Below are positions 1 to 64,000 of a stretch of DNA of 64,000 nt, piece after piece. How positions within the stretch are numbered: the first letter of the stretch is position 1; each line of letters begins with the position of its first letter. The stretch comes from Eubacteriales bacterium (GTDB lineage: Bacteria > Bacillota > Clostridia > Oscillospirales > CAG-272): contig JAZPYO010000022.1 of the NCBI GenBank assembly GCA_045544195.1, positions 12,681 to 76,680 on the forward strand. Reading direction: 5' to 3'. The translations under genes were made by a program, and so were the position numbers. The notes under the pieces are model-generated. The model saw nothing but the letters and a program-made list of their open reading frames with translations. It had not been told where the DNA came from and ran no database searches.

Positions 1-1529
1 GATGCACCGAGTATACCGCCCATTCCGCCGTAATTACCCGTAATATCTACCTTACTGTAACAGTTTTCTATGACGGTTGCACTCGTTGCAATACCGCATA
101 TTGAGCCTACTGTCCAGCCAACCGATCTTATGCTTCCCGATTCAATGCCTAAATTTCGTATTTCCGCAACGCTGACATATCCGAAAAATCCCGATCTTTC
201 GGTATTTTCATCAATATTCAAATGATGAATGACATTGCCGTTACCGTTAAACCTTCCTCTGAACGGATTGTTTATTCCGTCTGTACCGCCGATCTTTGTC
301 CATACAAAGCCGAGTAGATTTACATCTGTTGTAAGGATTATGTCACAGTTTATGTACGGCTGACCGTCGTTTACGGTACGGGCAAAATATGCAAGAGCAT
401 CCGCACCGTTCAGATAGTACGTATTACCGTCCTTTACGAATGTTTCAGGGGCTGACGTCGGCGTTTTACCGTCCCATACGTCGAAATCGTTTCTTACAGT
501 ACCTTCAAAATATATTCCTATATGGTCAGACAGATCGTATCCGTATTTTTCACCGTTTGCAATAATACTGTCATAATCGTCAATGATATTATAATTTGCA
601 TCAAATGATTCTGTAAGATTCTTATACAGCTCCATTTGAATATTTCCCTTTACAAAAAGGTGGTCTATCGTATTCGAAAGAAATCTCGTTGGATAATATC
701 CGAATGAACGCCATGTGCTTGCAGTCTTCGTTGTTTCTGCTTCAAAGCGTGCGTCAGCATAGCCGTAACCGGTAAAGCATCCGTATGTTCTTCCGTTTAA
801 AACGGTACTCATATTCATATCACCCGTGATTATTACGGGCAAGTCCATAGACAGCTTTTCAATCTGCTGACATACCACCTGCGCCTGATGGACCGAATAC
901 TCCTCTGTACACGTTGTAAGGTGTGTATTCGCCTGAAAATACGCAATGCCTGTTTTCTTATCACGCAGTATTGCCCATGTGCAAGTACGGTTAAAGCAGC
1001 TTGATGCGGTCGTATTACGGCTGGGAACGTCGGGCGTTGTGGAAAGCCAGAAATCACCGCTTTTCAACAGCTCGAATTTTTCCGTATTATAAAATATTAA
1101 ATTGTAAAGATCCCATCTTTCTCCATTTGAACCGTCTCTGTTGCCGTTTGCACTCACGCCGATATAAGCGTATTTATCGGTAAGACGTGTATTTGCATTT
1201 TCGGTAAGATACGGAAACCATTCGTAATTGACCTCTTGCAAGGTTATAACATCGGGAGCATATCGGTCTATGAGCTTTTTAAGTCTTACTGCTCTTTTGT
1301 CAAACGAATAATCCGCCATCGTTCTTGACGGGAATTTTTCAAACATACGGTCGATAGTGCCCGGATCTACATATGCGCAGATATTATAATCAAAAACCTT
1401 GATGTCCATTTCGTCCTGCGCACCATTTACATCGACCTTAAAAAAAGGAATAACGGAAAAGCAGGTCAAAGCCGCCATAAACACTGCAATAGCAGCCTTA
1501 ATATAACGTAAGGAAATGGTTTTGTTCAT
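1..1529 (-). CDS. Secreted endonuclease/exonuclease/phosphatase (EEP) domain protein fused to a GLUG-repeat-like region; 3' end runs off the window
   Basis: Not in the ORF track; translated by hand from ATG 1529 (RBS GAAAGGT). The frame is open through the part checked (down to about 420) and appears to continue off the window. It shows a signal peptide MNKTISLRYIKAAIAVFMAALTCFSV, EEP motifs PDVITLQEV, FWLSTTPDVPS, RTCTWAILR, NTHL, PVIITGDMN, TIDH and LSDH, then VWDG...FRGRFNGNG...IGFFG typical of GLUG-type repeats. Confidence 0.85.
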   Translation of the reverse strand, partial: MNKTISLRYIKAAIAVFMAALTCFSVIPFFKVDVNGAQDEMDIKVFDYNICAYVDPGTIDRMFEKFPSRTMADYSFDKRAVRLKKLIDRYAPDVITLQEVNYEWFPYLTENANTRLTDKYAYIGVSANGNRDGSNGERWDLYNLIFYNTEKFELLKSGDFWLSTTPDVPSRNTTASSCFNRTCTWAILRDKKTGIAYFQANTHLTTCTEEYSVHQAQVVCQQIEKLSMDLPVIITGDMNMSTVLNGRTYGCFTGYGYADARFEAETTKTASTWRSFGYYPTRFLSNTIDHLFVKGNIQMELYKNLTESFDANYNIIDDYDSIIANGEKYGYDLSDHIGIYFEGTVRNDFDVWDGKTPTSAPETFVKDGNTYYLNGADALAYFARTVNDGQPYINCDIILTTDVNLLGFVWTKIGGTDGINNPFRGRFNGNGNVIHHLNIDENTERSGFFGYVSVAEIRNLGIESGSIRSVGWTVGSICGIATSATVIENCYSKVDITGNYGGMGGILGA

Positions 1530-1559
1530 TATGTGAATACCTTTCAAATAATACTTTTA

Positions 1560-1608
1560 AAGCCACTTTCGAAAGTTCCGTTTTGTTCGGCACATCCGAA
1601 AGTGGCTT
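1560..1608 (-). terminator. Intergenic stem-loop or intrinsic terminator between the CBM-like gene and the EEP gene
   Basis: 12-bp arms AAGCCACTTTCG / CGAAAGTGGCTT, followed by TTTT on the minus strand. Confidence 0.7.
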
Positions 1609-1643
1609 CAGTAATTCAAGTAACAGTCAACCGTTACAGAAGA

Positions 1644-3257
1644 TTATGCTTTTTTCTTTTTGATAACTACAACAACTACTGCAACTACTGCAACCACTGC
1701 AGCTGCGATAACTGCGATGAGCCAAACGGGAACACCGCCCTTGTTATCATCCTTATTATCGTCCTTGTTGTCAGCGGATGTAGCGGGAGCCTTTGTTGCA
1801 ACGTCAGTTTCTGCATCTGTTTCAGAAGGCTCATCAGCAGGTGCTTCTGTCTGAACGGGCTTCGGCTCGTTCTTATCGCCTATGAAATCAGGGAATACTT
1901 CGTCTTCGAATATAGGAGCAGCTGAATAGTACTTGATCCACTGGATATCAACGTACTCACCTGTAACATCCTCAGTAGTGTCGTTAAATGGAGCAAGATA
2001 GAACTCCGTTATAAACTGAGACCAGTTTGCTTCGCTGGACATATCGAATACTATCGTATGCCACTGACCGTCATTACCCATACCGTAACCGGGATCGTAA
2101 TCATTTACTCTGTCAAGAGTAGGCCTGAGAGAGTTTGTATAGTTGATCGCCAAGAGGTTGCTCTTCTGGCTGCTCGTGCGGTACTTAACTGCAACGTAAA
2201 GTCCCTTGTCGTCCATATTAAGACCCTGTGTAAGATCTGAAGAACCGATTATGGGATCCTTGCCTGTTACTGTAAGTCTTACGAACTTTTCACCGTTCTC
2301 GTCCATATCCTTAGCTTCAACAGAACCGTTTGTCTTGTCAAATATTGCAGCCGCTCCTGCCTTGTCAAAGCGGTCAGCAGCTGAGAAGCCTTCCTGCTCT
2401 TCTTCTGCAGGAACGTCATCTTCGGGAGCCGTTGTTACATCATCACCGTCTTCTACACCTGCGGGCTTACCTGCAAGCGTGAGAATGGGAAGGTTCTTAA
2501 CTATCTTTTCGCAAGCAATACCGAAGCCGTATTCTATCTGCTTCTGCATATCGTCAGTTGTCTTGTCGCCGTCACCCATGCAAAGACAGAAGCCCATACG
2601 GAACGTAGCATCGTTTTCGGGCTTTTCGCCAAGAACAGTACCGAGATTTACACGCAGCTCGTATGTTACCTTTTCAGCATCCTTATCCCAGTTAGTACCG
2701 AAATCCTGCTCAGCAGTAAGGTCGATATTCTTTCTGTCACCCCACTTTGTGTAGGAAAGCATACCGCCGTTGGGATCATAGCCTACGCCGATCTCGGCTC
2801 TGTCTGTGCCTACAGCTTCCATATCGGTGATCGCCATCTGCAAGCACCAAGCGCGGAACATATAAACCTCATCGCCTGTCAATGAACAGTTATACTCTGC
2901 CTTGCCTGCGTGTGATCTTACTGCAAGATAGAAGTAATTACCGTGCCAAGCCGTGTATACCTCAACCTCTTCCTCAAGGAATTTCTTCATATCCTCGAAA
3001 GTCGTGGTTACCTCGAAAAGATTTGCGCCGATCATATAGCTGAAATAATCGTCAACATCACCGAAGTTTACCTTGTAATACTCGCCTTCGCTGATCTTAC
3101 CGTCCATAACGGGAGCCGAGGGGATGTAATTTACATCGAAGCCGATAATGTCGGTCTCGGGCTCAACGTTACGCTGAATTTCAATAGCGCCGAATGACGT
3201 TACAGCGCAGCTTACAGCAAGCACTGCCGTCAAAACAATAGCAAAAATTTTTTTCAT
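1644..3257 (-). CDS. Membrane-anchored surface protein with an N-terminal CBM9/DOMON-like sugar-binding domain and a second CBM-like beta-sandwich
   Basis: Signal peptide; PSAPVMDGKISEGEY motif; DGQWHTIVFDMS domain; P/T/E-rich linker; C-terminal TM helix plus KKKKA tail; RBS AAAGGAG. Confidence 0.65.
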   Translation of the reverse strand: MKKIFAIVLTAVLAVSCAVTSFGAIEIQRNVEPETDIIGFDVNYIPSAPVMDGKISEGEYYKVNFGDVDDYFSYMIGANLFEVTTTFEDMKKFLEEEVEVYTAWHGNYFYLAVRSHAGKAEYNCSLTGDEVYMFRAWCLQMAITDMEAVGTDRAEIGVGYDPNGGMLSYTKWGDRKNIDLTAEQDFGTNWDKDAEKVTYELRVNLGTVLGEKPENDATFRMGFCLCMGDGDKTTDDMQKQIEYGFGIACEKIVKNLPILTLAGKPAGVEDGDDVTTAPEDDVPAEEEQEGFSAADRFDKAGAAAIFDKTNGSVEAKDMDENGEKFVRLTVTGKDPIIGSSDLTQGLNMDDKGLYVAVKYRTSSQKSNLLAINYTNSLRPTLDRVNDYDPGYGMGNDGQWHTIVFDMSSEANWSQFITEFYLAPFNDTTEDVTGEYVDIQWIKYYSAAPIFEDEVFPDFIGDKNEPKPVQTEAPADEPSETDAETDVATKAPATSADNKDDNKDDNKGGVPVWLIAVIAAAVVAVVAVVVVVIKKKKA

Positions 3258-3368
3258 ACAGATATTCTCCTTTCATCTGTGCCTGATTTTGATTATAAAC
3301 TATTATATCAAAAAAGTCAATACCAAAAGAAAACTTAGTTATTAATACAATGCAACGTTTCGGAAAAC

Positions 3369-4046
3369 TTACCAGACAAACGTTTCCTCTGCACGCTTCG
3401 TCATCTCTTTAACAGCAAGCGGAATATCATCCGCTCCGAATATTGACGAGCCTGCAACGATAACATTTGCGCCTGCTTGTGTAACGAGATCTACATTATA
3501 GGTATAAAGTCCGCCATCGACCTCAATATCGATATCTCTGCCTGACTTTTTGATAAGCTCACGTGCTACTTTACAGCTTTCAATGGCTGAAGGAATGAAT
3601 TTCTGACCGCCGAAGCCGGGCTGAACGGACATAATAAGCACCATATCAACATACGGCAGATACCCTTCAAGAACAGCGGGATTTGTGTCCGGCTTTATCG
3701 AAATACACGGCTTTATACCGAGCGAGCGTATGTACTCAAGCACCCTTATTCTCTCATGGCACGCTTCGTGATGTATCGTTATAATATCAGCGCCTGCTTT
3801 TGCGAAATCATCTATATAACGCATAGGATCGACGATCATCAGATGCACATCAAAAACCTGATCTGAATGCTTTCTGAGTGTTTCGGGAACTATCTTTCCG
3901 AATGATATATTAGGCACAAAAATACCATCCATAACGTCAATATGCAGATATTCTGCACCTGCCTGCTCCGTCTTTTTCACATCGTCAAGCAAATTACAGA
4001 AGTTTGCTGACAGAATAGACGGTGAAAGTTTGATCTTTTTCTCCAT
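3369..4046 (-). CDS. rpe: Ribulose-phosphate 3-epimerase
   Basis: LSPSILSA, LHIDVMDGIFVPN, DVHLM, MSVQPGFGGQKF, IEVDGG, VAGS motifs. Start reset to ATG 4046; the 40-aa upstream extension lies in AT-rich promoter DNA. Confidence 0.97.
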   Translation of the reverse strand: MEKKIKLSPSILSANFCNLLDDVKKTEQAGAEYLHIDVMDGIFVPNISFGKIVPETLRKHSDQVFDVHLMIVDPMRYIDDFAKAGADIITIHHEACHERIRVLEYIRSLGIKPCISIKPDTNPAVLEGYLPYVDMVLIMSVQPGFGGQKFIPSAIESCKVARELIKKSGRDIDIEVDGGLYTYNVDLVTQAGANVIVAGSSIFGADDIPLAVKEMTKRAEETFVW

Positions 4047-4091
4047 TTTACTACTATCCTCGCATTTAAAATAAAAATTAAACCACTTAAT

Positions 4092-4120
4092 AATATACAC
4101 TTTCCGTTGGGTTTTGTCAA
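4092..4120 (-). promoter_or_regulatory. Sigma-A-type promoter for rpe
   Basis: TTGACA-17 bp-TATATT on the minus strand. Confidence 0.55.
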
Positions 4121-4190
4121 TAGATTTTGTGCAAATGTCCAATATAGAACCGAAAATTACGTTCAAAGCTAAAAAATGTCTGTTTAGTAC

Positions 4191-4219
4191 TTGTATTTTT
4201 TACAAAAATATATTATAAT
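4191..4219 (+). promoter_or_regulatory. Sigma-A-type promoter for the glg operon
   Basis: TTGTAT-17 bp-TATAAT upstream of glgB. Confidence 0.6.
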
Positions 4220-4272
4220 AACGACGTGTATGGTTTTATATGCGTTTTAAATATCAAAAAGGAGTGGATCAA

Positions 4273-6168
4273 ATGCATCAAAGCGACAACTCTTTAGCTC
4301 CGTATCTTTTCCACCAGGGCACAAATTTCGAGAGCTACAGATATCTCGGCTGTAACAAAGAGCCGAACGGAGAAACCGTTTTCCGTGTATGGGCACCCAA
4401 TGCCGATTCGGTATATGTTGTCGGCGATTTCAACAATTGGGACGAAAGCTGTCCTATGACAAGGATAACCGAGCGGGGCGTATGGGAATGCACTGTTAAT
4501 ATTCCCGACGGCGAGCGCATAAAATATAAATATAAGATCAAGCGTGGATACCGTGACATATACAAGGCTGACCCATATGCCTTTTATTCAGGCACTATGC
4601 TTGAAACGGCATCATACGTTTATTCTCTTCCCGCTTTCAAGTGGAGCGACGGCGATTGGCTTGCATACAGAAAAAAAGTTATGCAGAACGGTGATTACCC
4701 GTTGCCAATGAATATTTACGAGTTGCATCTGGGGTCTTGGAAAAGACACGATGACAATTCGTATATGTCCTATATTGAGATCGCCGACGAGCTTGCCCCT
4801 TACGTAAAGCAGATGGGTTACACGCATATTGAGCTTATGCCCGTTTCAGAGCATCCGTACGATGGCTCGTGGGGTTATCAGGTTTGCGGATTTTACGCAC
4901 CTACCTCACGCTTCGGCACACCTGAAATGTTTATGTATTTTATAAATAAGATGCATGAATACGGCATAGGTGTTATTATGGACTGGGTTCCCGCGCATTT
5001 TCCGAAGAACGAGCACGGGCTGTATGAATTCGACGGCTCGCCGCTGTACGAATACCAGGGACGCGACCGAATGGAGCACAAGGTATGGGGAACAAGATTT
5101 TTCGACGTAGGACGTGAGGAGGTTCAATCCTTCCTTGTGTCAAACGCACTTTACTGGCTCAAGGAATATCACGTTGACGGATTGAGAGTCGATGCCGTTG
5201 CAGCTATGCTGTACCTCGACTACGACCGTGCTCCTGGCGAATGGACACCTGCCTTCGACGGCTCTAACAAAAATTACGAATCGATCGCATTCTTCAAAAA
5301 GCTGAACACAGCAATAAAGGAAAGATTCCCCGATTGCATTACAGCGGCAGAGGAATCGACCTCGTGGCCTATGATAACAAGATCTGTGCAGGATGGCGGT
5401 CTCGGCTTTACGTTCAAATGGAATATGGGTTGGATGAATGATATAACAGCTTATGTCAAAAAAGACCCGATATTCAGACGTTACCATCATAACTATCTGA
5501 ATTTTTCCATGATGTATTCCTTTTCCGAAAGATTTATATTACCGATCTCGCACGATGAGGTAGTTCACGGGAAGGGCTCGCTCATAAACAAGATGCACGG
5601 CTCATATGAGCAGAAATTCGACGGTACACGCTTATTTATGACATATATGATGTGCCACCCCGGAAAAAAGCTGACATTTATGGGCGCGGAATACGGACAA
5701 TTCAGCGAATGGAATCAGGACAGATCACTTGAATGGTTTATGCTTGATTTCCCCAAGCACAGAACGCTTCAGTATTTCATATCTCAGCTCAACGATTTTT
5801 ACCTGCGTCACAGACAGCTTTGGCAGATAGATACAAGCTGGGACGGCTTTACATGGATACGGGCAGACGATGCTGACGGCAACACCGTAATATTCACCCG
5901 CCAGGGCTTTGACGGCAAAAAGCTCCTGTGCGTTATGAACTTTTCCGCTGAGGATAAATACGGTATGCCGATAGGCGTACCTGAAAGCGGCATCTGGCGT
6001 GATGTGTTCAACACGGACAGCGAGGAATTCGGCGGAAGAGGCAGACGGTGCGGCGATGTTGTTTCATACGAGCACGAATGCGACAGGCTTCCATATCGGA
6101 TAAATATCGATCTGCCGGCTCTTTCGGCGGTGATATTGGAAAAAGCCGATATTGCTATCACGGATTAA
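4273..6168 (+). CDS. glgB: 1,4-alpha-glucan branching enzyme
   Basis: FRVWAPNA, HPYDGSWGYQ, DWVPAHF, DGLRVDAV, AEEST, KWNMGWMND, SHDEVVHGK; start ATG 4273 after AAAAGGAG. Confidence 0.97.
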   Translation: MHQSDNSLAPYLFHQGTNFESYRYLGCNKEPNGETVFRVWAPNADSVYVVGDFNNWDESCPMTRITERGVWECTVNIPDGERIKYKYKIKRGYRDIYKADPYAFYSGTMLETASYVYSLPAFKWSDGDWLAYRKKVMQNGDYPLPMNIYELHLGSWKRHDDNSYMSYIEIADELAPYVKQMGYTHIELMPVSEHPYDGSWGYQVCGFYAPTSRFGTPEMFMYFINKMHEYGIGVIMDWVPAHFPKNEHGLYEFDGSPLYEYQGRDRMEHKVWGTRFFDVGREEVQSFLVSNALYWLKEYHVDGLRVDAVAAMLYLDYDRAPGEWTPAFDGSNKNYESIAFFKKLNTAIKERFPDCITAAEESTSWPMITRSVQDGGLGFTFKWNMGWMNDITAYVKKDPIFRRYHHNYLNFSMMYSFSERFILPISHDEVVHGKGSLINKMHGSYEQKFDGTRLFMTYMMCHPGKKLTFMGAEYGQFSEWNQDRSLEWFMLDFPKHRTLQYFISQLNDFYLRHRQLWQIDTSWDGFTWIRADDADGNTVIFTRQGFDGKKLLCVMNFSAEDKYGMPIGVPESGIWRDVFNTDSEEFGGRGRRCGDVVSYEHECDRLPYRINIDLPALSAVILEKADIAITD

Positions 6169-6195
6169 ATTTTTAAAACATAAAGGAGCATACGA

Positions 6196-7407
6196 ATGTT
6201 TAAGAAAAAGGAATGTGTGGCTATGCTGCTGGCGGGCGGTCAAGGCAGCAGACTTTACACGCTTACGGAAAAAACCGCAAAGCCCGCCGTTGTATTCGGC
6301 GGAAAATACCGTATCATTGATTTTACCCTTTCCAACTGCGTAAACTCCGGCATTGACACTGTAGGCGTTCTCACCCAGTACCAGCCCCTTGTTCTCAACG
6401 AATATATCGGCAACGGTCAACCGTGGGACCTTGACAAGACCTACGGAGGAGCAATGGTGCTTCCGCCATATCAGCGCCAGCAGGGCGCTGACTGGTACAG
6501 CGGTACTGCAAACGCTATATACCAGAATATCGACTTTATAAAGAGATACGATCCTGACTATGTGCTTATACTCTCAGGCGACCATATTTACAAAATGGAT
6601 TACAGCGCAATGCTTGATTACCATAAAAAAATGGAAGCCGACTGTACTATCGCCGTTATAGATGTGCCGATAGAAGAAGCTAGCCGCTTCGGTATAATGA
6701 ACACTAATGAGGACGGCTCTATATACCAATTTGAAGAAAAACCGAAAAACCCGAAGAGCACAAAGGCTTCTATGGGTATTTACATATTCAGCAAGCAAAA
6801 GCTGTTTGACTATCTTATGGCTGACGAGGCTGACCCTTCATCATCTAAGGATTTCGGAAAAAATATCATTCCCTCTATGCTTGCAGGAGGCGAGCGTATG
6901 TACGCATATCCTTTCAGCGGATACTGGAAGGATGTCGGAACGATATCGAGCCTTTGGGAAGCGAATATGGATCTTATCGGTGAAAATCCTGTATTCAATC
7001 TTAAAGAACCGTCATGGAGAATATTCTCCCGTAATGCTACGCAGCCCCCGCACTACACGGGAAGCGGAGCTATCATCAAAAACTCACTGATAACCGAGGG
7101 CTGTGAAATATACGGTCAGGTAGAAAACTCCATACTTTCAAACAGCGTTACAGTCGAAGCAGGCGCTACCGTAAAGGACAGCGTTATTATGGAGGGTGCT
7201 GTGATAAAAGCAGGCTCCGTCGTCGAATATACCGTTATGGACGGTAACACAACAGTCGGCTGTGGATGCCATATAGGCTCTGACAAGAGCAACGGCAAAA
7301 TAACGCTTGTGGGAAGCGATCTTAATATTCCCGACGGAATAACAGTTCCCGCAGGTGCTATGATAAACGAAAATGCGTTGAAAGAACTCTTAAAGGAGGT
7401 AAAATAA
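6196..7407 (+). CDS. glgC: Glucose-1-phosphate adenylyltransferase, catalytic subunit
   Basis: [42 protein letters not shown]. Confidence 0.97.
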
Positions 7408-7408
7408 T

Positions 7409-8539
7409 ATGTCTGCAGTAGGTATTATTTTTTCCAATGTTCACGATAAGAACATACCTGAGTTAACTCAGATACGTACAATGGCCTCCGTTCCCTACGG
7501 CTGCCGTTACCGTTTTATCGATTTTGCCCTTTCAAATATGGCAAACTCGGGAATACAAAAGGTAGGCGTTATTACACAGTACAACTATCAGTCTCTGATG
7601 GATCATATCGGAACAGGTAAAGACTGGGACCTTGCAACAAGAGCGGGCGGTATAAAAATACTCCCTCCTCATATAACCGCATTTGCAAATACCGTTAATC
7701 TCGGATTTACAACGCGTCTTTCAGGTCTTATGGATTGCGGTCATTTTCTTGAAAGATGCAAGGAAGATTACGTTATAATGTCAGACTGCGATGTAATATG
7801 CAATATCGATCTGCGTGACCTTATAGATGCTCACGCACAGACAAACGCTGATATTACGATAGCGGTAAAGAATGTTACCCTCACTACCGAGGCTTACAAA
7901 AAGAACGTAATACTTTCCTCAGACGAACATGGCAGAGCTACCGATATTTTCGTTTATCCCAACGACAAATCGGGCACACACGACATAAGCCTTAACATTA
8001 TGGTAATGAAAAGAGAGTTTCTGCACTCGGTAATACACGATTCAAAGGCGCACGGATATACGAGCTTCAATTCTGATGTTATTGCAAAGAACATCAACCG
8101 TTATAACATCAGAACATACAAGTATGACGGTTATTTTGCTTGTGTATCTTCGCTTGCCGAGTATTACTCCTGCTCTATGGAGCTTCTTGAGCCCGATGTC
8201 CGCCACGCCCTTTTCGGTGACAAGGACAGACCCGTGCTTACAAAGGTAAGAAACTCAGCTCCTACCATATACGGTCACGATTCATCTGTAAAGAATTCTC
8301 TTATTGCTGACGGATGCACTATTGAAGGAAATGTAGAAAATTCAATAATATTCAGAGGCGTCAAGATCAGTAAGGGCACGACTGTTAAAAATTCTATCGT
8401 CATGCAGGACTGCCAGATAGGTGAAAATGTTGTACTCAACTGTGCAATACTTGACAAGAATGTCGTTGTAAGAGACAGCAGAGTTCTTTCAGGTCATGAA
8501 ACAAAGCCGTTTTTTGCTGAAAAGGCAATAATGATATAA
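7409..8539 (+). CDS. glgD: Glucose-1-phosphate adenylyltransferase subunit GlgD
   Basis: RTMASVPYGCRYRFIDF, HIGTGKDWDL, TKVRNSAPT; directly follows glgC. Confidence 0.93.
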   Translation: MSAVGIIFSNVHDKNIPELTQIRTMASVPYGCRYRFIDFALSNMANSGIQKVGVITQYNYQSLMDHIGTGKDWDLATRAGGIKILPPHITAFANTVNLGFTTRLSGLMDCGHFLERCKEDYVIMSDCDVICNIDLRDLIDAHAQTNADITIAVKNVTLTTEAYKKNVILSSDEHGRATDIFVYPNDKSGTHDISLNIMVMKREFLHSVIHDSKAHGYTSFNSDVIAKNINRYNIRTYKYDGYFACVSSLAEYYSCSMELLEPDVRHALFGDKDRPVLTKVRNSAPTIYGHDSSVKNSLIADGCTIEGNVENSIIFRGVKISKGTTVKNSIVMQDCQIGENVVLNCAILDKNVVVRDSRVLSGHETKPFFAEKAIMI

Positions 8540-8574
8540 AACTGATATAAAGCAAAGGATCGGTAAATACTGAT

Positions 8575-10017
8575 ATGAATAAAATATTATACGTAGCTAC
8601 TGAAGCATTGCCCTTTATCTCCTCAGGGGGATTGGGCGATGTTATCGGCTCGCTGCCCTTGGCTGTCAAAAAAGCAGATCCGAAATGCGATGTGCGTGTC
8701 ATACTTCCCCTTTACGGCGCAGTATCAGAGCATTACCGCAAGAATATGACGAAGGTCTGCGAATTTGCGGTAGATCTTTCCTGGAGAAAGCAATACGCAG
8801 GAGTATTCAGCTACAATCTTGATAACGTTACCTATTATTTTCTGGATAACGAATACTATTTCAAGCGTGACGGACTTTACGGTCATTTTGATGACGGAGA
8901 ACGCTTTGCGTATTTCTCCGCAGCGGTCGTTGCCCTTATGGACAAGATCGACTTTTTTCCCGACGTTCTTCACGCTAATGACTGGCAGAGCGCCCTGTCG
9001 ATAATCTATCTGAAAACGCTTTATTCTTACGATGAGCGTTACAGAGGTGTAAAAACAGTATTTTCAATACACAACATCGCATTTCAGGGCAAATACAGCT
9101 TTGATATATTGGAGGATGTGTTTGGCCTTGGCAACAAGGAGCGCGAGATACTTGAATACAACGGATGCATCAATCTTATGAAGGGTGCTATCGTATGCTG
9201 TGATACGCTTATGACCGTTAGTGAAAAATATGCCGATGAAATACAGTCATCGGTTTATGCACACGGGCTTGAATATATCACACGCCTTTACTCATGTAAG
9301 ACGAAGGGCGTTCTGAACGGCATTGATATGACGTATTATGACCCTAAGAACGATGATTGCATCGCAAAAAATTACACATGGCGTTCAGTTGCAAGAAAAA
9401 GCGAAAACAAGGCAGAGCTTCAGGCATCCTTAGGCTTGCCTGTAAGAGCTGACGTACCTATGATATCCATAATATCAAGGCTTACAGAGCAAAAGGGACT
9501 TGATCTTGTAAAGGCTGTCATTGATGAGGTCATGTGCGATGACGTTCAGCTTGTAATACTCGGCAAGGGCGATTATGAGTATGAAGAATTCTTCAAGGGA
9601 CTTGAAGGAAGATTTCCCGATAAGGTACGTACGCTTTTGTTGTATAATAAGGAGCTTTCAAAGAAGATATACGCATCAAGCGACGTATTTCTTATGCCGT
9701 CAAAGACAGAGCCGTGCGGTCTGTCGCAAATGATCGCCTCACGCTACGGCGCAATTCCCGTAGTAAGAGAAACGGGTGGACTTTTCGACTCAATAAAACC
9801 GTATATCGAGCATGATGACGGAACGTTCGAAGGCGATGGCTTTACATTTGCAAACTACAACGCGCACGATATGATGTATACACTGCGTCTTGCCGTAAGT
9901 CTTTACCGCAACGCAGAAAAACGCAATGCGCTTGTTAAAAAGATCATGCGCAGAGACTTCTCATGGGGAGTATCGGCTAAAAAATATATAGAAATATATA
10001 ATGAATTATTAAAGTAA
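8575..10017 (+). CDS. glgA: Glycogen synthase (GT5)
   Basis: ATEALPF..SGGLGDV, HANDWQSA, SIHNIAFQG, EPCGLSQMIASRYG. Confidence 0.96.
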   Translation: MNKILYVATEALPFISSGGLGDVIGSLPLAVKKADPKCDVRVILPLYGAVSEHYRKNMTKVCEFAVDLSWRKQYAGVFSYNLDNVTYYFLDNEYYFKRDGLYGHFDDGERFAYFSAAVVALMDKIDFFPDVLHANDWQSALSIIYLKTLYSYDERYRGVKTVFSIHNIAFQGKYSFDILEDVFGLGNKEREILEYNGCINLMKGAIVCCDTLMTVSEKYADEIQSSVYAHGLEYITRLYSCKTKGVLNGIDMTYYDPKNDDCIAKNYTWRSVARKSENKAELQASLGLPVRADVPMISIISRLTEQKGLDLVKAVIDEVMCDDVQLVILGKGDYEYEEFFKGLEGRFPDKVRTLLLYNKELSKKIYASSDVFLMPSKTEPCGLSQMIASRYGAIPVVRETGGLFDSIKPYIEHDDGTFEGDGFTFANYNAHDMMYTLRLAVSLYRNAEKRNALVKKIMRRDFSWGVSAKKYIEIYNELLK

Positions 10018-10036
10018 AGAGGAAAACGTATTATCT

Positions 10037-12463
10037 ATGGCAACAAACAAAGAACTTGAAATCAAAAAGAGCATCACGGACAAGCTTTCACGCAATTTCG
10101 GAACAACACCCGAAGCGGCACTCGATGATCAGATGTATCACGCAACTCTTCTGACAATAAGAGATATTCTTATGCAGAAGAATGCAGAATTTGAGCAGGA
10201 AGTAAAAAATAAGTCTGCAAAGCGTATTTATTATATGTGCATGGAGTTCCTTATAGGTCCTTCACTCCGCAATAACCTGCTTAACTTGGGACTTTACAAT
10301 GAATATAACCGAGTACTGAAGAGCTTCGGCTTTTCTTTGGAAAACTTCATAAAGCACGAGGATGACCCCGGGCTTGGTAACGGCGGTCTTGGCAGACTTG
10401 CCGCCTGCTTTATGGACGGGCTCACCTCTCAGGATTATCCCGCATACGGATATTCTATCTGCTACGACTTCGGTCTTTTCAAGCAGAAGATAGTTGACGG
10501 CGAGCAGTTTGAGCTTCCTGATGTGTGGCTTCCCACAGGAGAAAGCTGGCTCGTTCGCCGCTCCGACCTTGCTTACACCGTTAAATTCGGCGGCACAGTA
10601 AAGGAATACTGGCACAACGGCAAAATGTTTGTCGATCACGTAGACTGTGAGGAGGTAAGAGCAGTACCGTACGATATGATGATATCAGGTGCAGACAGCA
10701 AGGCAGTAAACATTCTTCGCTTGTGGAGGGCTCAGGACATTTCAAAATTTGATATGAAGCTCTTTTCTCAGGGTCAGTATGTAAAGGCTCTTGAGGAAAA
10801 CACGAACGCTGAGGTAATTTCAAAGGTGCTTTACCCTTCCGATAACCATTTCGAAGGTAAGCAGCTCCGCCTTACACAGCAGTATTTTCTCGTTTCGGCA
10901 TCGCTTCAGTGCATACTGAACGAGCATCTTTCTCAATATGAGACTCTCGATAATTTAGCGGAAAAGGTAGCTATTCATATAAATGATACACACCCTGCGC
11001 TTTGCGTTCCCGAGCTTATGCGTATTCTGCTTGACGAATGCGCATACGATTGGGATACAGCTTGGGATATAGTTACAAAAACTGTTTCTTACACGAATCA
11101 CACGGTAATGCCTGAAGCATTGGAAACATGGGGAGAGGGTATCTTCAAATTGAGATTGCCCAGAATTTACAGCATTATATGCGAGATCAACCGCCGCTTC
11201 TGTGCTGACGTATGGAACAATCATCCCGAAATGCGTCCTTTCGTTGATAACATGTCTATCATCGGTAATAACCAGGTAAGAATGGCTAATCTGTCTATCG
11301 TAGGATCTCACCACGTAAACGGAGTTGCGGCTCTGCACTCAGATATTCTCAAAAAGACGATATTCTCGGATTTCTACGCAGTGTCACCTGAAAAATTCAC
11401 AAATGTAACGAACGGTATTGCTCACCGCCGCTGGCTGTGCTACAGTAACCCCGGTCTTACTTCTCTGCTCGACAAGACTATCGGCAAGAATTACAGAAAA
11501 TGCCCCTGGGAGCTTGAAAAGTTTGCTGAATACAAGGACGACCCCGCAGTTCAAGAGCAGCTTTCTAAGATCAAGAGAGAAAACAAGGAAAGATTTTCAA
11601 AGTTCCTTCTCGGTAATCAGAAAACACTCGCTCTCGATTGCGATTCGGTATTCAACGTTCAGATAAAGCGTATGCACGAATATAAGCGTCAGCTTCTTAA
11701 CGTTCTGCGTATTATCTCCATATACAACAAGCTGTTGGAAAATCCCGATCTTGAAATGCGTCCTCAGACGTTCATTTTCGGTGCAAAAGCAGCTCCCGGC
11801 TATTATATGGCTAAGCAGACTATAAAGCTGATAACACATCTTGCAGCCGAGATCGAAAAGAATCCCAAAATAAGACAGAAGCTCCGTGTAGTATTCCTTG
11901 AAAACTACTGCGTATCAGCGGCAGAAATACTCATTCCGTCCGCGGACATAAGCCAGCAGATCTCTCTTGCGGGTAAGGAAGCAAGCGGTACGGGTAATAT
12001 GAAGCTGATGATAAACGGCGCTGTTACTATCGGTACTCTTGACGGAGCAAACGTTGAAATGTACGAATCTCTCGGCGACGACAACTTCTTCCTGTTCGGT
12101 ATGACAGCCGATGAGGTGGACAAGATATGGCGTGAGGGATACAAATCAAGCACGTATTACAGCTCAAGCCCGATACTTAAGGGGGTTGTTGAATCGCTCA
12201 ACAAGGGCTTCAACGGTGTTTCATTTGCTGATTTTTCAAACTATCTGCTCTTTGACGGAAATATTTCCGACCCGTATATGTGCTTTGCGGATTTCAATTC
12301 CTACAATGCAGTTCATAACCGTATGGACCTTGCATATGAGGACAGAGCAGCATGGCTTTCAATGAGCGCCGTTAACATTGCATCTGCCGGCAGATTTGCC
12401 GCAGACAGAGCCGTCAAGGAGTATGCTGATAATATATGGGGACTTACACAGGTAACTGACTGA
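10037..12463 (+). CDS. glgP: Glycogen/starch phosphorylase
   Basis: GLGNGGLGRLAACF, RLTQQYF, HINDTHP, QIKRMHEYKRQ, EASGTGNMK, TLDGANVE. Confidence 0.97.
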   Translation: MATNKELEIKKSITDKLSRNFGTTPEAALDDQMYHATLLTIRDILMQKNAEFEQEVKNKSAKRIYYMCMEFLIGPSLRNNLLNLGLYNEYNRVLKSFGFSLENFIKHEDDPGLGNGGLGRLAACFMDGLTSQDYPAYGYSICYDFGLFKQKIVDGEQFELPDVWLPTGESWLVRRSDLAYTVKFGGTVKEYWHNGKMFVDHVDCEEVRAVPYDMMISGADSKAVNILRLWRAQDISKFDMKLFSQGQYVKALEENTNAEVISKVLYPSDNHFEGKQLRLTQQYFLVSASLQCILNEHLSQYETLDNLAEKVAIHINDTHPALCVPELMRILLDECAYDWDTAWDIVTKTVSYTNHTVMPEALETWGEGIFKLRLPRIYSIICEINRRFCADVWNNHPEMRPFVDNMSIIGNNQVRMANLSIVGSHHVNGVAALHSDILKKTIFSDFYAVSPEKFTNVTNGIAHRRWLCYSNPGLTSLLDKTIGKNYRKCPWELEKFAEYKDDPAVQEQLSKIKRENKERFSKFLLGNQKTLALDCDSVFNVQIKRMHEYKRQLLNVLRIISIYNKLLENPDLEMRPQTFIFGAKAAPGYYMAKQTIKLITHLAAEIEKNPKIRQKLRVVFLENYCVSAAEILIPSADISQQISLAGKEASGTGNMKLMINGAVTIGTLDGANVEMYESLGDDNFFLFGMTADEVDKIWREGYKSSTYYSSSPILKGVVESLNKGFNGVSFADFSNYLLFDGNISDPYMCFADFNSYNAVHNRMDLAYEDRAAWLSMSAVNIASAGRFAADRAVKEYADNIWGLTQVTD

Positions 12464-12464
12464 T

Positions 12465-14315
12465 ATGCTCCCATTCCATATAGATCGGTATTCACCGTTT
12501 ACAATTAAAAAGACGGTGCTTTCAAAAACAAGCTATAATTGTGCGTTTGAGGAGGGGAAGATAAAAATTTCCCTTCTCTGTCCGCGTATATACTGTCTTA
12601 ACGGATGTTATCTGAAGCTTGATCACGATTTTGAAAGCAAAACAGACGTAGTAAAAATGCGTTATTGCGGCATTGAGAACGGATGCGATCTTTATACCTG
12701 CACCGTTTCTCCTTGCTCAGGACTGTATTACTTTTATTTCACCGTGTTGTGCGACGGCAAGGAATACACAGTGGAATCATGCGGCGATGAAAAGCACGGT
12801 CGTATAACAGAAGAATATCCCGACAAGTTCCAGCTTATGATTTACAAAACTGAATACACTCCTGTCAAATGGTTTTCCGACGGGGCGATGTATCATATTT
12901 TCGTTGACCGTTTCTGCAGATCGGGCCGCAAGATCCCCGTAAGAGATGATGCGGTAATGATAAACGATTGGTACGGCGGAAAGGTAGAATATGCAGAGTA
13001 TCCCGGTCAGCCTCTGAAAAACAACACGTTTTTCGGCGGTGATCTGTACGGAATATGCAGTAAGCTGGACTATCTTTCGTCTTTAGGTATAACAACGCTT
13101 TACTTATCTCCTGTTTTCAAAGCATACTCCAACCACAAATACGATACGGGTGATTATATGGCGATCGACGAAATGTTCGGCGGTCAGAAGGCTTTCAAAA
13201 AGCTCGTTAAGGAAGCTCACAGCAGAAATATGAAAATAATTCTTGACGGAGTTTTCAACCACACGGGCGATGACAGTATATACTTCAACAAATACAAAAA
13301 ATACGATAGCTGCGGCGCTTACAACAGCAAGAAAAGTCCTTACTATACATGGTATGACTTTTCGGAGTATCCCGATAAATACAGAAGCTGGTGGGGCATA
13401 AGCATTCTTCCCTCTCTTAACCACACCTGCCCGTCACTGCGTGAATTTTTGTGCGGTGAAAACGGTGTTATCAGATATTGGCTGCGGCAGGGTGCAGACG
13501 GATGGCGGCTTGATGTTGCCGATGAATTGCCCGAGGATCTGCTTTTTGATATAAAAAAGGCAGCAAACGCAGAAAAGCCGGGATCACTCGTTATCGGCGA
13601 GGTATGGGAGGATGCTTCAAATAAAATAGCATATTCATCAAGAAGACACTATTTTGAAGGCAAGGCTCTGGACGGGATAATGAATTATCCGCTCAGAAAT
13701 GCCATCATATCGTATTCCAAGTACAGCGATGAGGGTGCAATGAGCTATGCCTTGACGATACTTTCCCGCCACTATCCTCAGTATTCCTTGTTGAACACGA
13801 TGAACTTTCTGGGAACACATGACACAGAAAGAATTCTGACTGTTCTCGGAGGAGACGATGCAGCAGATGCGTCAGGCTCACAGCTTTCGGAAATGAGAAT
13901 GACGCCGCGTCAGCTCGAAGACGGCAAAAAGCGTTTACGGTTTGCTTTTGCACTTTTAGCCTGCTGCCCCGGAGTTCCTTGCATATATTACGGTGACGAG
14001 GCAGGCTGCGAGGGTTACCGTGATCCATTCAACAGAAGACCGTACCCGTGGGGAAAAGAGGATACAGAGCTTGTTGAACATTTTAAGAGCATTCTCAAAA
14101 TGAGAAAAAAGAACAGAGCTCTGAGATGCGGCAAGACCGACGTTGTATATGCAGAAGACGGCGTTCTGATATTCAGACGCTATATCGGTAAACACGGCGT
14201 TTTGTGTATATTCAACGGCAATCAATACAATAAATGCGTTTATATCGGCGGTGAAAGGATCGCGCTTGACGGTATGTCCTTTACACTGAAGGAATACGCG
14301 GAAAGGAATCAATGA
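12465..14315 (+). CDS. GH13 amylopullulanase/neopullulanase-like enzyme (probable glycogen debranching role)
   Basis: [66 protein letters not shown]. Confidence 0.9.
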
Positions 14316-14316
14316 T

Positions 14317-16539
14317 ATGGTAAAGCTGATAAGACAAGGTGTTGTTTACAGCAAGGACAAGGGCATTGAGATATCTACCCTTTCCAAAGACATAAAAGAA
14401 GCTGCAAGAAAGAAAACAATAGCATATCCCATCTTATCATCGCACAGCGTAACAAGCGGCGATGAGCTGAAGATAAAATTTGATGCTATGGCATCGCACG
14501 ATATAACGTACGTCGGAATCATACAGACAGCAAGAGCAAGCGGACTTAAGGAGTTTCCCATTCCGTATGTTCTTACAAACTGTCATAACTCACTTTGTGC
14601 CGTAGGCGGTACAATTAACGAGGATGACCACGTATTCGGACTTTCTGCCGCAAAAAAATACGGCGGAATTTACGTTCCTGCACACCAGGCAGTCATTCAC
14701 TCTTATATGCGTGAAATGATGGCAGGCTGCGGAAAGATGATAATCGGATCAGACTCGCATACAAGATACGGTGCTTTGGGAACTATGGCGGTAGGAGAAG
14801 GCGGTCCTGAGCTTGTTAAGCAGCTTCTGGGCAGAACGTATGATGTTAAGCGTCCTGAGGTCATCGCCGTGTATCTTACAGGCAAGCCGAAAGCGGGCAT
14901 CGGGCCGCATGATGTTGCCTTAGCGCTCATCGGAGCGACATTCAAGGATGGCTTCGTTAAGAATAAGGTTCTTGAATTTATCGGTGACGGCGTTGGCAAT
15001 CTGCCGATAGAGTTCCGTAACGGTATAGATGTTATGACGACAGAGACAACGTGCCTTTCTTCGATCTGGATGACAGATGAAGAAACGAAAAGATATTTTG
15101 AGCTTCACGGACGTGTTGAGGATTATAAGCCTTTATCCCCCGAGGACGGAGCATATTATGACGGAGCGGTCATAATAGATCTTTCAAAAATGGAAAGCAT
15201 GATCGCTTTGCCTATCCATCCGTCAAACACTTACACGATAAAACAGTTTAACGAAAACGCGCAGGAAATACTCTCAGAGGTTTCAAAGAAGGCTGCAAAG
15301 GAGCTTGGTGTTTCGGGATTTGATCTTACGGGCAAATACCACGACGGCGGCGTTTGGGCAGATCAGGGTGTAATTGCGGGCTGTGCAGGCGGTATTTTCG
15401 ACAACGTATGTGCCGCAGGAGACATATTAAGAGGAAAAAGCACAGGCTGCAACGCCTTTTCCCTTTCCGTATACCCTGCAAGCCAGCCTGCGTATTTGCA
15501 GCTTATGCGTAACGGTATATGCACAGATCTTATGTCTTGCGGTGCAACGCTTCGCACGGCATTCTGCGGTCCTTGCTTCGGCGCAGGAGATGTACCTGCA
15601 AATAACGGTCTTTCCTTAAGACATACAACAAGAAACTTTGCAAACAGAGAAGGCTCAAAGCCCGGTGAAGGGCAGATAGCATCAGTTGCGCTGATGGATG
15701 CTCGCTCTATTGCGGCAACTGCCGCTAACGGCGGAAAAATAACCGCTGCTACCGATATTGACGTTCAGTACAATACTTACGAATACAAATTTGATGACAC
15801 AGTATACAAAAACAGAGTTTACTTCGGATACGGAAAGGCAGATCCGAGGCAGGAGCTTGTACTCGGTCCTAACATTACAGACTGGCCCGAAATGTATCCT
15901 CTGTCTGACAATCTGTTGTTAAAGGTCGCCTCTTACATAACCGACCCTGTAACAACGACCGATGAGCTGATCCCCTCCGGTGAATCCTCCTCGTACCGTT
16001 CAAATCCGCACCGATTGTCAGAGCTTACTCTGTCAAGAAAGGACCCGAAATACGTCGGTAATGCAAAAGCTATACGCGCGCTTGAATACGACAGAAGAAA
16101 CGGCAAAAAGGTATTTGACGGCGAGCTTTCCGACATTGCCGCAAAGCACTCTCTTACAGAGGAAAACTGTATGCTCGGAAGCGTTATTTATGCAAACAAG
16201 CCGGGTGACGGCTCTGCTCGTGAGCAGGCGGCATCGTGTCAAAGAGTTCTCGGCGGAAGTGCAAACATTGCATTGGAATACGCAACAAAGCGTTACAGAA
16301 GCAATGTGATAAACTGGGGAATGCTTCCCTTCACCGTTGACACAGCACCCGAATTTTCCGTCGGTGATTACATAGTAATACCTGATATTAAAAAGGCTGT
16401 TTTGGAAAGCTTACCGACAGTTACAGCATACGTTTACGGCAGCAAAAATGCTCGTGTAGAGCTTACTATGCCGACGCTTACAGATGATGAAAGAAAGATC
16501 ATTCTTGCAGGCTGTCTGATCAATTTCTACAAATATTAA
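14317..16539 (+). CDS. Aconitase-family [4Fe-4S] hydratase (YbhJ-like)
   Basis: [56 protein letters not shown] swivel domain. Confidence 0.88.
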
Positions 16540-16587
16540 TTAACTGAAAATTATCATAAATTATATTTTTAAAGTTTCATTTTTTCC

Positions 16588-16616
16588 TTGATATTAACTT
16601 AAAAATGATGTATACT
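16588..16616 (+). promoter_or_regulatory. gap promoter (extended -10)
   Basis: TTGATA-17 bp-TATACT with TG just upstream. Confidence 0.65.
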
Positions 16617-16668
16617 TTCAGTAAATACGATATTATATTTAATATTAAAAAAATCGGAGGATAAAAAA

Positions 16669-17682
16669 ATGGCAGTAAAAGTTGCTATTAACGGCTTCGG
16701 CCGTATCGGAAGACTTGCTTTCCGCCAGATGTTCGGCGCAGAAGGCTATGAGGTTGTAGCTATCAACGACCTTACAGATCCCAAGATGCTTGCTCATCTT
16801 CTTAAGTATGACACAGCACAGGGCAGATATCTCGGTCACGCTGTTGAATGTGATGAAAGCTCCATCACAGTTGACGGCAAGAAGATCACTATCTACAGCG
16901 AAAAGGATGCCGCTAATCTTCCTTGGGGTGAAATCGGTGTTGACGTTGTTCTTGAGTGCACAGGCTTCTACACTTCTAAGGCTAAGGCACAGGCTCACAT
17001 CGACGCAGGTGCAAAGAAGGTAGTTATTTCCGCTCCCGCTGGTAATGACCTTCCTACGATCGTATTCAGCGTAAACGAGAATACTCTTACAAAGGATGAC
17101 ACGATCATTTCCGCTGCATCCTGCACAACAAACTGCCTGGCTCCTATGGCTAAGGCTCTTAACGATTATGCTCCTATCCAGAGCGGTATCATGTCAACGA
17201 TCCACGCTTACACAGGCGACCAGATGATCCTTGACGGTCCTCACAGAAAGGGTGACCTCCGCCGCGCAAGAGCAGGCGCTGCTAACATCGTTCCTAACTC
17301 CACAGGCGCGGCAAAGGCTATCGGTCTTGTTATTCCCGAGCTCAACGGCAAGCTCATCGGCTCTGCACAGAGAGTTCCCACACCCACAGGCTCTACAACG
17401 ATCCTCGTTGCAGTTGTTAAGGGTAAGGACATAACGAAGGAAGGCATCAACGCTGCTATGGCTGCTAAGGCTTCCGCTTCGTTCGGCTACAACACAGATG
17501 AGATCGTATCGTCCGATATTATCGGTTCAACATACGGCTCTATCTTCGATGCTACACAGACAATGGTAGCTAAGATCGACGATGATACCTATCAGGTTCA
17601 GGTAGTTGCTTGGTATGACAACGAGAACTCCTACACAAGCCAGATGGTAAGAACGATCAAGTATTTCGCAGAGCTTGCATAA
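16669..17682 (+). CDS. gap: Type I glyceraldehyde-3-phosphate dehydrogenase
   Basis: [33 protein letters not shown]; strong codon bias; RBS GGAGG. Confidence 0.99.
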
Positions 17683-17700
17683 TTAAAGCTAAACGCAATA

Positions 17701-17729
17701 AAACGGTAGAGGATAATCCTCTACCGTTT
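17701..17729. terminator. Bidirectional intrinsic terminator after gap
   Basis: AAACGGTAGAGGA-TAA-TCCTCTACCGTTT perfect 13-bp stem between convergent genes. Confidence 0.9.
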
Positions 17730-17738
17730 TTGTTTTGT

Positions 17739-18881
17739 TCATTTACTACCGTTTTTTCTTTTTAAAGCCTTTTCTATCACGTAGAAAACTACCGTTACAA
17801 ATGTAAATACAGAAAACGAAATAGCAAGATGTCTGAAACTCCATATCGATTCCCTTTTGCCGCCGTCATACCATGCAGATGAATGAAAAAACGAAAATAT
17901 AATACTGCACGGAATATACAATATATTTCTTATACCTGTCAAAGCAATATTCGTCCGTTCTTCTTTATTTATTATTATAAATACCGCAAAGGATATAACA
18001 TTTGCCAAAAGAAGCAATAATGCCAAAACAGCAATTATAATTACAATGGGCGCTGTACGATCCGGATCATCAAAATAAGGAGCGATAAAGAATAAAGCGC
18101 AGGATAATAAAACACAAGAGATCTGTATCAACGTAAGATTTCTGCATAGAGTGTTTTCATTTCTTTCCTTAATAACAAAATATCCGTACGCCTTTTTCGA
18201 AAGAACATAGCAAAGCATGATAAACGGCAAGATAAATGATATAAGAACATTAATATAGCTGTTAAATGATAAAACCGAAAACGGTGAGTCGATGATCGGA
18301 ATTGACGATATAATAAGTGAAAATACTATGAAAAATACCGAAAATGACAGCGATGATACGCATTTATCAAGCCTTGATACCGCCGCTTCATCCGCCATTT
18401 CAAAAAGCTCATTATACTGCTTTACATCGTTGACCTTCTTTATTCCCAAAAGCAAGGCGCATATACCGAACACCTGAAGCAAAAGCATTATTCCAAAGCC
18501 TATGATTGGCAAAAATGCTCCGTATGATAAAACGAGCATTGTTATAAACCCGACGAGCGATACAGCAAAGGATATGTATGCAACTGTTTTAAAGCCCGAT
18601 ACAGTTTTATTCACAAGGATCTTTAGCTGCTTTTCAACCTTCGGCTCTTTCTTTTCGGTTTGTTTTTCTAAAATTCTTTCACCCTTTAAAAGCTCATCAC
18701 AGGTAACGCCGAACATTTCGGCAAGTGCGGGAATAAGCGATATATCCGGAGCGCATTCATCACGCTCCCAGCGACTTACTGCTTTATTTGATACGTTTAA
18801 GCGGTCTGCTACATTTTGTTGAGTCATACCGTTTGCTTTACGCAAGGCGGCAATAAACTGACCGATAGAATTTTTTGACAT
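17739..18881 (-). CDS. XRE-family HTH regulator fused to a multi-pass membrane domain
   Basis: N-terminal LRKANGMTQQNVADRLNVSNKAVSRWERDECAPD..L..FGVTCDELL; several hydrophobic TM segments follow. Confidence 0.85.
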   Translation of the reverse strand: MSKNSIGQFIAALRKANGMTQQNVADRLNVSNKAVSRWERDECAPDISLIPALAEMFGVTCDELLKGERILEKQTEKKEPKVEKQLKILVNKTVSGFKTVAYISFAVSLVGFITMLVLSYGAFLPIIGFGIMLLLQVFGICALLLGIKKVNDVKQYNELFEMADEAAVSRLDKCVSSLSFSVFFIVFSLIISSIPIIDSPFSVLSFNSYINVLISFILPFIMLCYVLSKKAYGYFVIKERNENTLCRNLTLIQISCVLLSCALFFIAPYFDDPDRTAPIVIIIAVLALLLLLANVISFAVFIIINKEERTNIALTGIRNILYIPCSIIFSFFHSSAWYDGGKRESIWSFRHLAISFSVFTFVTVVFYVIEKALKRKNGSK

Positions 18882-18998
18882 ACAAAATCTCCTTTATCTT
18901 TTTTCTGTCTATATTCTACAAAAGCGGTACAAGGATTAACAGACCGTATACCGAAAATCACTCCCGAAAAGCGAGAAAAATGCATTTTTTTGAAAATT

Positions 18999-19027
18999 GA
19001 ACCCCGATTTGATCAAATTCGGGGTTC
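18999..19027 (-). terminator. Intrinsic terminator of the prfA operon
   Basis: GAACCCCGA...TCGGGGTTC stem just downstream of the M18 peptidase stop. Confidence 0.75.
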
Positions 19028-19036
19028 GTATCATTA

Positions 19037-20437
19037 TTATTTACTTTCAAAAAACGCTTTAGATGCTTTATGCATATTGTAAACATCCGCTTTTGCTACA
19101 AGCTCATAGGGCGCGTGCATGGATATTACGGGAACTCCTGCATCGATCGTGTCGATATTTCTTTCGGCAATAAATTTAGCAACAGTACCGCCGCCGCCGA
19201 AGTCTATCTTGCCCATTTCGCACGTCTGCCATACAACTCCGTTTTCATTGAATATACGTGCTATCCTTGCGGTATATTCACCCGTTGCATCGTTTGTATC
19301 AGACTTTCCTCTTGCGCCTGTATATTTTGCAAGTCCTATGCCGCATCCGACAATAGCTGAGTTATTCTTTTCAAATGCATTTGCAAAATTGGGGTCATAT
19401 GCCGCACAGACGTCAGCGGAAAGGCACATTGAATTCGCTCTTACCAAGCGCTCGTTTTTGCCCATTGATACTGATATATCAGTTATTATATCATCAAGAG
19501 CACTTCCCTTCATACCCGTAACGCCGTTTGAGCCTGTTTCCTCTTTATCTGCCAACACTGCCATAACTGTATGCTCAGGCGACTGAAGCGAAAACAGTGC
19601 AGTCAGTGACGGATATGCACACACTCTGTCATCGTGACCGTATGATGCAATGAGGCTTCTGTCAAGTCCCACGTCCTTTGCTTTAAGAGCGGGAACTATC
19701 GTAAGCTCTGCGGAAAGGAAATCTTCCTCTGTAATTCCGTATTTTTCGTTCAGAATAGCAAGAACATTCAGCTTTATTTTGTCGTTTACCGCTTCATCGT
19801 CATACGGAATAGATCCGAGAACGATGTTGAGCATTTCTCCATCAACGCCGTCTCTTAAAGACTTTGCACATTGCTCCTGTGCCAGATGGGGCAAAAGGTC
19901 GTTGATATAAAAGATAGGATCGTCATCATTTTCGCCTATGCATACATCGATCCTTTTTCCGCTTTTGTCAGTAATTATTCCGTGAAGTGCAAGCGGGATC
20001 GCTGTCCATTGATACTTCTTTATGCCGCCGTAGTAATGCGTTCTGAAGAAAGCCATTCCGCCTGATTCATATACGGGATTTGCTCTTATATCAATAGCGG
20101 GCGAATCTATATGAGATGCTATTATTCTGATTCCCTTTTCAATATTTTCACTTCCTATGATAAATAAGAACAGGCTTCTGTCGCGGTTTACGTAATAATA
20201 CTTATCGCCTGCCTGGACCTTTGCTCCGAAGTTATATTCCTTAAAGCCGTTTGCCTGTGCCATTTTTACAGCTTCTCTTGATGCTGAACGCGCGGTTTTT
20301 CCAAGATCGAGATACTTTTTATATTCCTCACAATAGCTGAATATCTCATCTCTTTCTTCGGGATTTTTTTCATAAGCATTCTTTTTTGTATATGTCAGCT
20401 TTTCAGAAAGAAGCTGACCTTTTGTTTTTTCACTCAT
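19037..20437 (-). CDS. M18-family aminopeptidase
   Basis: IIASHIDSP, YYGGIKKYQW, GHDDRVC, DKEETGS, GGGGT, ISMHAPYE; start chosen at MSEK (AAAGGT 8 nt upstream). Confidence 0.92.
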   Translation of the reverse strand: MSEKTKGQLLSEKLTYTKKNAYEKNPEERDEIFSYCEEYKKYLDLGKTARSASREAVKMAQANGFKEYNFGAKVQAGDKYYYVNRDRSLFLFIIGSENIEKGIRIIASHIDSPAIDIRANPVYESGGMAFFRTHYYGGIKKYQWTAIPLALHGIITDKSGKRIDVCIGENDDDPIFYINDLLPHLAQEQCAKSLRDGVDGEMLNIVLGSIPYDDEAVNDKIKLNVLAILNEKYGITEEDFLSAELTIVPALKAKDVGLDRSLIASYGHDDRVCAYPSLTALFSLQSPEHTVMAVLADKEETGSNGVTGMKGSALDDIITDISVSMGKNERLVRANSMCLSADVCAAYDPNFANAFEKNNSAIVGCGIGLAKYTGARGKSDTNDATGEYTARIARIFNENGVVWQTCEMGKIDFGGGGTVAKFIAERNIDTIDAGVPVISMHAPYELVAKADVYNMHKASKAFFESK

Positions 20438-20459
20438 TATCATAAACCTTTCTTTCATC

Positions 20460-21023
20460 TTATTCAGCGAGGATCTGTAAATAGACCTCTCTGTTTTTTT
20501 CTACCTTTTTAACATACGCTTCCGTTTCGGGAAAAGGAATATTTATCAAATGACCGTTTTTTGATATTTCATCATCGTCAAGCCATTGTCTCACATTTCC
20601 GTGACCTGCGTTATATGCGGCAAACGTAGTTTGCCATATAAGAAATTCCTTGTAGCAAAACGAAATATAGTATACTCCGCATTGAATATTCGTTTCAGGA
20701 TCGGTTATTTTATCCGCACTGTAAGGTATTCCCGCTTTTCCGCATATCCATTCAAACGTATTCGGCATAAGCTGCATTAAACCTCTTGCTCCCTTTGAAG
20801 ATGTAGCGTCCGGGTCAAAACCGCTTTCAGTTTTGATTATCGCGTAAACAACATCCTTCGGAACATCGTACATTTCCGAATACTTCTCAACATATTCGGA
20901 ATAATGCATGGGATATTTGCTTTTTTCCGCATTGTCAAGAACAGTATCAAAGATAGCTCCCAAGCCTATAGCCGTTACAATCAGTAATATAATAATTATA
21001 CTTCTTTTTATCGCTTCGCCCAT
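20460..21023 (-). CDS. Membrane-anchored lytic transglycosylase (SLT domain)
   Basis: N-terminal TM; AIIKTESGF, SSKGARGLMQLMP, AAYNAG, PETEAYV. Confidence 0.92.
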   Translation of the reverse strand: MGEAIKRSIIIILLIVTAIGLGAIFDTVLDNAEKSKYPMHYSEYVEKYSEMYDVPKDVVYAIIKTESGFDPDATSSKGARGLMQLMPNTFEWICGKAGIPYSADKITDPETNIQCGVYYISFCYKEFLIWQTTFAAYNAGHGNVRQWLDDDEISKNGHLINIPFPETEAYVKKVEKNREVYLQILAE

Positions 21024-22667
21024 TTATTCTCCTTTGAACATGTTCGCATATTGCTCAACAGTCCTTTGCAGCTTCTCGAGTGTTCCGTTATTTTCTATAC
21101 AATAAGTACACTTGTTTCTGAAATACTCTGTTGTATGCTGATTTGAAAGCCTTTCAATTGCCTGTTGCTCCGTTAAAGCATCTCTGAGCATAATTCGCTG
21201 AAGCTGCTTTTCAAAATCCGAAATTACAGCTATCGTAATGTCACATTCGTCGTCAAATCCGCTTTCAAACAACTGCGGCGCATCAATTATTGCACATTTG
21301 AAGCCGTTCATTTCATATTGAAAAAGCAATTCCCTCGTTTTTTTAAGTATATGCCTGTGAGTTATCTTATTAAGACATTCAAGATATGTTCTGTCATTTG
21401 AAGAAAATACTTTTTTTGCAAGTATTTTTCGGTTTATCTTACCGTTTTCTATTATGTCAGCACCGAATTCTTCTACGATTTCCTGTGTCATTTCAGTGCA
21501 GCTTTCAAGCAGCTCGTGATATACAGCATCTGTATCAACTGACGGTATACCGCACTTTTCAAAAAACTCGCATACTGCACCTTTGCCTGACCCGCTTTGA
21601 CCTGTTAAGCCTATGACTGTAAATCCGTCGGCATTTATAATATTGAAGCCTGCCGCACGGATAAGACGGTTAAGGACCGCAAGCCCCACTCCGTCTGTAT
21701 CGGGTATCACGGAATACACGTTCTTTGCCGTGCTTTTATTAAAATCACGCAAGTATCCAAACAAAACATTTGCCTGTCTTATATGTGAACGCTCAAGATA
21801 CTTTACGTTTTCGCCAAAAAGCATATCCTTTGATGTATCATAGCACAGAATACCGACGGTCTTATCATCACGCAGCCGTCTTTTTAAAAATGCTTCAACA
21901 TTCTTTTCTTCTCCGCTTACAAGATATACCGGAATATCCGGAGCATAATGTCTGTATCTCATTCCGGGCGATTCCGCCTTTTCGCCGTTTTCCAGCTTAT
22001 TCAGCACAGCATCTGACACCTTTACATTTGCACACACCGAAGAAAGCATCTGAACATCTACCGCACCGGGACGCAGCAGATGTATTTCATCATCGGATAT
22101 TTTAATAACAGTTGATTCAAGACCGATCTGGCAGTCCCCGCCGTCTATTATCATATCGACCTTACCGTACAGATCCTCTATAACGTGATCTGCCGATGTC
22201 GGAGAGGGTCTTCCTGATGTGTTAGCGGACGGCGCGGCAATAGCAACACCGCTTTTTTCTATTATTGCCCGCGCGATCTCATTTGACGGTATGCGTATCG
22301 CAACAGTATCAAGCCCTCCTGTGACCTCAGACGGTACAGTATCCTTTTTAGGTAAAATAATTGTTAAAGGTCCGGGGGAAAATGCATCTGTGAGCTTATA
22401 GTACAACTCATTTGTATATGCATATCTTTCTGCATCCGATGCCTTTGAAATATGTATTATCAAAGGGTTGTCTGACGGTCGGCCCTTGGCAGTATATATT
22501 TTTTTGGCACTTTCTGAATTTGTTGCATCGGCGCCGAGACCGTATACTGTTTCTGTTGGAAAAGCAACAAGCCCTCCGCTCCTTATCAGATATGATGCTT
22601 TATCTGTTATGCGGTCGTTAATGTCGGAATATATATCTCCTTTTATTACCGCAAGCTCTGTTTTCAT
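21024..22667 (-). CDS. sua5-coaE: Fusion: Sua5/TsaC2 threonylcarbamoyl-AMP synthase (about aa 1-345) + dephospho-CoA kinase CoaE (about aa 348-547)
   Basis: Sua5: VAFPTETVYGLG, KGRPSDNPLIIH, APSANTSGRPSPT, SPGMRYRHYAP, NRLIRAAG. CoaE: VIGLTGQSGSGK, DTDAVYH, INRKILAKKVF, IIDAPQLFES. One uninterrupted ORF. Confidence 0.9.
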   Translation of the reverse strand: MKTELAVIKGDIYSDINDRITDKASYLIRSGGLVAFPTETVYGLGADATNSESAKKIYTAKGRPSDNPLIIHISKASDAERYAYTNELYYKLTDAFSPGPLTIILPKKDTVPSEVTGGLDTVAIRIPSNEIARAIIEKSGVAIAAPSANTSGRPSPTSADHVIEDLYGKVDMIIDGGDCQIGLESTVIKISDDEIHLLRPGAVDVQMLSSVCANVKVSDAVLNKLENGEKAESPGMRYRHYAPDIPVYLVSGEEKNVEAFLKRRLRDDKTVGILCYDTSKDMLFGENVKYLERSHIRQANVLFGYLRDFNKSTAKNVYSVIPDTDGVGLAVLNRLIRAAGFNIINADGFTVIGLTGQSGSGKGAVCEFFEKCGIPSVDTDAVYHELLESCTEMTQEIVEEFGADIIENGKINRKILAKKVFSSNDRTYLECLNKITHRHILKKTRELLFQYEMNGFKCAIIDAPQLFESGFDDECDITIAVISDFEKQLQRIMLRDALTEQQAIERLSNQHTTEYFRNKCTYCIENNGTLEKLQRTVEQYANMFKGE

Positions 22668-23728
22668 TATGATTTAAGCCTTTCTGCCGTATCAACGTTA
22701 ATAATATAATCTATCATTTCGGAAATATCTCCGTTTAAAAAGCTGTCAAGGGCATAGATAGTGTATCCTACTCTATGGTCGGTAACTCTTCCCTGCGGAT
22801 AATTGTACGTTCTGATGCGCTCGCTTCTGTCACCCGTACCGACCTGACTTTTGCGTTCGCCTGCGATCTTATCGTGCTGCTCCTGTGCTTTCATATCATA
22901 CAGCTTTGTCCGCAAAAGCTTCATAGCTTTATCCTTATTCTTATATTGGCTTCGCTCGTCCTGACACTCTATGATGATACCCGTAGGCTTATGATACAGC
23001 CTTATTGCAGATTCTGTCTTGTTTACGTGCTGACCGCCTGCACCGCTGCTTTTGCACGTTTCAAATTTTATATCAGCGGGATTTATTTCTACCTCTACGT
23101 CCTCCGCCTCAGGCAAAACGGCGACCGTTACAGTCGATGTGTGTATTCTTCCCTGAGCCTCTGTTTCAGGTACTCTTTGAACTCTGTGAACACCTGATTC
23201 GAATTTCAGCTTTGAATACGCACCGTCACCGATAACCGTAAAGGAAACCTCCTTAAATCCGCCAAGTCCCGTTTCGTTAACGCTTAAAAGCTCGGTCTTC
23301 CAGCCAACCGACTCGGCATACATTGTATACATACGGTATAAAACGTATGAAAACAGAGCCGCCTCATCGCCGCCCGCGCCTGCACGTATCTCAATTACCA
23401 CATTTTTATCATCGTTTTCATCACGCGGCAAAAGCAGTATCTTCAATTCTTCAAGACACCGTTCAATGCCAAGCCTTGCAGCCTGCAATTCATCACTTGC
23501 AAGAGCACGCATTTCCTCATCAGGCTTATCGCCCAACAGCTCCTCCGCATCTGACTGCATTTTAACGTAAGATTTGTACTGCCTGAATTTTTCTATTATG
23601 GGAGCTAAACGCTTGTATTCCTTCATTAATGCTTTGTATTTATCCTGATCGGAAATTACATCGCTATCGGACAAAGACGCTTCTATACCCTCAAATTTTT
23701 CTTCCGCTTCGTTTAATTTATCAAGCAT
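22667..23728 (-). CDS. prfA: Peptide chain release factor 1
   Basis: [26 protein letters not shown] (PxT specificity motif), [20 protein letters not shown]. Confidence 0.98.
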
Positions 23729-23927
23729 TGCCGATATTCTCCGAGCTTTCTATTTTTTTTATATTCTTTTCCAATTTGACTCTCGGAACGATAACATCGT
23801 GTCCGCACGTCATGCAAGTTATTTTTATATCTGAGCCTACACGCAGCACCTTGAACATTTTACTGCCGCACGGATGCTGCTTTTTCATTGTAAGCACGTC
23901 GCCTATACTGATTTTTGGTATTTGCAT
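23721..23927 (-). CDS. DUF951-family small protein
   Basis: [41 protein letters not shown] pattern; position next to prfA is typical in Clostridia. Confidence 0.85.
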
Positions 23928-24014
23928 ATATACCTCTTAAAAAATTTATATCAGTTATTATATCATATACATTATTTTAAATCAATATTATTATTGTAAT
24001 TTTTAAATTAATAA

Positions 24015-24049
24015 GAACGGAGGTATCGGTTTAACCGATATCTCCGTTC
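24015..24049 (-). terminator. Intrinsic terminator after the giant gene
   Basis: GAACGGAGGTATCGGTT / AACCGATATCTCCGTTC long stem 7 nt from the stop codon. Confidence 0.8.
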
Positions 24050-24056
24050 CTTGATC

Positions 24057-27000
24057 TTATTTACCGCTTATTGCTTCATCAATGTAAGCGCCAAGAACTG
24101 TAACTATTTCTACGTTTTCCACAGCCTTAATTCTCACATCTGCACTAACAGCTTCGCTTGCTGTGCCTGTAACGTTGTAAGCAAGCGCTTCAATGACCAT
24201 ATTTGCATCACCACTTGCAACAACATCTACACTCCAGATGCGGCTGCCTGCGGAATTTTCGGTATAAGCTGTTACCTTTACGCCGTTTACTGTTACATAA
24301 TCAGCGTTAGCAGAGGTCGTAAGGACAACGTTTACGCTTTCGCCCGCTTCAGCAACCTTCTTTGATGTATGCATTGTGTATATTTCAGGTGTTTCAATCA
24401 TCTGCAATACCTCAAATGCGCGGTTTGCAGTTGCCTGATTTACCGTAGCACTTGCAGTTGAAACTTCACTTGAATAAGTGGTTTTGAGATTCGTTATTGA
24501 AATAAGGCTTGAGCCTGTATTCTTAATAACGATCGTTGTCATAGACGCAACATCTTCGTCCATGGATATGATCTTCGTAATATCTGTATACGTATCTGTT
24601 GCGGATTTTGTTGATATAACAACTCTATCTGTCATCTTGTTGTTTGCATCGTATCCGTATACTTCTAATGTACCTGCTGTAACACCACCCTTCAGTGCTT
24701 TTACTGCAAGGTGTACTTTCTGAAGCTCCACAGGTGCTGTAAAGTCGAATGCAACAGCCTGATTTGCATCAAGATAAAGCTCGTTGTTAGGACCGTAATG
24801 TGCATAATCCGATACATGATCGCTTGCATCTTCAAGATCAGGGTAAAGCAATTCGGGAACTGACCAGCCAAACTCAAGAGGCAAGAGCTTATTGAGCTTG
24901 ATGCCGCTTGCTGTACTATCAGTCAAGCTTCTTATACCGTCGATAAAGATGGCACCTGATACCTCGGAATTTGCAACGTTAGAATTAAAGTCCTTAGCAG
25001 CGATGAGAAGGTTTCTTATCTCATCATATTTCGGGAATGCTTCAAGATCCTTTGCGTAACTCTGCTGTACAGTATCATTTCCCTTTGCAGGATCGTAAAT
25101 TCTGATAGCATCAAGATAGAAATCGTATTCCTCTTTATCATCGTTATGCGCAAAGATAGGTGCGTAAGATACTGATACGGTTACACTGTACTCACCGTAA
25201 TCAAGACCTGTCATTTTAATTACGGGAACCTGATAAAGAACGTCTGATGTATAAGATTCCGTCCATTTGCTGTCCTCGTACTTATATCCGTAATACGTAT
25301 CAACAATAGATGATCTTACCTGCTTGCCATTTGAATCTTTTACCTGTACGACTATCGTACCCGTATCACTGCTCGTAAGGCTGATAACGTCAAAGCCTGT
25401 TCCTTCGAACGTGAACTCTGCCTTACCGTACAGACCGGGATCTGAGCCGCTGTCTCTCTTAACGGTTATCTTTTGTGCAGAACCGTACGAATACGTCGTG
25501 CAGTTACTGTATGCTTCGTCAGAGCCGTAAATATTGGCTGCAACGTCACCAATTCTGTCATCGTTCTGAGAAGCGTCAGATGTTGCACCTACAGTTACCC
25601 AACCGTCAGCAACTTCACTATTCGGCTTCTTATATTCAAATGCACTGAGTTTAACGAAATCCTTGTCGCTGTCCTCATAGTAGATAGACGTTGCGGGAAT
25701 TACCGTTACATTACCGTAGTAATAGCCGTTTACACCGAGGTCGCCCGTATAATTTGCAACGTATGTAAACGTCTCTACTCCGTCCATTAGCATACTCTTA
25801 AGCTTGTAGCGAACATCGGTTTCATTAATAACAGAAGCGTTACCGTATGAACCTTCGTAGCTTGTTGTGAAGTCATTTTTATCGTAATCTTTGCGGTATT
25901 CCTCTGTATCCTCGGGATTTTCGGGCACTTTATCTGTCGCGCCTACTGCGGTAAGAGTTGCGTTATCGGTAAACAGAATATCGTTTTCCATAACGTCGAT
26001 GTCAACCGGCAGACCGTAGTCAATAACTACGGCGTCAGGTACACAGTCAACAGTTGCAACTATTGCAAAGTATACAATAGTATTCGTATACGAGTAGTCG
26101 CTGTTTGTCTCTGTCAAAGCATTTGAAGATTTTACATTTGAGCTGAACTGCGTTACGTACGTTGACGAAACATCCATATAAGCCCCCTTCTTTATTTCCC
26201 ATCTCTGCGGAATCGAGGGAGAAGATGATGCAAAAACATTATATTCTGCAGCAGAATCATAAAGTGTATATCCTGCAGGAACATACTGTTCCGCCTTAGC
26301 TATCGCTGAAACTGACTCAGAATCGTTAAGAGCAAATTTTACATATTGCGTCTTTTCCTTTCCAAGCGTCTGAGCCATATCAAACGAACCTGTCTGACCT
26401 GTTTTTCTGTTAACGAGAGGCATACCTTCCTTGTTAACGAAGTAGAAATTAACACCTATGTAAGCTTCCTTCCAAGGCAAAGTAGGAGATTCAACCGTTT
26501 TAAAGCACTTATTGCCAAGGTGGTTGATATAATCAAGTCTTGCATATTCGTTTGTATAGTGGATACCGCCGAATGCAGTACCCTCCATAGAGCCTGAAAG
26601 GTAAATGTCATAGCCTAAAACATACTCATCCTCGGGCACATTACCAATCATCCAATAGAATGTTTCAGGCTCATACGTCTCACCGTTTAGCATTACACTC
26701 GTGGTATATGTATTATACCAGACGTTTTTACCCTGTATAATACCGTTTTTCAAAATATTAGTCTTGCCTTCACCAATAAGGTTACTGTAAGCCTGTCTGT
26801 CATTTGCAGTACCTGCGAATGTTATTTCTTCTATAACAGTACCAACATCCGATTTACGTTTACCTACCATATCCTCGGTAACGATAACGCCGTTGATATT
26901 GGTGCCAACCTCCCAATACTTATACAAGGGATATGATGTAATGGTTATCGAAGGAGGAGTAATATTATACGGTTTGTTGTTAACCGTATAGCTTGAATCC

Positions 27001-30000
27001 ATCTGCAGATCAAAGTCAGCACCCATTTTATCGGAAAATACTGCATCACCGGAAGACTGAATTTGACTAGACAGTGCCGAAAATGCTTCTTTAAGTGTAT
27101 CGGCAGCTGCTGCGTCAGTAGCGGAATAGAAGTAAGGTGTGCCTATCAGATATCCGTCTTTGTCATACTGCAAATCACCGTTTGCATCCAGTATAGGATC
27201 AACAGATGCCATTCTTTCAACAACACCGTTAAGAACCTCCGCAGTCATACCCTTATCATATTCAATACCGACAGTAACGGTATACATCGTTGCACCCAGA
27301 CCGTTGACATACTCTATGTGATTTGTAGCATTGCTGTCCGGATCGATTATCTTATATGTCTTTAAAGGATCTCCCTTTATAGCTTCTGCCATCCAATGTC
27401 TTCCCGCGGGGTTGTAGTATTCTTTAAAGAGTTCGAACAAATCGTCTGTAAGAACTATTCCGTTCGGGTCCTTTTTGTCAGCCGTCTTGTGAGTAGAAAA
27501 ATTCTCATGCCACAATGTGTTTTTATTACTGAAAGTACCTGTAGTGACATCATCCAGTGTACCATCGAGAACATATGACCACTTTGCTTTACCGTTTTTG
27601 TCGTGATGTACCCAACCGTTGTTTACTGTCTGTATTGTTGCATTTGAAGATTGTCCGCTATTGGACCATCTTGCACCAAAATAGTTGTACTGGAATGATG
27701 CACCGTCAGACATGAACAGTACTGCCTGATTTCTTTTTTCTCCACGTGCTGCATTTATTGCCTTTTTCTGAGTTAAAAGATCATAGGTGATATCCATCGC
27801 CCTGTCGTAGTTCGTACCGCGGTTGATCCTGAGAACTGAGAAGTTTTCATACTCCTGAGCATTTAAAGGAGTCATTTTTACGATATCTGCTTTGACATTT
27901 GCAATAAAATCTGCAACGGAATCATCGCTGACATCAACAAACTGAAGTCTTACTTTCGATTGGTCTGCTTCATTATAGTATGAATATCCATCATTCCAAT
28001 TCGTATGCACACTCTGCAACGGAGAAAGAATATGTGATGTATCCATATATGTTTGACCGTTGAAGGAAGCTATTGCCACGTCAACATCAGGGATCTTACC
28101 GTTAGTATCGGGAGCTCTGAGGCTTTCCAAAAACTCTACAAGAACCTCTCCGAGAAGCTCTACACGTGTCTTACATTTGGTGGTACAGTTTGTTCCGTTG
28201 CATCCGCTGGCATGCGAAACAACTTCATCCATTGACGTTGAAAAGTCAAGCGTGATAACGATATCAGTACCGTTTGAAAGCGGAATACCGCTCACCGTCA
28301 AGTCGATATGAGATGTACCCGTTCCAAAATAGTCGTACTTCGAGGTGTCAGACGATTTTGTAACGTTCACAGAACCCTGCTCAGGATAATCGGGATAATT
28401 ATCCGTTGTATCAGCAACCTTGAGAGTGAATGATTGGCATATAGTATATTCCTTGCCGTTATGTGTGTACTTTACAGTAACGTTATCATACTCAGCAGCC
28501 GCAGTGGTATCGAGCTCCTCGTCGCTTGAAAGCATGCCGTACGTTATCGGGTAAGAAACTGTAGAAACACTATCAGGGCTATGTGTCGTTATGTTGATCA
28601 TTGCACCTGTTGCAGTATCAGCTGTAGCGTTATAACCAACCGTACCTTCATTTTTATCACTTATCCAGATTATAACACCCGATGTCTGTATACTGCGTTT
28701 TGCGTAGGCGAAAACACGGCCCTCGTATTCTGTACTGTTAAGTCCCGACGGCCATACTCCGTCATGGAATTCAGTCATAAATGTTTCATTTGCATCGTTA
28801 TACGTCAATACATATGTAAAATACCGTGCACCGTCTGTCGTAAAACGATTGATCGCTTCGTCTATTACCGGACTATAATTTTCATGAGTTGTAGGGAGGC
28901 TGGCGTAATAATAAGGGTTGTAGTTTATAGCAGCAAATCCAACATTCGACTGTGAATAATTCCACGCTGCCGCAGGATTTGTATATGTTACGCCCTCTCC
29001 GTTGGTGTTAGGATAACTCTTCAATATAGAATCGTGAATACGTGAAGCACCGCCTACTGTACAATACAGACTCGTATCGTTGTCCAACGGCCATAAACCT
29101 GCAAAAGCTTTATGCTGAAGACTGGTGATAGCAGTTATAAAACGCAATCCTGACAAAGCACTGTCTAACTGATAATATGACGCATTGGGGAGTCGTATAC
29201 CCGACAAATTACTGTATGTACCATTACAAACTTTACTCTCCTTTGAAAAGTTTGATTCCTGTGTTAATCGCCAAAGAAGAGATTGTTGATCGTCAAGCTG
29301 TATGAACGATACACCGTTATATGATTCAACATTAACGGGGAATGCTTTTATGTGATTGTTTCTTCCTTCATAATACTGCATAGCGTAAGCATCGCCGGGG
29401 TCATCTGAGCTTACGATCAAAACTTCCTCAGCAACGGAAGGATCCTCGTTGTATTTTGCAGCTTTAAAGCTATCTACTAATGAATATACTGTATTCTTTC
29501 CGAATGCACGTATAATCTGAGCACATGTATTAGCAGGTCTTACTGTTACATAAACATCGTCTGTGGTTGTAAGAACTGCACCGTCTGAATATGTTGCCGT
29601 TGCAGTTACTCTTATGGATGCACCGCCAACGCCTACACCTTTAACAGTGCCGGCAGAATCAACAGTTGCATAAAGCCTGTCAAGGCTTTCGTAAGAGTAG
29701 GTGACAGTTGCACCGGATACAGTTACTTCTGAACCGATACTGACTTGTTCTCCGACTCTAATAGTTTTATTTGAATCCGTAGTTGTCCATTGAGGCTTTT
29801 CTTTAACCGTAAGTGTCACACCCGTTGCAACTGCAACATCATCGTATATAACCTTATAATTCGAGGCAATAACTCCGGGTTCTGTCAAATTCGAAACATA
29901 TGTTGTTGCCGATGTAAGCATATTCATCGTCACGGGAACAGCGGTAACATTCATACCGCTGGAAACATACATCGTTGCATTAGTTTTGCCTGTAAGGCTA

Positions 30001-32327
30001 TCTTCAAACGCATAAATATTCGTTGTATCCACCCAAGCTCTCAAACCGTTAGCATCGGTTGTGACTTTTTTGTACATCATTACGTTTGAATATTGCTGAC
30101 CTCTTCCTTCAGCAGTGGTCCTGTAATCGTTTGATGCCAATTCAGTAACAAAATTGCCTAAAGCACTGTCGTATCTGATATATCTTCTCGTTGATACATT
30201 CAAATCACCATACGTAGCATCATTTTTCTGAGTGATCGCATCATCAATGAATATGCCAAAACCACCGATCTTCCAGGTGTTAAAGTCATTATTTGTATTA
30301 CCGTTGCCATCCGCATCCTTAGGACATTCATTTACCAACGAGAAGTTTCCTGTTTCGGTGTTGATATTCGACGTAAGATAAAGGCCTGTGGCGGCGTTGC
30401 GCAGATAACCGCCCGAGCAATATACCCACTCCATATACTCATCACACGAATCAATATACGTGCCATTAAAAGTTGAGGTACTGTATGTGCCGTAAAGTGC
30501 GACATTTCTCGTCCTTAGTGTAGGAGAGGTTTTCGCATTCAGCATCGCATACGCCCAACCATTGTCATTCTGATATCCGTTTACAAAAACATACGACTCA
30601 CCTGCCACAAATGAATATGCGGGAGAGTTGGCACCACTACCGCCATTTACTGTTGTATAAGTGGAATTGGGAACGCTTGTATTGTTTTTCTTAACATCGT
30701 AAGCATTTATCAATTCATAACGTGTATACTTAAGAGGTGTTGTTGTATCGGGAAATACAACAAGATCGTATGTCAGAACAACATCGTCGTAATAATTTCC
30801 ATCATGGCTTGATGTGACCGTCAACGTAGTTTTTCCGGCCTTAACACCCGTAACAGACACCTTTCCATTTGAAAGCTTTACCGTGGCAACACTTTCATCA
30901 CTGCTCGTAACTGACTTTATAGTAAACTGCTCCAATATACAGTCAATGCCGATCGTCCCAGTGCTGCCTACTTTAAAGTTCTGAGCAACAGGACGGTCAG
31001 CCAATGTCACGCTTTCGGTAGTTTCGTTTACCTTGCGTGTTGCTGTGTTAGCATCAGCTGCAATTGTTGCACTTTTTACTCTTGTCGATGTAACGTTTGA
31101 CCTCGGATAAAGATAGTCAATATTAAGCGAAATGTTGAATTTATTATCGAGTCTTACAACATCGCCGTTTTTTCCAACGACCTGAGGATAGATATGAAGG
31201 TCGTGCATCTCGTAAGTAGAGAGATATTTACCCTCTGATTTAAGATTATGCAGTCCGTTGGCATCATATCTTTTAACTTCAACACGATCATCATAAATTG
31301 CAAACACCGTGCTTGTAAGAGTATTATCGGCAAATCCTTCAGCAGCAGTTCCTATATATCCTGTATATCCCGCATTCATATAAACGAAATTCAAGGTCTT
31401 CTCTGTAGCACCATAAATGGTTTTTGAATCCTTGACAGTTGTTGAACCGTTAGGGACATATATAATTTCACCGGGCTTGAGATATATAGATCCTTCACCG
31501 AGGTGTGCATCGTAGCTATTACCATGGTTATGACCAAAGAGGTAAAATATTGTAAGTCCGTGTGAACCCGCTTTATTTATGACATCAAAAAGATAATATG
31601 CATATCTGTTATCTTCGGATCTTGAACTGTGATGAAGCGGAACATGATTGATAATGAATATTGGCTTATTGTACTGCTGATCAACTTTAGCATTCAAATA
31701 CACCTCAAGATCGGCAGCAGTCTTTTTTACCGTATCCTCACCATTTGCAAGGGTACCCTGCTGGTACATAAAGTCCTTTTCATTTATTGCATAGACACCG
31801 TACTCTTCAGTATCATGAGGACCTGTCTCATCCAAGGGTGAGATAAAGAAGTCATGGTTACCCTGGATCATTACCGTGTCTTCGCGCGAAAGTCCGAATT
31901 GACTGCCCAAAACAGACTCAACCGCTGCTGTACCGTCCTGGGTGATAATCAAATTATTTCCATAAGGATTTGCATCTTTATACTTTGAATAATTTGCATA
32001 GTCACCGCCGAACAAGGCACCGGTAACCGCCTTATCTCCATTATAATCTTTTTTTATCGCCTTAACTATATCTGTTAACTGTGTGACACCATCTTTTATG
32101 CTGTTTGAGCCATACGTCACAAGACCGGTATTCTGATCAATAGAATCAATCTTGCGCGGCTGGAAGTCAGAGCCAGCATAGACAACCGCAAGCGGCTTTG
32201 AGCTGTCTGCTGCATCTGCAAGAGCTATGGCGTCCTCAGCGATAACTGCTATGGGCGATGCGACGAATGTGAGCGCAAGTAATACTGAAAGCAAGCGCTT
32301 ACATAATTGTTTTGGACTTGAAAACAT
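24057..32327 (-). CDS. 2756-aa secreted multidomain protein: calcineurin-like metallophosphoesterase, Ig-like (Big_2-type) domains, VWA domain, further beta-sandwich domains
   Basis: Signal peptide; MPP motifs GSDFQ, GGDY, QGNHD, HVPLH, FGHNH; Ig-like SSDESVATV and YATVDSAGTVKGVGVG; VWA DIVITLDFSTSM...GTNYDRAM...VLFMSDG; RBS GGAGG. Confidence 0.8.
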   Translation of the reverse strand: MFSSPKQLCKRLLSVLLALTFVASPIAVIAEDAIALADAADSSKPLAVVYAGSDFQPRKIDSIDQNTGLVTYGSNSIKDGVTQLTDIVKAIKKDYNGDKAVTGALFGGDYANYSKYKDANPYGNNLIITQDGTAAVESVLGSQFGLSREDTVMIQGNHDFFISPLDETGPHDTEEYGVYAINEKDFMYQQGTLANGEDTVKKTAADLEVYLNAKVDQQYNKPIFIINHVPLHHSSRSEDNRYAYYLFDVINKAGSHGLTIFYLFGHNHGNSYDAHLGEGSIYLKPGEIIYVPNGSTTVKDSKTIYGATEKTLNFVYMNAGYTGYIGTAAEGFADNTLTSTVFAIYDDRVEVKRYDANGLHNLKSEGKYLSTYEMHDLHIYPQVVGKNGDVVRLDNKFNISLNIDYLYPRSNVTSTRVKSATIAADANTATRKVNETTESVTLADRPVAQNFKVGSTGTIGIDCILEQFTIKSVTSSDESVATVKLSNGKVSVTGVKAGKTTLTVTSSHDGNYYDDVVLTYDLVVFPDTTTPLKYTRYELINAYDVKKNNTSVPNSTYTTVNGGSGANSPAYSFVAGESYVFVNGYQNDNGWAYAMLNAKTSPTLRTRNVALYGTYSTSTFNGTYIDSCDEYMEWVYCSGGYLRNAATGLYLTSNINTETGNFSLVNECPKDADGNGNTNNDFNTWKIGGFGIFIDDAITQKNDATYGDLNVSTRRYIRYDSALGNFVTELASNDYRTTAEGRGQQYSNVMMYKKVTTDANGLRAWVDTTNIYAFEDSLTGKTNATMYVSSGMNVTAVPVTMNMLTSATTYVSNLTEPGVIASNYKVIYDDVAVATGVTLTVKEKPQWTTTDSNKTIRVGEQVSIGSEVTVSGATVTYSYESLDRLYATVDSAGTVKGVGVGGASIRVTATATYSDGAVLTTTDDVYVTVRPANTCAQIIRAFGKNTVYSLVDSFKAAKYNEDPSVAEEVLIVSSDDPGDAYAMQYYEGRNNHIKAFPVNVESYNGVSFIQLDDQQSLLWRLTQESNFSKESKVCNGTYSNLSGIRLPNASYYQLDSALSGLRFITAITSLQHKAFAGLWPLDNDTSLYCTVGGASRIHDSILKSYPNTNGEGVTYTNPAAAWNYSQSNVGFAAINYNPYYYASLPTTHENYSPVIDEAINRFTTDGARYFTYVLTYNDANETFMTEFHDGVWPSGLNSTEYEGRVFAYAKRSIQTSGVIIWISDKNEGTVGYNATADTATGAMINITTHSPDSVSTVSYPITYGMLSSDEELDTTAAAEYDNVTVKYTHNGKEYTICQSFTLKVADTTDNYPDYPEQGSVNVTKSSDTSKYDYFGTGTSHIDLTVSGIPLSNGTDIVITLDFSTSMDEVVSHASGCNGTNCTTKCKTRVELLGEVLVEFLESLRAPDTNGKIPDVDVAIASFNGQTYMDTSHILSPLQSVHTNWNDGYSYYNEADQSKVRLQFVDVSDDSVADFIANVKADIVKMTPLNAQEYENFSVLRINRGTNYDRAMDITYDLLTQKKAINAARGEKRNQAVLFMSDGASFQYNYFGARWSNSGQSSNATIQTVNNGWVHHDKNGKAKWSYVLDGTLDDVTTGTFSNKNTLWHENFSTHKTADKKDPNGIVLTDDLFELFKEYYNPAGRHWMAEAIKGDPLKTYKIIDPDSNATNHIEYVNGLGATMYTVTVGIEYDKGMTAEVLNGVVERMASVDPILDANGDLQYDKDGYLIGTPYFYSATDAAAADTLKEAFSALSSQIQSSGDAVFSDKMGADFDLQMDSSYTVNNKPYNITPPSITITSYPLYKYWEVGTNINGVIVTEDMVGKRKSDVGTVIEEITFAGTANDRQAYSNLIGEGKTNILKNGIIQGKNVWYNTYTTSVMLNGETYEPETFYWMIGNVPEDEYVLGYDIYLSGSMEGTAFGGIHYTNEYARLDYINHLGNKCFKTVESPTLPWKEAYIGVNFYFVNKEGMPLVNRKTGQTGSFDMAQTLGKEKTQYVKFALNDSESVSAIAKAEQYVPAGYTLYDSAAEYNVFASSSPSIPQRWEIKKGAYMDVSSTYVTQFSSNVKSSNALTETNSDYSYTNTIVYFAIVATVDCVPDAVVIDYGLPVDIDVMENDILFTDNATLTAVGATDKVPENPEDTEEYRKDYDKNDFTTSYEGSYGNASVINETDVRYKLKSMLMDGVETFTYVANYTGDLGVNGYYYGNVTVIPATSIYYEDSDKDFVKLSAFEYKKPNSEVADGWVTVGATSDASQNDDRIGDVAANIYGSDEAYSNCTTYSYGSAQKITVKRDSGSDPGLYGKAEFTFEGTGFDVISLTSSDTGTIVVQVKDSNGKQVRSSIVDTYYGYKYEDSKWTESYTSDVLYQVPVIKMTGLDYGEYSVTVSVSYAPIFAHNDDKEEYDFYLDAIRIYDPAKGNDTVQQSYAKDLEAFPKYDEIRNLLIAAKDFNSNVANSEVSGAIFIDGIRSLTDSTASGIKLNKLLPLEFGWSVPELLYPDLEDASDHVSDYAHYGPNNELYLDANQAVAFDFTAPVELQKVHLAVKALKGGVTAGTLEVYGYDANNKMTDRVVISTKSATDTYTDITKIISMDEDVASMTTIVIKNTGSSLISITNLKTTYSSEVSTASATVNQATANRAFEVLQMIETPEIYTMHTSKKVAEAGESVNVVLTTSANADYVTVNGVKVTAYTENSAGSRIWSVDVVASGDANMVIEALAYNVTGTASEAVSADVRIKAVENVEIVTVLGAYIDEAISGK

Positions 32328-32410
32328 ACTTTTTTCCTCCGTTTTTCAAGTGAAATGTCATCAGGTGTTTAAGAATTAACACCTGAAATTGATATTAATA
32401 TACATAATGT

Positions 32411-32440
32411 ATTATAACATCGAACAGAGCAAAAAGTCAA
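32411..32440 (-). promoter_or_regulatory. Sigma-A promoter of the giant gene
   Basis: TTGACT-18 bp-TATAAT with extended -10 TG. Confidence 0.65.
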
Positions 32441-32581
32441 GTGATTTACTCTTATTTTTTTTGTAAATTCAGTTATTTACACAATGTTTACATTATGCAA
32501 AGCCATTGCAAAAAAAACTGTCGACTATAGCGGATAATGAACGAATATTCACCGTCGTTTTAAGAATAAAAAAGAAAAAAA

Positions 32582-32609
32582 GCAGTTAAAAGCAAAGCGT
32601 TTTAACTGC
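32582..32609 (-). terminator. Intrinsic terminator after the CDP-alcohol phosphatidyltransferase gene
   Basis: GCAGTTAAAA...TTTTAACTGC stem followed by a T-run on the minus strand. Confidence 0.75.
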
Positions 32610-32622
32610 CGTTTTACCATTT

Positions 32623-33204
32623 TCAGTTAAGAAATTTTTTGAGGGGATCGTTTTTCAATTTCAAGATCATCTTTCTTTTCGGATCGTAGTTTTTTGACGA
32701 CAAGTGTATTATAAGCTCCTCCAAAGATGCTATGTTTGCAACAGTGCATACCGTTATACATACTGCTGTAAACGCCGCATTATTGAATATAAAATACGGA
32801 ACTGTAAATATCGTAAGGCTTGTGAGCTTATTCATATACGTATGCACCGCGGCAAAGCGTTTATATTTTATTGCCGCTATAACATATGATGATGCCCTTA
32901 CCGCCAGCGCCGTTGCAACCGTATACCAGACAAACTGCGGCAAAATATCAACAAGATTTGCGAATATTTTGAATATCATGACCGCGTAAAAAAGCATATC
33001 TGCGATACTGTCAAGCTTTGCACCGAATTCCGATGACGTTTTTGTAAGTCTTGCGGTTATTCCGTCAACAGCATCACTCAGACCGCAGAGCGTATATAAA
33101 ACATAGAAAGCCACAGTAAACGGTTCTACGAGCAGCAATATCAAAGAGCCGACCACTCGAAAAGCCGTTATACAATTTGCGGCTGTTAAATATTTAATCT
33201 TCAT
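32623..33204 (-). CDS. CDP-alcohol phosphatidyltransferase family protein
   Basis: ANCITAFR, GLSDAVDGITAR..S.FGAKLDSIAD signature; TM helices. Confidence 0.9.
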   Translation of the reverse strand: MKIKYLTAANCITAFRVVGSLILLLVEPFTVAFYVLYTLCGLSDAVDGITARLTKTSSEFGAKLDSIADMLFYAVMIFKIFANLVDILPQFVWYTVATALAVRASSYVIAAIKYKRFAAVHTYMNKLTSLTIFTVPYFIFNNAAFTAVCITVCTVANIASLEELIIHLSSKNYDPKRKMILKLKNDPLKKFLN

Positions 33205-33332
33205 TCTCTCTATACTCCAGCCGAAAAAATATTGATGTTTTAATTATAAACACATAAAAGAAAAATATCAACTGTGTTATTGCATAAATTTGTAATTATT
33301 TGTTTAATTTTTCTCAATCACACGTGAGCTTG

Positions 33333-33773
33333 TCAGTTTTTGTCCTTGAACATGGGGGTATATTCCTCGTTCCCCTTTGATTTTACAAAAAGTCTTGAAA
33401 TAAGTATACCCAGATCAATAACTGCGTATATTATAGCTACCGTAACAAGAATTACTATAAGCGTCTGAGGCGTCATATGGCTTCCGCTTGCCGTCATTCC
33501 GTTGAAATAGAACAACAGCGAAAGCGCAATAAACATCATCAACGCATGAAGCATATATCTTATCTGAAAGCTGAGCTTTTTTACCTTAAAGACAAGGTTT
33601 ACAAAAGAAACTGCAAGAGAAAAAGCAAAAAGAACCAGCAGATTGTAAGATGCAATATATGAAACCTGCTCAAGCGTCACCTCGGCAAACACCGTCAGCG
33701 CAAAGACGAATATTGCAAACAGCACACAGGCAAATTTTATCCTATCGTAAATAAGCTGAAAAGTTTTTTTCAT
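33333..33773 (-). CDS. Small 4-TM membrane protein (possibly DUF3021-like)
   Basis: Four hydrophobic segments, QIRYMLH motif, RBS AAAGGATG. Confidence 0.6.
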   Translation of the reverse strand: MKKTFQLIYDRIKFACVLFAIFVFALTVFAEVTLEQVSYIASYNLLVLFAFSLAVSFVNLVFKVKKLSFQIRYMLHALMMFIALSLLFYFNGMTASGSHMTPQTLIVILVTVAIIYAVIDLGILISRLFVKSKGNEEYTPMFKDKN

Positions 33774-34018
33774 TCAAGATCATCCTTTACAAATTTCATA
33801 ACGAAATACTGCTTTTGACACCGTGAAGGTATCCGTATTTTCGTCAATTTTATCACGCTTAAAACGAATTGTCAATATTTTGAGGTAAAATTTAAGGTTA
33901 AATCAAGCACATAGATATAAAAACGAATTATTTTATCCAAAGTTCAGAAAAAGGATTGAAATTACCGTTATCTTATGGTATAATCGCATCAATAAGAAGC
34001 CGAAAGGAGAAATTCATT

Positions 34019-35176
34019 ATGGCAGAAAGCATACTTGACGCTTACAAGCACGAGCGTCACGAAGAAACTGTTATTGACACAACAAAAAAATTGAAGATAG
34101 GTATCATCGGTACGGGCTGGATAGCAAGTGCTCATATGGAAAGCTACTTGAAAATGCCCGATGTTGAGATCGTTGCAGGTGCCGATCTTATTCCCGGTAA
34201 GGCAGACGATTTTTTCAAAAAATACAACATAAATGCCCGCACTTATCTTTCGCACAAGGAAATGATAGATGCCGAGCCTGAATTGGATGCCGTAAGCGTT
34301 TGCACCTACAACGCAACACACGCTGAATGCACAATATACGCCCTTAAGAAAGGTCTGCACGTACTGCTTGAAAAGCCTATGTGCGTAACTCTCGAGGAAG
34401 CTATTGATATCTGCCGTGCGGAAAAGGAAAGCGGAAAGGTGCTTTCTATCGGATTCCAGCCCAGATTCGATGCAAACATGAAAATGATCAAAAAGCTCGT
34501 TGAAAGCGGTGAGCTTGGTAAGGTTTACTATATTCAGACAGGCGGCGGCAGAAGACGCGGTATTCCCACCCCCTTCGGAACCTCCTTCATTGAAAAGGAA
34601 ACGGGCGGTATTGGTGCATTGGGTGATATCGGGTGCTATTCGCTTGATATGGTCATGAACGCTATCGGATATCCGAAGCCCCTCACGGTTACGGGATATA
34701 AGTCAGACTTTTTCGGAAAGAACCCCGAATATATGCCCTGCCCCGAGTATGCCGAAAAATTCGGTGTTGACGATTTCGGTGCAGGATTTGTAAGACTTGA
34801 GGGCGGAATAATCATCGACTTCAGAATTGCATGGGCTATGCACGTAGACACCCCCGGTGACACGATAATCTTTGGTACTAAGGCTGCTTTACGTATTCCG
34901 TCTACAGACTGCTGGAACGGTACTGTCGGCGGTCCGATGATACTGTATCATGATGTATGCGGAACACAGACGCAGACCGAAATACCGATACTTAAGAACT
35001 CTGAAAAGGATTCGCTGTTTGACCTTAAGATACGTTCATTCCTTGATGCGATCAAAAACGGAACTCCTTCCCCTGTTCCTTCAAGCCAGATCATATACAA
35101 TCAGGCTATTTTATCGGGTATCTGCCGTTCTGCAGAGCTCGGTCACGAGATCCAGATCGAAATTCCCGAAATTTAA
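34019..35176 (+). CDS. Gfo/Idh/MocA family oxidoreductase
   Basis: IGIIGTGWIA, HVLLEKPMC, GALGDIGCYSLD; start ATG 34019 after AAAGGAG. Confidence 0.92.
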   Translation: MAESILDAYKHERHEETVIDTTKKLKIGIIGTGWIASAHMESYLKMPDVEIVAGADLIPGKADDFFKKYNINARTYLSHKEMIDAEPELDAVSVCTYNATHAECTIYALKKGLHVLLEKPMCVTLEEAIDICRAEKESGKVLSIGFQPRFDANMKMIKKLVESGELGKVYYIQTGGGRRRGIPTPFGTSFIEKETGGIGALGDIGCYSLDMVMNAIGYPKPLTVTGYKSDFFGKNPEYMPCPEYAEKFGVDDFGAGFVRLEGGIIIDFRIAWAMHVDTPGDTIIFGTKAALRIPSTDCWNGTVGGPMILYHDVCGTQTQTEIPILKNSEKDSLFDLKIRSFLDAIKNGTPSPVPSSQIIYNQAILSGICRSAELGHEIQIEIPEI

Positions 35177-35194
35177 TTTCTCAACAGAATATCA

Positions 35195-35233
35195 AAAGCT
35201 CCCGACGGTCACAAGATCATCGGGAGCTTTTTC
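35195..35233. repeat. Terminator hairpin copy A (direct repeat with 36418-36455)
   Basis: AAAAGCTCCCGACGGTC-ACAA-GATCATCGGGAGCTTTT between convergent genes. Confidence 0.85.
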
Positions 35234-35239
35234 AAGCTC

Positions 35240-35647
35240 TTATTCTTTCGTAAATGTGCCTATGTCCATGCTCTTTTTATCACATTCATCTCTTTCCTTG
35301 TCATACTCGACTATTACGTCATAGTTTGCAGTATGAGTATGTCCGTAATCGTCAACCACGCTTACTGTTCCGCTGACTTTATACATAGTCGTTTTATCAG
35401 GGTCGATGTCATCTAAATATTCATAATTTATATTTCTTACCGAGCCGTATGTGCAGTTTTTCCATTTGATATTATCACTGCCTAATTTTGATGCCGTTAC
35501 CTTTGCCATAAGGTTTACCGTAGCACAGTCCTTTGCTTTTTCTTCAGGGGTTCTAGCGGTCGTATCATCCGAATTGCCGCAACCTGATAAACCAAAGCAG
35601 GATGCAAACATCATAATAACCAATAATAAACTAAGAATTCTTTTCAT
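35240..35647 (-). CDS. Small lipoprotein (135 aa), function unknown
   Basis: MKRILSLLLVIMMFASCFGLSGC lipobox; RBS AAAAGGAG; start reset to 35647. Confidence 0.8.
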   Translation of the reverse strand: MKRILSLLLVIMMFASCFGLSGCGNSDDTTARTPEEKAKDCATVNLMAKVTASKLGSDNIKWKNCTYGSVRNINYEYLDDIDPDKTTMYKVSGTVSVVDDYGHTHTANYDVIVEYDKERDECDKKSMDIGTFTKE

Positions 35648-35680
35648 TTTAACTCCTTTTTGATAGTGAAACACCATACG

Positions 35681-35708
35681 ATATCTGATTGAATCGCCGA
35701 TCAGATAT
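35681..35708. other. Intergenic stem-loop inside the cassette
   Basis: ATATCTGAT...ATCAGATAT; the T-run is on the plus strand only. Confidence 0.5.
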
Positions 35709-35711
35709 TTT

Positions 35712-35945
35712 TTAATTTTGGTTTTTGTTTGAAGTGTCTTTTTTAAAAATAAAATAAAGGAATACTGCACACACAGGAATAGACAGTATCATTCCGAGTA
35801 TTAAAGATGAAACAAGACACGCAAAAAATCCGCCTATCGCAAGAGGTATCTTTCCTTTGATAGCACCGCATATCGCCGGAATTGCACCTATGGCCGCCCC
35901 CATTATGAGAGCACCGATAATTGCTCCAAAAGCAAAGCTTTCCAT
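35712..35945 (-). CDS. 77-aa Gly/Ala-rich small membrane protein
   Basis: Almost entirely hydrophobic (2-3 TM) with a KK tail; RBS AAAGGAG. Confidence 0.75.
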   Translation of the reverse strand: MESFAFGAIIGALIMGAAIGAIPAICGAIKGKIPLAIGGFFACLVSSLILGMILSIPVCAVFLYFIFKKDTSNKNQN

Positions 35946-36008
35946 AATTAATCTCCTTTCGTTTTTTTAAATTTAAGAAATTCTCGGATAAAAAACTTCT
36001 TACGACTT

Positions 36009-36052
36009 ATTATAACACCAAACGGTGTTATTTGTCAACACCTTTTGGTGTT
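36009..36052 (-). promoter_or_regulatory. Consensus sigma-A promoter overlaid by two palindromic operators
   Basis: TTGACA (36033-36038)-18 bp-TATAAT (36009-36014) on the minus strand; AACACC-N4-GGTGTT at 36014-36029 and 36037-36052. Confidence 0.8.
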
Positions 36053-36096
36053 TTTTATATAATAAATGTGCAGAATTATTAATGGAGGTTTTTTAT

Positions 36097-36294
36097 ATGT
36101 TTATTTATCCGAGAGTCAGAGATCTTCGTGAAGACCGTGATCTTACACAAAAGGATATAGCAAATATGCTTAATGTTCAGCTCACTGTATATCAAAGATA
36201 CGAAAGAGGCGAGCGTGAGCTTCCGCTGTGGGTTGCTATTAAATTAGCTGATTTTTACAAGGTGACGCTTGATTATCTTGTTGGGAGAGATTAA
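36097..36294 (+). CDS. Small stand-alone XRE-family HTH regulator (65 aa)
   Basis: RVRDLREDRDLTQKDIANMLNV...YQRYERGERELP...LADFYKVTLDYLVGR; RBS GGAGG. Confidence 0.92.
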   Translation: MFIYPRVRDLREDRDLTQKDIANMLNVQLTVYQRYERGERELPLWVAIKLADFYKVTLDYLVGRD

Positions 36295-36417
36295 GATCGT
36301 CTGTAATTGCATTTTCGTATGCTGTTGCTGATCTTCGTTATAACGATATCGGTAATAAACTAAAAATATCCAAACGAAAAATATATTTTCCAAGGTATTT
36401 ATTATAGGAGAGAATAT

Positions 36418-36455
36418 AAAGCTCCCGACGGTCATTACGATCGTCGGGAGCTTTT
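36418..36455. repeat. Terminator hairpin copy B (direct repeat with 35195-35233)
   Basis: AAAGCTCCCGACGGTC-ATTAC-GATCGTCGGGAGCTTTT between convergent genes. Confidence 0.85.
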
Positions 36456-36461
36456 GGTGTT

Positions 36462-39400
36462 TTATTTAACTGTAACCTTCATAGCTGTATACGGCGGAGT
36501 ATAGCTGTTTGTCATCGCTCCGTTTCCTATTACGGCTGATTTATTACAGCCTCTTACAACAACGTCACCGTCTGATGTGATATAAGCGGTATAATACGTT
36601 CCTGCCGATGCTGAAATACAGTCTGAAGCAATAAGAACAGGTGTGTTCTTCGTCTTTTTATCCTCTGATATCTGACCGTAGCCGTTGAGACCGAAGCCGT
36701 ATACGTTTCCGTTATCGGTAAGGTACACTATATGCTCATCCATAATTGAAGCACTTACAACACGGTTTGCTATCTTGTTCATCTTACCGTTGGAGTTACC
36801 TGCCGTAAAGGTAGATGTATCTCTCCAGCCGAAGTAATACAGAACGCCGCTCGTACTGATATACAGGGAATTGTGCTGTCCTGCATAGACACTCGACGCA
36901 TCGCTTGCGAGCTTATACGGCTCTTTGATGACCTCGGGTGCAGATGACGATATTTTGCTCCATCTGTTGTCACCGAGTGCATACAGTCCGCCGTCTGACG
37001 TAACGTAAAGTGTGTGACGTCTTCCTGCGGCAATATCGACAGCTCCTGTCGCTATCTTCGTTATCGTCGTTACCATTCCTGTGTAATTTTTCGTTCCGAG
37101 CTGTCCGTACGCGTTATTTCCGCATCCGTATACATCACCGTTTTCCGCAAGCAGCAGCAAATGGTCAAGACCTACGGCGATCTTTTTGAATTTCACGCTC
37201 GTCTCGATCTTTGCAAGAACTGTTTCATCTGACGTTCTGCCGAGCTGTCCTGCGACGTTTGAGCCTATTGTATAGACATCGCCGTTATCCGTAAGCACCG
37301 CGGTCATGGGGGTATCGCCCTCTGTACCGCCTCTGCTCATTTCTACCTGCTTTACACCCGTCATAACGAGCATGGGAGCGCGTATCGTTTTATCAACATC
37401 AATTCCGCATTGAGCTATATCGTTTTCACCCCATGCGTAAAGATCACCGTTTCCGTCAAGAACAAATATACTGCGTGAGCCTGCTGTAACTGCGGGTACT
37501 ATCTTATAATCGCTCTTGGTTACAAGGCCTATGACTGTTATTCTGTCCGTAATATTGACCTTTACAGTCTGCGTTGAATAAACGGTTTCCTTTCCGCCGT
37601 CTGTCACCGTCTTTATACCGTTCAGAACATATCCTGACTTAGGAACGATCTTTATAGTGACACTTGAATTTTCATCCAATATCTCGCTGTAGCCCGTTTT
37701 TGTTATTTGCTTACCGTTGATATACAGATCCGCTTTTGAAAGATCGAGTGAAACGCTGAGCTTGCTCGGTTGAATACCGAAATAATTGTTCATTGTTTCA
37801 ATTGCATATTTCGGGCGTTGCTTAAGGAAGGTACGGAGAGTATTTATCTGCGAATTCCATCTGCTCACAGAGCCGCCGTCGCCCGGCCAGCGATTGAAAT
37901 GAAGCGGCATTATCGGCTCAATAGCCTTTGCATACTCATCAAGAACAGGCGATGTCTTTTCGTATGTGAAAAGATTTTCAACAGCATATGTAAACCGTGC
38001 AATAAACGAGTCCTTAAAATCGGGGTTTTCAAGCAATGCACACATCATACTGCCCGCAACTGTATTATAGTTAAGAGCCTGTGCAAACATATCCGTTGTA
38101 TATTCGCATCCGAGTCCCATACCTGAGTCCATATCGCTCATAACGTAACGCCATTTCGTATCAAGCCCCGACGGGTCGGAGTTTGATTTATTACGCCATA
38201 CCTTGACATTATTTGACGGCCAGTCGGTATTGCCGAAATACATACTGCATACGAAGAAATCAACGAAGCTGTCAAGATCTATTCTGTCAGAAACGTATTT
38301 GAAATACGTGGAATTGGAAAGATCGTGGGAAAGCATATAGTTGACAAGGTCGTGGAATACCTTTTCATCTCCCTCAACACCCTCGTTGAGCTGATACGGC
38401 TCATTTACCGACCAGTTTGTAGTAAGAGGCGACGGTGCTTCGAGAATAACGAGGTTTTCTTCAAGAACGCCGTAGTGCTCTTCAAAATATTTTGTATCGT
38501 ATCTTTCTCTTATGTTGTATACGCCCCAGAATTCACCGTTTACAAACAACAGCGACGGGCGGTATGCCATCGTGCTTGCATTAGTTCCAACGCACAGCGC
38601 CTGCATAAGAGCATCTCTCAGATGCGTTACGCTGGAATCGTTACCCGAATTTCTCAAAAGAATACGCTTGAACTCGGTAACATTATCCTGTGCGCGTCCG
38701 TGGAAAATATCATATCGCAGCTTTGACGGATTATTCACAACACTTGTATCAGCGTCTGCTTTGAAGTAGACACGCATTGATTTTGATGCCATACCCAAAG
38801 AGCCGTTACCGTTCATAGCTATCTCAACATATGACGAGGAAACGAGCGTTCCGTCAGATTCGAACATTTCAAGATAGGATGTCCGTCTTTCCTTCTGTCC
38901 AAACGGATTGTCCATTACAGTATGGTAAATACCTCTGCTGTCGCTTACAAAATCATCAGCAGGCAAGCTGAGCGACACGAACGGAACATTATACGTTTCA
39001 GCGCAGTCAGGAATTATAAAGTAGGAATTTGTAACAACATTTGATGATTCCTTACCGTTTGTTGCATACGCCTTGAAAACATGCGCGCCGATAGAATTCC
39101 TTGACGGCATAGCGGTATTATTCAGTACTGAGTTCTTATTCGTAAGATATCCCCACGTTTTAGAGTTTGTAAGAATGAGCGGTATTCCGCCTGTATAAAG
39201 TCTGCCGTTTTTTCTGGGGTCTGACCCATCGCGTGTATAATATATCTTATATCCTTCAGCAGCGGACATCGTAAGAGTAAACGTCGAATCGTAAAATCCG
39301 CTTGCATGAGAAAACTCGACCACGTTTGCGAACGCTGACAGGTATGTATTTCTGTCGCCGCCCGAATACTGCGGCCTTACATCTGTAATGTCAGACGGCG

Positions 39401-40259
39401 TCATTTGTGAATAATCTACCGTTTTAAATGTGGAAGATATCGTGTTTTCGCATCTGTATGCTGCCTTTTGCTTTGAAAGTCCGGAAATAACGTTACGGTC
39501 GGAATTATCAGTAGCGGCGGCTGCAATATAATATGCGTGCACCTTGGCGCTTTTGGATAGATCATCGGTTGCTGAAAGTGACGAGCTTTTATCCGTTATC
39601 GCCAGCTTTACCGTTTTGTTATCAATAACGATGTTCCATTCCGTATCGTAGTGATCGATACGCATAACTTCGTACTTACTTTCGTATTTTTCGCCGTTTT
39701 TCCCCTTCGCCTCAGCGCATCTGATAAGATATCTGCCGTAAGCAGCTATTTTCGCGCCGCTCGGAAACTGCATTTTCACATAGCCTGCATCGCCGCCTGT
39801 CATATAAGATATGGCAAGTGCATCCAATGCTATCTCTTTATCCGAGATATTGTAAAGCTCTATAAAGCTGTGCTTTATCGGTGTGTCGGTATTGTAGCCC
39901 GTACCGTATATCTGCTTGAATACAACGTTTTTGTACGAAGCTTCATCAGGCTTTTCAATTTCGGGATAAGTAACCTCAGGCGGTGTCTGTGTTTGTGTGC
40001 TGCCCTGAGTTGTGCTGCCCGTCTGTGATGAACCGTCGGTATCGGCATCGGTAGGTACATCCGTCGGTGTATCTGACGGCATATTCGTCTGTTGATCCGC
40101 ATTATGTGTGCTGTCACCGTCTGTGGCGGCATTGTCGGTATCCTCAATCGGAGTCGTTACATTAACAAGTGTTGTGCTCTGAGTGTCATTACCGCCATTG
40201 CACGCCACGAAAGAAAACAGCATAAATGCAGCAAGCATAAGGGATAAAAATTTTTTCAC
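36462..40259 (-). CDS. 1265-aa lipoprotein: lamin-tail domain, chitobiase-C/FN3-associated Ig-like domain, CotH kinase, RCC1 repeats
   Basis: Lipobox FSFVAC; T/D-rich linker; FIELYN (LTD); IYYTRDGSDP; CotH LRNSGND, GVYNIRER, NTDWPSNN, WRYVMSDMD; RCC1 G.LYAWGEN..Q.G, IAVGLDH, IAAGRRH. Confidence 0.85.
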   Translation of the reverse strand: MKKFLSLMLAAFMLFSFVACNGGNDTQSTTLVNVTTPIEDTDNAATDGDSTHNADQQTNMPSDTPTDVPTDADTDGSSQTGSTTQGSTQTQTPPEVTYPEIEKPDEASYKNVVFKQIYGTGYNTDTPIKHSFIELYNISDKEIALDALAISYMTGGDAGYVKMQFPSGAKIAAYGRYLIRCAEAKGKNGEKYESKYEVMRIDHYDTEWNIVIDNKTVKLAITDKSSSLSATDDLSKSAKVHAYYIAAAATDNSDRNVISGLSKQKAAYRCENTISSTFKTVDYSQMTPSDITDVRPQYSGGDRNTYLSAFANVVEFSHASGFYDSTFTLTMSAAEGYKIYYTRDGSDPRKNGRLYTGGIPLILTNSKTWGYLTNKNSVLNNTAMPSRNSIGAHVFKAYATNGKESSNVVTNSYFIIPDCAETYNVPFVSLSLPADDFVSDSRGIYHTVMDNPFGQKERRTSYLEMFESDGTLVSSSYVEIAMNGNGSLGMASKSMRVYFKADADTSVVNNPSKLRYDIFHGRAQDNVTEFKRILLRNSGNDSSVTHLRDALMQALCVGTNASTMAYRPSLLFVNGEFWGVYNIRERYDTKYFEEHYGVLEENLVILEAPSPLTTNWSVNEPYQLNEGVEGDEKVFHDLVNYMLSHDLSNSTYFKYVSDRIDLDSFVDFFVCSMYFGNTDWPSNNVKVWRNKSNSDPSGLDTKWRYVMSDMDSGMGLGCEYTTDMFAQALNYNTVAGSMMCALLENPDFKDSFIARFTYAVENLFTYEKTSPVLDEYAKAIEPIMPLHFNRWPGDGGSVSRWNSQINTLRTFLKQRPKYAIETMNNYFGIQPSKLSVSLDLSKADLYINGKQITKTGYSEILDENSSVTIKIVPKSGYVLNGIKTVTDGGKETVYSTQTVKVNITDRITVIGLVTKSDYKIVPAVTAGSRSIFVLDGNGDLYAWGENDIAQCGIDVDKTIRAPMLVMTGVKQVEMSRGGTEGDTPMTAVLTDNGDVYTIGSNVAGQLGRTSDETVLAKIETSVKFKKIAVGLDHLLLLAENGDVYGCGNNAYGQLGTKNYTGMVTTITKIATGAVDIAAGRRHTLYVTSDGGLYALGDNRWSKISSSAPEVIKEPYKLASDASSVYAGQHNSLYISTSGVLYYFGWRDTSTFTAGNSNGKMNKIANRVVSASIMDEHIVYLTDNGNVYGFGLNGYGQISEDKKTKNTPVLIASDCISASAGTYYTAYITSDGDVVVRGCNKSAVIGNGAMTNSYTPPYTAMKVTVK

Positions 40260-40279
40260 GTGCCTTCTCCTTTATTTTA

Positions 40280-41242
40280 TTATGCCGCAACGTACTGCTC
40301 AGACGTAATAGTAAATACATCCTCAAGACCGTCGCTTACATATATATATCTGTCTTTTGTGATAATTATTGCTTCGTAGTCAAAAACATTTTTTTCGTAA
40401 AATTCAAGTGACTGTTCAAGCCCCATTACAAAAAGCGCGGTGGAAAGCGCGTCAGCTAAAGCTCCGTCGTTGCTGTACACCATAACGCTCGCAATTCCGT
40501 TGTCGGTCGGCATACCGCTTTGCGGGTCGATTATGTGGTGGTACCGTTTTCCGTCAAGCTCAAAATATCTTTCGTAATCGCCTGAGACCGAAATATATCC
40601 GCTGTCTGCCTTAAGCTGACCTACGGTTTTATCCGTATTCAAGGGATCCTTCAAGGCAATATTCCATTTTTCGCCGTTCGTTTTCGGACCAACTAAGGCG
40701 ATATTTCCGCCAAAGCTTATAAAGCCCGTATTGATATTTTGTCCGTGCAGATATTCAACGCATTTCTGCGCGATATACCCTTTTGCAATACCGCCAAGAT
40801 CCACGCTTACCGAATTCAGCATAATTTGTCCGTTTTGGAGCTTCAACTTACCGTATCCGCTCGAAGCCAAAGCATTTTTTATGCTTTCGCTATCGGGAAC
40901 CTTCGCATTTTCGCTTTTGAAATCCCATAACGACATAATGCTTCCCACAGTTACGTCAAAAGCGCCGCCCGTGCTTTCTGATATCTGAACGGATCGCTCA
41001 ATAAGCTCATAAAGCTCGGTTGATACTGTTTGCTCAACACCCAAATTGAGATTATACAGCTCTCCGCCCTCATATGTTTTTGACAGTTTTTTTTCAAAAG
41101 TGCTTATATAGTCATCAAGCCCTGAATGCTTACCGACGGGCAGATTTGTCTGAATATACGTATCAAGTGCAAAATATGTATTCTGCTCGTATTTTTGCGT
41201 GCAGGAGCTGAACAAAACTGCCGTCAGCATTATCAAGCACAT
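40280..41242 (-). CDS. apbE: FAD:protein FMN transferase (ApbE) lipoprotein
   Basis: FDVTVG, VDLGGIAKGY, SFGGN, SVSGDYERYF, YHHIIDP..G.P, ADALSTALF; start 41242 overlaps the upstream stop (TGATG); lipobox LFSSC. Confidence 0.93.
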   Translation of the reverse strand: MCLIMLTAVLFSSCTQKYEQNTYFALDTYIQTNLPVGKHSGLDDYISTFEKKLSKTYEGGELYNLNLGVEQTVSTELYELIERSVQISESTGGAFDVTVGSIMSLWDFKSENAKVPDSESIKNALASSGYGKLKLQNGQIMLNSVSVDLGGIAKGYIAQKCVEYLHGQNINTGFISFGGNIALVGPKTNGEKWNIALKDPLNTDKTVGQLKADSGYISVSGDYERYFELDGKRYHHIIDPQSGMPTDNGIASVMVYSNDGALADALSTALFVMGLEQSLEFYEKNVFDYEAIIITKDRYIYVSDGLEDVFTITSEQYVAA

Positions 41243-41760
41243 CAGGCTTTTCTTTTTGTTATATCGGGTAAAAAACAAAGTATTCCTCCAATAATTCCCC
41301 CGCAGATAACGGAAGACAGTAACAGAAACGGCAGATATCTTACCACCGCAAGCGTACCGAACATTGCGCAACAGACCGCTATCTGCCCAAAATTATGGCA
41401 TGCTGCACCGATCACACATACGCCTATGAATGACACTCGGCTTTTTGCGATTTTTTTCAGCAATACAGACGATGCTAAAGAAAGCAGCCCTCCGCACAAG
41501 GAAAATGCAAATGACGTCACAGAGCCGAAAATAAGCGATGCTATCACACATCTGCAAACCGTTACCGAAAACGCCTCTTTTTCTCCTATGTAGTACAAAA
41601 CGTATACGCTTACTACATTTGCTAAGCCGAGCTTTATACCGGGGAGTGGTATAAACGCCTGCAAAGGAATCAGTGCCTCAAGAATATTGCAGGCAAGTGC
41701 CAAAGCGGTAAAAATGCCGCAAAGGGCAAGTGTCCTTGTCTTTTTATCCTGCAAGCGCAT
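41242..41760 (-). CDS. Gx transporter family / heptaprenyl-PP synthase component I-like membrane protein
   Basis: LPGIKLGLAN, FSLCGGLLS, HNFGQ motifs; adjacent to NusG-II and apbE. Confidence 0.88.
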   Translation of the reverse strand: MRLQDKKTRTLALCGIFTALALACNILEALIPLQAFIPLPGIKLGLANVVSVYVLYYIGEKEAFSVTVCRCVIASLIFGSVTSFAFSLCGGLLSLASSVLLKKIAKSRVSFIGVCVIGAACHNFGQIAVCCAMFGTLAVVRYLPFLLLSSVICGGIIGGILCFLPDITKRKA

Positions 41761-42112
41761 CAGCCCCTCCGTTCGATATCTGTATTACTACGCGGGCAGG
41801 CAGGCAGACTATGCATCCGCTGTTGCTTATAGGCGGAGTTTTTCTGCACAGCTTGTCCCTGCAGGTTGAACTTTCAACATAAACCTCACCGTTTTCAATA
41901 ACAACGGTAAGTGTTATTCCGTTTTCCTCGAGCGTTATACGCCTGTCCTCATTAAGAAAATAAACGTACGACGCTTTGTCGGTCTTTATATTTACTTTAT
42001 CTGCGCTCTTTTCTATCGGAATAAAAAAGGTGACGGCAGCTATTATCAATACAATAAAAATGGCGAAAACATCGCCTTTTTTTATTTTCAAAGCCACGAT
42101 GTCTTCGCCCAT
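41744..42112 (-). CDS. NusG domain II-containing (DUF1312-like) membrane-anchored protein
   Basis: KKGD..I...TM; IENGEVYVESSTCRDKLC....I...GCIVCLPARVVIQI. Confidence 0.88.
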   Translation of the reverse strand: MGEDIVALKIKKGDVFAIFIVLIIAAVTFFIPIEKSADKVNIKTDKASYVYFLNEDRRITLEENGITLTVVIENGEVYVESSTCRDKLCRKTPPISNSGCIVCLPARVVIQISNGGADALAG

Positions 42113-42130
42113 ACGTAATTTCCTGCCTTA

Positions 42131-43252
42131 TCACGCATCAACATTGACGCCAATATTTACATATCTTTCGTTTCTGTATACAAGCAGAGAAACGGTCTGT
42201 CCGTTATGATCCTTTAAAAGACTGTCAAGAGTATCAGCATCCTTAACAGCAGAGCTATCTACTCCTATTATTATATCATTTGTCAAAAGTCCTGCTTTTG
42301 CCCCTGTTGACTCCCCATCGCACTTTATGACCAAAAGACCGCCGGGTAAGCCGAATTTTTCACTTTCGTCATCTGACACGGACACAACTGATATACCGAG
42401 CACATCAACACTTGATGCATTACAGCTAACGCTTCCCGAAAGCGCATCACGAACATACCTGCGTATAAACGGTAATGCATCCGACGATGACATAACATCG
42501 GCAAAGCTTCCGTGACCGCCTGTTACTATTCCGACAACATGACCGTTTGAATTGAACACTGCCGCACCGTACATACAGTTATCAAACTGTATGCCCTTTA
42601 TACCGAATGAGCCGTGACCGTCAAAATCAATATTGCCTTTAAAAACCATGTCCTTGCCGTTCTTACGGTACGCAAGATATATATCGGAATTTTTTACAAG
42701 CGCTTCGCTTCTGCCAAATTCAACAGAGCTTGTTTTTACCGAATCTATTTTCAGCACGGCAAGCCCCTGATCCTCATCCATTCCGACAAAATGCGCATCG
42801 TATTCGCCGTTAACGGTCAATTTGCCGTTTTTAAGCTCACTGCTCGACGATGTCAGTATATATCCGTCCGATGTTATAACAACGCCGGAAAGCTGATGAC
42901 CGGTTGATGATGATATCTGAACAACGTTTTCAGACACGCTGTCATATTCTCCGACAGAAAGTCCGAGCGCATCGGACGATGCTGTGCTTGCAACAGCGCC
43001 GTCATTCCCCTTGCCGTGATACGCAGTCGTTATTATACACGCCACAAATGCAACACTCGCGCAAACAACGCAAACGGTAAACGCAATAGCGATACCGAAT
43101 ATCAGCGTGAGCTTGAAGTTTTTTTCACGCTGCTGCTGTTTTTTCTGCACAAGTCTGTCATACTCCTGCTTATATCGCAGACTGCCGAACGAGGATACAT
43201 CATAGTCACTATTCTCTTTTTCGGTGATAACTTCGTTTTTCTCAGTTCTCAA
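42131..43252 (-). CDS. HtrA/S1C-like trypsin fold + PDZ, membrane-anchored, catalytically degenerate
   Basis: TM helix; SGVVITSDGYILT, LAVLKID, EFG.S, G.VVGI; PDZ LGISVV...GLLV...AKAGL..NDII..VD; triad residues replaced; TTG start. Confidence 0.8.
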   Translation of the reverse strand: MRTEKNEVITEKENSDYDVSSFGSLRYKQEYDRLVQKKQQQREKNFKLTLIFGIAIAFTVCVVCASVAFVACIITTAYHGKGNDGAVASTASSDALGLSVGEYDSVSENVVQISSSTGHQLSGVVITSDGYILTSSSSELKNGKLTVNGEYDAHFVGMDEDQGLAVLKIDSVKTSSVEFGRSEALVKNSDIYLAYRKNGKDMVFKGNIDFDGHGSFGIKGIQFDNCMYGAAVFNSNGHVVGIVTGGHGSFADVMSSSDALPFIRRYVRDALSGSVSCNASSVDVLGISVVSVSDDESEKFGLPGGLLVIKCDGESTGAKAGLLTNDIIIGVDSSAVKDADTLDSLLKDHNGQTVSLLVYRNERYVNIGVNVDA

Positions 43253-43338
43253 TGCATAACCCTCTTAAATATAATTGCCTACGCTATAAGTATAGCCTTT
43301 TTCTTTTAATAAATCTTTGTGCGACTCCTAAAGTAATT

Positions 43339-44865
43339 TTAATTTTTTTCGTCAGTTTGTAAATTATTTTGTTTATCGTTCTTTCTCAGCGACGGAAGTC
43401 TTACCTCAACGCCTTCCTTTGCAGATGTCAGTGTAAACACAAATTCACAGTATTCCTTATATACGCTATCTACCCATATTTCTTCGCCGTGGGCATCTAT
43501 TATCGTCTTGACGATATAAAGTCCGAGTCCTACGCCTGTTTTATCAAGCCCTCTGCTCTTGTCGCTCTTATAAAATCTGTCAAATACGTTAGGCATCTCA
43601 TCCTTTGCTATACCGGGACCTTCATTATATACAGAAACGAATACCTTTTTGTCCTTTTCAATTATCTTCACAAGGTATTTTCCCTTTTCATAAGAGAATT
43701 TCTGAGCGTTCTGGCAGATATTATACAGCACCTGATGTATTGCATCCTTATCGGCAAATACAGTCATATTATCTCTGTCGCATTCAAACATAACATCGAG
43801 CTTTTTGGCATCGAGCTGCTGTTCTAAAGAAATTATGATCTCGCGCGCCATTTCGCATATATCAAAATTCTCTTTTACTATTTTTCGGTCTCCCGCCTGC
43901 AAGCGCGAAATATCGAGAAGCGATGACACAAGGCGCGACAAGCGCTTTACCTCAGTAAATACTATTTGCAGATAATGCTCGTGCTTTTCGGGCGGTATCG
44001 CGCCGTTGAGCATTCCCTCAACAAATCCCGAAATCACCGTCATCGGAGTACGCAGATCGTGCGATACGCTGGCAAGAAAGCCCTTTCTCAGCTCTTCGTT
44101 TTTTTGCAAAGTATTAGCCATATTATTGAATGCTCCTGCAAGCTCTGCAACCTCATCGTTACCCGAAATTTCCACACGCGCATTGAAGTTACCCTGCGAA
44201 AACTCCTTTGCAGCCTTGCTCATCAGCTTAAGAGGCAATATTATTCTACCCGATATAAAATATATGGCTATCAGGGATGCAAGCATTACCCACAGTACAG
44301 AAACGATCACCGCTTTTATCGTTTTGCTTACTAAATTACCGAATCTTGCGTTTTCACTGCAAACGAAAACAGATCCGACCATCTCCCCGTCAGTACCGTT
44401 TATACTCTTCGCGCACGATAAATGCTTTTTGGCAAAAAAGCCGTCCATCGTTGCATATTCACCGTACTGACCGTCATTTTCAAGGCTGAATAAAACGTTA
44501 TCGGGAATGACGTTCGCCATATCGGACGGAGTATTCGCGGTGAGCAATACCGTACCGTTTTCATCTGTTATAAAAACGGACATCTCCTCTCCTAAAGAAG
44601 CGGAAACGGTATCAAGAACTGTCGAAACGTCATTGCTTACGTTTTCATAATATACAAATTTCCCGAAGTCCGACGTTGAGGATTCAGAATATGCGTTTTC
44701 CAGAAATACACCCAGAGCATCAGCGGCATCTTCGATCGAATCCCGTTTCATACTTTGAGATGTATTGATCGAATTTGAAACGAGGATCAATGACAAAACG
44801 GTAAAGCTTATCAGAATAATAAGCATTACCACAAATACGAATTTTGTAAATACGCTTTTAAACAT
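43339..44865 (-). CDS. Sensor histidine kinase (TM-sensor-TM-HAMP-HisKA-HATPase)
   Basis: DEVAELAGAFNNM (HAMP), SVSHDLRTPM (H box), NICQNAQKF, VYNEGPGI, RFYKSDKSR, GVGLGLYIV. Confidence 0.96.
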   Translation of the reverse strand: MFKSVFTKFVFVVMLIILISFTVLSLILVSNSINTSQSMKRDSIEDAADALGVFLENAYSESSTSDFGKFVYYENVSNDVSTVLDTVSASLGEEMSVFITDENGTVLLTANTPSDMANVIPDNVLFSLENDGQYGEYATMDGFFAKKHLSCAKSINGTDGEMVGSVFVCSENARFGNLVSKTIKAVIVSVLWVMLASLIAIYFISGRIILPLKLMSKAAKEFSQGNFNARVEISGNDEVAELAGAFNNMANTLQKNEELRKGFLASVSHDLRTPMTVISGFVEGMLNGAIPPEKHEHYLQIVFTEVKRLSRLVSSLLDISRLQAGDRKIVKENFDICEMAREIIISLEQQLDAKKLDVMFECDRDNMTVFADKDAIHQVLYNICQNAQKFSYEKGKYLVKIIEKDKKVFVSVYNEGPGIAKDEMPNVFDRFYKSDKSRGLDKTGVGLGLYIVKTIIDAHGEEIWVDSVYKEYCEFVFTLTSAKEGVEVRLPSLRKNDKQNNLQTDEKN

Positions 44866-44885
44866 TATTTTATTCCTTAAACAAT

Positions 44886-44928
44886 AAAGGGCATGCGCAA
44901 TACCACACGGAACTGCACATGCGCCTTT
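44886..44928 (-). other. Stem-loop between the response regulator and kinase genes
   Basis: On the minus strand GCATGTGCA pairs with TGCGCATGC (one G-U), flanked by AAAGG/CCTTT. Confidence 0.55.
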
Positions 44929-44945
44929 TTAAATGATCGTTTTAA

Positions 44946-45638
44946 TTACTGAAGAAGCTCAAACTTGTAGCCGACGCCCCAAACGGTCTTAAGGACCCAT
45001 TTATCAGAAACGCCCTCGAGCTTTTCGCGCAGACGCTTAACGTGAACGTCAACGGTTCTGGAGTCTCCGAGATAATCAAAGCCCCATACCTTATCAAGAA
45101 GCTGGTCTCTTGTAAATACTCTGTTGTAGTTTGATGCAAGGAAATAAAGCAATTCAAGCTCCTTGGGAGGAATGTCAACGCTCTTACCCTTGAGCTTAAG
45201 CTCGTACTTCTGCAAGGAGATCTCAATATTTTCAAACTTGATTATTTCGTCATCATTCTGGCTTTCGTGAGAATTGCAGCGTCTGAGGACTGCCTTTATG
45301 CGAACCGCAAGCTCCTTCATATCAAAGGGCTTTACAACAAAATCGTCAGCTCCCATTTCAAGACCGAGAACCTTGTCAAAAACCTCACCCTTAGCTGTCA
45401 CCATAATAATGGGCTTTGAGGATACCTCTCTTATTTCTCTGCAAACTGCCCAGCCGTCCTTTTTGGGAAGCATAATGTCGAGCAAAACAAGATCAGGCTC
45501 ATACAGCTTGAAATAATTCACGCCCTCAACACCGTCATTTGCTACCTTTATTTCATATCCTTCGCTTTCAAAGTGCAAGCGGAGCGCCTCACATATATTG
45601 AGGTCATCATCAACTATAAGTATTTTTGTTCCTATCAT
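44946..45638 (-). CDS. OmpR/PhoB-family response regulator
   Basis: ILIVDDD, LLDIMLP, LEMGADDFVVKPF, FTRDQLLDKVWG, RTVDVHVKRLREK, TVWGVGYKF. Confidence 0.97.
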   Translation of the reverse strand: MIGTKILIVDDDLNICEALRLHFESEGYEIKVANDGVEGVNYFKLYEPDLVLLDIMLPKKDGWAVCREIREVSSKPIIMVTAKGEVFDKVLGLEMGADDFVVKPFDMKELAVRIKAVLRRCNSHESQNDDEIIKFENIEISLQKYELKLKGKSVDIPPKELELLYFLASNYNRVFTRDQLLDKVWGFDYLGDSRTVDVHVKRLREKLEGVSDKWVLKTVWGVGYKFELLQ

Positions 45639-45826
45639 TTTAAATTCCTCCTGTTTATGTTCATGAATATTAATTTCGTTAAATTTTTATCTAAATTCAT
45701 TATATAACAGTGCAAATATACTATGGTTACAATTTTGTAAACAAATATAATACAAAATATTAATTATGTGCAATTTGCTTAAATTCAACTGAAATTGAGA
45801 AATCATAAGTGATATTTTACATAAGA

Positions 45827-46987
45827 TCAGAGCTTATATACCACCTTACCGTCTATCACCGTCATAATTACATTTGAATATATATCGAGCGGATCGTTAT
45901 CAAAAACAACGATATCTGCGTCCATTCCCTGCCTTATCATACCGACCTTGTCATCTATTCCGAGTATTTTTGCGGCATTCACGGTAAGCGCCTTGAGCGC
46001 CTGTATATACGGCAAACCGTGCTTATGCGCAAGTGATGCACACAATGGCAGATACTGTATAGGCGTTTCGGGGTGATCGGTCGTTATGCTGAAAAGTATT
46101 CCGTGCTCATTCAGTATACGGGGGTTGTCAAACGAAAGATTTTTAAGCTCGGGCTTACTCCTGTCAGTCATATTAGGACCTATTATCGCCTTTACATTTT
46201 CCTCTGCAAGCTCGCTCGCTATCATATATCCTTCAGTGCAATGTACAAGCGTATAATCAAGCGAAAACCGCTTTGCAATACGAATTGCGGTAAAAATATC
46301 GTCTGCTCTGTGTGCGTGAAAATGCGCAGGGCAATCACCTGCTACAACAGGGCTTAACGTATCGTTTTTATCATCGTACTCAGGCTCGTCAAAGTTCTCG
46401 CTGTCCGATCTGTAATTTGCCATAGCATCGGTATATTTTTTCGCCTTTGTAAGCGCCTCTCGGATTATTGATGCAGTCGCAAGACGTGTCTGCGGAGTCT
46501 CGTTTTTCCCCTGGTACACGGATTTCGGATTTTCTCCAAGAGCAAATTTCATTGCCGCAGGCGCTTTTACGATCATATTATCTATACGTCTTCCAAAGGT
46601 TTTTATTACAACGGATGTTCCACTGATCGGATTAGCGCTTCCGGGCCCCGTGCAGACTGTTGTTATACCTGCCTTGTACGCATCGGCAAAGCAAGCATCG
46701 AATGGATTTATTCCGTCTATTGCAGACAGCTGCGGTGTTGTCGGTGACGTTTCCTCATTCAGATCGTCCCCCTCAAAGCTGATAGAATCCTCAAGGATCC
46801 CCAGATGCGTGTGGGCATCTATCATTCCCGGGATCACCACTCCGCCGCCGACATCAAATACATCATCGTCAATTGGCGCTTTGCCTTCATAAACACCCTT
46901 TATCTTGCCGTTTTCTATGACTATGCTGCCATTGCCGATGATCCTTTCATCATCCATAGTATAAATTTTTGCGTTAGTAATAATCAT
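45827..46987 (-). CDS. Metal-dependent amidohydrolase
   Basis: PGMIDAHTHLG, GPGSANPISG, KFALGENPK, HAHRADD, TDHP, TVNAAKILG, G.DADIVVF. Confidence 0.9.
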   Translation of the reverse strand: MIITNAKIYTMDDERIIGNGSIVIENGKIKGVYEGKAPIDDDVFDVGGGVVIPGMIDAHTHLGILEDSISFEGDDLNEETSPTTPQLSAIDGINPFDACFADAYKAGITTVCTGPGSANPISGTSVVIKTFGRRIDNMIVKAPAAMKFALGENPKSVYQGKNETPQTRLATASIIREALTKAKKYTDAMANYRSDSENFDEPEYDDKNDTLSPVVAGDCPAHFHAHRADDIFTAIRIAKRFSLDYTLVHCTEGYMIASELAEENVKAIIGPNMTDRSKPELKNLSFDNPRILNEHGILFSITTDHPETPIQYLPLCASLAHKHGLPYIQALKALTVNAAKILGIDDKVGMIRQGMDADIVVFDNDPLDIYSNVIMTVIDGKVVYKL

Positions 46988-47041
46988 TTTTCCTCACATA
47001 TTGTTAAAGGCTGTCAACATAATGCGACAGCCTGTTAATAA

Positions 47042-47320
47042 TCATTTTGTAAGATCGTTGTAGTATATGACCTCATTGGGATCACGGTATCCGAGCTCCT
47101 CTTTAGCAACTCTCTTTATGTACTCATCGTCTATTTCCGATGCGTACTCGTCGCGGAGCTTTTCTACCTGTATCTGTTTTTCAGCCACCTGCTGAGCGAG
47201 ATCCTGCTGCTTTTCCTTCAATGTGTTCACCTGCATGCTCAGATTGAGTATGGTGACAAAAGCAAAGATCAAAAAAACACCGAGTGCAAGCTTTACAAAA
47301 ACATTTGCACGCAATCTCAC
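47042..47320 (-). CDS. divIC: Septum formation initiator (DivIC/FtsB-like)
   Basis: TM + coiled coil + DDEYIKRVAKEELGY..PNE; follows yabPQ. Confidence 0.8.
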   Translation of the reverse strand: MRLRANVFVKLALGVFLIFAFVTILNLSMQVNTLKEKQQDLAQQVAEKQIQVEKLRDEYASEIDDEYIKRVAKEELGYRDPNEVIYYNDLTK

Positions 47321-47850
47321 TGAAGCTCCACGTCCTTTCTTAAAGATTTTATGATACCTTTTTTTATCGTATGCGAAGCGAAAACGGAATCAAACACCTT
47401 GAATGTGCAGAAAAACAGGCGCATAAGCGGAGCTATTACAACACACCGTACCGCTTTTTGAGCAAGCGCGAGCAATTTTCTCATCAGAAAATTCACAAGT
47501 CTTCCCAGGGTAATTCTATACAGAATAAACCCGAAAACGCCAAAAAGCATTATAAAAAGCCTGTATTTGCCATTATTCGCGCAAAACACAAACACTACGA
47601 TAATTATAGTATATACTATTGAAAAGAAAAAATCAATAGAAAATTGAAATATTTTTGAAATTATTGTTTTATTTTTTTCACACGGTTGATTTCCGCTTCT
47701 TTTTTCACCGCATTTATCTATATGTAGATCGGCAATCATATATATTGTGTCGAAAAAGCTGTAAATAAATCCTACGCCGATCCCAAGACATACAGAATAC
47801 AGCAACAGCAAAAGCTGCTCTGACGGCGGACTGTAAATAAAGTCACTCAT
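47317..47850 (-). CDS. yabQ: Spore cortex biosynthesis protein YabQ
   Basis: LGIGVGFIYSFF, QFSIDFFF, NNGKYRLF...G..LYRITLG; located between yabP and divIC. Confidence 0.8.
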   Translation of the reverse strand: MSDFIYSPPSEQLLLLLYSVCLGIGVGFIYSFFDTIYMIADLHIDKCGEKRSGNQPCEKNKTIISKIFQFSIDFFFSIVYTIIIVVFVFCANNGKYRLFIMLFGVFGFILYRITLGRLVNFLMRKLLALAQKAVRCVVIAPLMRLFFCTFKVFDSVFASHTIKKGIIKSLRKDVELQ

Positions 47851-48104
47851 TTGAATATCCGTGATATAAAGCTCTGCTTTTCTTCGGTCTGCTCCGGATA
47901 ATAAAATGACACTATTTCCCCGTCGATATGTATATCGCCTCCGTCACAGTCGAGCTTCGATACGCTGAGCGAATTTCCCTGCACGCAGCATATTCCCATA
48001 GTGCTTTTTATTATCACGCTGTTTTCATCGAAGCTGAGAACGCTCACCGCCCCGCCTATTTCAAGATGCTTTCTTCCCTTTAATACTACATTATGCTCAG
48101 TCAT
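47847..48104 (-). CDS. yabP: Sporulation protein YabP
   Basis: H.VVLKGRKHLEIGGAVSVLSFDE..VI..STMG..CVQG..L.VSKLD...G.IHIDGEI...Y; start reset to MTEH after GGAG. Confidence 0.85.
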   Translation of the reverse strand: MTEHNVVLKGRKHLEIGGAVSVLSFDENSVIIKSTMGICCVQGNSLSVSKLDCDGGDIHIDGEIVSFYYPEQTEEKQSFISRIFK

Positions 48105-48148
48105 AATAACTCCGTTCCCGACATATAGCCGTTTTGATCGCACGATAA

Positions 48149-48190
48149 AAGATCGGCATACTTATACATAATGTATAGTATGCCGATCTT
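48149..48190 (-). terminator. Long hairpin terminator after the cohesin gene
   Basis: AAGATCGGCATACT...AGTATGCCGATCTT with inner TATACA/TGTATA; TTTT follows on the minus strand. Confidence 0.8.
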
Positions 48191-48210
48191 ATCGGTTTTA
48201 GAATAACATA

Positions 48211-49617
48211 TCAGAATTTTCTTTTAAATATGATAGCTGAAATTGCAGCACCCAATATCAAGGATACAACTGAGCATACCAAAGCCACCCAAAGAGGTAT
48301 GGGCTTATTTATTCCCGTCACAACGTCAGCCCTTGTGTCTGTTGTGTCTGTTGTGTCTGTTGTGTCAGCTCCACCGAGCGTTGACTGAACACTTTCATCT
48401 TCTGCGGGTATTGACTCTTCGGAATTATCCGTTACATCATCATTATCGGTGCTTTGTGCTGTGTCCTCTGAAGGAGCATCAGAGCTTTCGCCGTCTGTGG
48501 TATTATCAAGCGTTATATCAGATGTATCCTCAGGCTGTGTTTGTTCTGTATCAGGCTCTTGTGTTTCAGGCTCTGCGGTAGTTTCCCCGTTTGTCTGCTC
48601 CGGAACCTTTACGATATTGAATGTATACGTTTTTTGGCTTCCGTCCTCTGCGGTGCATACCAATTTTACGGATACCTCATCACCGTCAAGCTCAACCGTT
48701 TTTTCCTCACACGTTGCTTTATCGTTTCTCGGTGTGGGAGTCAGTGTTATCTGCTCTGTATCGTGCTCAACATATACCGTATACGTGTAGGTGCGGTGAT
48801 AAAAGTCTACATCGAGAGTACCTGTTGACAGCTCAATATTTGATATATAGCAGTCGGAGCTTGGGACATACGGCTTTTTGCCCATCGTAGCGTTGATGAT
48901 ATAATCCTTTGTCGTTCCGTCCTCTGCGGTAACGGTGAGCCTTATCTTATTTTCGCCTTCCTTGAATGATTCGTTTCCGTATATCTTTACCTTTGACTTA
49001 CTGTCCGTAACTGACGCATTTATGGTAAGGGGGTCTGTTCTGTAATCAAAGCTCGCCTTGTATTCCGTAACAGACGGTGAAAATGAAGGTTCAAGCGTCA
49101 CTCCGTCAACGGAAAGTGAAGAAAGAGTACAAACGGACGATTTTCTGTCAAGTGTAACATAGCAGCTTTGCTTGCGTGCTTCAAACTCCTCAAATGAATC
49201 AGTTGTAACACGCGGTGACGATATGGATATTCTAACGCTTTCACCCTTAGCAAGATCGGCATCTGCCTTGAGAGTTATCTGCATGAGCTTTGTATCTCCC
49301 TCTATCGCCTTGCCTGTATAATTGCACAAAAAGTATACCTTTCCGTCAGATTTCATGCTTTCGGAATATTCCCAGCCCGAAACAAGACATTTGCTTGAAA
49401 CGTATGAAAGCTGCGAGGAATCAAATTCTATGTAGAAATCAGCACCTATAACGTCATATCCGTTTGTATCTATCGAAGCTGTTACAGTAAAATCATCCCC
49501 TGCCATAACCGTTGCATCGCAGGATATATCAATTTCCGATGCTGCAAATACTGAAATGCAGGCAAACGGGACGATAAGCATAACACATAAAGCAAATATA
49601 AATATTCTTTTCATCAT
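48211..49617 (-). CDS. Membrane-anchored cohesin-like domain protein with two cadherin-like beta-sandwich domains
   Basis: Signal peptide; GDDFTVT....IGADFYIEFDSSQLSYV (cohesin-like); two LSSLSV..L.PSFSP.VTEY / CTAEDG..K.Y repeats; T/D/E-rich stalk; C-terminal TM + KRKF. Confidence 0.75.
   Translation of the reverse strand: MMKRIFIFALCVMLIVPFACISVFAASEIDISCDATVMAGDDFTVTASIDTNGYDVIGADFYIEFDSSQLSYVSSKCLVSGWEYSESMKSDGKVYFLCNYTGKAIEGDTKLMQITLKADADLAKGESVRISISSPRVTTDSFEEFEARKQSCYVTLDRKSSVCTLSSLSVDGVTLEPSFSPSVTEYKASFDYRTDPLTINASVTDSKSKVKIYGNESFKEGENKIRLTVTAEDGTTKDYIINATMGKKPYVPSSDCYISNIELSTGTLDVDFYHRTYTYTVYVEHDTEQITLTPTPRNDKATCEEKTVELDGDEVSVKLVCTAEDGSQKTYTFNIVKVPEQTNGETTAEPETQEPDTEQTQPEDTSDITLDNTTDGESSDAPSEDTAQSTDNDDVTDNSEESIPAEDESVQSTLGGADTTDTTDTTDTRADVVTGINKPIPLWVALVCSVVSLILGAAISAIIFKRKF
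48333..48368. repeat. 9-bp tandem repeat x4 (DTT codons) in the cohesin-protein stalk
   Basis: TTGTGTCTG x3 + TTGTGTCAG; encodes DTTDTTDTTDT. Confidence 0.85.
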
Positions 49618-52600
49618 CAGTATTCCTTTCCTACGATAGTATAATCACCAAGCATATGAGCCTTGAACTGAATAAAATCGACAAGCGATATTTTACCGTC
49701 GCCGTTTATATCTGCGGCATAGGCATCATACGAGGCAAACTCAAGGTCACCCAGCATATACGCCTTCATCATCACAAAATCGACCAATGATATTTTTCCG
49801 TCACAGTTTACGTCGCCCGTTACAACGATATGTACCGTGTGAATGACCTCAGAGCCGCTGTAAAGTCTTAACTGTGTGCCTGTTGTAACATGATCGTCGT
49901 TTGAAAGCTCCTTTTCGCCATTGAATGCCCTTACACCGTCCTTGACATTCAAAGTGTTCAGAATAGCCGAAACAGGTGTTTTTTCGCTGACCTTGCTCAT
50001 AACATCACCGTCGTTTATAACGTATGTATCCGACATTATACGCACGTATGATACCGTTATGCCGTTCGACGTAACAGAGCCTTCAAAGCCGTTTTCGGCA
50101 GTTATTACGGCAGTTATCGTCTTTCCGCTGTCATCTGCTGTAACTGTGTATGCTTCTGAATGCTGACCTCTTATCCTTTCACCGTCTCTGAACCAGGAAA
50201 TGCTGTAAGGAAGCCCTACGGGAGTTATACCTTCAAGCGAAAGAGTCAGCGTTTGTCCGAGTCTTCCCTCTCCTGTAAGGATCAACGAGCCTGAAAGATC
50301 TTCCGCTGTGACACGGACATTAAATTGCAATTCACAGTCCTTATACTGAACAGTTACTTCGTTTTCGCCGTTTTTATCAAGCTGTGCTGAGCAGGAAAAT
50401 CCATCGCTTACAAGCGTTGCTATGCCGGAAAATTCTTTATAATTAAGCAAAAGCCCGTCAGTATTCAGCTTTTCGCCGTATGTATACTGCATTTTATCAG
50501 GAAAGCTACGTACCGTCAGGATATCACTGCTTTGCTTTTCAACGCCGTATTCAAATGCGTATAAGCCGCCGACCGTTGACAAGCGTAATCCGCCGTCAAA
50601 TGCCTCAAACGAAACCTTTTTTATATCTGAGCCGTCTATTCTGTAAACAGACGTAACACCCTTTGCACAGTAAACGTCGCAGATAAATTCCTCGCTTGTC
50701 TGATACTGTCCGAAGCCTATACTGTAAAGCGAAACGCTTTCATTGTCAAGAGCTGAACGCACAAGAGCGAGATCGCCTCCGTATATCCGCGTTGCGTTGA
50801 ATGCAAACGGCGGAAGTCTTTCGGACGAAAAAGCCGCACCTGTATTATTTGAAGAGTAATTGATATATTTAACACGGTATCCGCTTTTTGCTGCCATATC
50901 TACCGTATCGCCGCCGCAGAACATCTGCGCCTTGAGCGAGCGCCCGATGACAGATACGTTTCCGGGTGCAAAAATCTTAAGGTTTGAGCAGTTATCAAAC
51001 GCATAGTCGCCTATTCTGTCAACAGAGCACGGCAAAACGATAATAGAAAGACTGTCGGAAAGGTAAAATGCGTATTCACCGATACTGACAACACTCGGCG
51101 TGAAAAATACACCGTCAAGACTGCTGGCGTAAAATGCATATGCGCCGATCGATGCTACTGTGTCGGGAATGGAATATTTTCCGTTTATATTGGCAGGGAA
51201 TGCTAAAAGGGTCTTACCGTCTTTATCAAGCAAAGCTCCCTCTTTTGATGAAAATGATGTATTGTCATCAGAAACGGAAAACGATACTAAGCCTATAAGG
51301 TGTGAAAACGCACCTTTATCAAACGATCTTACGCTTTCGGGAAGGGTCAAGGACTCAATTTCACCGCACGATATGAAAGCGCCGAAGGATATATGCTCAA
51401 CTCCGCTTTTAAGTGTGAAATCACCTTTAAAAGAGCACGGAACTCTTTCAAGTGTTTTTCCGCTGTCGGTATACATTATTCCAAGCTCGGAGGTGAAGGC
51501 ACCGCCCTGACATATAAATTCATCCAATGCCTCGCAAAAAGCAAATGCATTATGATGTATTTCATTTACAGTATTCGGTATGCTTACGCTTGTTGTATTC
51601 ACACACATATAAAATGCGTACTCGCCTATGGATACTATGCCGTTAGGAATTACCGCTTTTCCGTATATTCCGCAGGGATACGATATAAGGACTTTTGCAT
51701 TTTTATCGCACAGCATACCGTTTACAGAGGAATAATTCTTATTTTTCTCATCAACGCTGAAGCTCTCGATGCCAACACAGCCCGCAAAAGCATTTTCCGC
51801 AATTTTTTCAATGCTCTGAGGTATCGTCACGCTTTTTAGCGTAGGGCTGTACATAAATGCCCCGTCTGCTATCTCATTTACTGTAAGACCGTTTATTTCA
51901 GACGGTATAACAAGATCAATTTCTTCGCCCTCGTAATGTGTAAGAGCTACATATGAGCCGTTTACCGTATAGTGAATACCGTCATAAACGTTCTTTATTA
52001 CGGTGATCTTGCATTCCACGCTTTTATTTGTATAGGCATCAAATGCAACGATAAACGCGTTGCCGCCGTTTATTGCATACACATTTCCTTTTTCATCAAC
52101 AGTAACAACGCTATCGTCGGTACTGTAATATGTAATATCGGATATAGCATCACTCGGAGATATAACAGCGGAAAGGCTTTTGCTTTCGCCGTATGACATC
52201 GTAAGCTCCGTTTGCGGCAATGACACATCTTGTACAAACGTGTGATCGTCTGCGCTTTCCGCCCTTACAATACAAAATCCGTAATACTCAACATCAGCAT
52301 CCGCTTTAATTGATACATTTACCGTATCGCCGTTTATTATAAGTGTTTTATTTGCAAGCTCTCCTGCTGTGAACGAGCCGATGTTTTCTCCGTTTTTATC
52401 AGAAATGATAATATAGTCCCTTCCGCTTTCAACGTAGGTCTGTGCGGAAAATGTAACTGCAATTTTAGACGGTGAGCCGCTTACTGTATACGAATAGCTT
52501 TCAGTGCGGTCAGAACTGTACGGGTGATGGCTCTGTAACGGCGCATCCGCATCGGAAACATTGACCGTGAAGGATACTGTATGCGCTCCGTCAAGCGTTG

Positions 52601-53678
52601 TCGCCGTAATAATAGCCGTTCCTGTTGACATAGCTGAGAGCTTGCCGTTTTCAACCCTTACTATATCCGGCTCTGATGATACAAGATACGTATAAGGAAC
52701 CTGACAGTCGGCAGGCGTGAGCTTTAGCGCGGGGATTACATCATCTGCAAGGCTTATATTCAGAACGGGATCGTCCACAGATACCGAACTTACCTTCTTT
52801 TCCCCTGTATAAACGGTCTCAATATAAGGAATACCGCTTGCCTTTGCATATTTCAAAGCGTCTGATGTGCAATACAGTGTCGCGCCTGTTCCGACGAATG
52901 CATCAGCTCCCACCGTTGCCGCTTGCGGTATAAGGACCGCAGTAAGCGCGTTACAGCCTGCAAATGCATACGCGCCGATGCTCAACGTATCAGATGATAA
53001 AACTGCATTTTTTATGCCCTTGCAGTTCATAAGCATACCGTCAGGTATATTTTTTAACGATGTAAGATACACACTTGAAGAAAAAGATAAACAGTTATAA
53101 AATGCGTATTCGCCAATGCTTTCAACCGAATCAAGCGGAAAATATTCAAGCTCTGTGCAGTTATAAAATGCATAACTGCCTATTTGTGTTATATTGTTAT
53201 CTGTAAAAACGAGCTTTTCAAGGTTATACATACCGTAAAAGGCATGATCTGCGATCTTCGTTACGGTATTCGGCACAGTAAAGCTTTGACAGCTCATATC
53301 AAAAAGCCTTACAAGCTCAGTTTTATCACTGTTATAGATCGCACCGTTTTCCGATACAAAGAAGGCATTTTCGTAAAGCATTACATTTTTCAAGGACACA
53401 CAGCCGTTAAAGGCAGAGCCGCTGATGGACTTAACCGTGCTCGGTAAAGATATTTCATAAACCGAAACACAGTCCTTGAACGCTTCATCTGCGATAGCTA
53501 TGACGGGCTTTCCGTCTATCATCGAAGGCACTTCGATCACATATTCTGCATTTTTATTCCAGCTTGTTACCGTTACACCGTCTGCACCTACACTATACTG
53601 AATATCTGATGCAAAAACTGACAATGATGCCAGCAGCATAGACACAGTAAGGAACGTACAGATCATTCTCTTGATCAT
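49617..53678 (-). CDS. Secreted BspA-type leucine-rich-repeat protein with Ig-like and CUB-like domains and a C-terminal dockerin
   Basis: IGxYAFxxC LRR_5 repeats in two blocks; Big_2-like segments; HPYSSD..Y.Y...I.VTFS (CUB-like); dockerin GDVNCDGKISLVDF / DINGDGKISLVDF; start 53678 after GAAAGGTG. Confidence 0.88.
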   Translation of the reverse strand: MIKRMICTFLTVSMLLASLSVFASDIQYSVGADGVTVTSWNKNAEYVIEVPSMIDGKPVIAIADEAFKDCVSVYEISLPSTVKSISGSAFNGCVSLKNVMLYENAFFVSENGAIYNSDKTELVRLFDMSCQSFTVPNTVTKIADHAFYGMYNLEKLVFTDNNITQIGSYAFYNCTELEYFPLDSVESIGEYAFYNCLSFSSSVYLTSLKNIPDGMLMNCKGIKNAVLSSDTLSIGAYAFAGCNALTAVLIPQAATVGADAFVGTGATLYCTSDALKYAKASGIPYIETVYTGEKKVSSVSVDDPVLNISLADDVIPALKLTPADCQVPYTYLVSSEPDIVRVENGKLSAMSTGTAIITATTLDGAHTVSFTVNVSDADAPLQSHHPYSSDRTESYSYTVSGSPSKIAVTFSAQTYVESGRDYIIISDKNGENIGSFTAGELANKTLIINGDTVNVSIKADADVEYYGFCIVRAESADDHTFVQDVSLPQTELTMSYGESKSLSAVISPSDAISDITYYSTDDSVVTVDEKGNVYAINGGNAFIVAFDAYTNKSVECKITVIKNVYDGIHYTVNGSYVALTHYEGEEIDLVIPSEINGLTVNEIADGAFMYSPTLKSVTIPQSIEKIAENAFAGCVGIESFSVDEKNKNYSSVNGMLCDKNAKVLISYPCGIYGKAVIPNGIVSIGEYAFYMCVNTTSVSIPNTVNEIHHNAFAFCEALDEFICQGGAFTSELGIMYTDSGKTLERVPCSFKGDFTLKSGVEHISFGAFISCGEIESLTLPESVRSFDKGAFSHLIGLVSFSVSDDNTSFSSKEGALLDKDGKTLLAFPANINGKYSIPDTVASIGAYAFYASSLDGVFFTPSVVSIGEYAFYLSDSLSIIVLPCSVDRIGDYAFDNCSNLKIFAPGNVSVIGRSLKAQMFCGGDTVDMAAKSGYRVKYINYSSNNTGAAFSSERLPPFAFNATRIYGGDLALVRSALDNESVSLYSIGFGQYQTSEEFICDVYCAKGVTSVYRIDGSDIKKVSFEAFDGGLRLSTVGGLYAFEYGVEKQSSDILTVRSFPDKMQYTYGEKLNTDGLLLNYKEFSGIATLVSDGFSCSAQLDKNGENEVTVQYKDCELQFNVRVTAEDLSGSLILTGEGRLGQTLTLSLEGITPVGLPYSISWFRDGERIRGQHSEAYTVTADDSGKTITAVITAENGFEGSVTSNGITVSYVRIMSDTYVINDGDVMSKVSEKTPVSAILNTLNVKDGVRAFNGEKELSNDDHVTTGTQLRLYSGSEVIHTVHIVVTGDVNCDGKISLVDFVMMKAYMLGDLEFASYDAYAADINGDGKISLVDFIQFKAHMLGDYTIVGKEY

Positions 53679-53718
53679 ATCAAAGCACCTTTCTATAAAA
53701 TATTTACACTTATAATAT

Positions 53719-53747
53719 ATCATATCATAAATAATATCAAATTTCAA
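53719..53747 (-). promoter_or_regulatory. Promoter of the LRR-dockerin/cohesin operon
   Basis: TTGAAA-17 bp-TATGAT with extended -10 TG. Confidence 0.55.
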
Positions 53748-53946
53748 CATAAAACCCGTCAAACGAAAAAATTTCACAATTAGACCTTTGAAATATCTGA
53801 CACTCATATATGCAAAAAGGAAATGACGGCGGAAAGCCCATAGTAAAGAAATTTTCAAAGTGAAAAACTGAAGCTTGAAATAGATTTTGATTTTCTGCAT
53901 TTTTTAAACCGGTGGTTTAATTGATTAGAAATATATCTAAACACTC

Positions 53947-53975
53947 TTGACAAAAGGTGGGCGGATGCATATAAT
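53947..53975 (+). promoter_or_regulatory. Perfect sigma-A promoter of the three-gene islet
   Basis: TTGACA-17 bp-TATAAT, 41 nt upstream of ATG 54017. Confidence 0.8.
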
Positions 53976-54016
53976 GTCAGTATAGACAACATCAAAAGAA
54001 AGGTTGATATACCATA

Positions 54017-54511
54017 ATGGATAAACAAGAAATATTTAACGGCTTGTGGACGATTACAAAAGAAAAGTATGACGCTTATAAAGCTGATGCATCATCAATA
54101 GACAAAAGCCGTCCCACCGAGCGTGGAGCATTGCAGTTACAGGCGGGTATTTATAATGTCGCTGTTACGGCGGGGCTTCTTTCGGGATCTGATAGCGCAA
54201 TCGAGCTGATGAGTAAAAGATTTAAAAATCTGATAAAGCATTTTCCCGATCTTGCTGACTTTTATAACACGTTGTCGGAGGAGCAAAAGGAGCTTATGGA
54301 GGTTTCACTCTATCCCGAGGTTTTTATGAGAGTGAACTTTTATAATACCTATAAAACCGATATTGAGCAAGCTGAAAGCGATGGAGACCCGCAGAAGATT
54401 TTTAAATCAAGAATTAAAAAGGAAGTGTTAGCGGACATCTTGAATATGTGGCGTAAATTCAGAGTAGAAAACGGATTATTTGCTTTCGCCTTTGACGAGA
54501 AGGAGAAATAA
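54017..54511 (+). CDS. Hypothetical cytoplasmic helical protein (164 aa)
   Basis: RBS AAAGG, consensus promoter, operon coupling; no recognisable motif. Confidence 0.75.
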   Translation: MDKQEIFNGLWTITKEKYDAYKADASSIDKSRPTERGALQLQAGIYNVAVTAGLLSGSDSAIELMSKRFKNLIKHFPDLADFYNTLSEEQKELMEVSLYPEVFMRVNFYNTYKTDIEQAESDGDPQKIFKSRIKKEVLADILNMWRKFRVENGLFAFAFDEKEK

Positions 54512-54514
54512 GCT

Positions 54515-55048
54515 ATGGAATCGAAGCTTAAGCTCTTGAAGCTCCTTGCTGACGAAACACGTCTTGAGATCCTCAACATCCTTTTAAAAGAGGATTCCTA
54601 CGTGGAAAAGATTGCCTGCGAGCTGTCTTTAACACCTGCGACGATTTGTTATCATCTCAAAAAAATGGAAGCAGCAGGCGTGGTAAATTGCTCTCGATCA
54701 CAGTTTTATATTATCTATTCCCTGAATCGCAAAGTATTTGATAAACCACTGTTTGAGTTAATAAAAAAAGATGAAGAAATCGTCAACACCGAAGAAAAAT
54801 ACAAAAAAGAAGTCTTATCGACCTTTTTCAAATACGGACGACTGATACATATACCAACGCAAAGAAAAAAACGCGAGATCGTGCTTTCACATATACTTGA
54901 AAAATTCGATTTTAACCGCGAGTATTCGGAAAAAGAGGCCAACGGGATCATTTTGTGCTTTCACGAGGATTTTTGTACCATCAGACGTGAAATGATTGCA
55001 TTTGGTATGATGACACGCGATCACGAAATATATAAACGAATTAAATGA
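54515..55048 (+). CDS. ArsR/SmtB-type HTH regulator with C-terminal DUF2087
   Basis: LKLLADETRLEIL...IACELSLTPATICYHLKKME; FFKYGRL..IP.QRKKR..VL...YSEKE.N.II...HED...IRREMI..G.M.R. Confidence 0.85.
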   Translation: MESKLKLLKLLADETRLEILNILLKEDSYVEKIACELSLTPATICYHLKKMEAAGVVNCSRSQFYIIYSLNRKVFDKPLFELIKKDEEIVNTEEKYKKEVLSTFFKYGRLIHIPTQRKKREIVLSHILEKFDFNREYSEKEANGIILCFHEDFCTIRREMIAFGMMTRDHEIYKRIK

Positions 55049-55254
55049 AAAGCAAAATCTGTATAGGAGAATGTATATTAAATTACCGAAAGCAGCAAGG
55101 GCTTACACAAGGTGAGCTTGGAAAGCTGCTTAAGGTCAGCACACAAGCCGTATCAAAATGGGAGCGCGAGCTTTGTTATCCCGACATCTTTTTGCTTGGT
55201 GATATTTCTGATCTCATAGGCGTTTCCATTGATGAAATGATGGGAAAAAAGTAG
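55045..55254 (+). CDS. Small XRE-family HTH regulator
   Basis: YRKQQGLTQGELGKLLKVSTQAVSKWERELCYPD; ATGA overlap with the upstream gene. Confidence 0.85.
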   Translation: MKSKICIGECILNYRKQQGLTQGELGKLLKVSTQAVSKWERELCYPDIFLLGDISDLIGVSIDEMMGKK

Positions 55255-55441
55255 AGCTTTTATATTTTAAGATCAGCAGCCGATCAAAAACAGAAACCGC
55301 AAGTTAAATCTCTCTTTTCGCAATATCGGATATAATAGTATGAATACTCCACCGTCAAGTCTTCAATGCCGTTTTTAACGCAAGGCGATGCTGCATCTGC
55401 TGCAAGATATTACACCTTAAATACTAAACACGCAACATACA

Positions 55442-55472
55442 AAAAGGAGATGCGATCAAAGCATCTCCTTTT
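55442..55472. terminator. Bidirectional intrinsic terminator
   Basis: AAAAGGAGATGC-GATCAAA-GCATCTCCTTTT. Confidence 0.9.
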
Positions 55473-55484
55473 GTTAAGGCTTTA

Positions 55485-57965
55485 TCAGCCGTGCATTTCG
55501 TCAAACCATGTGTTGTAAATATATACAACGCTGTTTTCATCCTCAGCATTCAGGAATTGAGCGTAATGCTCATTCTTTCTTACCTCAGCGTTAAGCGCCT
55601 TGAAGAAATCGGAATAAAGCTGAAGAATGACTGCATCGTATTCTTCGGATGTTGTGTACTGCAATGTACCTATAAGCTTCGTATAAGCAACTACTGTATC
55701 TTCTGCTGCCTTAATTGCTGCAACATTTTCATCAAGAGCTGTTTTTTCTGCTTCGCACTTTGCTTTTTCGGTCTTGAGCTTTTCATCAACGGGAGCAAGC
55801 TCCGCTTTGATATCGTCTACCACCTTCTGTGTGGGTGCGATAGCCGTCTTAGCCGCCTCAAGCTCTGTCTGTGCAGTTGCCAAAGCTGCTTCAGCAGCCG
55901 TTTTAGCCGCAGTAGCCTCTTCAATTCTGCCTGTATAATAATCTACCTGCTCCTGATCCACGGGAGTCTGTGCCTTATATTCGTCGATCTTTGCCTGGTG
56001 AGATGCGATCTCCTCTGTCTTTGCTGTTATGATAGCTGTCTGCTTATCAACCTCACCCTGCTTCTTGTTCAATTCATCCAGGAAGGGCTTGTTATCGGCA
56101 TTTGCTGCATCAAGTCTTACCTGAATTGCATCTCTCTGCGCCTGGATGGGATCGATTATCTGACGGAAGGGCTCGTAAGCAGCGGCAAGAGTTATATTAT
56201 CCTCACGGAGCTTAACAAGCGATGCGTTCGCATCATCAACCGCCTTCTGATACTCAGCGATCTTTGCAACTCTGTCATTTTCGGGGTTATAATCGTTAAG
56301 ACGCTTCAGAAGATCGTCCGAAAGAGCCTTTACATTTTTTATAAGCTCTGCATTTTCTTCCGTTTCGAACACAAATCCGAGATAGGGAGAAACGAGTGCC
56401 GTCTTGTTTGATTCCTTTGCCTGCTCCCAGATATCAAGGGGCATACCCTCTTCGGGATAAGCAATAAACGCGTTGCCCGTGGTATATATATCCATTATAT
56501 AATCACGGTTGAGTCTTTGCAAAGCACCTGTTTCCTCGTCTATCTTATAGTTAACACCGGGAATACCGTACTGCAAAAGATTTCTGAACTGGGAGTTTGT
56601 ATTGAGGAATGTGATTATTTCCATACATCTTTCAGCATCCTCAGCATACTTACTGATACCGAGCATATACTCACCCGTCGTTTCGCTTGTAGCTATGGGC
56701 TTTGCAACTGTTTTTACGATGTATTTATTGGGATCGAGCGTTGAAGGATACGAAGCATCGCCCTTTACTATTGCAAGACCGTACTTTGTATCAGCAGTGG
56801 GATTCTCGCAGAAATATCCGTTGCGCTCAAACTGCTTCATATAAGAATAGTGGTCGGTGAACTGCCACTGCGTGAGAATGTTCTTAGGAGTGGACTTCAA
56901 GCCGGATGTAGCAGCGTTCGAAAGATACGTTCCGAACATTGTAAGCTCACCGGGGAACAATCCTACGATACCGGGGGCATCTGCAAGGCTTATGGGCTGT
57001 ATATACGCATCGTCATCCGCCTTATCGTAAATGCCGATAAGTGAGTTAAGAATAGGAGTTACATCATCTCCCTCGCCCTCTTTTACAGCCTTAAGGTACT
57101 TAACAGTCTCAGCATCGGTCAATGTACCGATCTTATCGCTGTTAACGCCGTACTTTTCAACGAGCTCCTTATTAAGAACCATATATGTGGATTCGTATGC
57201 GATCTGTCTGTTTGTAGGAATTGCATATGTCGCGCCGCCTACCTTACCGCCGTAAAGGACATTGGGGTTTATGTAGTGGTACAGCTCGCTTGCGTTAGCT
57301 GCCAGCATCTCGTCAAGCTCAACGAGGAACGAGTCACCGTTTGTGGCGTACGTTTCGTCATTTACATATTTCAGAAGATTATCCGTACCGCAAATGAGGA
57401 ATACATCCATCTGTGTTGATGTAGCGGTAGGATACTTTTCAACAGACGAGCCAAGAATATTGAGCTCTGTTTCGTAGAATTCAGCGGTTTCCGATTCCTC
57501 TGCATTTTCTTCTACATACCATTTGCTCTTACCGCCTGCATCCTTGTCTGCGGCGATGAGCTTATCTATAGCAGCATGACGCTTCGATTCCTTTGCAGAA
57601 GCATCTGCCGCACTTTCCTGCTCTTCCTTAAGAGTTTCTTCTTCAGCTATATCAGCGACGATCTGGTCGATCTTCTGCTCGTATTCGCTTTCCTTGAAGT
57701 AACGGAGAATTACCTGCGTTTTGAAGCGCGATGTCGTTATTTCGTTTATTGCATCCTGAACGGCTTTTATAGCCTCATCGGTCGTTTCGTCGCCCGTCAT
57801 AAGCGTGAGAACCACCGTTTTGGGTTTTCTTGTTGCCGTTTCCTCTTGTTCGATTACCTCATCGGCAGTTTTTGAGGATGTGCAACCCGTCATAATAACG
57901 GAAAATGCCGTTACCGCGACAAGAAAAAATGCTAATAACCTCTTTTTCATTTGTTGTGTGACCAT
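55485..57965 (-). CDS. Extracellular solute-binding lipoprotein (ABC carbohydrate SBP-like, DUF3502-type) with a roughly 200-aa coiled-coil insertion
   Basis: Lipobox IMTGC; G.TYAIP, NKELVEKYG, AERCMEIITFLNTN...NLLQYGIPGVNY, SPYLGFVF; A/E/K/Q-rich heptad region before the final helices. Confidence 0.75.
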   Translation of the reverse strand: MVTQQMKKRLLAFFLVAVTAFSVIMTGCTSSKTADEVIEQEETATRKPKTVVLTLMTGDETTDEAIKAVQDAINEITTSRFKTQVILRYFKESEYEQKIDQIVADIAEEETLKEEQESAADASAKESKRHAAIDKLIAADKDAGGKSKWYVEENAEESETAEFYETELNILGSSVEKYPTATSTQMDVFLICGTDNLLKYVNDETYATNGDSFLVELDEMLAANASELYHYINPNVLYGGKVGGATYAIPTNRQIAYESTYMVLNKELVEKYGVNSDKIGTLTDAETVKYLKAVKEGEGDDVTPILNSLIGIYDKADDDAYIQPISLADAPGIVGLFPGELTMFGTYLSNAATSGLKSTPKNILTQWQFTDHYSYMKQFERNGYFCENPTADTKYGLAIVKGDASYPSTLDPNKYIVKTVAKPIATSETTGEYMLGISKYAEDAERCMEIITFLNTNSQFRNLLQYGIPGVNYKIDEETGALQRLNRDYIMDIYTTGNAFIAYPEEGMPLDIWEQAKESNKTALVSPYLGFVFETEENAELIKNVKALSDDLLKRLNDYNPENDRVAKIAEYQKAVDDANASLVKLREDNITLAAAYEPFRQIIDPIQAQRDAIQVRLDAANADNKPFLDELNKKQGEVDKQTAIITAKTEEIASHQAKIDEYKAQTPVDQEQVDYYTGRIEEATAAKTAAEAALATAQTELEAAKTAIAPTQKVVDDIKAELAPVDEKLKTEKAKCEAEKTALDENVAAIKAAEDTVVAYTKLIGTLQYTTSEEYDAVILQLYSDFFKALNAEVRKNEHYAQFLNAEDENSVVYIYNTWFDEMHG

Positions 57966-58105
57966 GCCTTTCTCCGACGCTTAAGAACATGCGCCGTAAT
58001 ATCGTTATAAACATACATGCTATATGTTACACTAAAAAAGTTTTACAGTCAAGTCATTTTTTTAAATAAAATATAAACTGTGATATATGATATTGAAAAA
58101 ACGTA

Positions 58106-59203
58106 TCAATCAAGGTAATCCTTCAATCTTTTCGAGCGGCTCGGATGTCTGAGCTTACGCAAAGCCTTTGCCTCTATCTGTCTTATACGCTCGCGCGTGA
58201 TATTGAATACCTTTCCGACCTCCTCAAGAGTTCTCGTTCTTCCGTCCTCAAGACCGAAGCGAAGGCGAAGAACCTGCGCTTCTCTGGGTGTCAGAGTATT
58301 GAGCACTTCATTAAGCTGCTCGCGAAGCAGGGTATAGAATGCGGCGTCGGCGGGAGCGGGTGAATCGTCATCGGGAATAAAGTCACCTAAATGACTGTCC
58401 TCCTCCTCACCGATGGGTGTTTCAAGCGATACAGGGTCCTGCGCGATCTTCATTATTTCGCGCACCTTTTCAACGCTCATATTCAGCTCTGCGGCGATCT
58501 CCTCGGCATTTGCATCTCTGCCGTACTGCTGGGAAAGCTGTCTGCTGGTCTTTGATACCTTGTGTATCGTTTCAACCATATGAACGGGTATTCTTATGGT
58601 TCTCGCCTGATCTGCGATAGCGCGTGTTATCGCCTGTCTTATCCACCACGTAGCATATGTTGAAAATTTATATCCCTTTGTATGATCGAATTTTTCGACC
58701 GCCTTCATAAGTCCGAGATTTCCCTCCTGAATAAGATCAAGAAAGAACATTCCCTTACTTACATATCTTTTTGCTATACTTACGACAAGACGCAGGTTAG
58801 CTGTTACAAGCTCACGCTTTGCTTTTTCATCGCCGTCAGCCATACGCTGCGCAAGATACAGCTCCCTTTCGCCGTCAAGCAAGGGAAACTGACCTATTTC
58901 CTTAAGATACATACGCACAGGGTCGTCTATCGGCAAGCCCTCCTGTGTAAGCATCTTCTCCATATCCTCGGCGCTTTCGTATTTTTCGACCTCGCTCTCG
59001 ATCTCTATAACCTCACCGTCGTTATCAAGATAGCCGACGACCTCAATACCCATGCTTTGCAGCGTATCGTAGAATTTTTCGGTTTGGTCAAGATCAAGAT
59101 CAAGCTCCTCCAGAGCTTCCATGATCTCGTTATTGGTAAGAGTTCCCTTCTGCTTACCCTTTTCAACGAGAGACTTCATGACTGCTTTTTTGTTCTGTTC
59201 CAT
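58106..59203 (-). CDS. rpoD: RNA polymerase primary sigma factor
   Basis: [89 protein letters not shown]. Confidence 0.99.
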
Positions 59204-59234
59204 ATATAAACTTCCTTTCAGATTTGTGAGCCGT

Positions 59235-60983
59235 TTATTTGCGTTTTTTATCTATCAGAGCCTGCAGAGCGCTGAGCGTACCGTCATCGTCGTCTGCGGC
59301 ATTTTTTTCCTCCTCAAGCACTCTTGCGCTTTCGGTAAATACCGTATATGTATTGTTCGACAGTGCCTGGCGGTCGATACACAGCTTCGTTATCCTTCCT
59401 ATCTCCTCAGGCGAAAAATCGCCGGCTATAAAAGAAATATCAAACCGTCTTTCGCTGCTGAACACCCTGCAAATAGCCTCATATACCCTTTTGCCGAATG
59501 ACGTACAGAACATATCAGGCGTCAGCACGCCGTCAATAGCTGCCTTTTCGGTGTATTCTGGGTTTATCTGCGCTATTCCGAGTATAGTTTCCTCCGCCCT
59601 TGATGCGCGTATGTTTCTTGCTGCTTCCGGATTGACCTTATCGCCGTATCCCATACTTGCTCTGCGCACGTCCTCGCCGAGCTTTTTGTACGCATTTTTC
59701 CTCAGCGATGAACGCTTGCGTTTAACGTCGAGCTTCATGCTCTGCTCGGAAACATCAAGCAGCTTTGATGCCCTTGAGGTAAAAATATCACGCTCGACAT
59801 CAGATGAAATGCGCGCAAGAACCTCGCACACTTCCTTTGATGCTTTTGCCTTTTCCTCAGGCAAGGCGATATTATACTTTGCCATTATATCGTCGAATTT
59901 AAACTGAAATTCGCCCTTTGAATCATCTATCAGCTTTTTAAAGCGCTCTTTGCCGTATTTTTTCAAAAACTCATCAGGATCGACTCCGGGCGGAAGCGAC
60001 AGCGCCTTTACCTCGATAGATGCCGCAGTTAACACAGGGATCGCCCTTCGTGTCGCCTTTCTGCCCGCTTCATCTCCGTCATAGCAGATAATGACCTTCT
60101 CCTTATATTTTTTAAGGAGATTTGCCTGCTCCGGCGTGAACGCCGTACCGAGTCCCGCCACGGCATTTGTGAAGCCTGCGCCGTGCAGGGCAATAACGTC
60201 AGTATACCCCTCGCAAAGTATGAAATGATCCTCCTTGGAATTTTTCGCAAAATTCAAGGCAAAAATATTTCTTCCTTTTCTGAATGCGTCCGTATCGTTC
60301 GTATTGAGGTATTTCGGCTTTTCGTCACCGAGCGCTCTGCCGCCAAAGGCTACTACGTTTCCCGCAGGATCTATAATAGGAAATATAAGTCTGCCGCGAT
60401 AGTAATCAAACAGCCTTTGATTTTTCCCCTCTGCGCACAAAAACGCCGCCTTCATTTCATCTGCAGTATATCCGCACTGGCGCAAATGATTTGCCAACGC
60501 GCCGTATTCATCAGGGCAGTAGCCTATACCGAAATGTGTACCGAGCGGCCCGTCAAGCTCTCTTTTTGCCGCATACTGCATTGCCTTCGGATATTTTCCG
60601 CTTTTAAATGCTTTACGGAAAAAAACAGCCGCTTCCTTATTCATTTCCAATATACGCTTACGCATATTGATCTCTTTTTCAGCGTTTGCGCCAACAGGCA
60701 TTGAAAGTCCCGCGCGCTTTGCCAGATGCTCTATTGCAGACATATAATCGAGATTTTCAACACGCATTATAAACGTTATCACATCTCCGCCTGCTCCGCA
60801 TCCGAAGCAATAAAAGCTGTCGCTTTTTGAAAAAACCGTAAACGAAGGGGATTTTTCATTATGAAACGGACACAGCCCCTGATGGTTTGAGCCTGCACGC
60901 TTCAGCGTGACGTAGCTTCCGATAACGTCGATTATATCATTTCTCGCCTTTAGCTCTTCTATAAAGCCACTGTCAAAACGCAC
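59235..60983 (-). CDS. dnaG: DNA primase
   Basis: [11 protein letters not shown]...CFGCG zinc finger, [32 protein letters not shown]. Confidence 0.98.
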
Positions 60984-61188
60984 TCTTCTTTCCCCCTTTT
61001 TTTATCCTAATATACGCAAAAAACACCTTTTTTTCTCCATCTATTTGCAGTATTTATTGTAAATAAAGTATTAACCGCAAAATACGATGCCTCTCGACTG
61101 CTTATTGTTTACATTTTTTATATTGAAATATTGCCCGACATATACTAAAATCCATAATATAATACGTTAAAAACGGAGTATTTGCATT

Positions 61189-61869
61189 ATGAAAAAAATA
61201 ACTGCGCTTTTGCTTATAATATGCTGCGTAATGTGCGTTGCCTGCTCGTCGGAAAAGCCGAGATCGGAAATGGATCCTGACGAACGGCTCACCGCATCGC
61301 TTGACGATATTTTCAATTCAGGTGCTTATGACATAAATGTAGAGATAAAATACGATGTGATAGACGGTGACAGATCAACTACTTTGCGTTCGCGTATTAT
61401 AAAAAACACCGTTGACGGTGTTGCAACCGTTCATTTACAGCGTATAAACGATGATGCAACAACAGACGAATATTACATAGGCAATAAGTTTTATAAAGCT
61501 GACGGAAAGCTGTCACACGCAAATTATACCTTTGACCTTTCAAAAGAAACACTTTTTCACGATCTTGACAAGAGCTTTATGGGAGATTATCAGTACGTGG
61601 ACGGGGCAGAATACAAAACGTATGAGTTCGATGTTCCGAGCAAAAAGCTGTCAGATCTTATGTCCGACGGCTCCGGTATGATACCGAAAAAGGCATCGGG
61701 AAGCGTCATCCTCAGTCTTGACGGTTATCCCAAGGGATACCGTATAAACGCGACAACTGAGTACTGGATGAGTGAAAATATGTTTTACGAATATGATCTT
61801 ACTCTTACTGTAACTGTAAATGCTGTCGGCTCTGCCGTACAGAAGATCTCCGTTCCGTTTGAGGTATGA
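61189..61869 (+). CDS. Lipoprotein, possibly LolA/LppX-like beta-sheet fold
   Basis: MKKITALLLIICCVMCVAC lipobox; beta-rich; C-terminal G.V.L..DGY...N......I.VP pattern (fold call tentative). Confidence 0.65.
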   Translation: MKKITALLLIICCVMCVACSSEKPRSEMDPDERLTASLDDIFNSGAYDINVEIKYDVIDGDRSTTLRSRIIKNTVDGVATVHLQRINDDATTDEYYIGNKFYKADGKLSHANYTFDLSKETLFHDLDKSFMGDYQYVDGAEYKTYEFDVPSKKLSDLMSDGSGMIPKKASGSVILSLDGYPKGYRINATTEYWMSENMFYEYDLTLTVTVNAVGSAVQKISVPFEV

Positions 61870-61879
61870 AATTTAATAT

Positions 61880-61914
61880 AAAAAGTTGACAGATGTTTCT
61901 TCTGTCAACTTTTT
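61880..61914. terminator. Bidirectional intrinsic terminator
   Basis: AAAAAGTTGACAGA-7 nt-TCTGTCAACTTTTT between convergent genes. Confidence 0.88.
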
Positions 61915-61927
61915 TCTTTTATGTTCA

Positions 61928-62557
61928 TTACGCTACAAAAACTCTTATATCGGAAAGATCACCGTTTTCAAATGCCTTGCGGCTTATGAGAAAATACAGG
62001 CACGTTCCGTTTTCAAAATTGAACGATACATTTTCATCCTCAAATTCGCTGAATGCGGCAAGAACTATACTGTCATCATCAGGTGACATTGCATCACTTT
62101 CTTCATCTCCGTATTCACCGTCATACTCCCCATACAGCTCCTCATCCTCAAATTCCTCATCGTCGGGCGGCAGTATGCTTACGATTCCCTGCTCTGCGGG
62201 CAGCATCATATATGCATCGGGAGAAACATCGTTTCCGTTCTCATCCACAAGACGCATCTGCGACAGCGACGATCTGTCACCTGTATAAAGAATAACCTTT
62301 GCACCGTCCTTGATATTCGGTGTTGACGGACAATTCAAGGCATCATAAAAGAAATACAAAATTCCATCGTCTGGAAGATATTCGCTTTCAATGCTGCTGC
62401 AGCTCACCTGGCACAGAAACATCATATCGCTTTCGTTGCCGTATTTATCCGTTGCAACCGGCCAAACAAAATCATCACAGACGTTAGGTGAGCCAAACAT
62501 GCGGTCCGCACCGCAGTCGTCAGTTTCTTTTGCTTTTTTCAAAATAAATTCCGCCAT
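61928..62557 (-). CDS. DUF1963/YwqG-family protein
   Basis: RMFGSP..C.DFVWP, MFLCQV.C, LP..GILYFFYD, G.CLYFLISRKAFENGDLS; acidic insert. Confidence 0.78.
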   Translation of the reverse strand: MAEFILKKAKETDDCGADRMFGSPNVCDDFVWPVATDKYGNESDMMFLCQVSCSSIESEYLPDDGILYFFYDALNCPSTPNIKDGAKVILYTGDRSSLSQMRLVDENGNDVSPDAYMMLPAEQGIVSILPPDDEEFEDEELYGEYDGEYGDEESDAMSPDDDSIVLAAFSEFEDENVSFNFENGTCLYFLISRKAFENGDLSDIRVFVA

Positions 62558-62669
62558 ATCTTTTCTCCGTTAAATGAATTCAGAAATGCAGTGATCTGTT
62601 GCATACTGTATATCACAGTCAGTATGCATTTACTTTATTGTATCTATCATTCGAGCACTGTTTTTCAGC

Positions 62670-62698
62670 ATTATATCATACCGTTTTGTACGTGTCAA
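62670..62698 (-). promoter_or_regulatory. Perfect sigma-A promoter of the DUF1963 gene
   Basis: TTGACA-17 bp-TATAAT with extended -10 TG. Confidence 0.75.
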
Positions 62699-62790
62699 CA
62701 AATAATTTTTATATTATTGTTGCAAAATTTATTTTTGGGATATAAAATTATACTATTAACGACCCAAACGGTCAGAAAGGATAATTGATT

Positions 62791-63765
62791 ATGGCATTAC
62801 CAAATTTCAAGGACAAAACAATTCCGACAAAGGCAATAAAGATCGCCGTTTCAGCAATCATCATCGTATTTGTATTGGGATCATTGATCTTAACCTCCCT
62901 TTACACAGTTGACGATAAGCAGCAGGCGGTCATCACCACATTCGGCAAGGTGACGGAGGTCACTGACGCGGGCATACATTTCAAGCTCCCGTTCGGCATT
63001 CAGGAAGCACACATTGTAGACGTTAACATTTCCCGCAAGCTCGAGATAGGATACAGAAGCGATGCAGCAGATGCAACGCAGTTTGAAACCGTCGAAAGAG
63101 AAAGCAAGATGATAACAGGCGATATGAACATCGTAAACGTCGATTTCTTCGTCGAATACAAGATCTCCGATCCCGTTAAATATCTGTTCAATTCAAAGGA
63201 CCCCGAAAGCATATTGAAAAATCTCGTTCAGAGCCAGATACGCAACGTCATAGGCTCTGCAAAGGCTGATGATGTACTTACATCAAGCAAAGCATCATTA
63301 CAGCAGGAAATAAAGACACTTACAATATCCGAGCTTGAAGCGTACGATATAGGTCTTATAGTAACGGACGTGCGTATTCAGGACGCAGAGCTGCCGACAG
63401 ATGCGGTAAATGAAGCGTATAAGGAGGTCGTTAACGCATATCAGGGAATGGAAGCGGCGATCAACCTTGCCGAAGCATACAAAAACTCTGAAATTCCAAA
63501 GATGGAAGCACAGGTCGATAAAATACTGAAGGATGCTGAGGTACAGAAGCAGGAGCGCATAAACGAAGCCAATATGCAGGTTTCAATGTTCAACGCTATG
63601 TATGAGCAATACGCGCTTAATCCTCAGGCAACATTGACGAGAATGTATTACGAGGCAATACAGCAGGCTCTGCCCGATGTAAAGCTATACATTGATATGT
63701 CAGACGGTGACACCCAGAAGCTCCTCCCTCTTGAAAACTTCGTAACACAAGGAGATAAACAATGA
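62791..63765 (+). CDS. hflK: FtsH protease modulator HflK (SPFH/band 7)
   Basis: N-terminal TM, AVITTFGK, GIHFKLPFGI, MITGDMNIVNVDF.VEYKISDP, RMYYEAIQQAL. Confidence 0.93.
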   Translation: MALPNFKDKTIPTKAIKIAVSAIIIVFVLGSLILTSLYTVDDKQQAVITTFGKVTEVTDAGIHFKLPFGIQEAHIVDVNISRKLEIGYRSDAADATQFETVERESKMITGDMNIVNVDFFVEYKISDPVKYLFNSKDPESILKNLVQSQIRNVIGSAKADDVLTSSKASLQQEIKTLTISELEAYDIGLIVTDVRIQDAELPTDAVNEAYKEVVNAYQGMEAAINLAEAYKNSEIPKMEAQVDKILKDAEVQKQERINEANMQVSMFNAMYEQYALNPQATLTRMYYEAIQQALPDVKLYIDMSDGDTQKLLPLENFVTQGDKQ

Positions 63766-64000
63766 AAAAAACATTAAAGATACTTATTCCTGCCGCAATT
63801 CTTTTTATACTCATTATCATAGGCTCACAAAGCTATTTTGTAGTTCAGGAAAATGAATACGTATGCACAGTACGCTTTTCCAAAATAATAGATACGAAAT
63901 CAGAGCCCGGTATATATATCAAGGTTCCCTTTATTGATACTGTAAAGGTATTCCCCAATACCACTCTGTTTTACGATATTCCTCCGTCCGAGGTGCTTAC
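63762..64000 (+). CDS. hflC: FtsH protease modulator HflC, 5' part (runs off the window)
   Basis: ATGA overlap with the hflK stop; MKKTLKILIPAAILFILIIIGSQSYFVVQENEY...RFSKII....EPGIYIKVPFID. Confidence 0.9.
   Translation, partial: MKKTLKILIPAAILFILIIIGSQSYFVVQENEYVCTVRFSKIIDTKSEPGIYIKVPFIDTVKVFPNTTLFYDIPPSEVL

Follow-up and report, generated by a model that had tools for sequence, protein, structure and literature searches.

The YrdC/TsaC domain is known from several multi-domain proteins. In HypF, TobZ and TsaN (TsaD-TsaC-SUA5-TcdA, 8IDE), the YrdC domain supplies an adenylate that its fusion partner consumes, which couples the two parts functionally. Surveys of t6A synthesis describe fusions of TsaC/Sua5 with Kae1-like domains (HypF and TobZ), with HemK in Mycoplasma genitalium and with TsaD/TcdA in TsaN, and none of the three surveys mentions CoaE or CoA (PMC4615747, PMC9654439, PMC10321239). 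The M. genitalium protein, MG259, was named as a TsaC/HemK fusion by Thiaville et al. 2014 (PMC4615747). It resembles the protein considered here in that a TsaC-family enzyme is joined to an enzyme of a different reaction; however, TsaC is joined there to a release-factor methyltransferase and is the single-domain form. The genes prfA, hemK/prmC and sua5/tsaC are commonly neighbours in bacteria, and MG259 would then presumably be another fusion of neighbours.

CoaE is likewise one module of a longer polypeptide in eukaryotic CoA synthase (PPAT-DPCK, 2F6R) and in the mycobacterial CoaE-UPF0157 protein (6N39). In Mycobacterium tuberculosis, the extra UPF0157 domain of CoaE was reported to aid folding (PMC2765170). 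In these cases, CoaE is joined either to PPAT, from its own pathway, or to a domain without an enzymatic role of its own.

Here, we have analyzed a stretch of 64,000 nucleotides (the window) from the draft genome of a gut Eubacteriales bacterium (Oscillospirales, CAG-272; GCA_045544195.1, contig JAZPYO010000022.1), in which a single gene encodes Sua5 followed by CoaE. In contrast with HypF, TobZ and TsaN, no chemical link of their sort is known between its two parts, and unlike in 2F6R and 6N39, CoaE is joined here to a complete enzyme from an unrelated pathway, with CoaD encoded separately. The Sua5-CoaE architecture is undescribed in the literature, yet abundant in sequence databases. A literature search for a Sua5-CoaE fusion or for fused t6A enzymes found nothing on a Sua5-CoaE fusion, which agrees with the first-pass annotation of this DNA, where such a protein was not known to be characterized. 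The search for Sua5+CoaE architectures that it proposed, on the other hand, yielded over 100 clusters of proteins, called on other assemblies, with the same three domains (44–99% identity, 517–566 aa).

Domain architecture and predicted structure

The fused sua5::coaE gene (21024..22667, minus strand) begins with ATG and contains no internal stop; its 547 aa would form a single polypeptide of ∼61 kDa. The Sua5 half is composed of a YrdC/TsaC catalytic domain (residues 27–201; 22065..22589, minus strand; Pfam PF01300, E 9e-62, profile positions 2–178 of 178) and a SUA5 C-terminal domain (residues 204–340; 21648..22058, minus strand; PF03481 (Sua5_C), E 4e-25, profile positions 2–136 of 136), which is the two-domain Sua5/TsaC2 form. 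The dephospho-CoA kinase domain CoaE follows at residues 351–530 (21078..21617, minus strand; PF01121, E 5e-38, profile positions 2–178 of 180). The full-length profile matches indicate that both halves are complete. Both also passed the cut-offs of the corresponding NCBIfam equivalogs, namely TIGR00057 for L-threonylcarbamoyladenylate synthase (208 bits versus a cut-off of 123) and TIGR00152 for dephospho-CoA kinase (120 bits versus 65.6). Thus, Pfam and NCBIfam bear out the first-pass description of one 547-aa ORF holding Sua5, a linker of a few residues and CoaE with its P-loop. The linker of about four residues, AAGFNIINADGF, had been quoted correctly, and junction codons 346–349 (A-D-G-F; 21621..21632, minus strand), placed by aligning the junction with unfused congeners, fall within the interval 21600–21660 that had been singled out for a check of reads.

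Comparison of 50 fused homologues revealed that the KxR (K61-G-R63) and SxN (S147-A-N149) motifs of the YrdC domain, which we take to be catalytic from knowledge of the family, are invariant. The same is true of P-loop residues G356, G359, G361 and K362 in the CoaE half, of D380 in its DxD acceptor-substrate motif (D378-T-D380) and of several of its arginines. The Walker A loop, GQSGSGKG (residues 356–363; 21579..21602, minus strand), has Gly instead of the usual Ser/Thr. A tie between this variant and the fusion was considered, as it is present in all three fused congeners and in none of the unfused ones, and was rejected on order-wide frequencies: within Oscillospirales, the GKG ending occurs in 7 of 31 fused (23%) and 15 of 68 split (22%) CoaE proteins. 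Such similar shares identify GKG as a lineage variant.

Searches against solved structures matched residues 24–345 to Pyrococcus abyssi Sua5 (6F87, E 1e-77) and residues 350–538 to Thermus thermophilus CoaE (1UF9, E 1e-20), and no solved chain spans both halves. Sua5/TsaC2 proteins of known structure (P. abyssi 6F87, T. maritima 9D3H and S. tokodaii 2EQA) are alike in both domains and in the KxR/SxN motifs, with 36–42% identity; however, none of the solved or described Sua5 enzymes has a CoaE domain, and the fused protein adds a complete C-terminal enzyme. Similarly, residues 350–540 match CoaE of T. thermophilus (1UF9), L. pneumophila (4TTP) and E. coli (1VHL) over the full length and keep the P-loop Lys and the DxD Asp, whereas the fused half, unlike these enzymes, lacks its own start codon, has a Walker A loop ending in GKG instead of GKS/T and is tethered at its N-terminus to Sua5.

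The AlphaFold2 model, built on an alignment of 50 homologues, had a mean pLDDT of 91.7 and a pTM of 0.68, the latter being an indirect proxy for domain docking. Residues 1–345 of the model superimposed on Sua5/TsaC2 crystal structures with target-normalised TM scores of 0.92–0.94 over ∼348 columns, and the C-terminal ∼200 residues on CoaE structures with scores of 0.78–0.86. The last SUA5 strand (343–345) is separated by four residues from the first CoaE strand (350–356). The domains are confidently predicted, whereas their mutual orientation is not; the model fits a rigid Sua5 that carries CoaE in an orientation not confidently fixed.

Operon and gene content of the source genome

A hairpin (24015–24049) is located after the giant gene upstream. 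Between this hairpin and the start of the DUF951 gene at 23927 lies a putative promoter (TTGATT-17-TATAAT with TG; 23957..23985, minus strand), proposed from a consensus match only, which would precede the operon. The DUF951 gene (23721..23927, minus strand; Pfam PF06107, E 1e-25) is the first gene of the operon and overlaps the start of prfA by 8 nt. The final base of prfA (peptide chain release factor 1, with PCRF and RF-1 domains; 22667..23728, minus strand) is the first base of the fused gene. Directly 3' of the stop of the fused gene starts slt (lytic transglycosylase; 20460..21023, minus strand; Pfam SLT, E 4e-32), whose product has an N-terminal hydrophobic stretch resembling a membrane helix. 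The last gene of the conserved block encodes an M18 aminopeptidase (19037..20458, minus strand; Pfam Peptidase_M18, E 8e-82). The block, including slt and M18, is kept across Oscillospirales, and the order DUF951-prfA-sua5-coaE-slt-M18 is the same in split and fused species. A permuted order, coaE-slt-M18-prfA-sua5, was observed in part of the family to which the window belongs.

In the source genome (2.28 Mb, 62 contigs, 97.7% complete), both the only match to the YrdC family and the only match to CoaE (PF01121) were the fused ORF, and no match to the archaeal-type DPCK (DUF359) was found there. The t6A and CoA steps served by Sua5 and CoaE are regarded as essential; being the sole match for both families, the fused ORF supplies the sole candidates for these steps. 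With regard to partner enzymes, TsaE is encoded on contig C57 (14138–14518), and TsaD-family matches were found at C34:22788–23642, at C57:13675–14028 (TsaB-like) and at a third place. CoaD has a frame of its own, of 158 codons, on contig C62. We also considered a bifunctional CoA synthase (PPAT-DPCK, COASY type) and rejected it: the chain carries no PPAT, CoaD is separate and the N-terminal partner is Sua5. Searches of the source genome found neither CoaBC nor a pantothenate kinase of type I or III. CoaBC was also lacking in each of the 24 other genomes sampled from the family, as well as in 36 of 41 relatives. Judged from this gene content, CoA synthesis in the lineage seems to be confined to its last two steps.

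Origin of the adjacency and closure of the junction

To date the fusion, the arrangement of the two genes should be considered separately from their union in one reading frame. Among five genomes from other orders of the class, three had prfA next to sua5 and four had coaE next to slt(-M18), always in separate places, and in a class-wide sample sua5 and coaE were on different contigs wherever both were listed. In Oscillospirales, the prfA-sua5 and coaE-slt blocks are arranged head to tail, with split genes in most of the order. By this distribution, the sua5|coaE seam was formed near the base of the order, as two separate genes; the juxtaposition is old, and the ORF fusion later, local and recurrent. 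The first-pass annotation had named prfA-sua5 and coaE-slt as familiar adjacencies, and they are indeed real and separate loci in other orders. Its further proposal that two loci were joined exactly at the fusion holds for the position of the seam, which lies exactly between sua5 and coaE, but not for the event: split genes are already adjacent in 8 of 11 congeners, and the fusion was not the joining. The same congeners encode two separate proteins, a situation in relatives that it had listed as speaking against a fusion; what they do is date the fusion rather than refute it.

The 11 sampled species of the window's genus comprise 3 fused and 8 split representatives. The eight split congeners, together with one further public assembly, have a 343-aa Sua5 ending in ..AAGFQIIKV and a CoaE with a 204-aa frame starting MKIIGITGQSGAGKST. 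In these, 1 nt separates the sua5 stop from the coaE ATG, which lies in another frame (..AAG GTG TAA T ATG AAG..). In the fused species the junction reads ..AAT GCC GAC GGA TTT ACA... Relative to the split form, it lacks the stop and the AAGGTG Shine-Dalgarno sequence, is longer by 2 nt and has TTT at the former Met codon. The junction codons A-D-G-F stand in place of the V-stop, the 1 nt and the Met of the unfused congeners. As no in-frame ATG, GTG or TTG is present between codons 328 and 384, CoaE should be obtainable only within the long chain.

A maximum-likelihood gene tree was built from concatenated Sua5 and CoaE sequences (99 rows, linker columns removed). The fused trio formed a clade (SH-aLRT 96) that was sister to the eight split congeners (95), and support for the genus clade was 100. 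The genus clade was nested in a clade of 57 rows, 53 of which were split. Since the trio lies within such a mostly split clade, the fusion in the window's lineage is a derived and fairly recent gain. Before it, sua5 and coaE already adjoined each other in a single operon, the sua5 stop lying 1 nt from the coaE ATG, with translational coupling between them. In the ancestor of the window's species and its two sister species, the junction then lost its stop, Shine-Dalgarno sequence and ATG and grew by 2 nt, which brought coaE into the sua5 frame behind the ∼4-residue linker.

Frequency and recurrence in Oscillospirales

Stop-free frames spanning both genes were identified in 44 of 401 sampled Oscillospirales genomes (11%), belonging to 13 of 28 families and about 29 genera; this count is a lower bound because forms with long linkers (for example, the 591-aa frame of G033) register as two matches. 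The scoring was stop-aware: of the loci that were inspected, all 26 with stop-free spanning matches were true fusions, whereas all 23 with internal-stop matches were split in-frame neighbours. In the 145 genomes examined from other orders (about 55 families), no fusion was found. Split and fused states coexist within several genera, and sister species differ. When the states were mapped on the gene tree, at least 11 changes were needed, at least 8 of them forced by well-supported branches; as fused rows had been preferred in the sampling outside two families, this number gives a lower bound on events and no rate. Verified named carriers are all MAGs. Two cultured organisms, Ruthenibacterium lactatiformans 585-1 and Gemmiger sp. 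An50, were considered as carriers and rejected, their full-length matches being split adjacent genes.

Most fused proteins have 12–17 residues between the conserved RAAGF motif and the P-loop, that is, almost no linker. The spacers of split sua5-coaE pairs are also very small (median about 6 nt, with many overlaps), so the loss of a stop, with or without a small indel, suffices for fusion. However, mutational ease is not the whole story, because other junctions of the operon with equal or shorter spacers were never fused in this set of mutually related genomes (0 of 287 pairs in total): the counts were 0/48 for DUF951-prfA, 0/91 for prfA-sua5, 0/62 for coaE-slt, 0/54 for slt-M18 and 0/32 for coaE-M18. 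Either the sua5-coaE pair uniquely tolerates fusion, because the C-terminus of Sua5 and the N-terminus of CoaE are free, or fusion is favoured.

Function of the fused protein

Selective constraint was unchanged by the fusion. The dN/dS values of the fused pair G000/G001 were 0.039 for the Sua5 half and 0.135 for the CoaE half, and those of a split pair of similar divergence (G002/G005) were 0.047 and 0.143, respectively. A faster evolution of CoaE after fusion had been considered, as identity between fused and split proteins is ∼50% for CoaE and ∼72% for Sua5, and was rejected: unfused pairs have the same ratio, and dN/dS is the same.

On comparative sequence grounds, we consider it probable that the gene is a tolerated and recurrent read-through fusion whose product is a bifunctional enzyme with two independent catalytic modules and no functional coupling between them. 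The N-terminal Sua5/TsaC2 would make threonylcarbamoyl-AMP for the TsaB/TsaD/TsaE t6A machinery, and the C-terminal CoaE would phosphorylate dephospho-CoA to CoA; we infer both activities, as well as the independence of the halves. Recurrence in the order would follow from a junction that is mutationally easy to close and a product that is tolerated. The first-pass annotation had offered two options, a coupling of translation fidelity to CoA supply through the use of ATP by both halves, or a neutral fusion. The neutral option is favoured by the unchanged dN/dS and by the lack of a confident docking in the AlphaFold2 model, whereas the junction-specific recurrence leaves some advantage possible.

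Such an advantage is the content of the strongest alternative, an adaptive fusion that was repeatedly fixed because Sua5 stabilizes CoaE or helps it to fold, because a 1:1 dosage is maintained or because the two proteins were already associated physically or functionally in this order (a Rosetta-stone link). The pair is indeed fused in some genomes and separate in others, as is typical of Rosetta-stone pairs. The recurrence itself, with its 8–11 or more independent state changes on the tree, and its restriction to the sua5|coaE junction among equally tight neighbours both speak for selection, although this specificity may only reflect the need of other proteins for a free terminus (for example, the hydrophobic N-terminus of SLT). 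The very short linker forces the two domains close together, and a fused domain needed for CoaE folding has a precedent in M. tuberculosis (PMC2765170); on the other hand, a pTM of 0.68 gives no confidently predicted interface between the domains. In addition, about 89% of the sampled genomes of the order stay split, sister species differ in state and constraint did not change after fusion. We know of no pathway or substrate shared by Sua5 and CoaE, which also argues against selection for their union. Taken together, an adaptive origin appears unlikely. A little more doubtful still is the specific proposal that repeated fixation reflects a genuine but undescribed link between the two enzymes in Oscillospirales, with Sua5 either serving as an intramolecular folding or stability partner of CoaE or associating with it physically. 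A physical association would mean that t6A synthesis is regulated together with the final step of a CoA pathway that depends on salvage alone. More generally, an adaptive link would point to a new connection between the t6A modification of tRNA and the supply of CoA; failing that, the protein is an ordinary bifunctional enzyme.

The preferred reading of one long bifunctional chain would also be wrong if the fused ORF were translated and the enzymes were then separated by proteolysis of the linker or by internal initiation. This is very improbable. The stretch of codons 328–384 free of in-frame starts and the loss of the AAGGTG Shine-Dalgarno sequence found in unfused congeners argue against internal initiation, and the linker is a poor protease target because only ∼4 residues, with a pLDDT of ∼81, lie between two beta-strands. 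It is slightly harder still to credit that the CoaE half is degenerate or repurposed and that CoA is no longer made. The Gly at the usual Ser/Thr position of the Walker A loop could be taken as a sign of decay, but an identical Gly occurs in 22% of the unfused CoaE proteins of the order. Moreover, the half is the only DPCK candidate in a genome that has CoaD, exceeds the TIGR00152 cut-off, keeps the DxD Asp, the P-loop Lys and several Arg residues invariant and evolves with a dN/dS of 0.135. Finally, an assembly or sequencing artefact, with a stop or indel missed at the junction of a 62-contig draft, is excluded for practical purposes: in an independent Logan assembly of another sample (SRR24653896), the same gene of another strain has 98.5% nucleotide identity, 25 substitutions and no indel, its junction being open and changed at one linker residue (G348R); the fused frame is also present in two more species of the genus (89% and 68% protein identity); and the differences from the split form (stop lost, 2 nt gained, ATG to TTT, Shine-Dalgarno lost) are coordinated rather than a single-base error.

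Relevance for genome annotation and gene fusion

Whatever drives it, the locus is a clean and datable case of operon neighbours becoming one gene, in which both states are found in one genus and the event has been repeated independently many times. Because of this coexistence and the many independent repeats in the order, it offers a natural system for measuring rates of fusion and fission and for exploring why fusion occurs at this junction but not at the others.

The fusion also has a practical consequence. Annotation pipelines name the fused protein only 'threonylcarbamoyl-AMP synthase', as in NCBI, so that the sole dephospho-CoA kinase of many gut Oscillospirales will be overlooked when their metabolism is reconstructed. 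This omission matters for a lineage that already appears to be without CoaBC and pantothenate kinase. The JGI name is 'Sua5/YciO/YrdC/YwlC family protein/dephospho-CoA kinase'.

Identification of fused genes and long fusion forms

Two neighbouring genes that lie in the same frame are joined as a single match by the genome search, which then reports a long frame despite the stop codon between them. When the loci were fetched, all 26 matches without internal stops proved to be truly fused, whereas none of the 23 matches with internal stops was; real Sua5-CoaE fusions were thus confined to matches without an internal stop. Long-form fusions exist. In relative G033 (C1:466247-467905), the Sua5 and CoaE halves are separated by approximately 100 nt within a single frame of 591 aa, and the fused ORF of another sampled genome, G195 (locus L090), reaches 639 aa. 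Stop-free Sua5 frames of 480-565 aa were also observed in other orders of the class (G437, G444, G472, G501, G527, G536 and G552 in the class sample). Here the match spans the Sua5 part only, and these frames may contain other C-terminal or N-terminal fusion partners. Separately, two Clostridia-type Sua5 genes with 43-45% identity to the Sua5 of the window (loci L196 and L203) were located on contigs, probably binned wrongly, of metagenome-assembled genomes labelled as 'uncultured Bacteroides sp.' and 'Candidatus Bathyarchaeota archaeon'.

Gene order and operon boundary

In many genera of the window's family (f1), the gene order was found to be permuted, that is, coaE-slt-M18-prfA-sua5 (L015, L018, L021, L022, L025, L026 and other loci) versus prfA-sua5-coaE-slt-M18. 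The two blocks have changed places, a pattern that a tandem duplication with subsequent loss of the outer copies would produce. Upstream of the DUF951-prfA operon in the window, a perfect hairpin with a 16-bp stem (24015-24049) follows the stop codon (24057) of a gene encoding 2756 aa and precedes the operon's promoter-like site, and it is likely to be a terminator that divides the transcription unit of that gene from that of the operon.

CoaE and the CoA pathway

The whole genome carrying the window (G000) contains both CoaD and CoaE; searches of the same genome found neither CoaBC (DFP domain) nor a pantothenate kinase of type I or type III. None of the 24 other genomes examined in the family yielded CoaBC, and among 41 relatives only 5 did. 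The CoA pathway of G000 and its relatives (G001-G040) looks truncated, and members of this lineage may rely on salvaged pantetheine or 4'-phosphopantetheine. With regard to CoaE itself, the Walker A loop of the window's protein (21579-21602) ends in GKG rather than GKS/T, a variant present in approximately 22% of CoaE proteins in the order, fused and split alike. The Walker A loop of adenylate kinases ends in GKG.

Follow-up and report, generated by a model that had tools for sequence, protein, structure and literature searches.

The window, that is, the whole stretch of 64,000 nucleotides which was analysed, raises the following question: how did three small genes come to lie between two copies of one terminator hairpin, inside a convergent pair formed by a Gfo/Idh/MocA oxidoreductase gene (Gfo) and a CotH gene, with no recombinase gene beside them? 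The preliminary description of this DNA had mapped a lipoprotein gene and a small membrane protein gene, both read leftwards from a promoter/operator region, and an XRE gene read rightwards, the unit being bracketed by two near-identical hairpins in direct orientation. This gene map is correct, and the positions and orientation of the hairpins are confirmed (Table 1). The insert extends from ~35232 to ~36410 (~1.2 kb) and holds only three ORFs, those of the XRE protein, the membrane protein and the lipoprotein. Its GC content is 35.5%, against 46.3% and 44.9% in the flanking genes, which makes it lower by about 10 GC points.

Table 1. Position, strand and character of the features at the Gfo-CotH site (coordinates of the window)
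Feature	Position	Strand	Sequence or evidence
Left flanking gene, Gfo/Idh/MocA oxidoreductase	34019..35176	+	Pfam GFO_IDH_MocA, E 2e-26
Left direct repeat	35186..35231	.	AGAATATCAAA + hairpin A
Hairpin A	35195-35231		AAAAGCTCCCGACGGTCacaaGATCATCGGGAGCTTTT
Cargo gene 2, 135-aa lipoprotein	35240..35647	-	signal peptide and lipobox LSGC
12-bp inverted repeat between the cargo genes	35680..35709	.	
Cargo gene 1, 77-aa glycine-rich membrane protein	35712..35945	-	ORF
Cargo promoter TTGACA, 18 nt with TG, TATAAT	36009..36038	-	12/12 consensus matches
Predicted twin operators, 2 x AACACCnnnnGGTGTT	36014..36052	.	inverted repeats
XRE promoter TCAACA-17-TATAAT	36035..36063	+	back to back with the cargo promoter; conserved across loci
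65-aa XRE-family helix-turn-helix repressor	36097..36294	+	Pfam HTH_3, E 9e-13
Non-coding spacer, XRE stop codon to right repeat	36295..36410	.	common to sister species
Right direct repeat	36411..36455	.	AGAATAT-AAA + hairpin B
Hairpin B	36418-36455		AAAGCTCCCGACGGTCattacGATCGTCGGGAGCTTTT
Right flanking gene, secreted CotH-kinase-like protein with RCC1 repeats	36462..40259	-	Pfam CotH, E 7e-45, plus RCC1

Hairpins A and B, 37-38 nt long and near-identical, stand one on each side of the insert, hairpin A starting 18 nt after the Gfo stop codon. Their resemblance extends ~10 nt further on the 5' side, via AGAATAT[C]AAA, and the whole is a direct repeat of 46-47 nt with 87% identity over an alignment of 47 columns. 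The copies are direct and not inverted, because a G.U pair which is invariant in every hairpin copy keeps one orientation. Both palindromes are simple stems of 13-16 bp with A and T tracts, of the terminator type, and T-runs flank both of them on both sides. Whichever strand is taken, their folding is strong (-24 to -31 kcal/mol, z -6.7 to -7.8): the two strands give -24.2 and -25.2 kcal/mol for hairpin A, and -30.7 and -25.3 kcal/mol for hairpin B. Among strains, the stem of hairpin B is constant and its loop is variable. In the genome G001 a concerted change is seen, a T-A pair standing in both copies where both copies of the window have G-C. Altogether there are eight distinct variants of the hairpin, which differ by compensatory changes in two pairs and by one G.U change; the hairpin appears to be selected as a structure. 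With its GC-rich stem, its U-run and these compensatory changes, it has what characterizes intrinsic (Rho-independent) terminators, and termination is predicted. The left repeat would end transcription in both directions, that of Gfo (+) and that of the cargo operon (-), and the right repeat would do so for XRE (+) and CotH (-).

Between the repeats, the cassette has a compact regulatory region. The XRE protein, whose helix-turn-helix domain scores 48.4 bits with PF01381 (cut-off 23), resembles phage repressors, and its gene is preceded by a ribosome-binding site GGAGG 6 nt 5' of the start codon. One AACACCnnnnGGTGTT palindrome sits within the spacer of the cargo promoter, while the second overlaps the -35 boxes of both the cargo and the XRE promoters. 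The twin palindromes are the most conserved DNA of the family (>90% in 79 loci) and are present in the locus L036 too; the cargo promoter is also conserved at more than 90% across the 79 loci. We infer that XRE binds the AACACCnnnnGGTGTT palindromes and represses the adjacent promoters.

The cargo is less easily placed. The 77-aa membrane protein belongs to a widespread unnamed family of small proteins (177 homologues, all unnamed), some members of which carry a SHOCT or zinc-ribbon tail; members without a linked XRE gene also exist. The 135-aa lipoprotein has no Pfam family, its PHROG matches are weak and all to families with no assigned function, a single homologue cluster was found for it among 5.8 billion proteins and an exact-protein look-up returned no record; it seems close to an orphan. 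Its AlphaFold model (pLDDT 73), a helix on a 4-stranded sheet, has no significant match in the PDB. The search for a cargo function found nothing in Pfam, NCBIfam or PADLOC, and we would guess at an accessory role in the envelope or in phage exclusion. As regards an addiction module of the toxin-antitoxin or RM-controller type, the matches to antitoxin and C-protein profiles were weak and all below the cut-offs. A known RNA family was rejected for the cassette and the spacer, where the Rfam search gave no match, only sub-threshold chance scores.

What does the site look like without the cassette? The preliminary description had expected that removal of the unit would leave a convergent pair with one hairpin, and had suggested looking for such an empty site in relatives. 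Two conspecific metagenome contigs (L143 and L145) carry exactly this arrangement of Gfo, one hairpin and CotH. Their intergenic region reads Gfo stop-TTTCTCAACAGAATATCAAAAGCTCCCGACgattGTCGGGAGCTTTTGGTGTTTTATTTAAC-CotH stop, their Gfo protein is 100% identical to that of the window and their flanks are 97-99% identical. The same Gfo protein is encoded on conspecific contigs of both the filled and the empty type; within the species, some strains have the cassette and others do not. At the same spot, the genomes G002 and G009 have empty sites, which measure 50-98 bp in the distant congeners, and G003 to G008 have unrelated inserts. The empty alleles and the low GC content lend support to the earlier proposal of an insertion at a shared terminator with duplication of the site, every junction receiving a terminator. 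Low in GC and variable in its presence among strains, the cassette is, by all appearances, foreign DNA.

On its left the hairpin of the empty site is flanked as copy A is, and on its right as copy B is, and it is shorter than both (13-bp stem, loop GATT): the inner GGTC...GATC stem, present in both hairpins of the window, is missing from it. The empty allele is not simply one copy of the repeat, because its hairpin is this shorter form, and it is probably a product of deletion or excision and not a virgin target.

The filled site has a history of its own. Other strains and the sister species have kept the XRE gene and the hairpin with a different cargo, and the block made of XRE, spacer, hairpin B and CotH has its ortholog in that species. 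This makes the insertion old, and the event cannot be reconstructed at this locus. Turnover of the cargo beside a conserved XRE-hairpin block is seen between the window and G001, in the conspecific strains L134, L135 and L131, and between G009 and G004. In this last comparison an additional copy of the repeat lies on the variable cargo side, and repeats may therefore also arise during cargo replacement. Two of the cargo breakpoints in conspecifics fall exactly at 36008, beside the cargo -10 box; the others are at 35962 and at 35627, the latter (in L131) mapping beside the 12-bp inverted repeat of Table 1. An RNA-mediated exchange of cargo, which the two breakpoints at 36008 had suggested, was dropped because of the other two. 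The unit which persists is the operator-XRE-hairpin block, the adjoining cargo being often swapped.

The terminator-site duplication proposed for this locus gains further weight from other loci, where the same architecture recurs with repeats unrelated in sequence from site to site. There are at least 391 relatives of the XRE gene in species-representative genomes. We counted a flanking repeat when the 350 nt downstream of XRE matched the 4 kb upstream of it at more than 36 bits, a control with reversed sequences never exceeding 26.3 bits. Such repeats occur at 19 of 78 XRE-homologue loci from ruminant-gut Clostridia, as against 12 of 367 control genes drawn at random from the window's genome. 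The enrichment is about 7-fold (Fisher p = 1.5e-8; p = 6e-5 with one clade collapsed), and 59 of the 78 loci, about three quarters, have no flanking repeat. The locus G009:C51 is a further independent case of a repeat-flanked cassette.

Across loci, the repeats are 18-112 nt long and contain the local terminator, sometimes together with the 3' end of the neighbouring gene. Some of them are composed of 12-30 codons from the end of a GGGtGRT-family gene plus its terminator. At this gene, the start of the repeat depends on the XRE clade and lies either upstream of the stop codon, by 12 to at least 30 codons, or downstream of it, by 17 nt or 53 nt. The distance from the XRE stop codon to the start of the repeat is 0-76 nt in most other cassettes. 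Conservation across the 79 loci is confined to 36008-36294, breaking off sharply at the first of these positions and at the stop codon of XRE, and these 79 loci have no conserved insert ends in common. The XRE gene of the window nests, with 96% SH-aLRT, among cassettes located at a different gene; the XRE module has changed site. In another species, the locus L147 has two tandem cassettes delimited by three identical hairpins. A second instance of the cassette lies at a radical SAM / TraX locus; an empty site for it was sought in the window's genome, which is not syntenic there. An exact-protein look-up of the gene flanking L092 returned no record.

We consider it probable that the unit is an inserted cassette with target-derived repeats and without a recombinase of its own; the specific insertion chemistry which follows is at best a tentative proposal. 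A small self-repressed cassette would have been inserted into the bidirectional terminator common to the convergent Gfo and CotH genes, in an insertion with "long and variable target duplication". Host functions of DNA breakage, repair or replication would act at the hairpin-forming site, either by staggered or cruciform-type breakage with fill-in or by template switching, and no element-encoded or site-specific recombinase would take part. The duplicated hairpin would supply a terminator to all four units, namely Gfo, the cargo, XRE and CotH. A promoter of consensus strength would drive the membrane protein and the lipoprotein unless XRE represses it; a dimer of the 65-aa XRE protein on the two AACACCnnnnGGTGTT operators would shut both its own promoter and the cargo promoter, and the foreign cargo would therefore arrive silent. 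After insertion, the two repeat copies would be homogenised, and the operator-XRE-hairpin block would become a resident anchor whose neighbouring cargo is exchanged by homologous recombination. Since each repeat is a palindrome, the cassette could be lost, by recombination or by snap-back pairing between the outer arms, and a single hairpin would be left.

Four other explanations have to be weighed against this one. The one that survives best, which we nevertheless hold to be unlikely, is an insertion-duplication of the Campbell type: a circular cassette with one copy of the hairpin or gene end would arise by repeat-by-repeat excision in a donor, would be taken up, and would recombine with the terminator of an empty site, which regenerates two repeats. 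Repeats of 32-112 nt are long enough for RecA-dependent exchange, the repeat copies are homogenised within one genome, tandem arrays with identical hairpins exist, and filled and empty alleles coexist in the species, all of which speaks for this route. Of seven cassettes at the GGGtGRT site, two have a downstream repeat copy nearer to the gene end of another genome than to that of their own, as if it travelled with the element; yet in four of the seven the best match of this copy is in its own genome. Moreover, such a recombination does not place a cassette at a non-homologous new site, whereas one XRE clade is found at different sites with unrelated repeats, and the inner stem present in both copies of the window is absent from the empty allele. 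Whatever made the first copy, this route could account for spread within a species.

Distinctly less probable is a site-specific integration by a recombinase acting in trans. The cassette would be a passenger, comparable to a CIME or a satellite, of an ICE, IME or phage whose att sites are these terminators or gene 3' ends, or else it would be moved by an IS30-type (IS1630-like) transposase. Direct repeats that take in a gene's 3' end are what attL and attR classically look like, and elsewhere in the genome there are 14 tyrosine-recombinase and 6 serine-recombinase matches. The cassette of L090 holds a fragment which, by eye alone, resembles a serine recombinase in its C-terminal helix-turn-helix tail. 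For IS1630, the targeting of inverted repeats of variable length, with their duplication, is also reported (in a title cited by PMC2853133, and in PMC3317919). Against this, the absence of an integrase from the window, already remarked in the preliminary description, extends to the whole 104.7-kb contig (C22), which has no integrase, tyrosine recombinase or resolvase. Within 4 kb of 80 XRE loci, a search sensitive to relatives of 16 recombinases encoded in the genome of the window found a recombinase-like gene at two loci only, in both cases outside the cassette. A linked integrase or resolvase was rejected on these two results. The repeats are unrelated between sites, and their boundaries vary between independent events at one and the same gene; the term att-like, which had been applied to the site duplication, is not supported in the integrase sense. 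For a transposase, the cassettes offer neither terminal inverted repeats nor conserved ends.

We give slightly less credit still to the explanation that nothing was inserted: the XRE operon would be an old resident whose terminator was copied locally or kept identical by gene conversion, and the strains without a cassette would be simple deletions from one copy to the other. The orthology of the XRE-hairpin-CotH block between two species, the concerted evolution of the copies and the resemblance of the empty allele to a deletion product all agree with it, as does a third copy of the hairpin found elsewhere in the genome of a look-alike locus (L103). It is contradicted by the empty sites of 50-98 bp in more distant congeners, by a GC content some 10 points below that of the flanks, by the presence of the XRE module at different sites within one well-supported clade and by the ~7-fold enrichment of flanking repeats at XRE loci. 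Repeats which include a coding 3' end are, besides, inexplicable as a terminator kept for its function.

The last explanation, that the hairpins belong to a dispersed family of REP/BIME-like palindromes which flank the operon by chance, is scarcely credible: the hairpins are palindromic, lie at gene ends and are, as REPs are, the target of an IS3-family element (within the loop of the left-repeat hairpin in strains L126-L128), but the window contains two occurrences of the pattern GCTCCCGA-N-TCGGGAGC (0 expected from 100 shuffles) and the whole 2.28-Mb genome just these two, which flank this cassette, while a fuzzy search of the genome with mismatches allowed found no further copy, 400 genomes of the family have none, and the sole match in a scan of JGI metagenomes comes from an unrelated high-GC organism. 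One look-alike stem (GCTCCCGACAGAT...) is present at C48 of the genome and may be counted on the REP side. For this genome the exact and fuzzy scans refute the REP/BIME explanation, unless unassembled copies exist. The dispersed palindrome considered in the preliminary description is discarded with it, and its observation that the 64 kb contain no other copy is extended to the genome; neither a genome-wide palindrome family nor a lack of empty alleles, the two findings that would have spoken against an insertion, was encountered.

To which known class does an inserted cassette with target-derived repeats belong? Nobusato and colleagues reportedly described in 2000 (Gene 259:99), from genome comparisons, the insertion of RM genes with long target duplication. 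Such RM genes are inserted with repeats of variable length above 30 bp and without mobility genes, by a mechanism which is not known (Furuta, Abe and Kobayashi 2010, NAR, PMC2853133), and the authors of the 2010 paper still had no experimental evidence to offer of how long target duplication works. Of the features by which these authors recognised such inserts, the following are found here: direct repeats above 30 bp, no mobility gene, an insert below 20 kb and a repeat which is not multi-copy. Like the RM inserts, the cassette is a small unit with no mobility gene, between direct repeats of more than 30 bp which are unique in the genome; in both, the repeat often overlaps the 3' end of a neighbouring gene, its length varies by event, and tandem amplification through the repeats is possible. 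In the RM inserts, the sequence of the repeat stands as a single copy at the empty site in a related strain; at the Gfo-CotH site, the empty allele of L143 and L145 has one hairpin with matching flanks, in the shorter form that lacks the inner stem. Unlike them, our cassettes carry a twin-operator XRE repressor with the envelope genes it is predicted to repress, their duplicated target is usually a terminator hairpin with boundaries often at the base of the stem, they are one sequence family at hundreds of loci in uncultured gut Clostridia, and their cargo is swapped while the repressor block stays.

Other known systems are more distant. The CIMEs of Streptococcus thermophilus are cis-mobilisable remnants without an integrase, flanked by att sites, which lie at the 3' end of fda. 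Like them, the cassette is a unit without integrase whose direct repeats may include the 3' end of a housekeeping gene; however, the fixed att core of a CIME is also that of an ICE which integrates at the same site, while no such partner was found here, and our repeats differ by site, with boundaries which vary even at a single one. A site-specific element or CIME fits poorly on these grounds, namely that the search of the 80 XRE loci for relatives of the 16 recombinases gave no att core shared with an integrase-bearing element and that the boundaries are not fixed per site. Minimal mobile elements, or integration hotspots between conserved genes, were reportedly defined in Neisseria by Saunders and Snyder in 2002. 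The term minimal mobile element is used in PMC3082526 and PMC1538595. As in these, a slot between conserved genes holds different cassettes or nothing, according to strain or species, with exchange via homologous recombination of the flanks; a duplicated target is not part of their definition, whereas here the terminator is duplicated and the repressor module travels between slots.

Hairpins are also targets of insertion sequences. IS1630 of Mycoplasma fermentans is said to have been described by Calcutt et al. in 1999. IS1272/TnSha1 of staphylococci recognise terminator-type hairpins by structure and not by sequence (PMC4923244), and the same recognition, with duplication of an inverted repeat of 16-26 bp, is attributed to IS1630 in PMC3317919 and in a title quoted in PMC2853133. 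These elements have a transposase and terminal inverted repeats, while the cassette has no transposase and no defined ends; TnSha1 deletes part of the hairpin without duplication, while the duplications of the cassettes reach 112 nt. A transposon or MITE was rejected, conserved terminal inverted repeats being absent and the duplication length not being fixed (18-112 nt). Integron cassettes resemble ours in that imperfect palindromes separate promoter-proximal cassettes, in arrays such as L147. Unlike integrons, our loci have no IntI and no attC architecture, their palindromes are terminators copied from the target, and each cassette brings its own promoter and repressor. Judged by the recombinase genes and by the shape of the palindromes, the integron cassette was rejected, because the contig has no tyrosine recombinase and the palindromes are simple terminators. 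The closest class, in our best reading, is the recombinase-free "insertion with long target duplication", here in the form of a family of self-repressed cassettes.

One may go further, although we regard this as a speculation with a minor chance of being right: the operator-XRE modules of ruminant-gut Clostridia would be undescribed non-autonomous, recombinase-free mobile cassettes in which DNA structure replaces an enzyme of their own. They would enter at hairpin-forming terminators, and the whole palindrome would be copied to both sides by cruciform- or hairpin-directed breakage with fill-in, or by template switching during replication. The resulting pair of palindromes would be direct and inverted repeats at once, on which the replication and repair of the host could stack cassettes into arrays, exchange cargo and excise the unit cleanly by snap-back. 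With a tight repressor built in, whatever cargo arrived could be received safely.

Horizontal gene gain is mostly explained by integrases, transposases or homologous flanks. To these the present locus adds a large family of sequence-related events, with at least 391 XRE loci, about one quarter of those tested having scars that can be seen. Alleles that are filled, empty, cargo-swapped or tandem occur in it within single species, and this range of alleles makes it possible to map junctions, to date events and to assay excision and insertion. The locus also points to a principle of design, in which a foreign gene comes with its own tight repressor, as predicted here, and the duplication of a terminator leaves each neighbouring transcription unit insulated, provided that the hairpins terminate as predicted. 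Since other strains of the species lack the cassette and related cassettes bear a like scar at other sites, the locus is a clear example of the poorly understood gain of genes without an enzyme.

The cassette lies between hairpins A and B, which have a 16-bp stem in common; apart from the loop, a single stem base distinguishes them, as the preliminary description stated. Its gene map of the insert (a lipoprotein gene and a membrane-protein gene read leftwards from a promoter with operators, and an XRE gene read rightwards) was equally accurate. The similarity between A and B extends about 10 nt further 5', which gives a direct repeat of 46-47 nt, 87% identical. On both strands, the hairpins fold with an energy of -24 to -31 kcal/mol; each of them has runs of A and of T, as in bidirectional intrinsic terminators. 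The insert has 35.5% GC, versus 46.3% and 44.9% in the flanking genes.

Features of the cassette and of the hairpins that bound it (window coordinates)
Feature	Position	Strand	Remark
Hairpin A	35195-35231		starts 18 nt past the Gfo/Idh/MocA (Gfo) stop codon
Lipoprotein gene, 135 aa	between hairpins	-	cargo
Membrane-protein gene, 77 aa	between hairpins	-	cargo
Promoter TTGACA-18-TATAAT, perfect	between hairpins		directed at both cargo genes
Two AACACCnnnnGGTGTT palindromes	between hairpins		overlap the cargo promoter and a second, opposing promoter
XRE (HTH_3) gene, 65 aa	between hairpins	+
Hairpin B	36418-36455		ends 6 nt short of the stop codon of the convergent CotH/RCC1 gene (CotH)

The hairpin pattern has two matches in the window, A and B themselves (0 expected by chance), so that the earlier statement that no other copy exists in 64 kb held. 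A scan of the entire 2.28-Mb genome (98% complete), which had been proposed as a check, returned the same two matches, and fuzzy search found no further copy. In 400 other genomes of the family the pattern has no match, and its sole match in the JGI metagenomes searched comes from an unrelated high-GC organism. The option of a dispersed REP-like palindrome is hence refuted for the window's genome.

Judged by this anatomy, an XRE dimer would bind the twin operators and repress its own promoter as well as the cargo promoter, which is of consensus strength; only loss or inactivation of the repressor would then let the cargo be expressed. The left hairpin would terminate Gfo and the cargo operon, the right one XRE and CotH. 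The 77-aa protein belongs to a family without a name (177 members detected), not linked to an XRE gene in every case, while the 135-aa lipoprotein is nearly an orphan, with a predicted alpha+beta fold without significant structural neighbour. Both have weak matches only, to phage protein families annotated without function. Between the cargo genes, a 12-bp inverted repeat (35680-35709), adjoined by a natural cargo breakpoint at 35627, could be an internal attenuator or processing site.

We compared the site in same-genus species whose flanking genes are about 80% identical to those of the window. The Gfo-CotH interval measures 50 bp with one unrelated hairpin in G002, 98 bp in G009 and 266 bp in G003, and holds small ORFs in G004 and G005. 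This means that the spot is a variable slot. In L024/L025/L032 (from G007/G006/G008) it contains BspA-like leucine-rich-repeat surface-protein genes (358-1040 aa) without duplicated hairpins. In the sister species G001 (about 90% identical) both hairpins are present, together with an operator-XRE-spacer block orthologous to the window's (89.5% identity). The cargo there is a different lipoprotein gene (349 aa), and homology to the window restarts a short way upstream of the cargo's start codon.

An exact-protein look-up gave two metagenome contigs whose Gfo protein is identical to the window's and whose flanks are 97-99% identical. In both, 53 nt separate Gfo from CotH, TTTCTCAACAGAATATCAAAAGCTCCCGAC-GATT-GTCGGGAGCTTTTGGTGTTTTATTTAAC: one hairpin only, which is flanked on the left as copy A is and on the right as copy B is. 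This is the arrangement, Gfo and CotH converging on one hairpin, which was expected from removing the unit. These contigs form their own haplotype, about as distant from filled strains as those are from each other. Since empty and filled contigs occur in one species, the cassette is a within-species presence/absence polymorphism. The empty site found is nevertheless not quite the one foreseen, as just the outer 13 bp of the stem are present in its hairpin: the inner stem GGTC...GATC is extra in both filled copies, in two species. This is at odds with a simple picture of "one repeat copy". As the filled state is common to the sister species, the empty allele would most simply be a deletion. Its end points fall within A's left arm and B's right arm, where a deletion would be expected if these two arms paired and the cassette formed the loop.

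Contigs 98-99% identical to the window from XRE into CotH diverge abruptly further left, at 36008 in the conspecific contigs L134 and L135 and at 35627 in L131, which comes from the sister species. In 79 related loci, only 36008-36294 (operators, promoters and XRE gene) is conserved, with sharp limits on both sides. This shows that the persistent unit is operator-XRE followed by a terminator. The cargo side is swapped often, the replacements being always secreted or membrane proteins. The two hairpin copies of G001 are mutually identical and carry a compensatory G-C to T-A pair relative to both window copies; the two repeat copies evolve in concert. Within the species, one pair of hairpin A runs through the series C-G, C.A, T-A and a second pair has a U.G change, which fits selection on an RNA stem.

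Three conspecific contigs (L126 1550-3130, L127 and L128 1-60) carry an IS3-family element (orfA/orfB; ends TGAACCGACCCCC... and ...GGGGTCA) in the loop of hairpin A, at 35207. In L126 the element's second junction falls within the loop of another hairpin; this one, AAAGCTCCCGACAGATTTATGATCT, resembles A and is situated downstream of a Peptidase_M23 gene (C48:61820 in the window's genome). The element looks like one that targets loops of terminator palindromes; IS1397 and ISKpn1 target palindrome loops in REPs. The IS may have led to a chimeric assembly at the L126 join: all compared genomes are MAGs or metagenome contigs, in which some joins, such as these junctions, may be artefacts.

A scan of species-representative genomes gave at least 391 loci encoding XRE relatives, almost all of them from MAGs of ruminant-gut Clostridia. 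Of these, 80 were taken for analysis and 78 could be tested for repeats, in a comparison of the 4 kb that precede the XRE gene with the 350 nt that follow it (positive above 36 bits). Nineteen of the 78 were positive, versus 12/367 random genes of the window's genome in the same test (Fisher p = 1.5e-8; p = 6e-5 with the largest clade collapsed); a reversed-sequence control reached at most 26.3 bits. The repeats (18-112 nt, unrelated in sequence between sites) are composed of the local terminator and, in nine loci, also of the last 12-30 codons of an adjoining GGGtGRT-family gene. In most loci the right-hand repeat begins 0-76 nt past the XRE stop codon; the inserts measure 0.7-3.2 kb. On a contig from the window's genus (G009:C51), an XRE cassette lies between two copies of a AAAACACATATATC... 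hairpin, and the syntenic locus of G004 has one copy only.

In the operator-XRE tree the window's module falls inside a clade of GGGtGRT-gene cassettes (96% SH-aLRT). As the GGGtGRT gene is absent from the window's genome, the module has changed sites. The segments duplicated at this gene differ between XRE clades, which implies repeated independent events with variable duplication. The 3' end of the gene, or the sequence just downstream, is a hotspot (L050-L092 and others) for at least 20 of the 80 XRE cassettes, in both orientations and from several XRE clades.

Contigs of the species to which locus L103 belongs have one or two tandem cassettes, separated by two or three identical hairpins. 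The contigs concerned are L147, L149 and L150 (2650-4055), L148, and L151 (= L103). Where there are three identical 45-nt hairpins, they bound two tandem cassettes: the first holds a lipoprotein (93 aa) and a 57-aa gene, ribbon-helix-helix-like by eye and without a Pfam family, the second a lipoprotein (101 aa) and XRE. The lipoproteins of the two cassettes are 69% identical, with no difference in the last 45 residues. The alleles in this species have one cassette, two cassettes, or a fused form without the middle hairpin.

A screen with 16 query proteins found recombinase-like genes near 2 of the 80 XRE loci, both outside the cassette. The window's contig has none; the reported lack of an integrase in the window thus extends to the whole contig. 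The repeats vary in length and boundaries and have no associated recombinase or conserved terminus. They appear to be copies of the target sequence rather than element ends. The proposal of an att-like integration at a terminator with site duplication stands in that the repeats are target-derived, but variable boundaries oppose an integrase att site. The pattern is that of "insertion with long target duplication", the closest known phenomenon (Nobusato 2000; Furuta 2010, PMC2853133), described for RM genes without its mechanism being established there. Hairpin-only repeats have their boundaries at or near the stem base, which suggests that breakage was directed by the structure and filled in, or that a stalled fork switched template; repeats with coding sequence call for a broader process, staggered or replicative. 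Cargo exchange, homogenised repeats, tandem arrays and cassette loss would follow from homologous recombination after insertion. CIMEs and the minimal mobile elements of Neisseria are related concepts.

Campbell-type integration of a circle with one hairpin can spread the cassette among strains sharing a site, and may account for two cases of an imported-looking downstream repeat copy, but it is unable to found a new site. An IS30-type transposase offers a mechanistic precedent in IS1630, reported to duplicate inverted repeats, although such an enzyme requires element ends and the cassettes have none. Among hairpin-targeting elements, IS1272/TnSha1 are related but delete part of the hairpin (PMC4923244), while IS1630 is reported to duplicate it (PMC2853133, PMC3317919). 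A trans-acting integrase mobilising a CIME- or satellite-like passenger is argued against by the variable repeat boundaries and the absence of partner elements. A resident operon with a locally duplicated terminator is compatible with concerted evolution of the repeats; it fails to account for the empty sites of other species, the contrast in GC, the moves between sites and the duplicated gene ends.

In an incomplete coverage of the literature we found no account of XRE-operator cassettes bounded by duplicated terminators. Other repeat-bracketed units occur in the window's genome. Perfect 29-nt REP-like repeats (CGGACAGTCGAGGACGCCTGTCCCTACAA; C37:217-245 and 1003-1031) lie on either side of an IS200/RAYT-like Y1 transposase gene. 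An array of HTH-domain genes with one nucleotidyltransferase-like gene (by eye), separated by repeated 47-200-nt intergenic segments (C18:42000-46200), may be another recombinase-free cassette array. A duplicated terminator hairpin brackets a 552-aa gene (C11:53020-53071 and 54806-54854), and a perfect 49-nt repeat brackets a 328-aa gene, glycosyltransferase-like by eye (C3:12480-12528 and 13560-13608). These last two single-gene units with direct repeats indicate that target-duplicating insertion is not limited to XRE cassettes.
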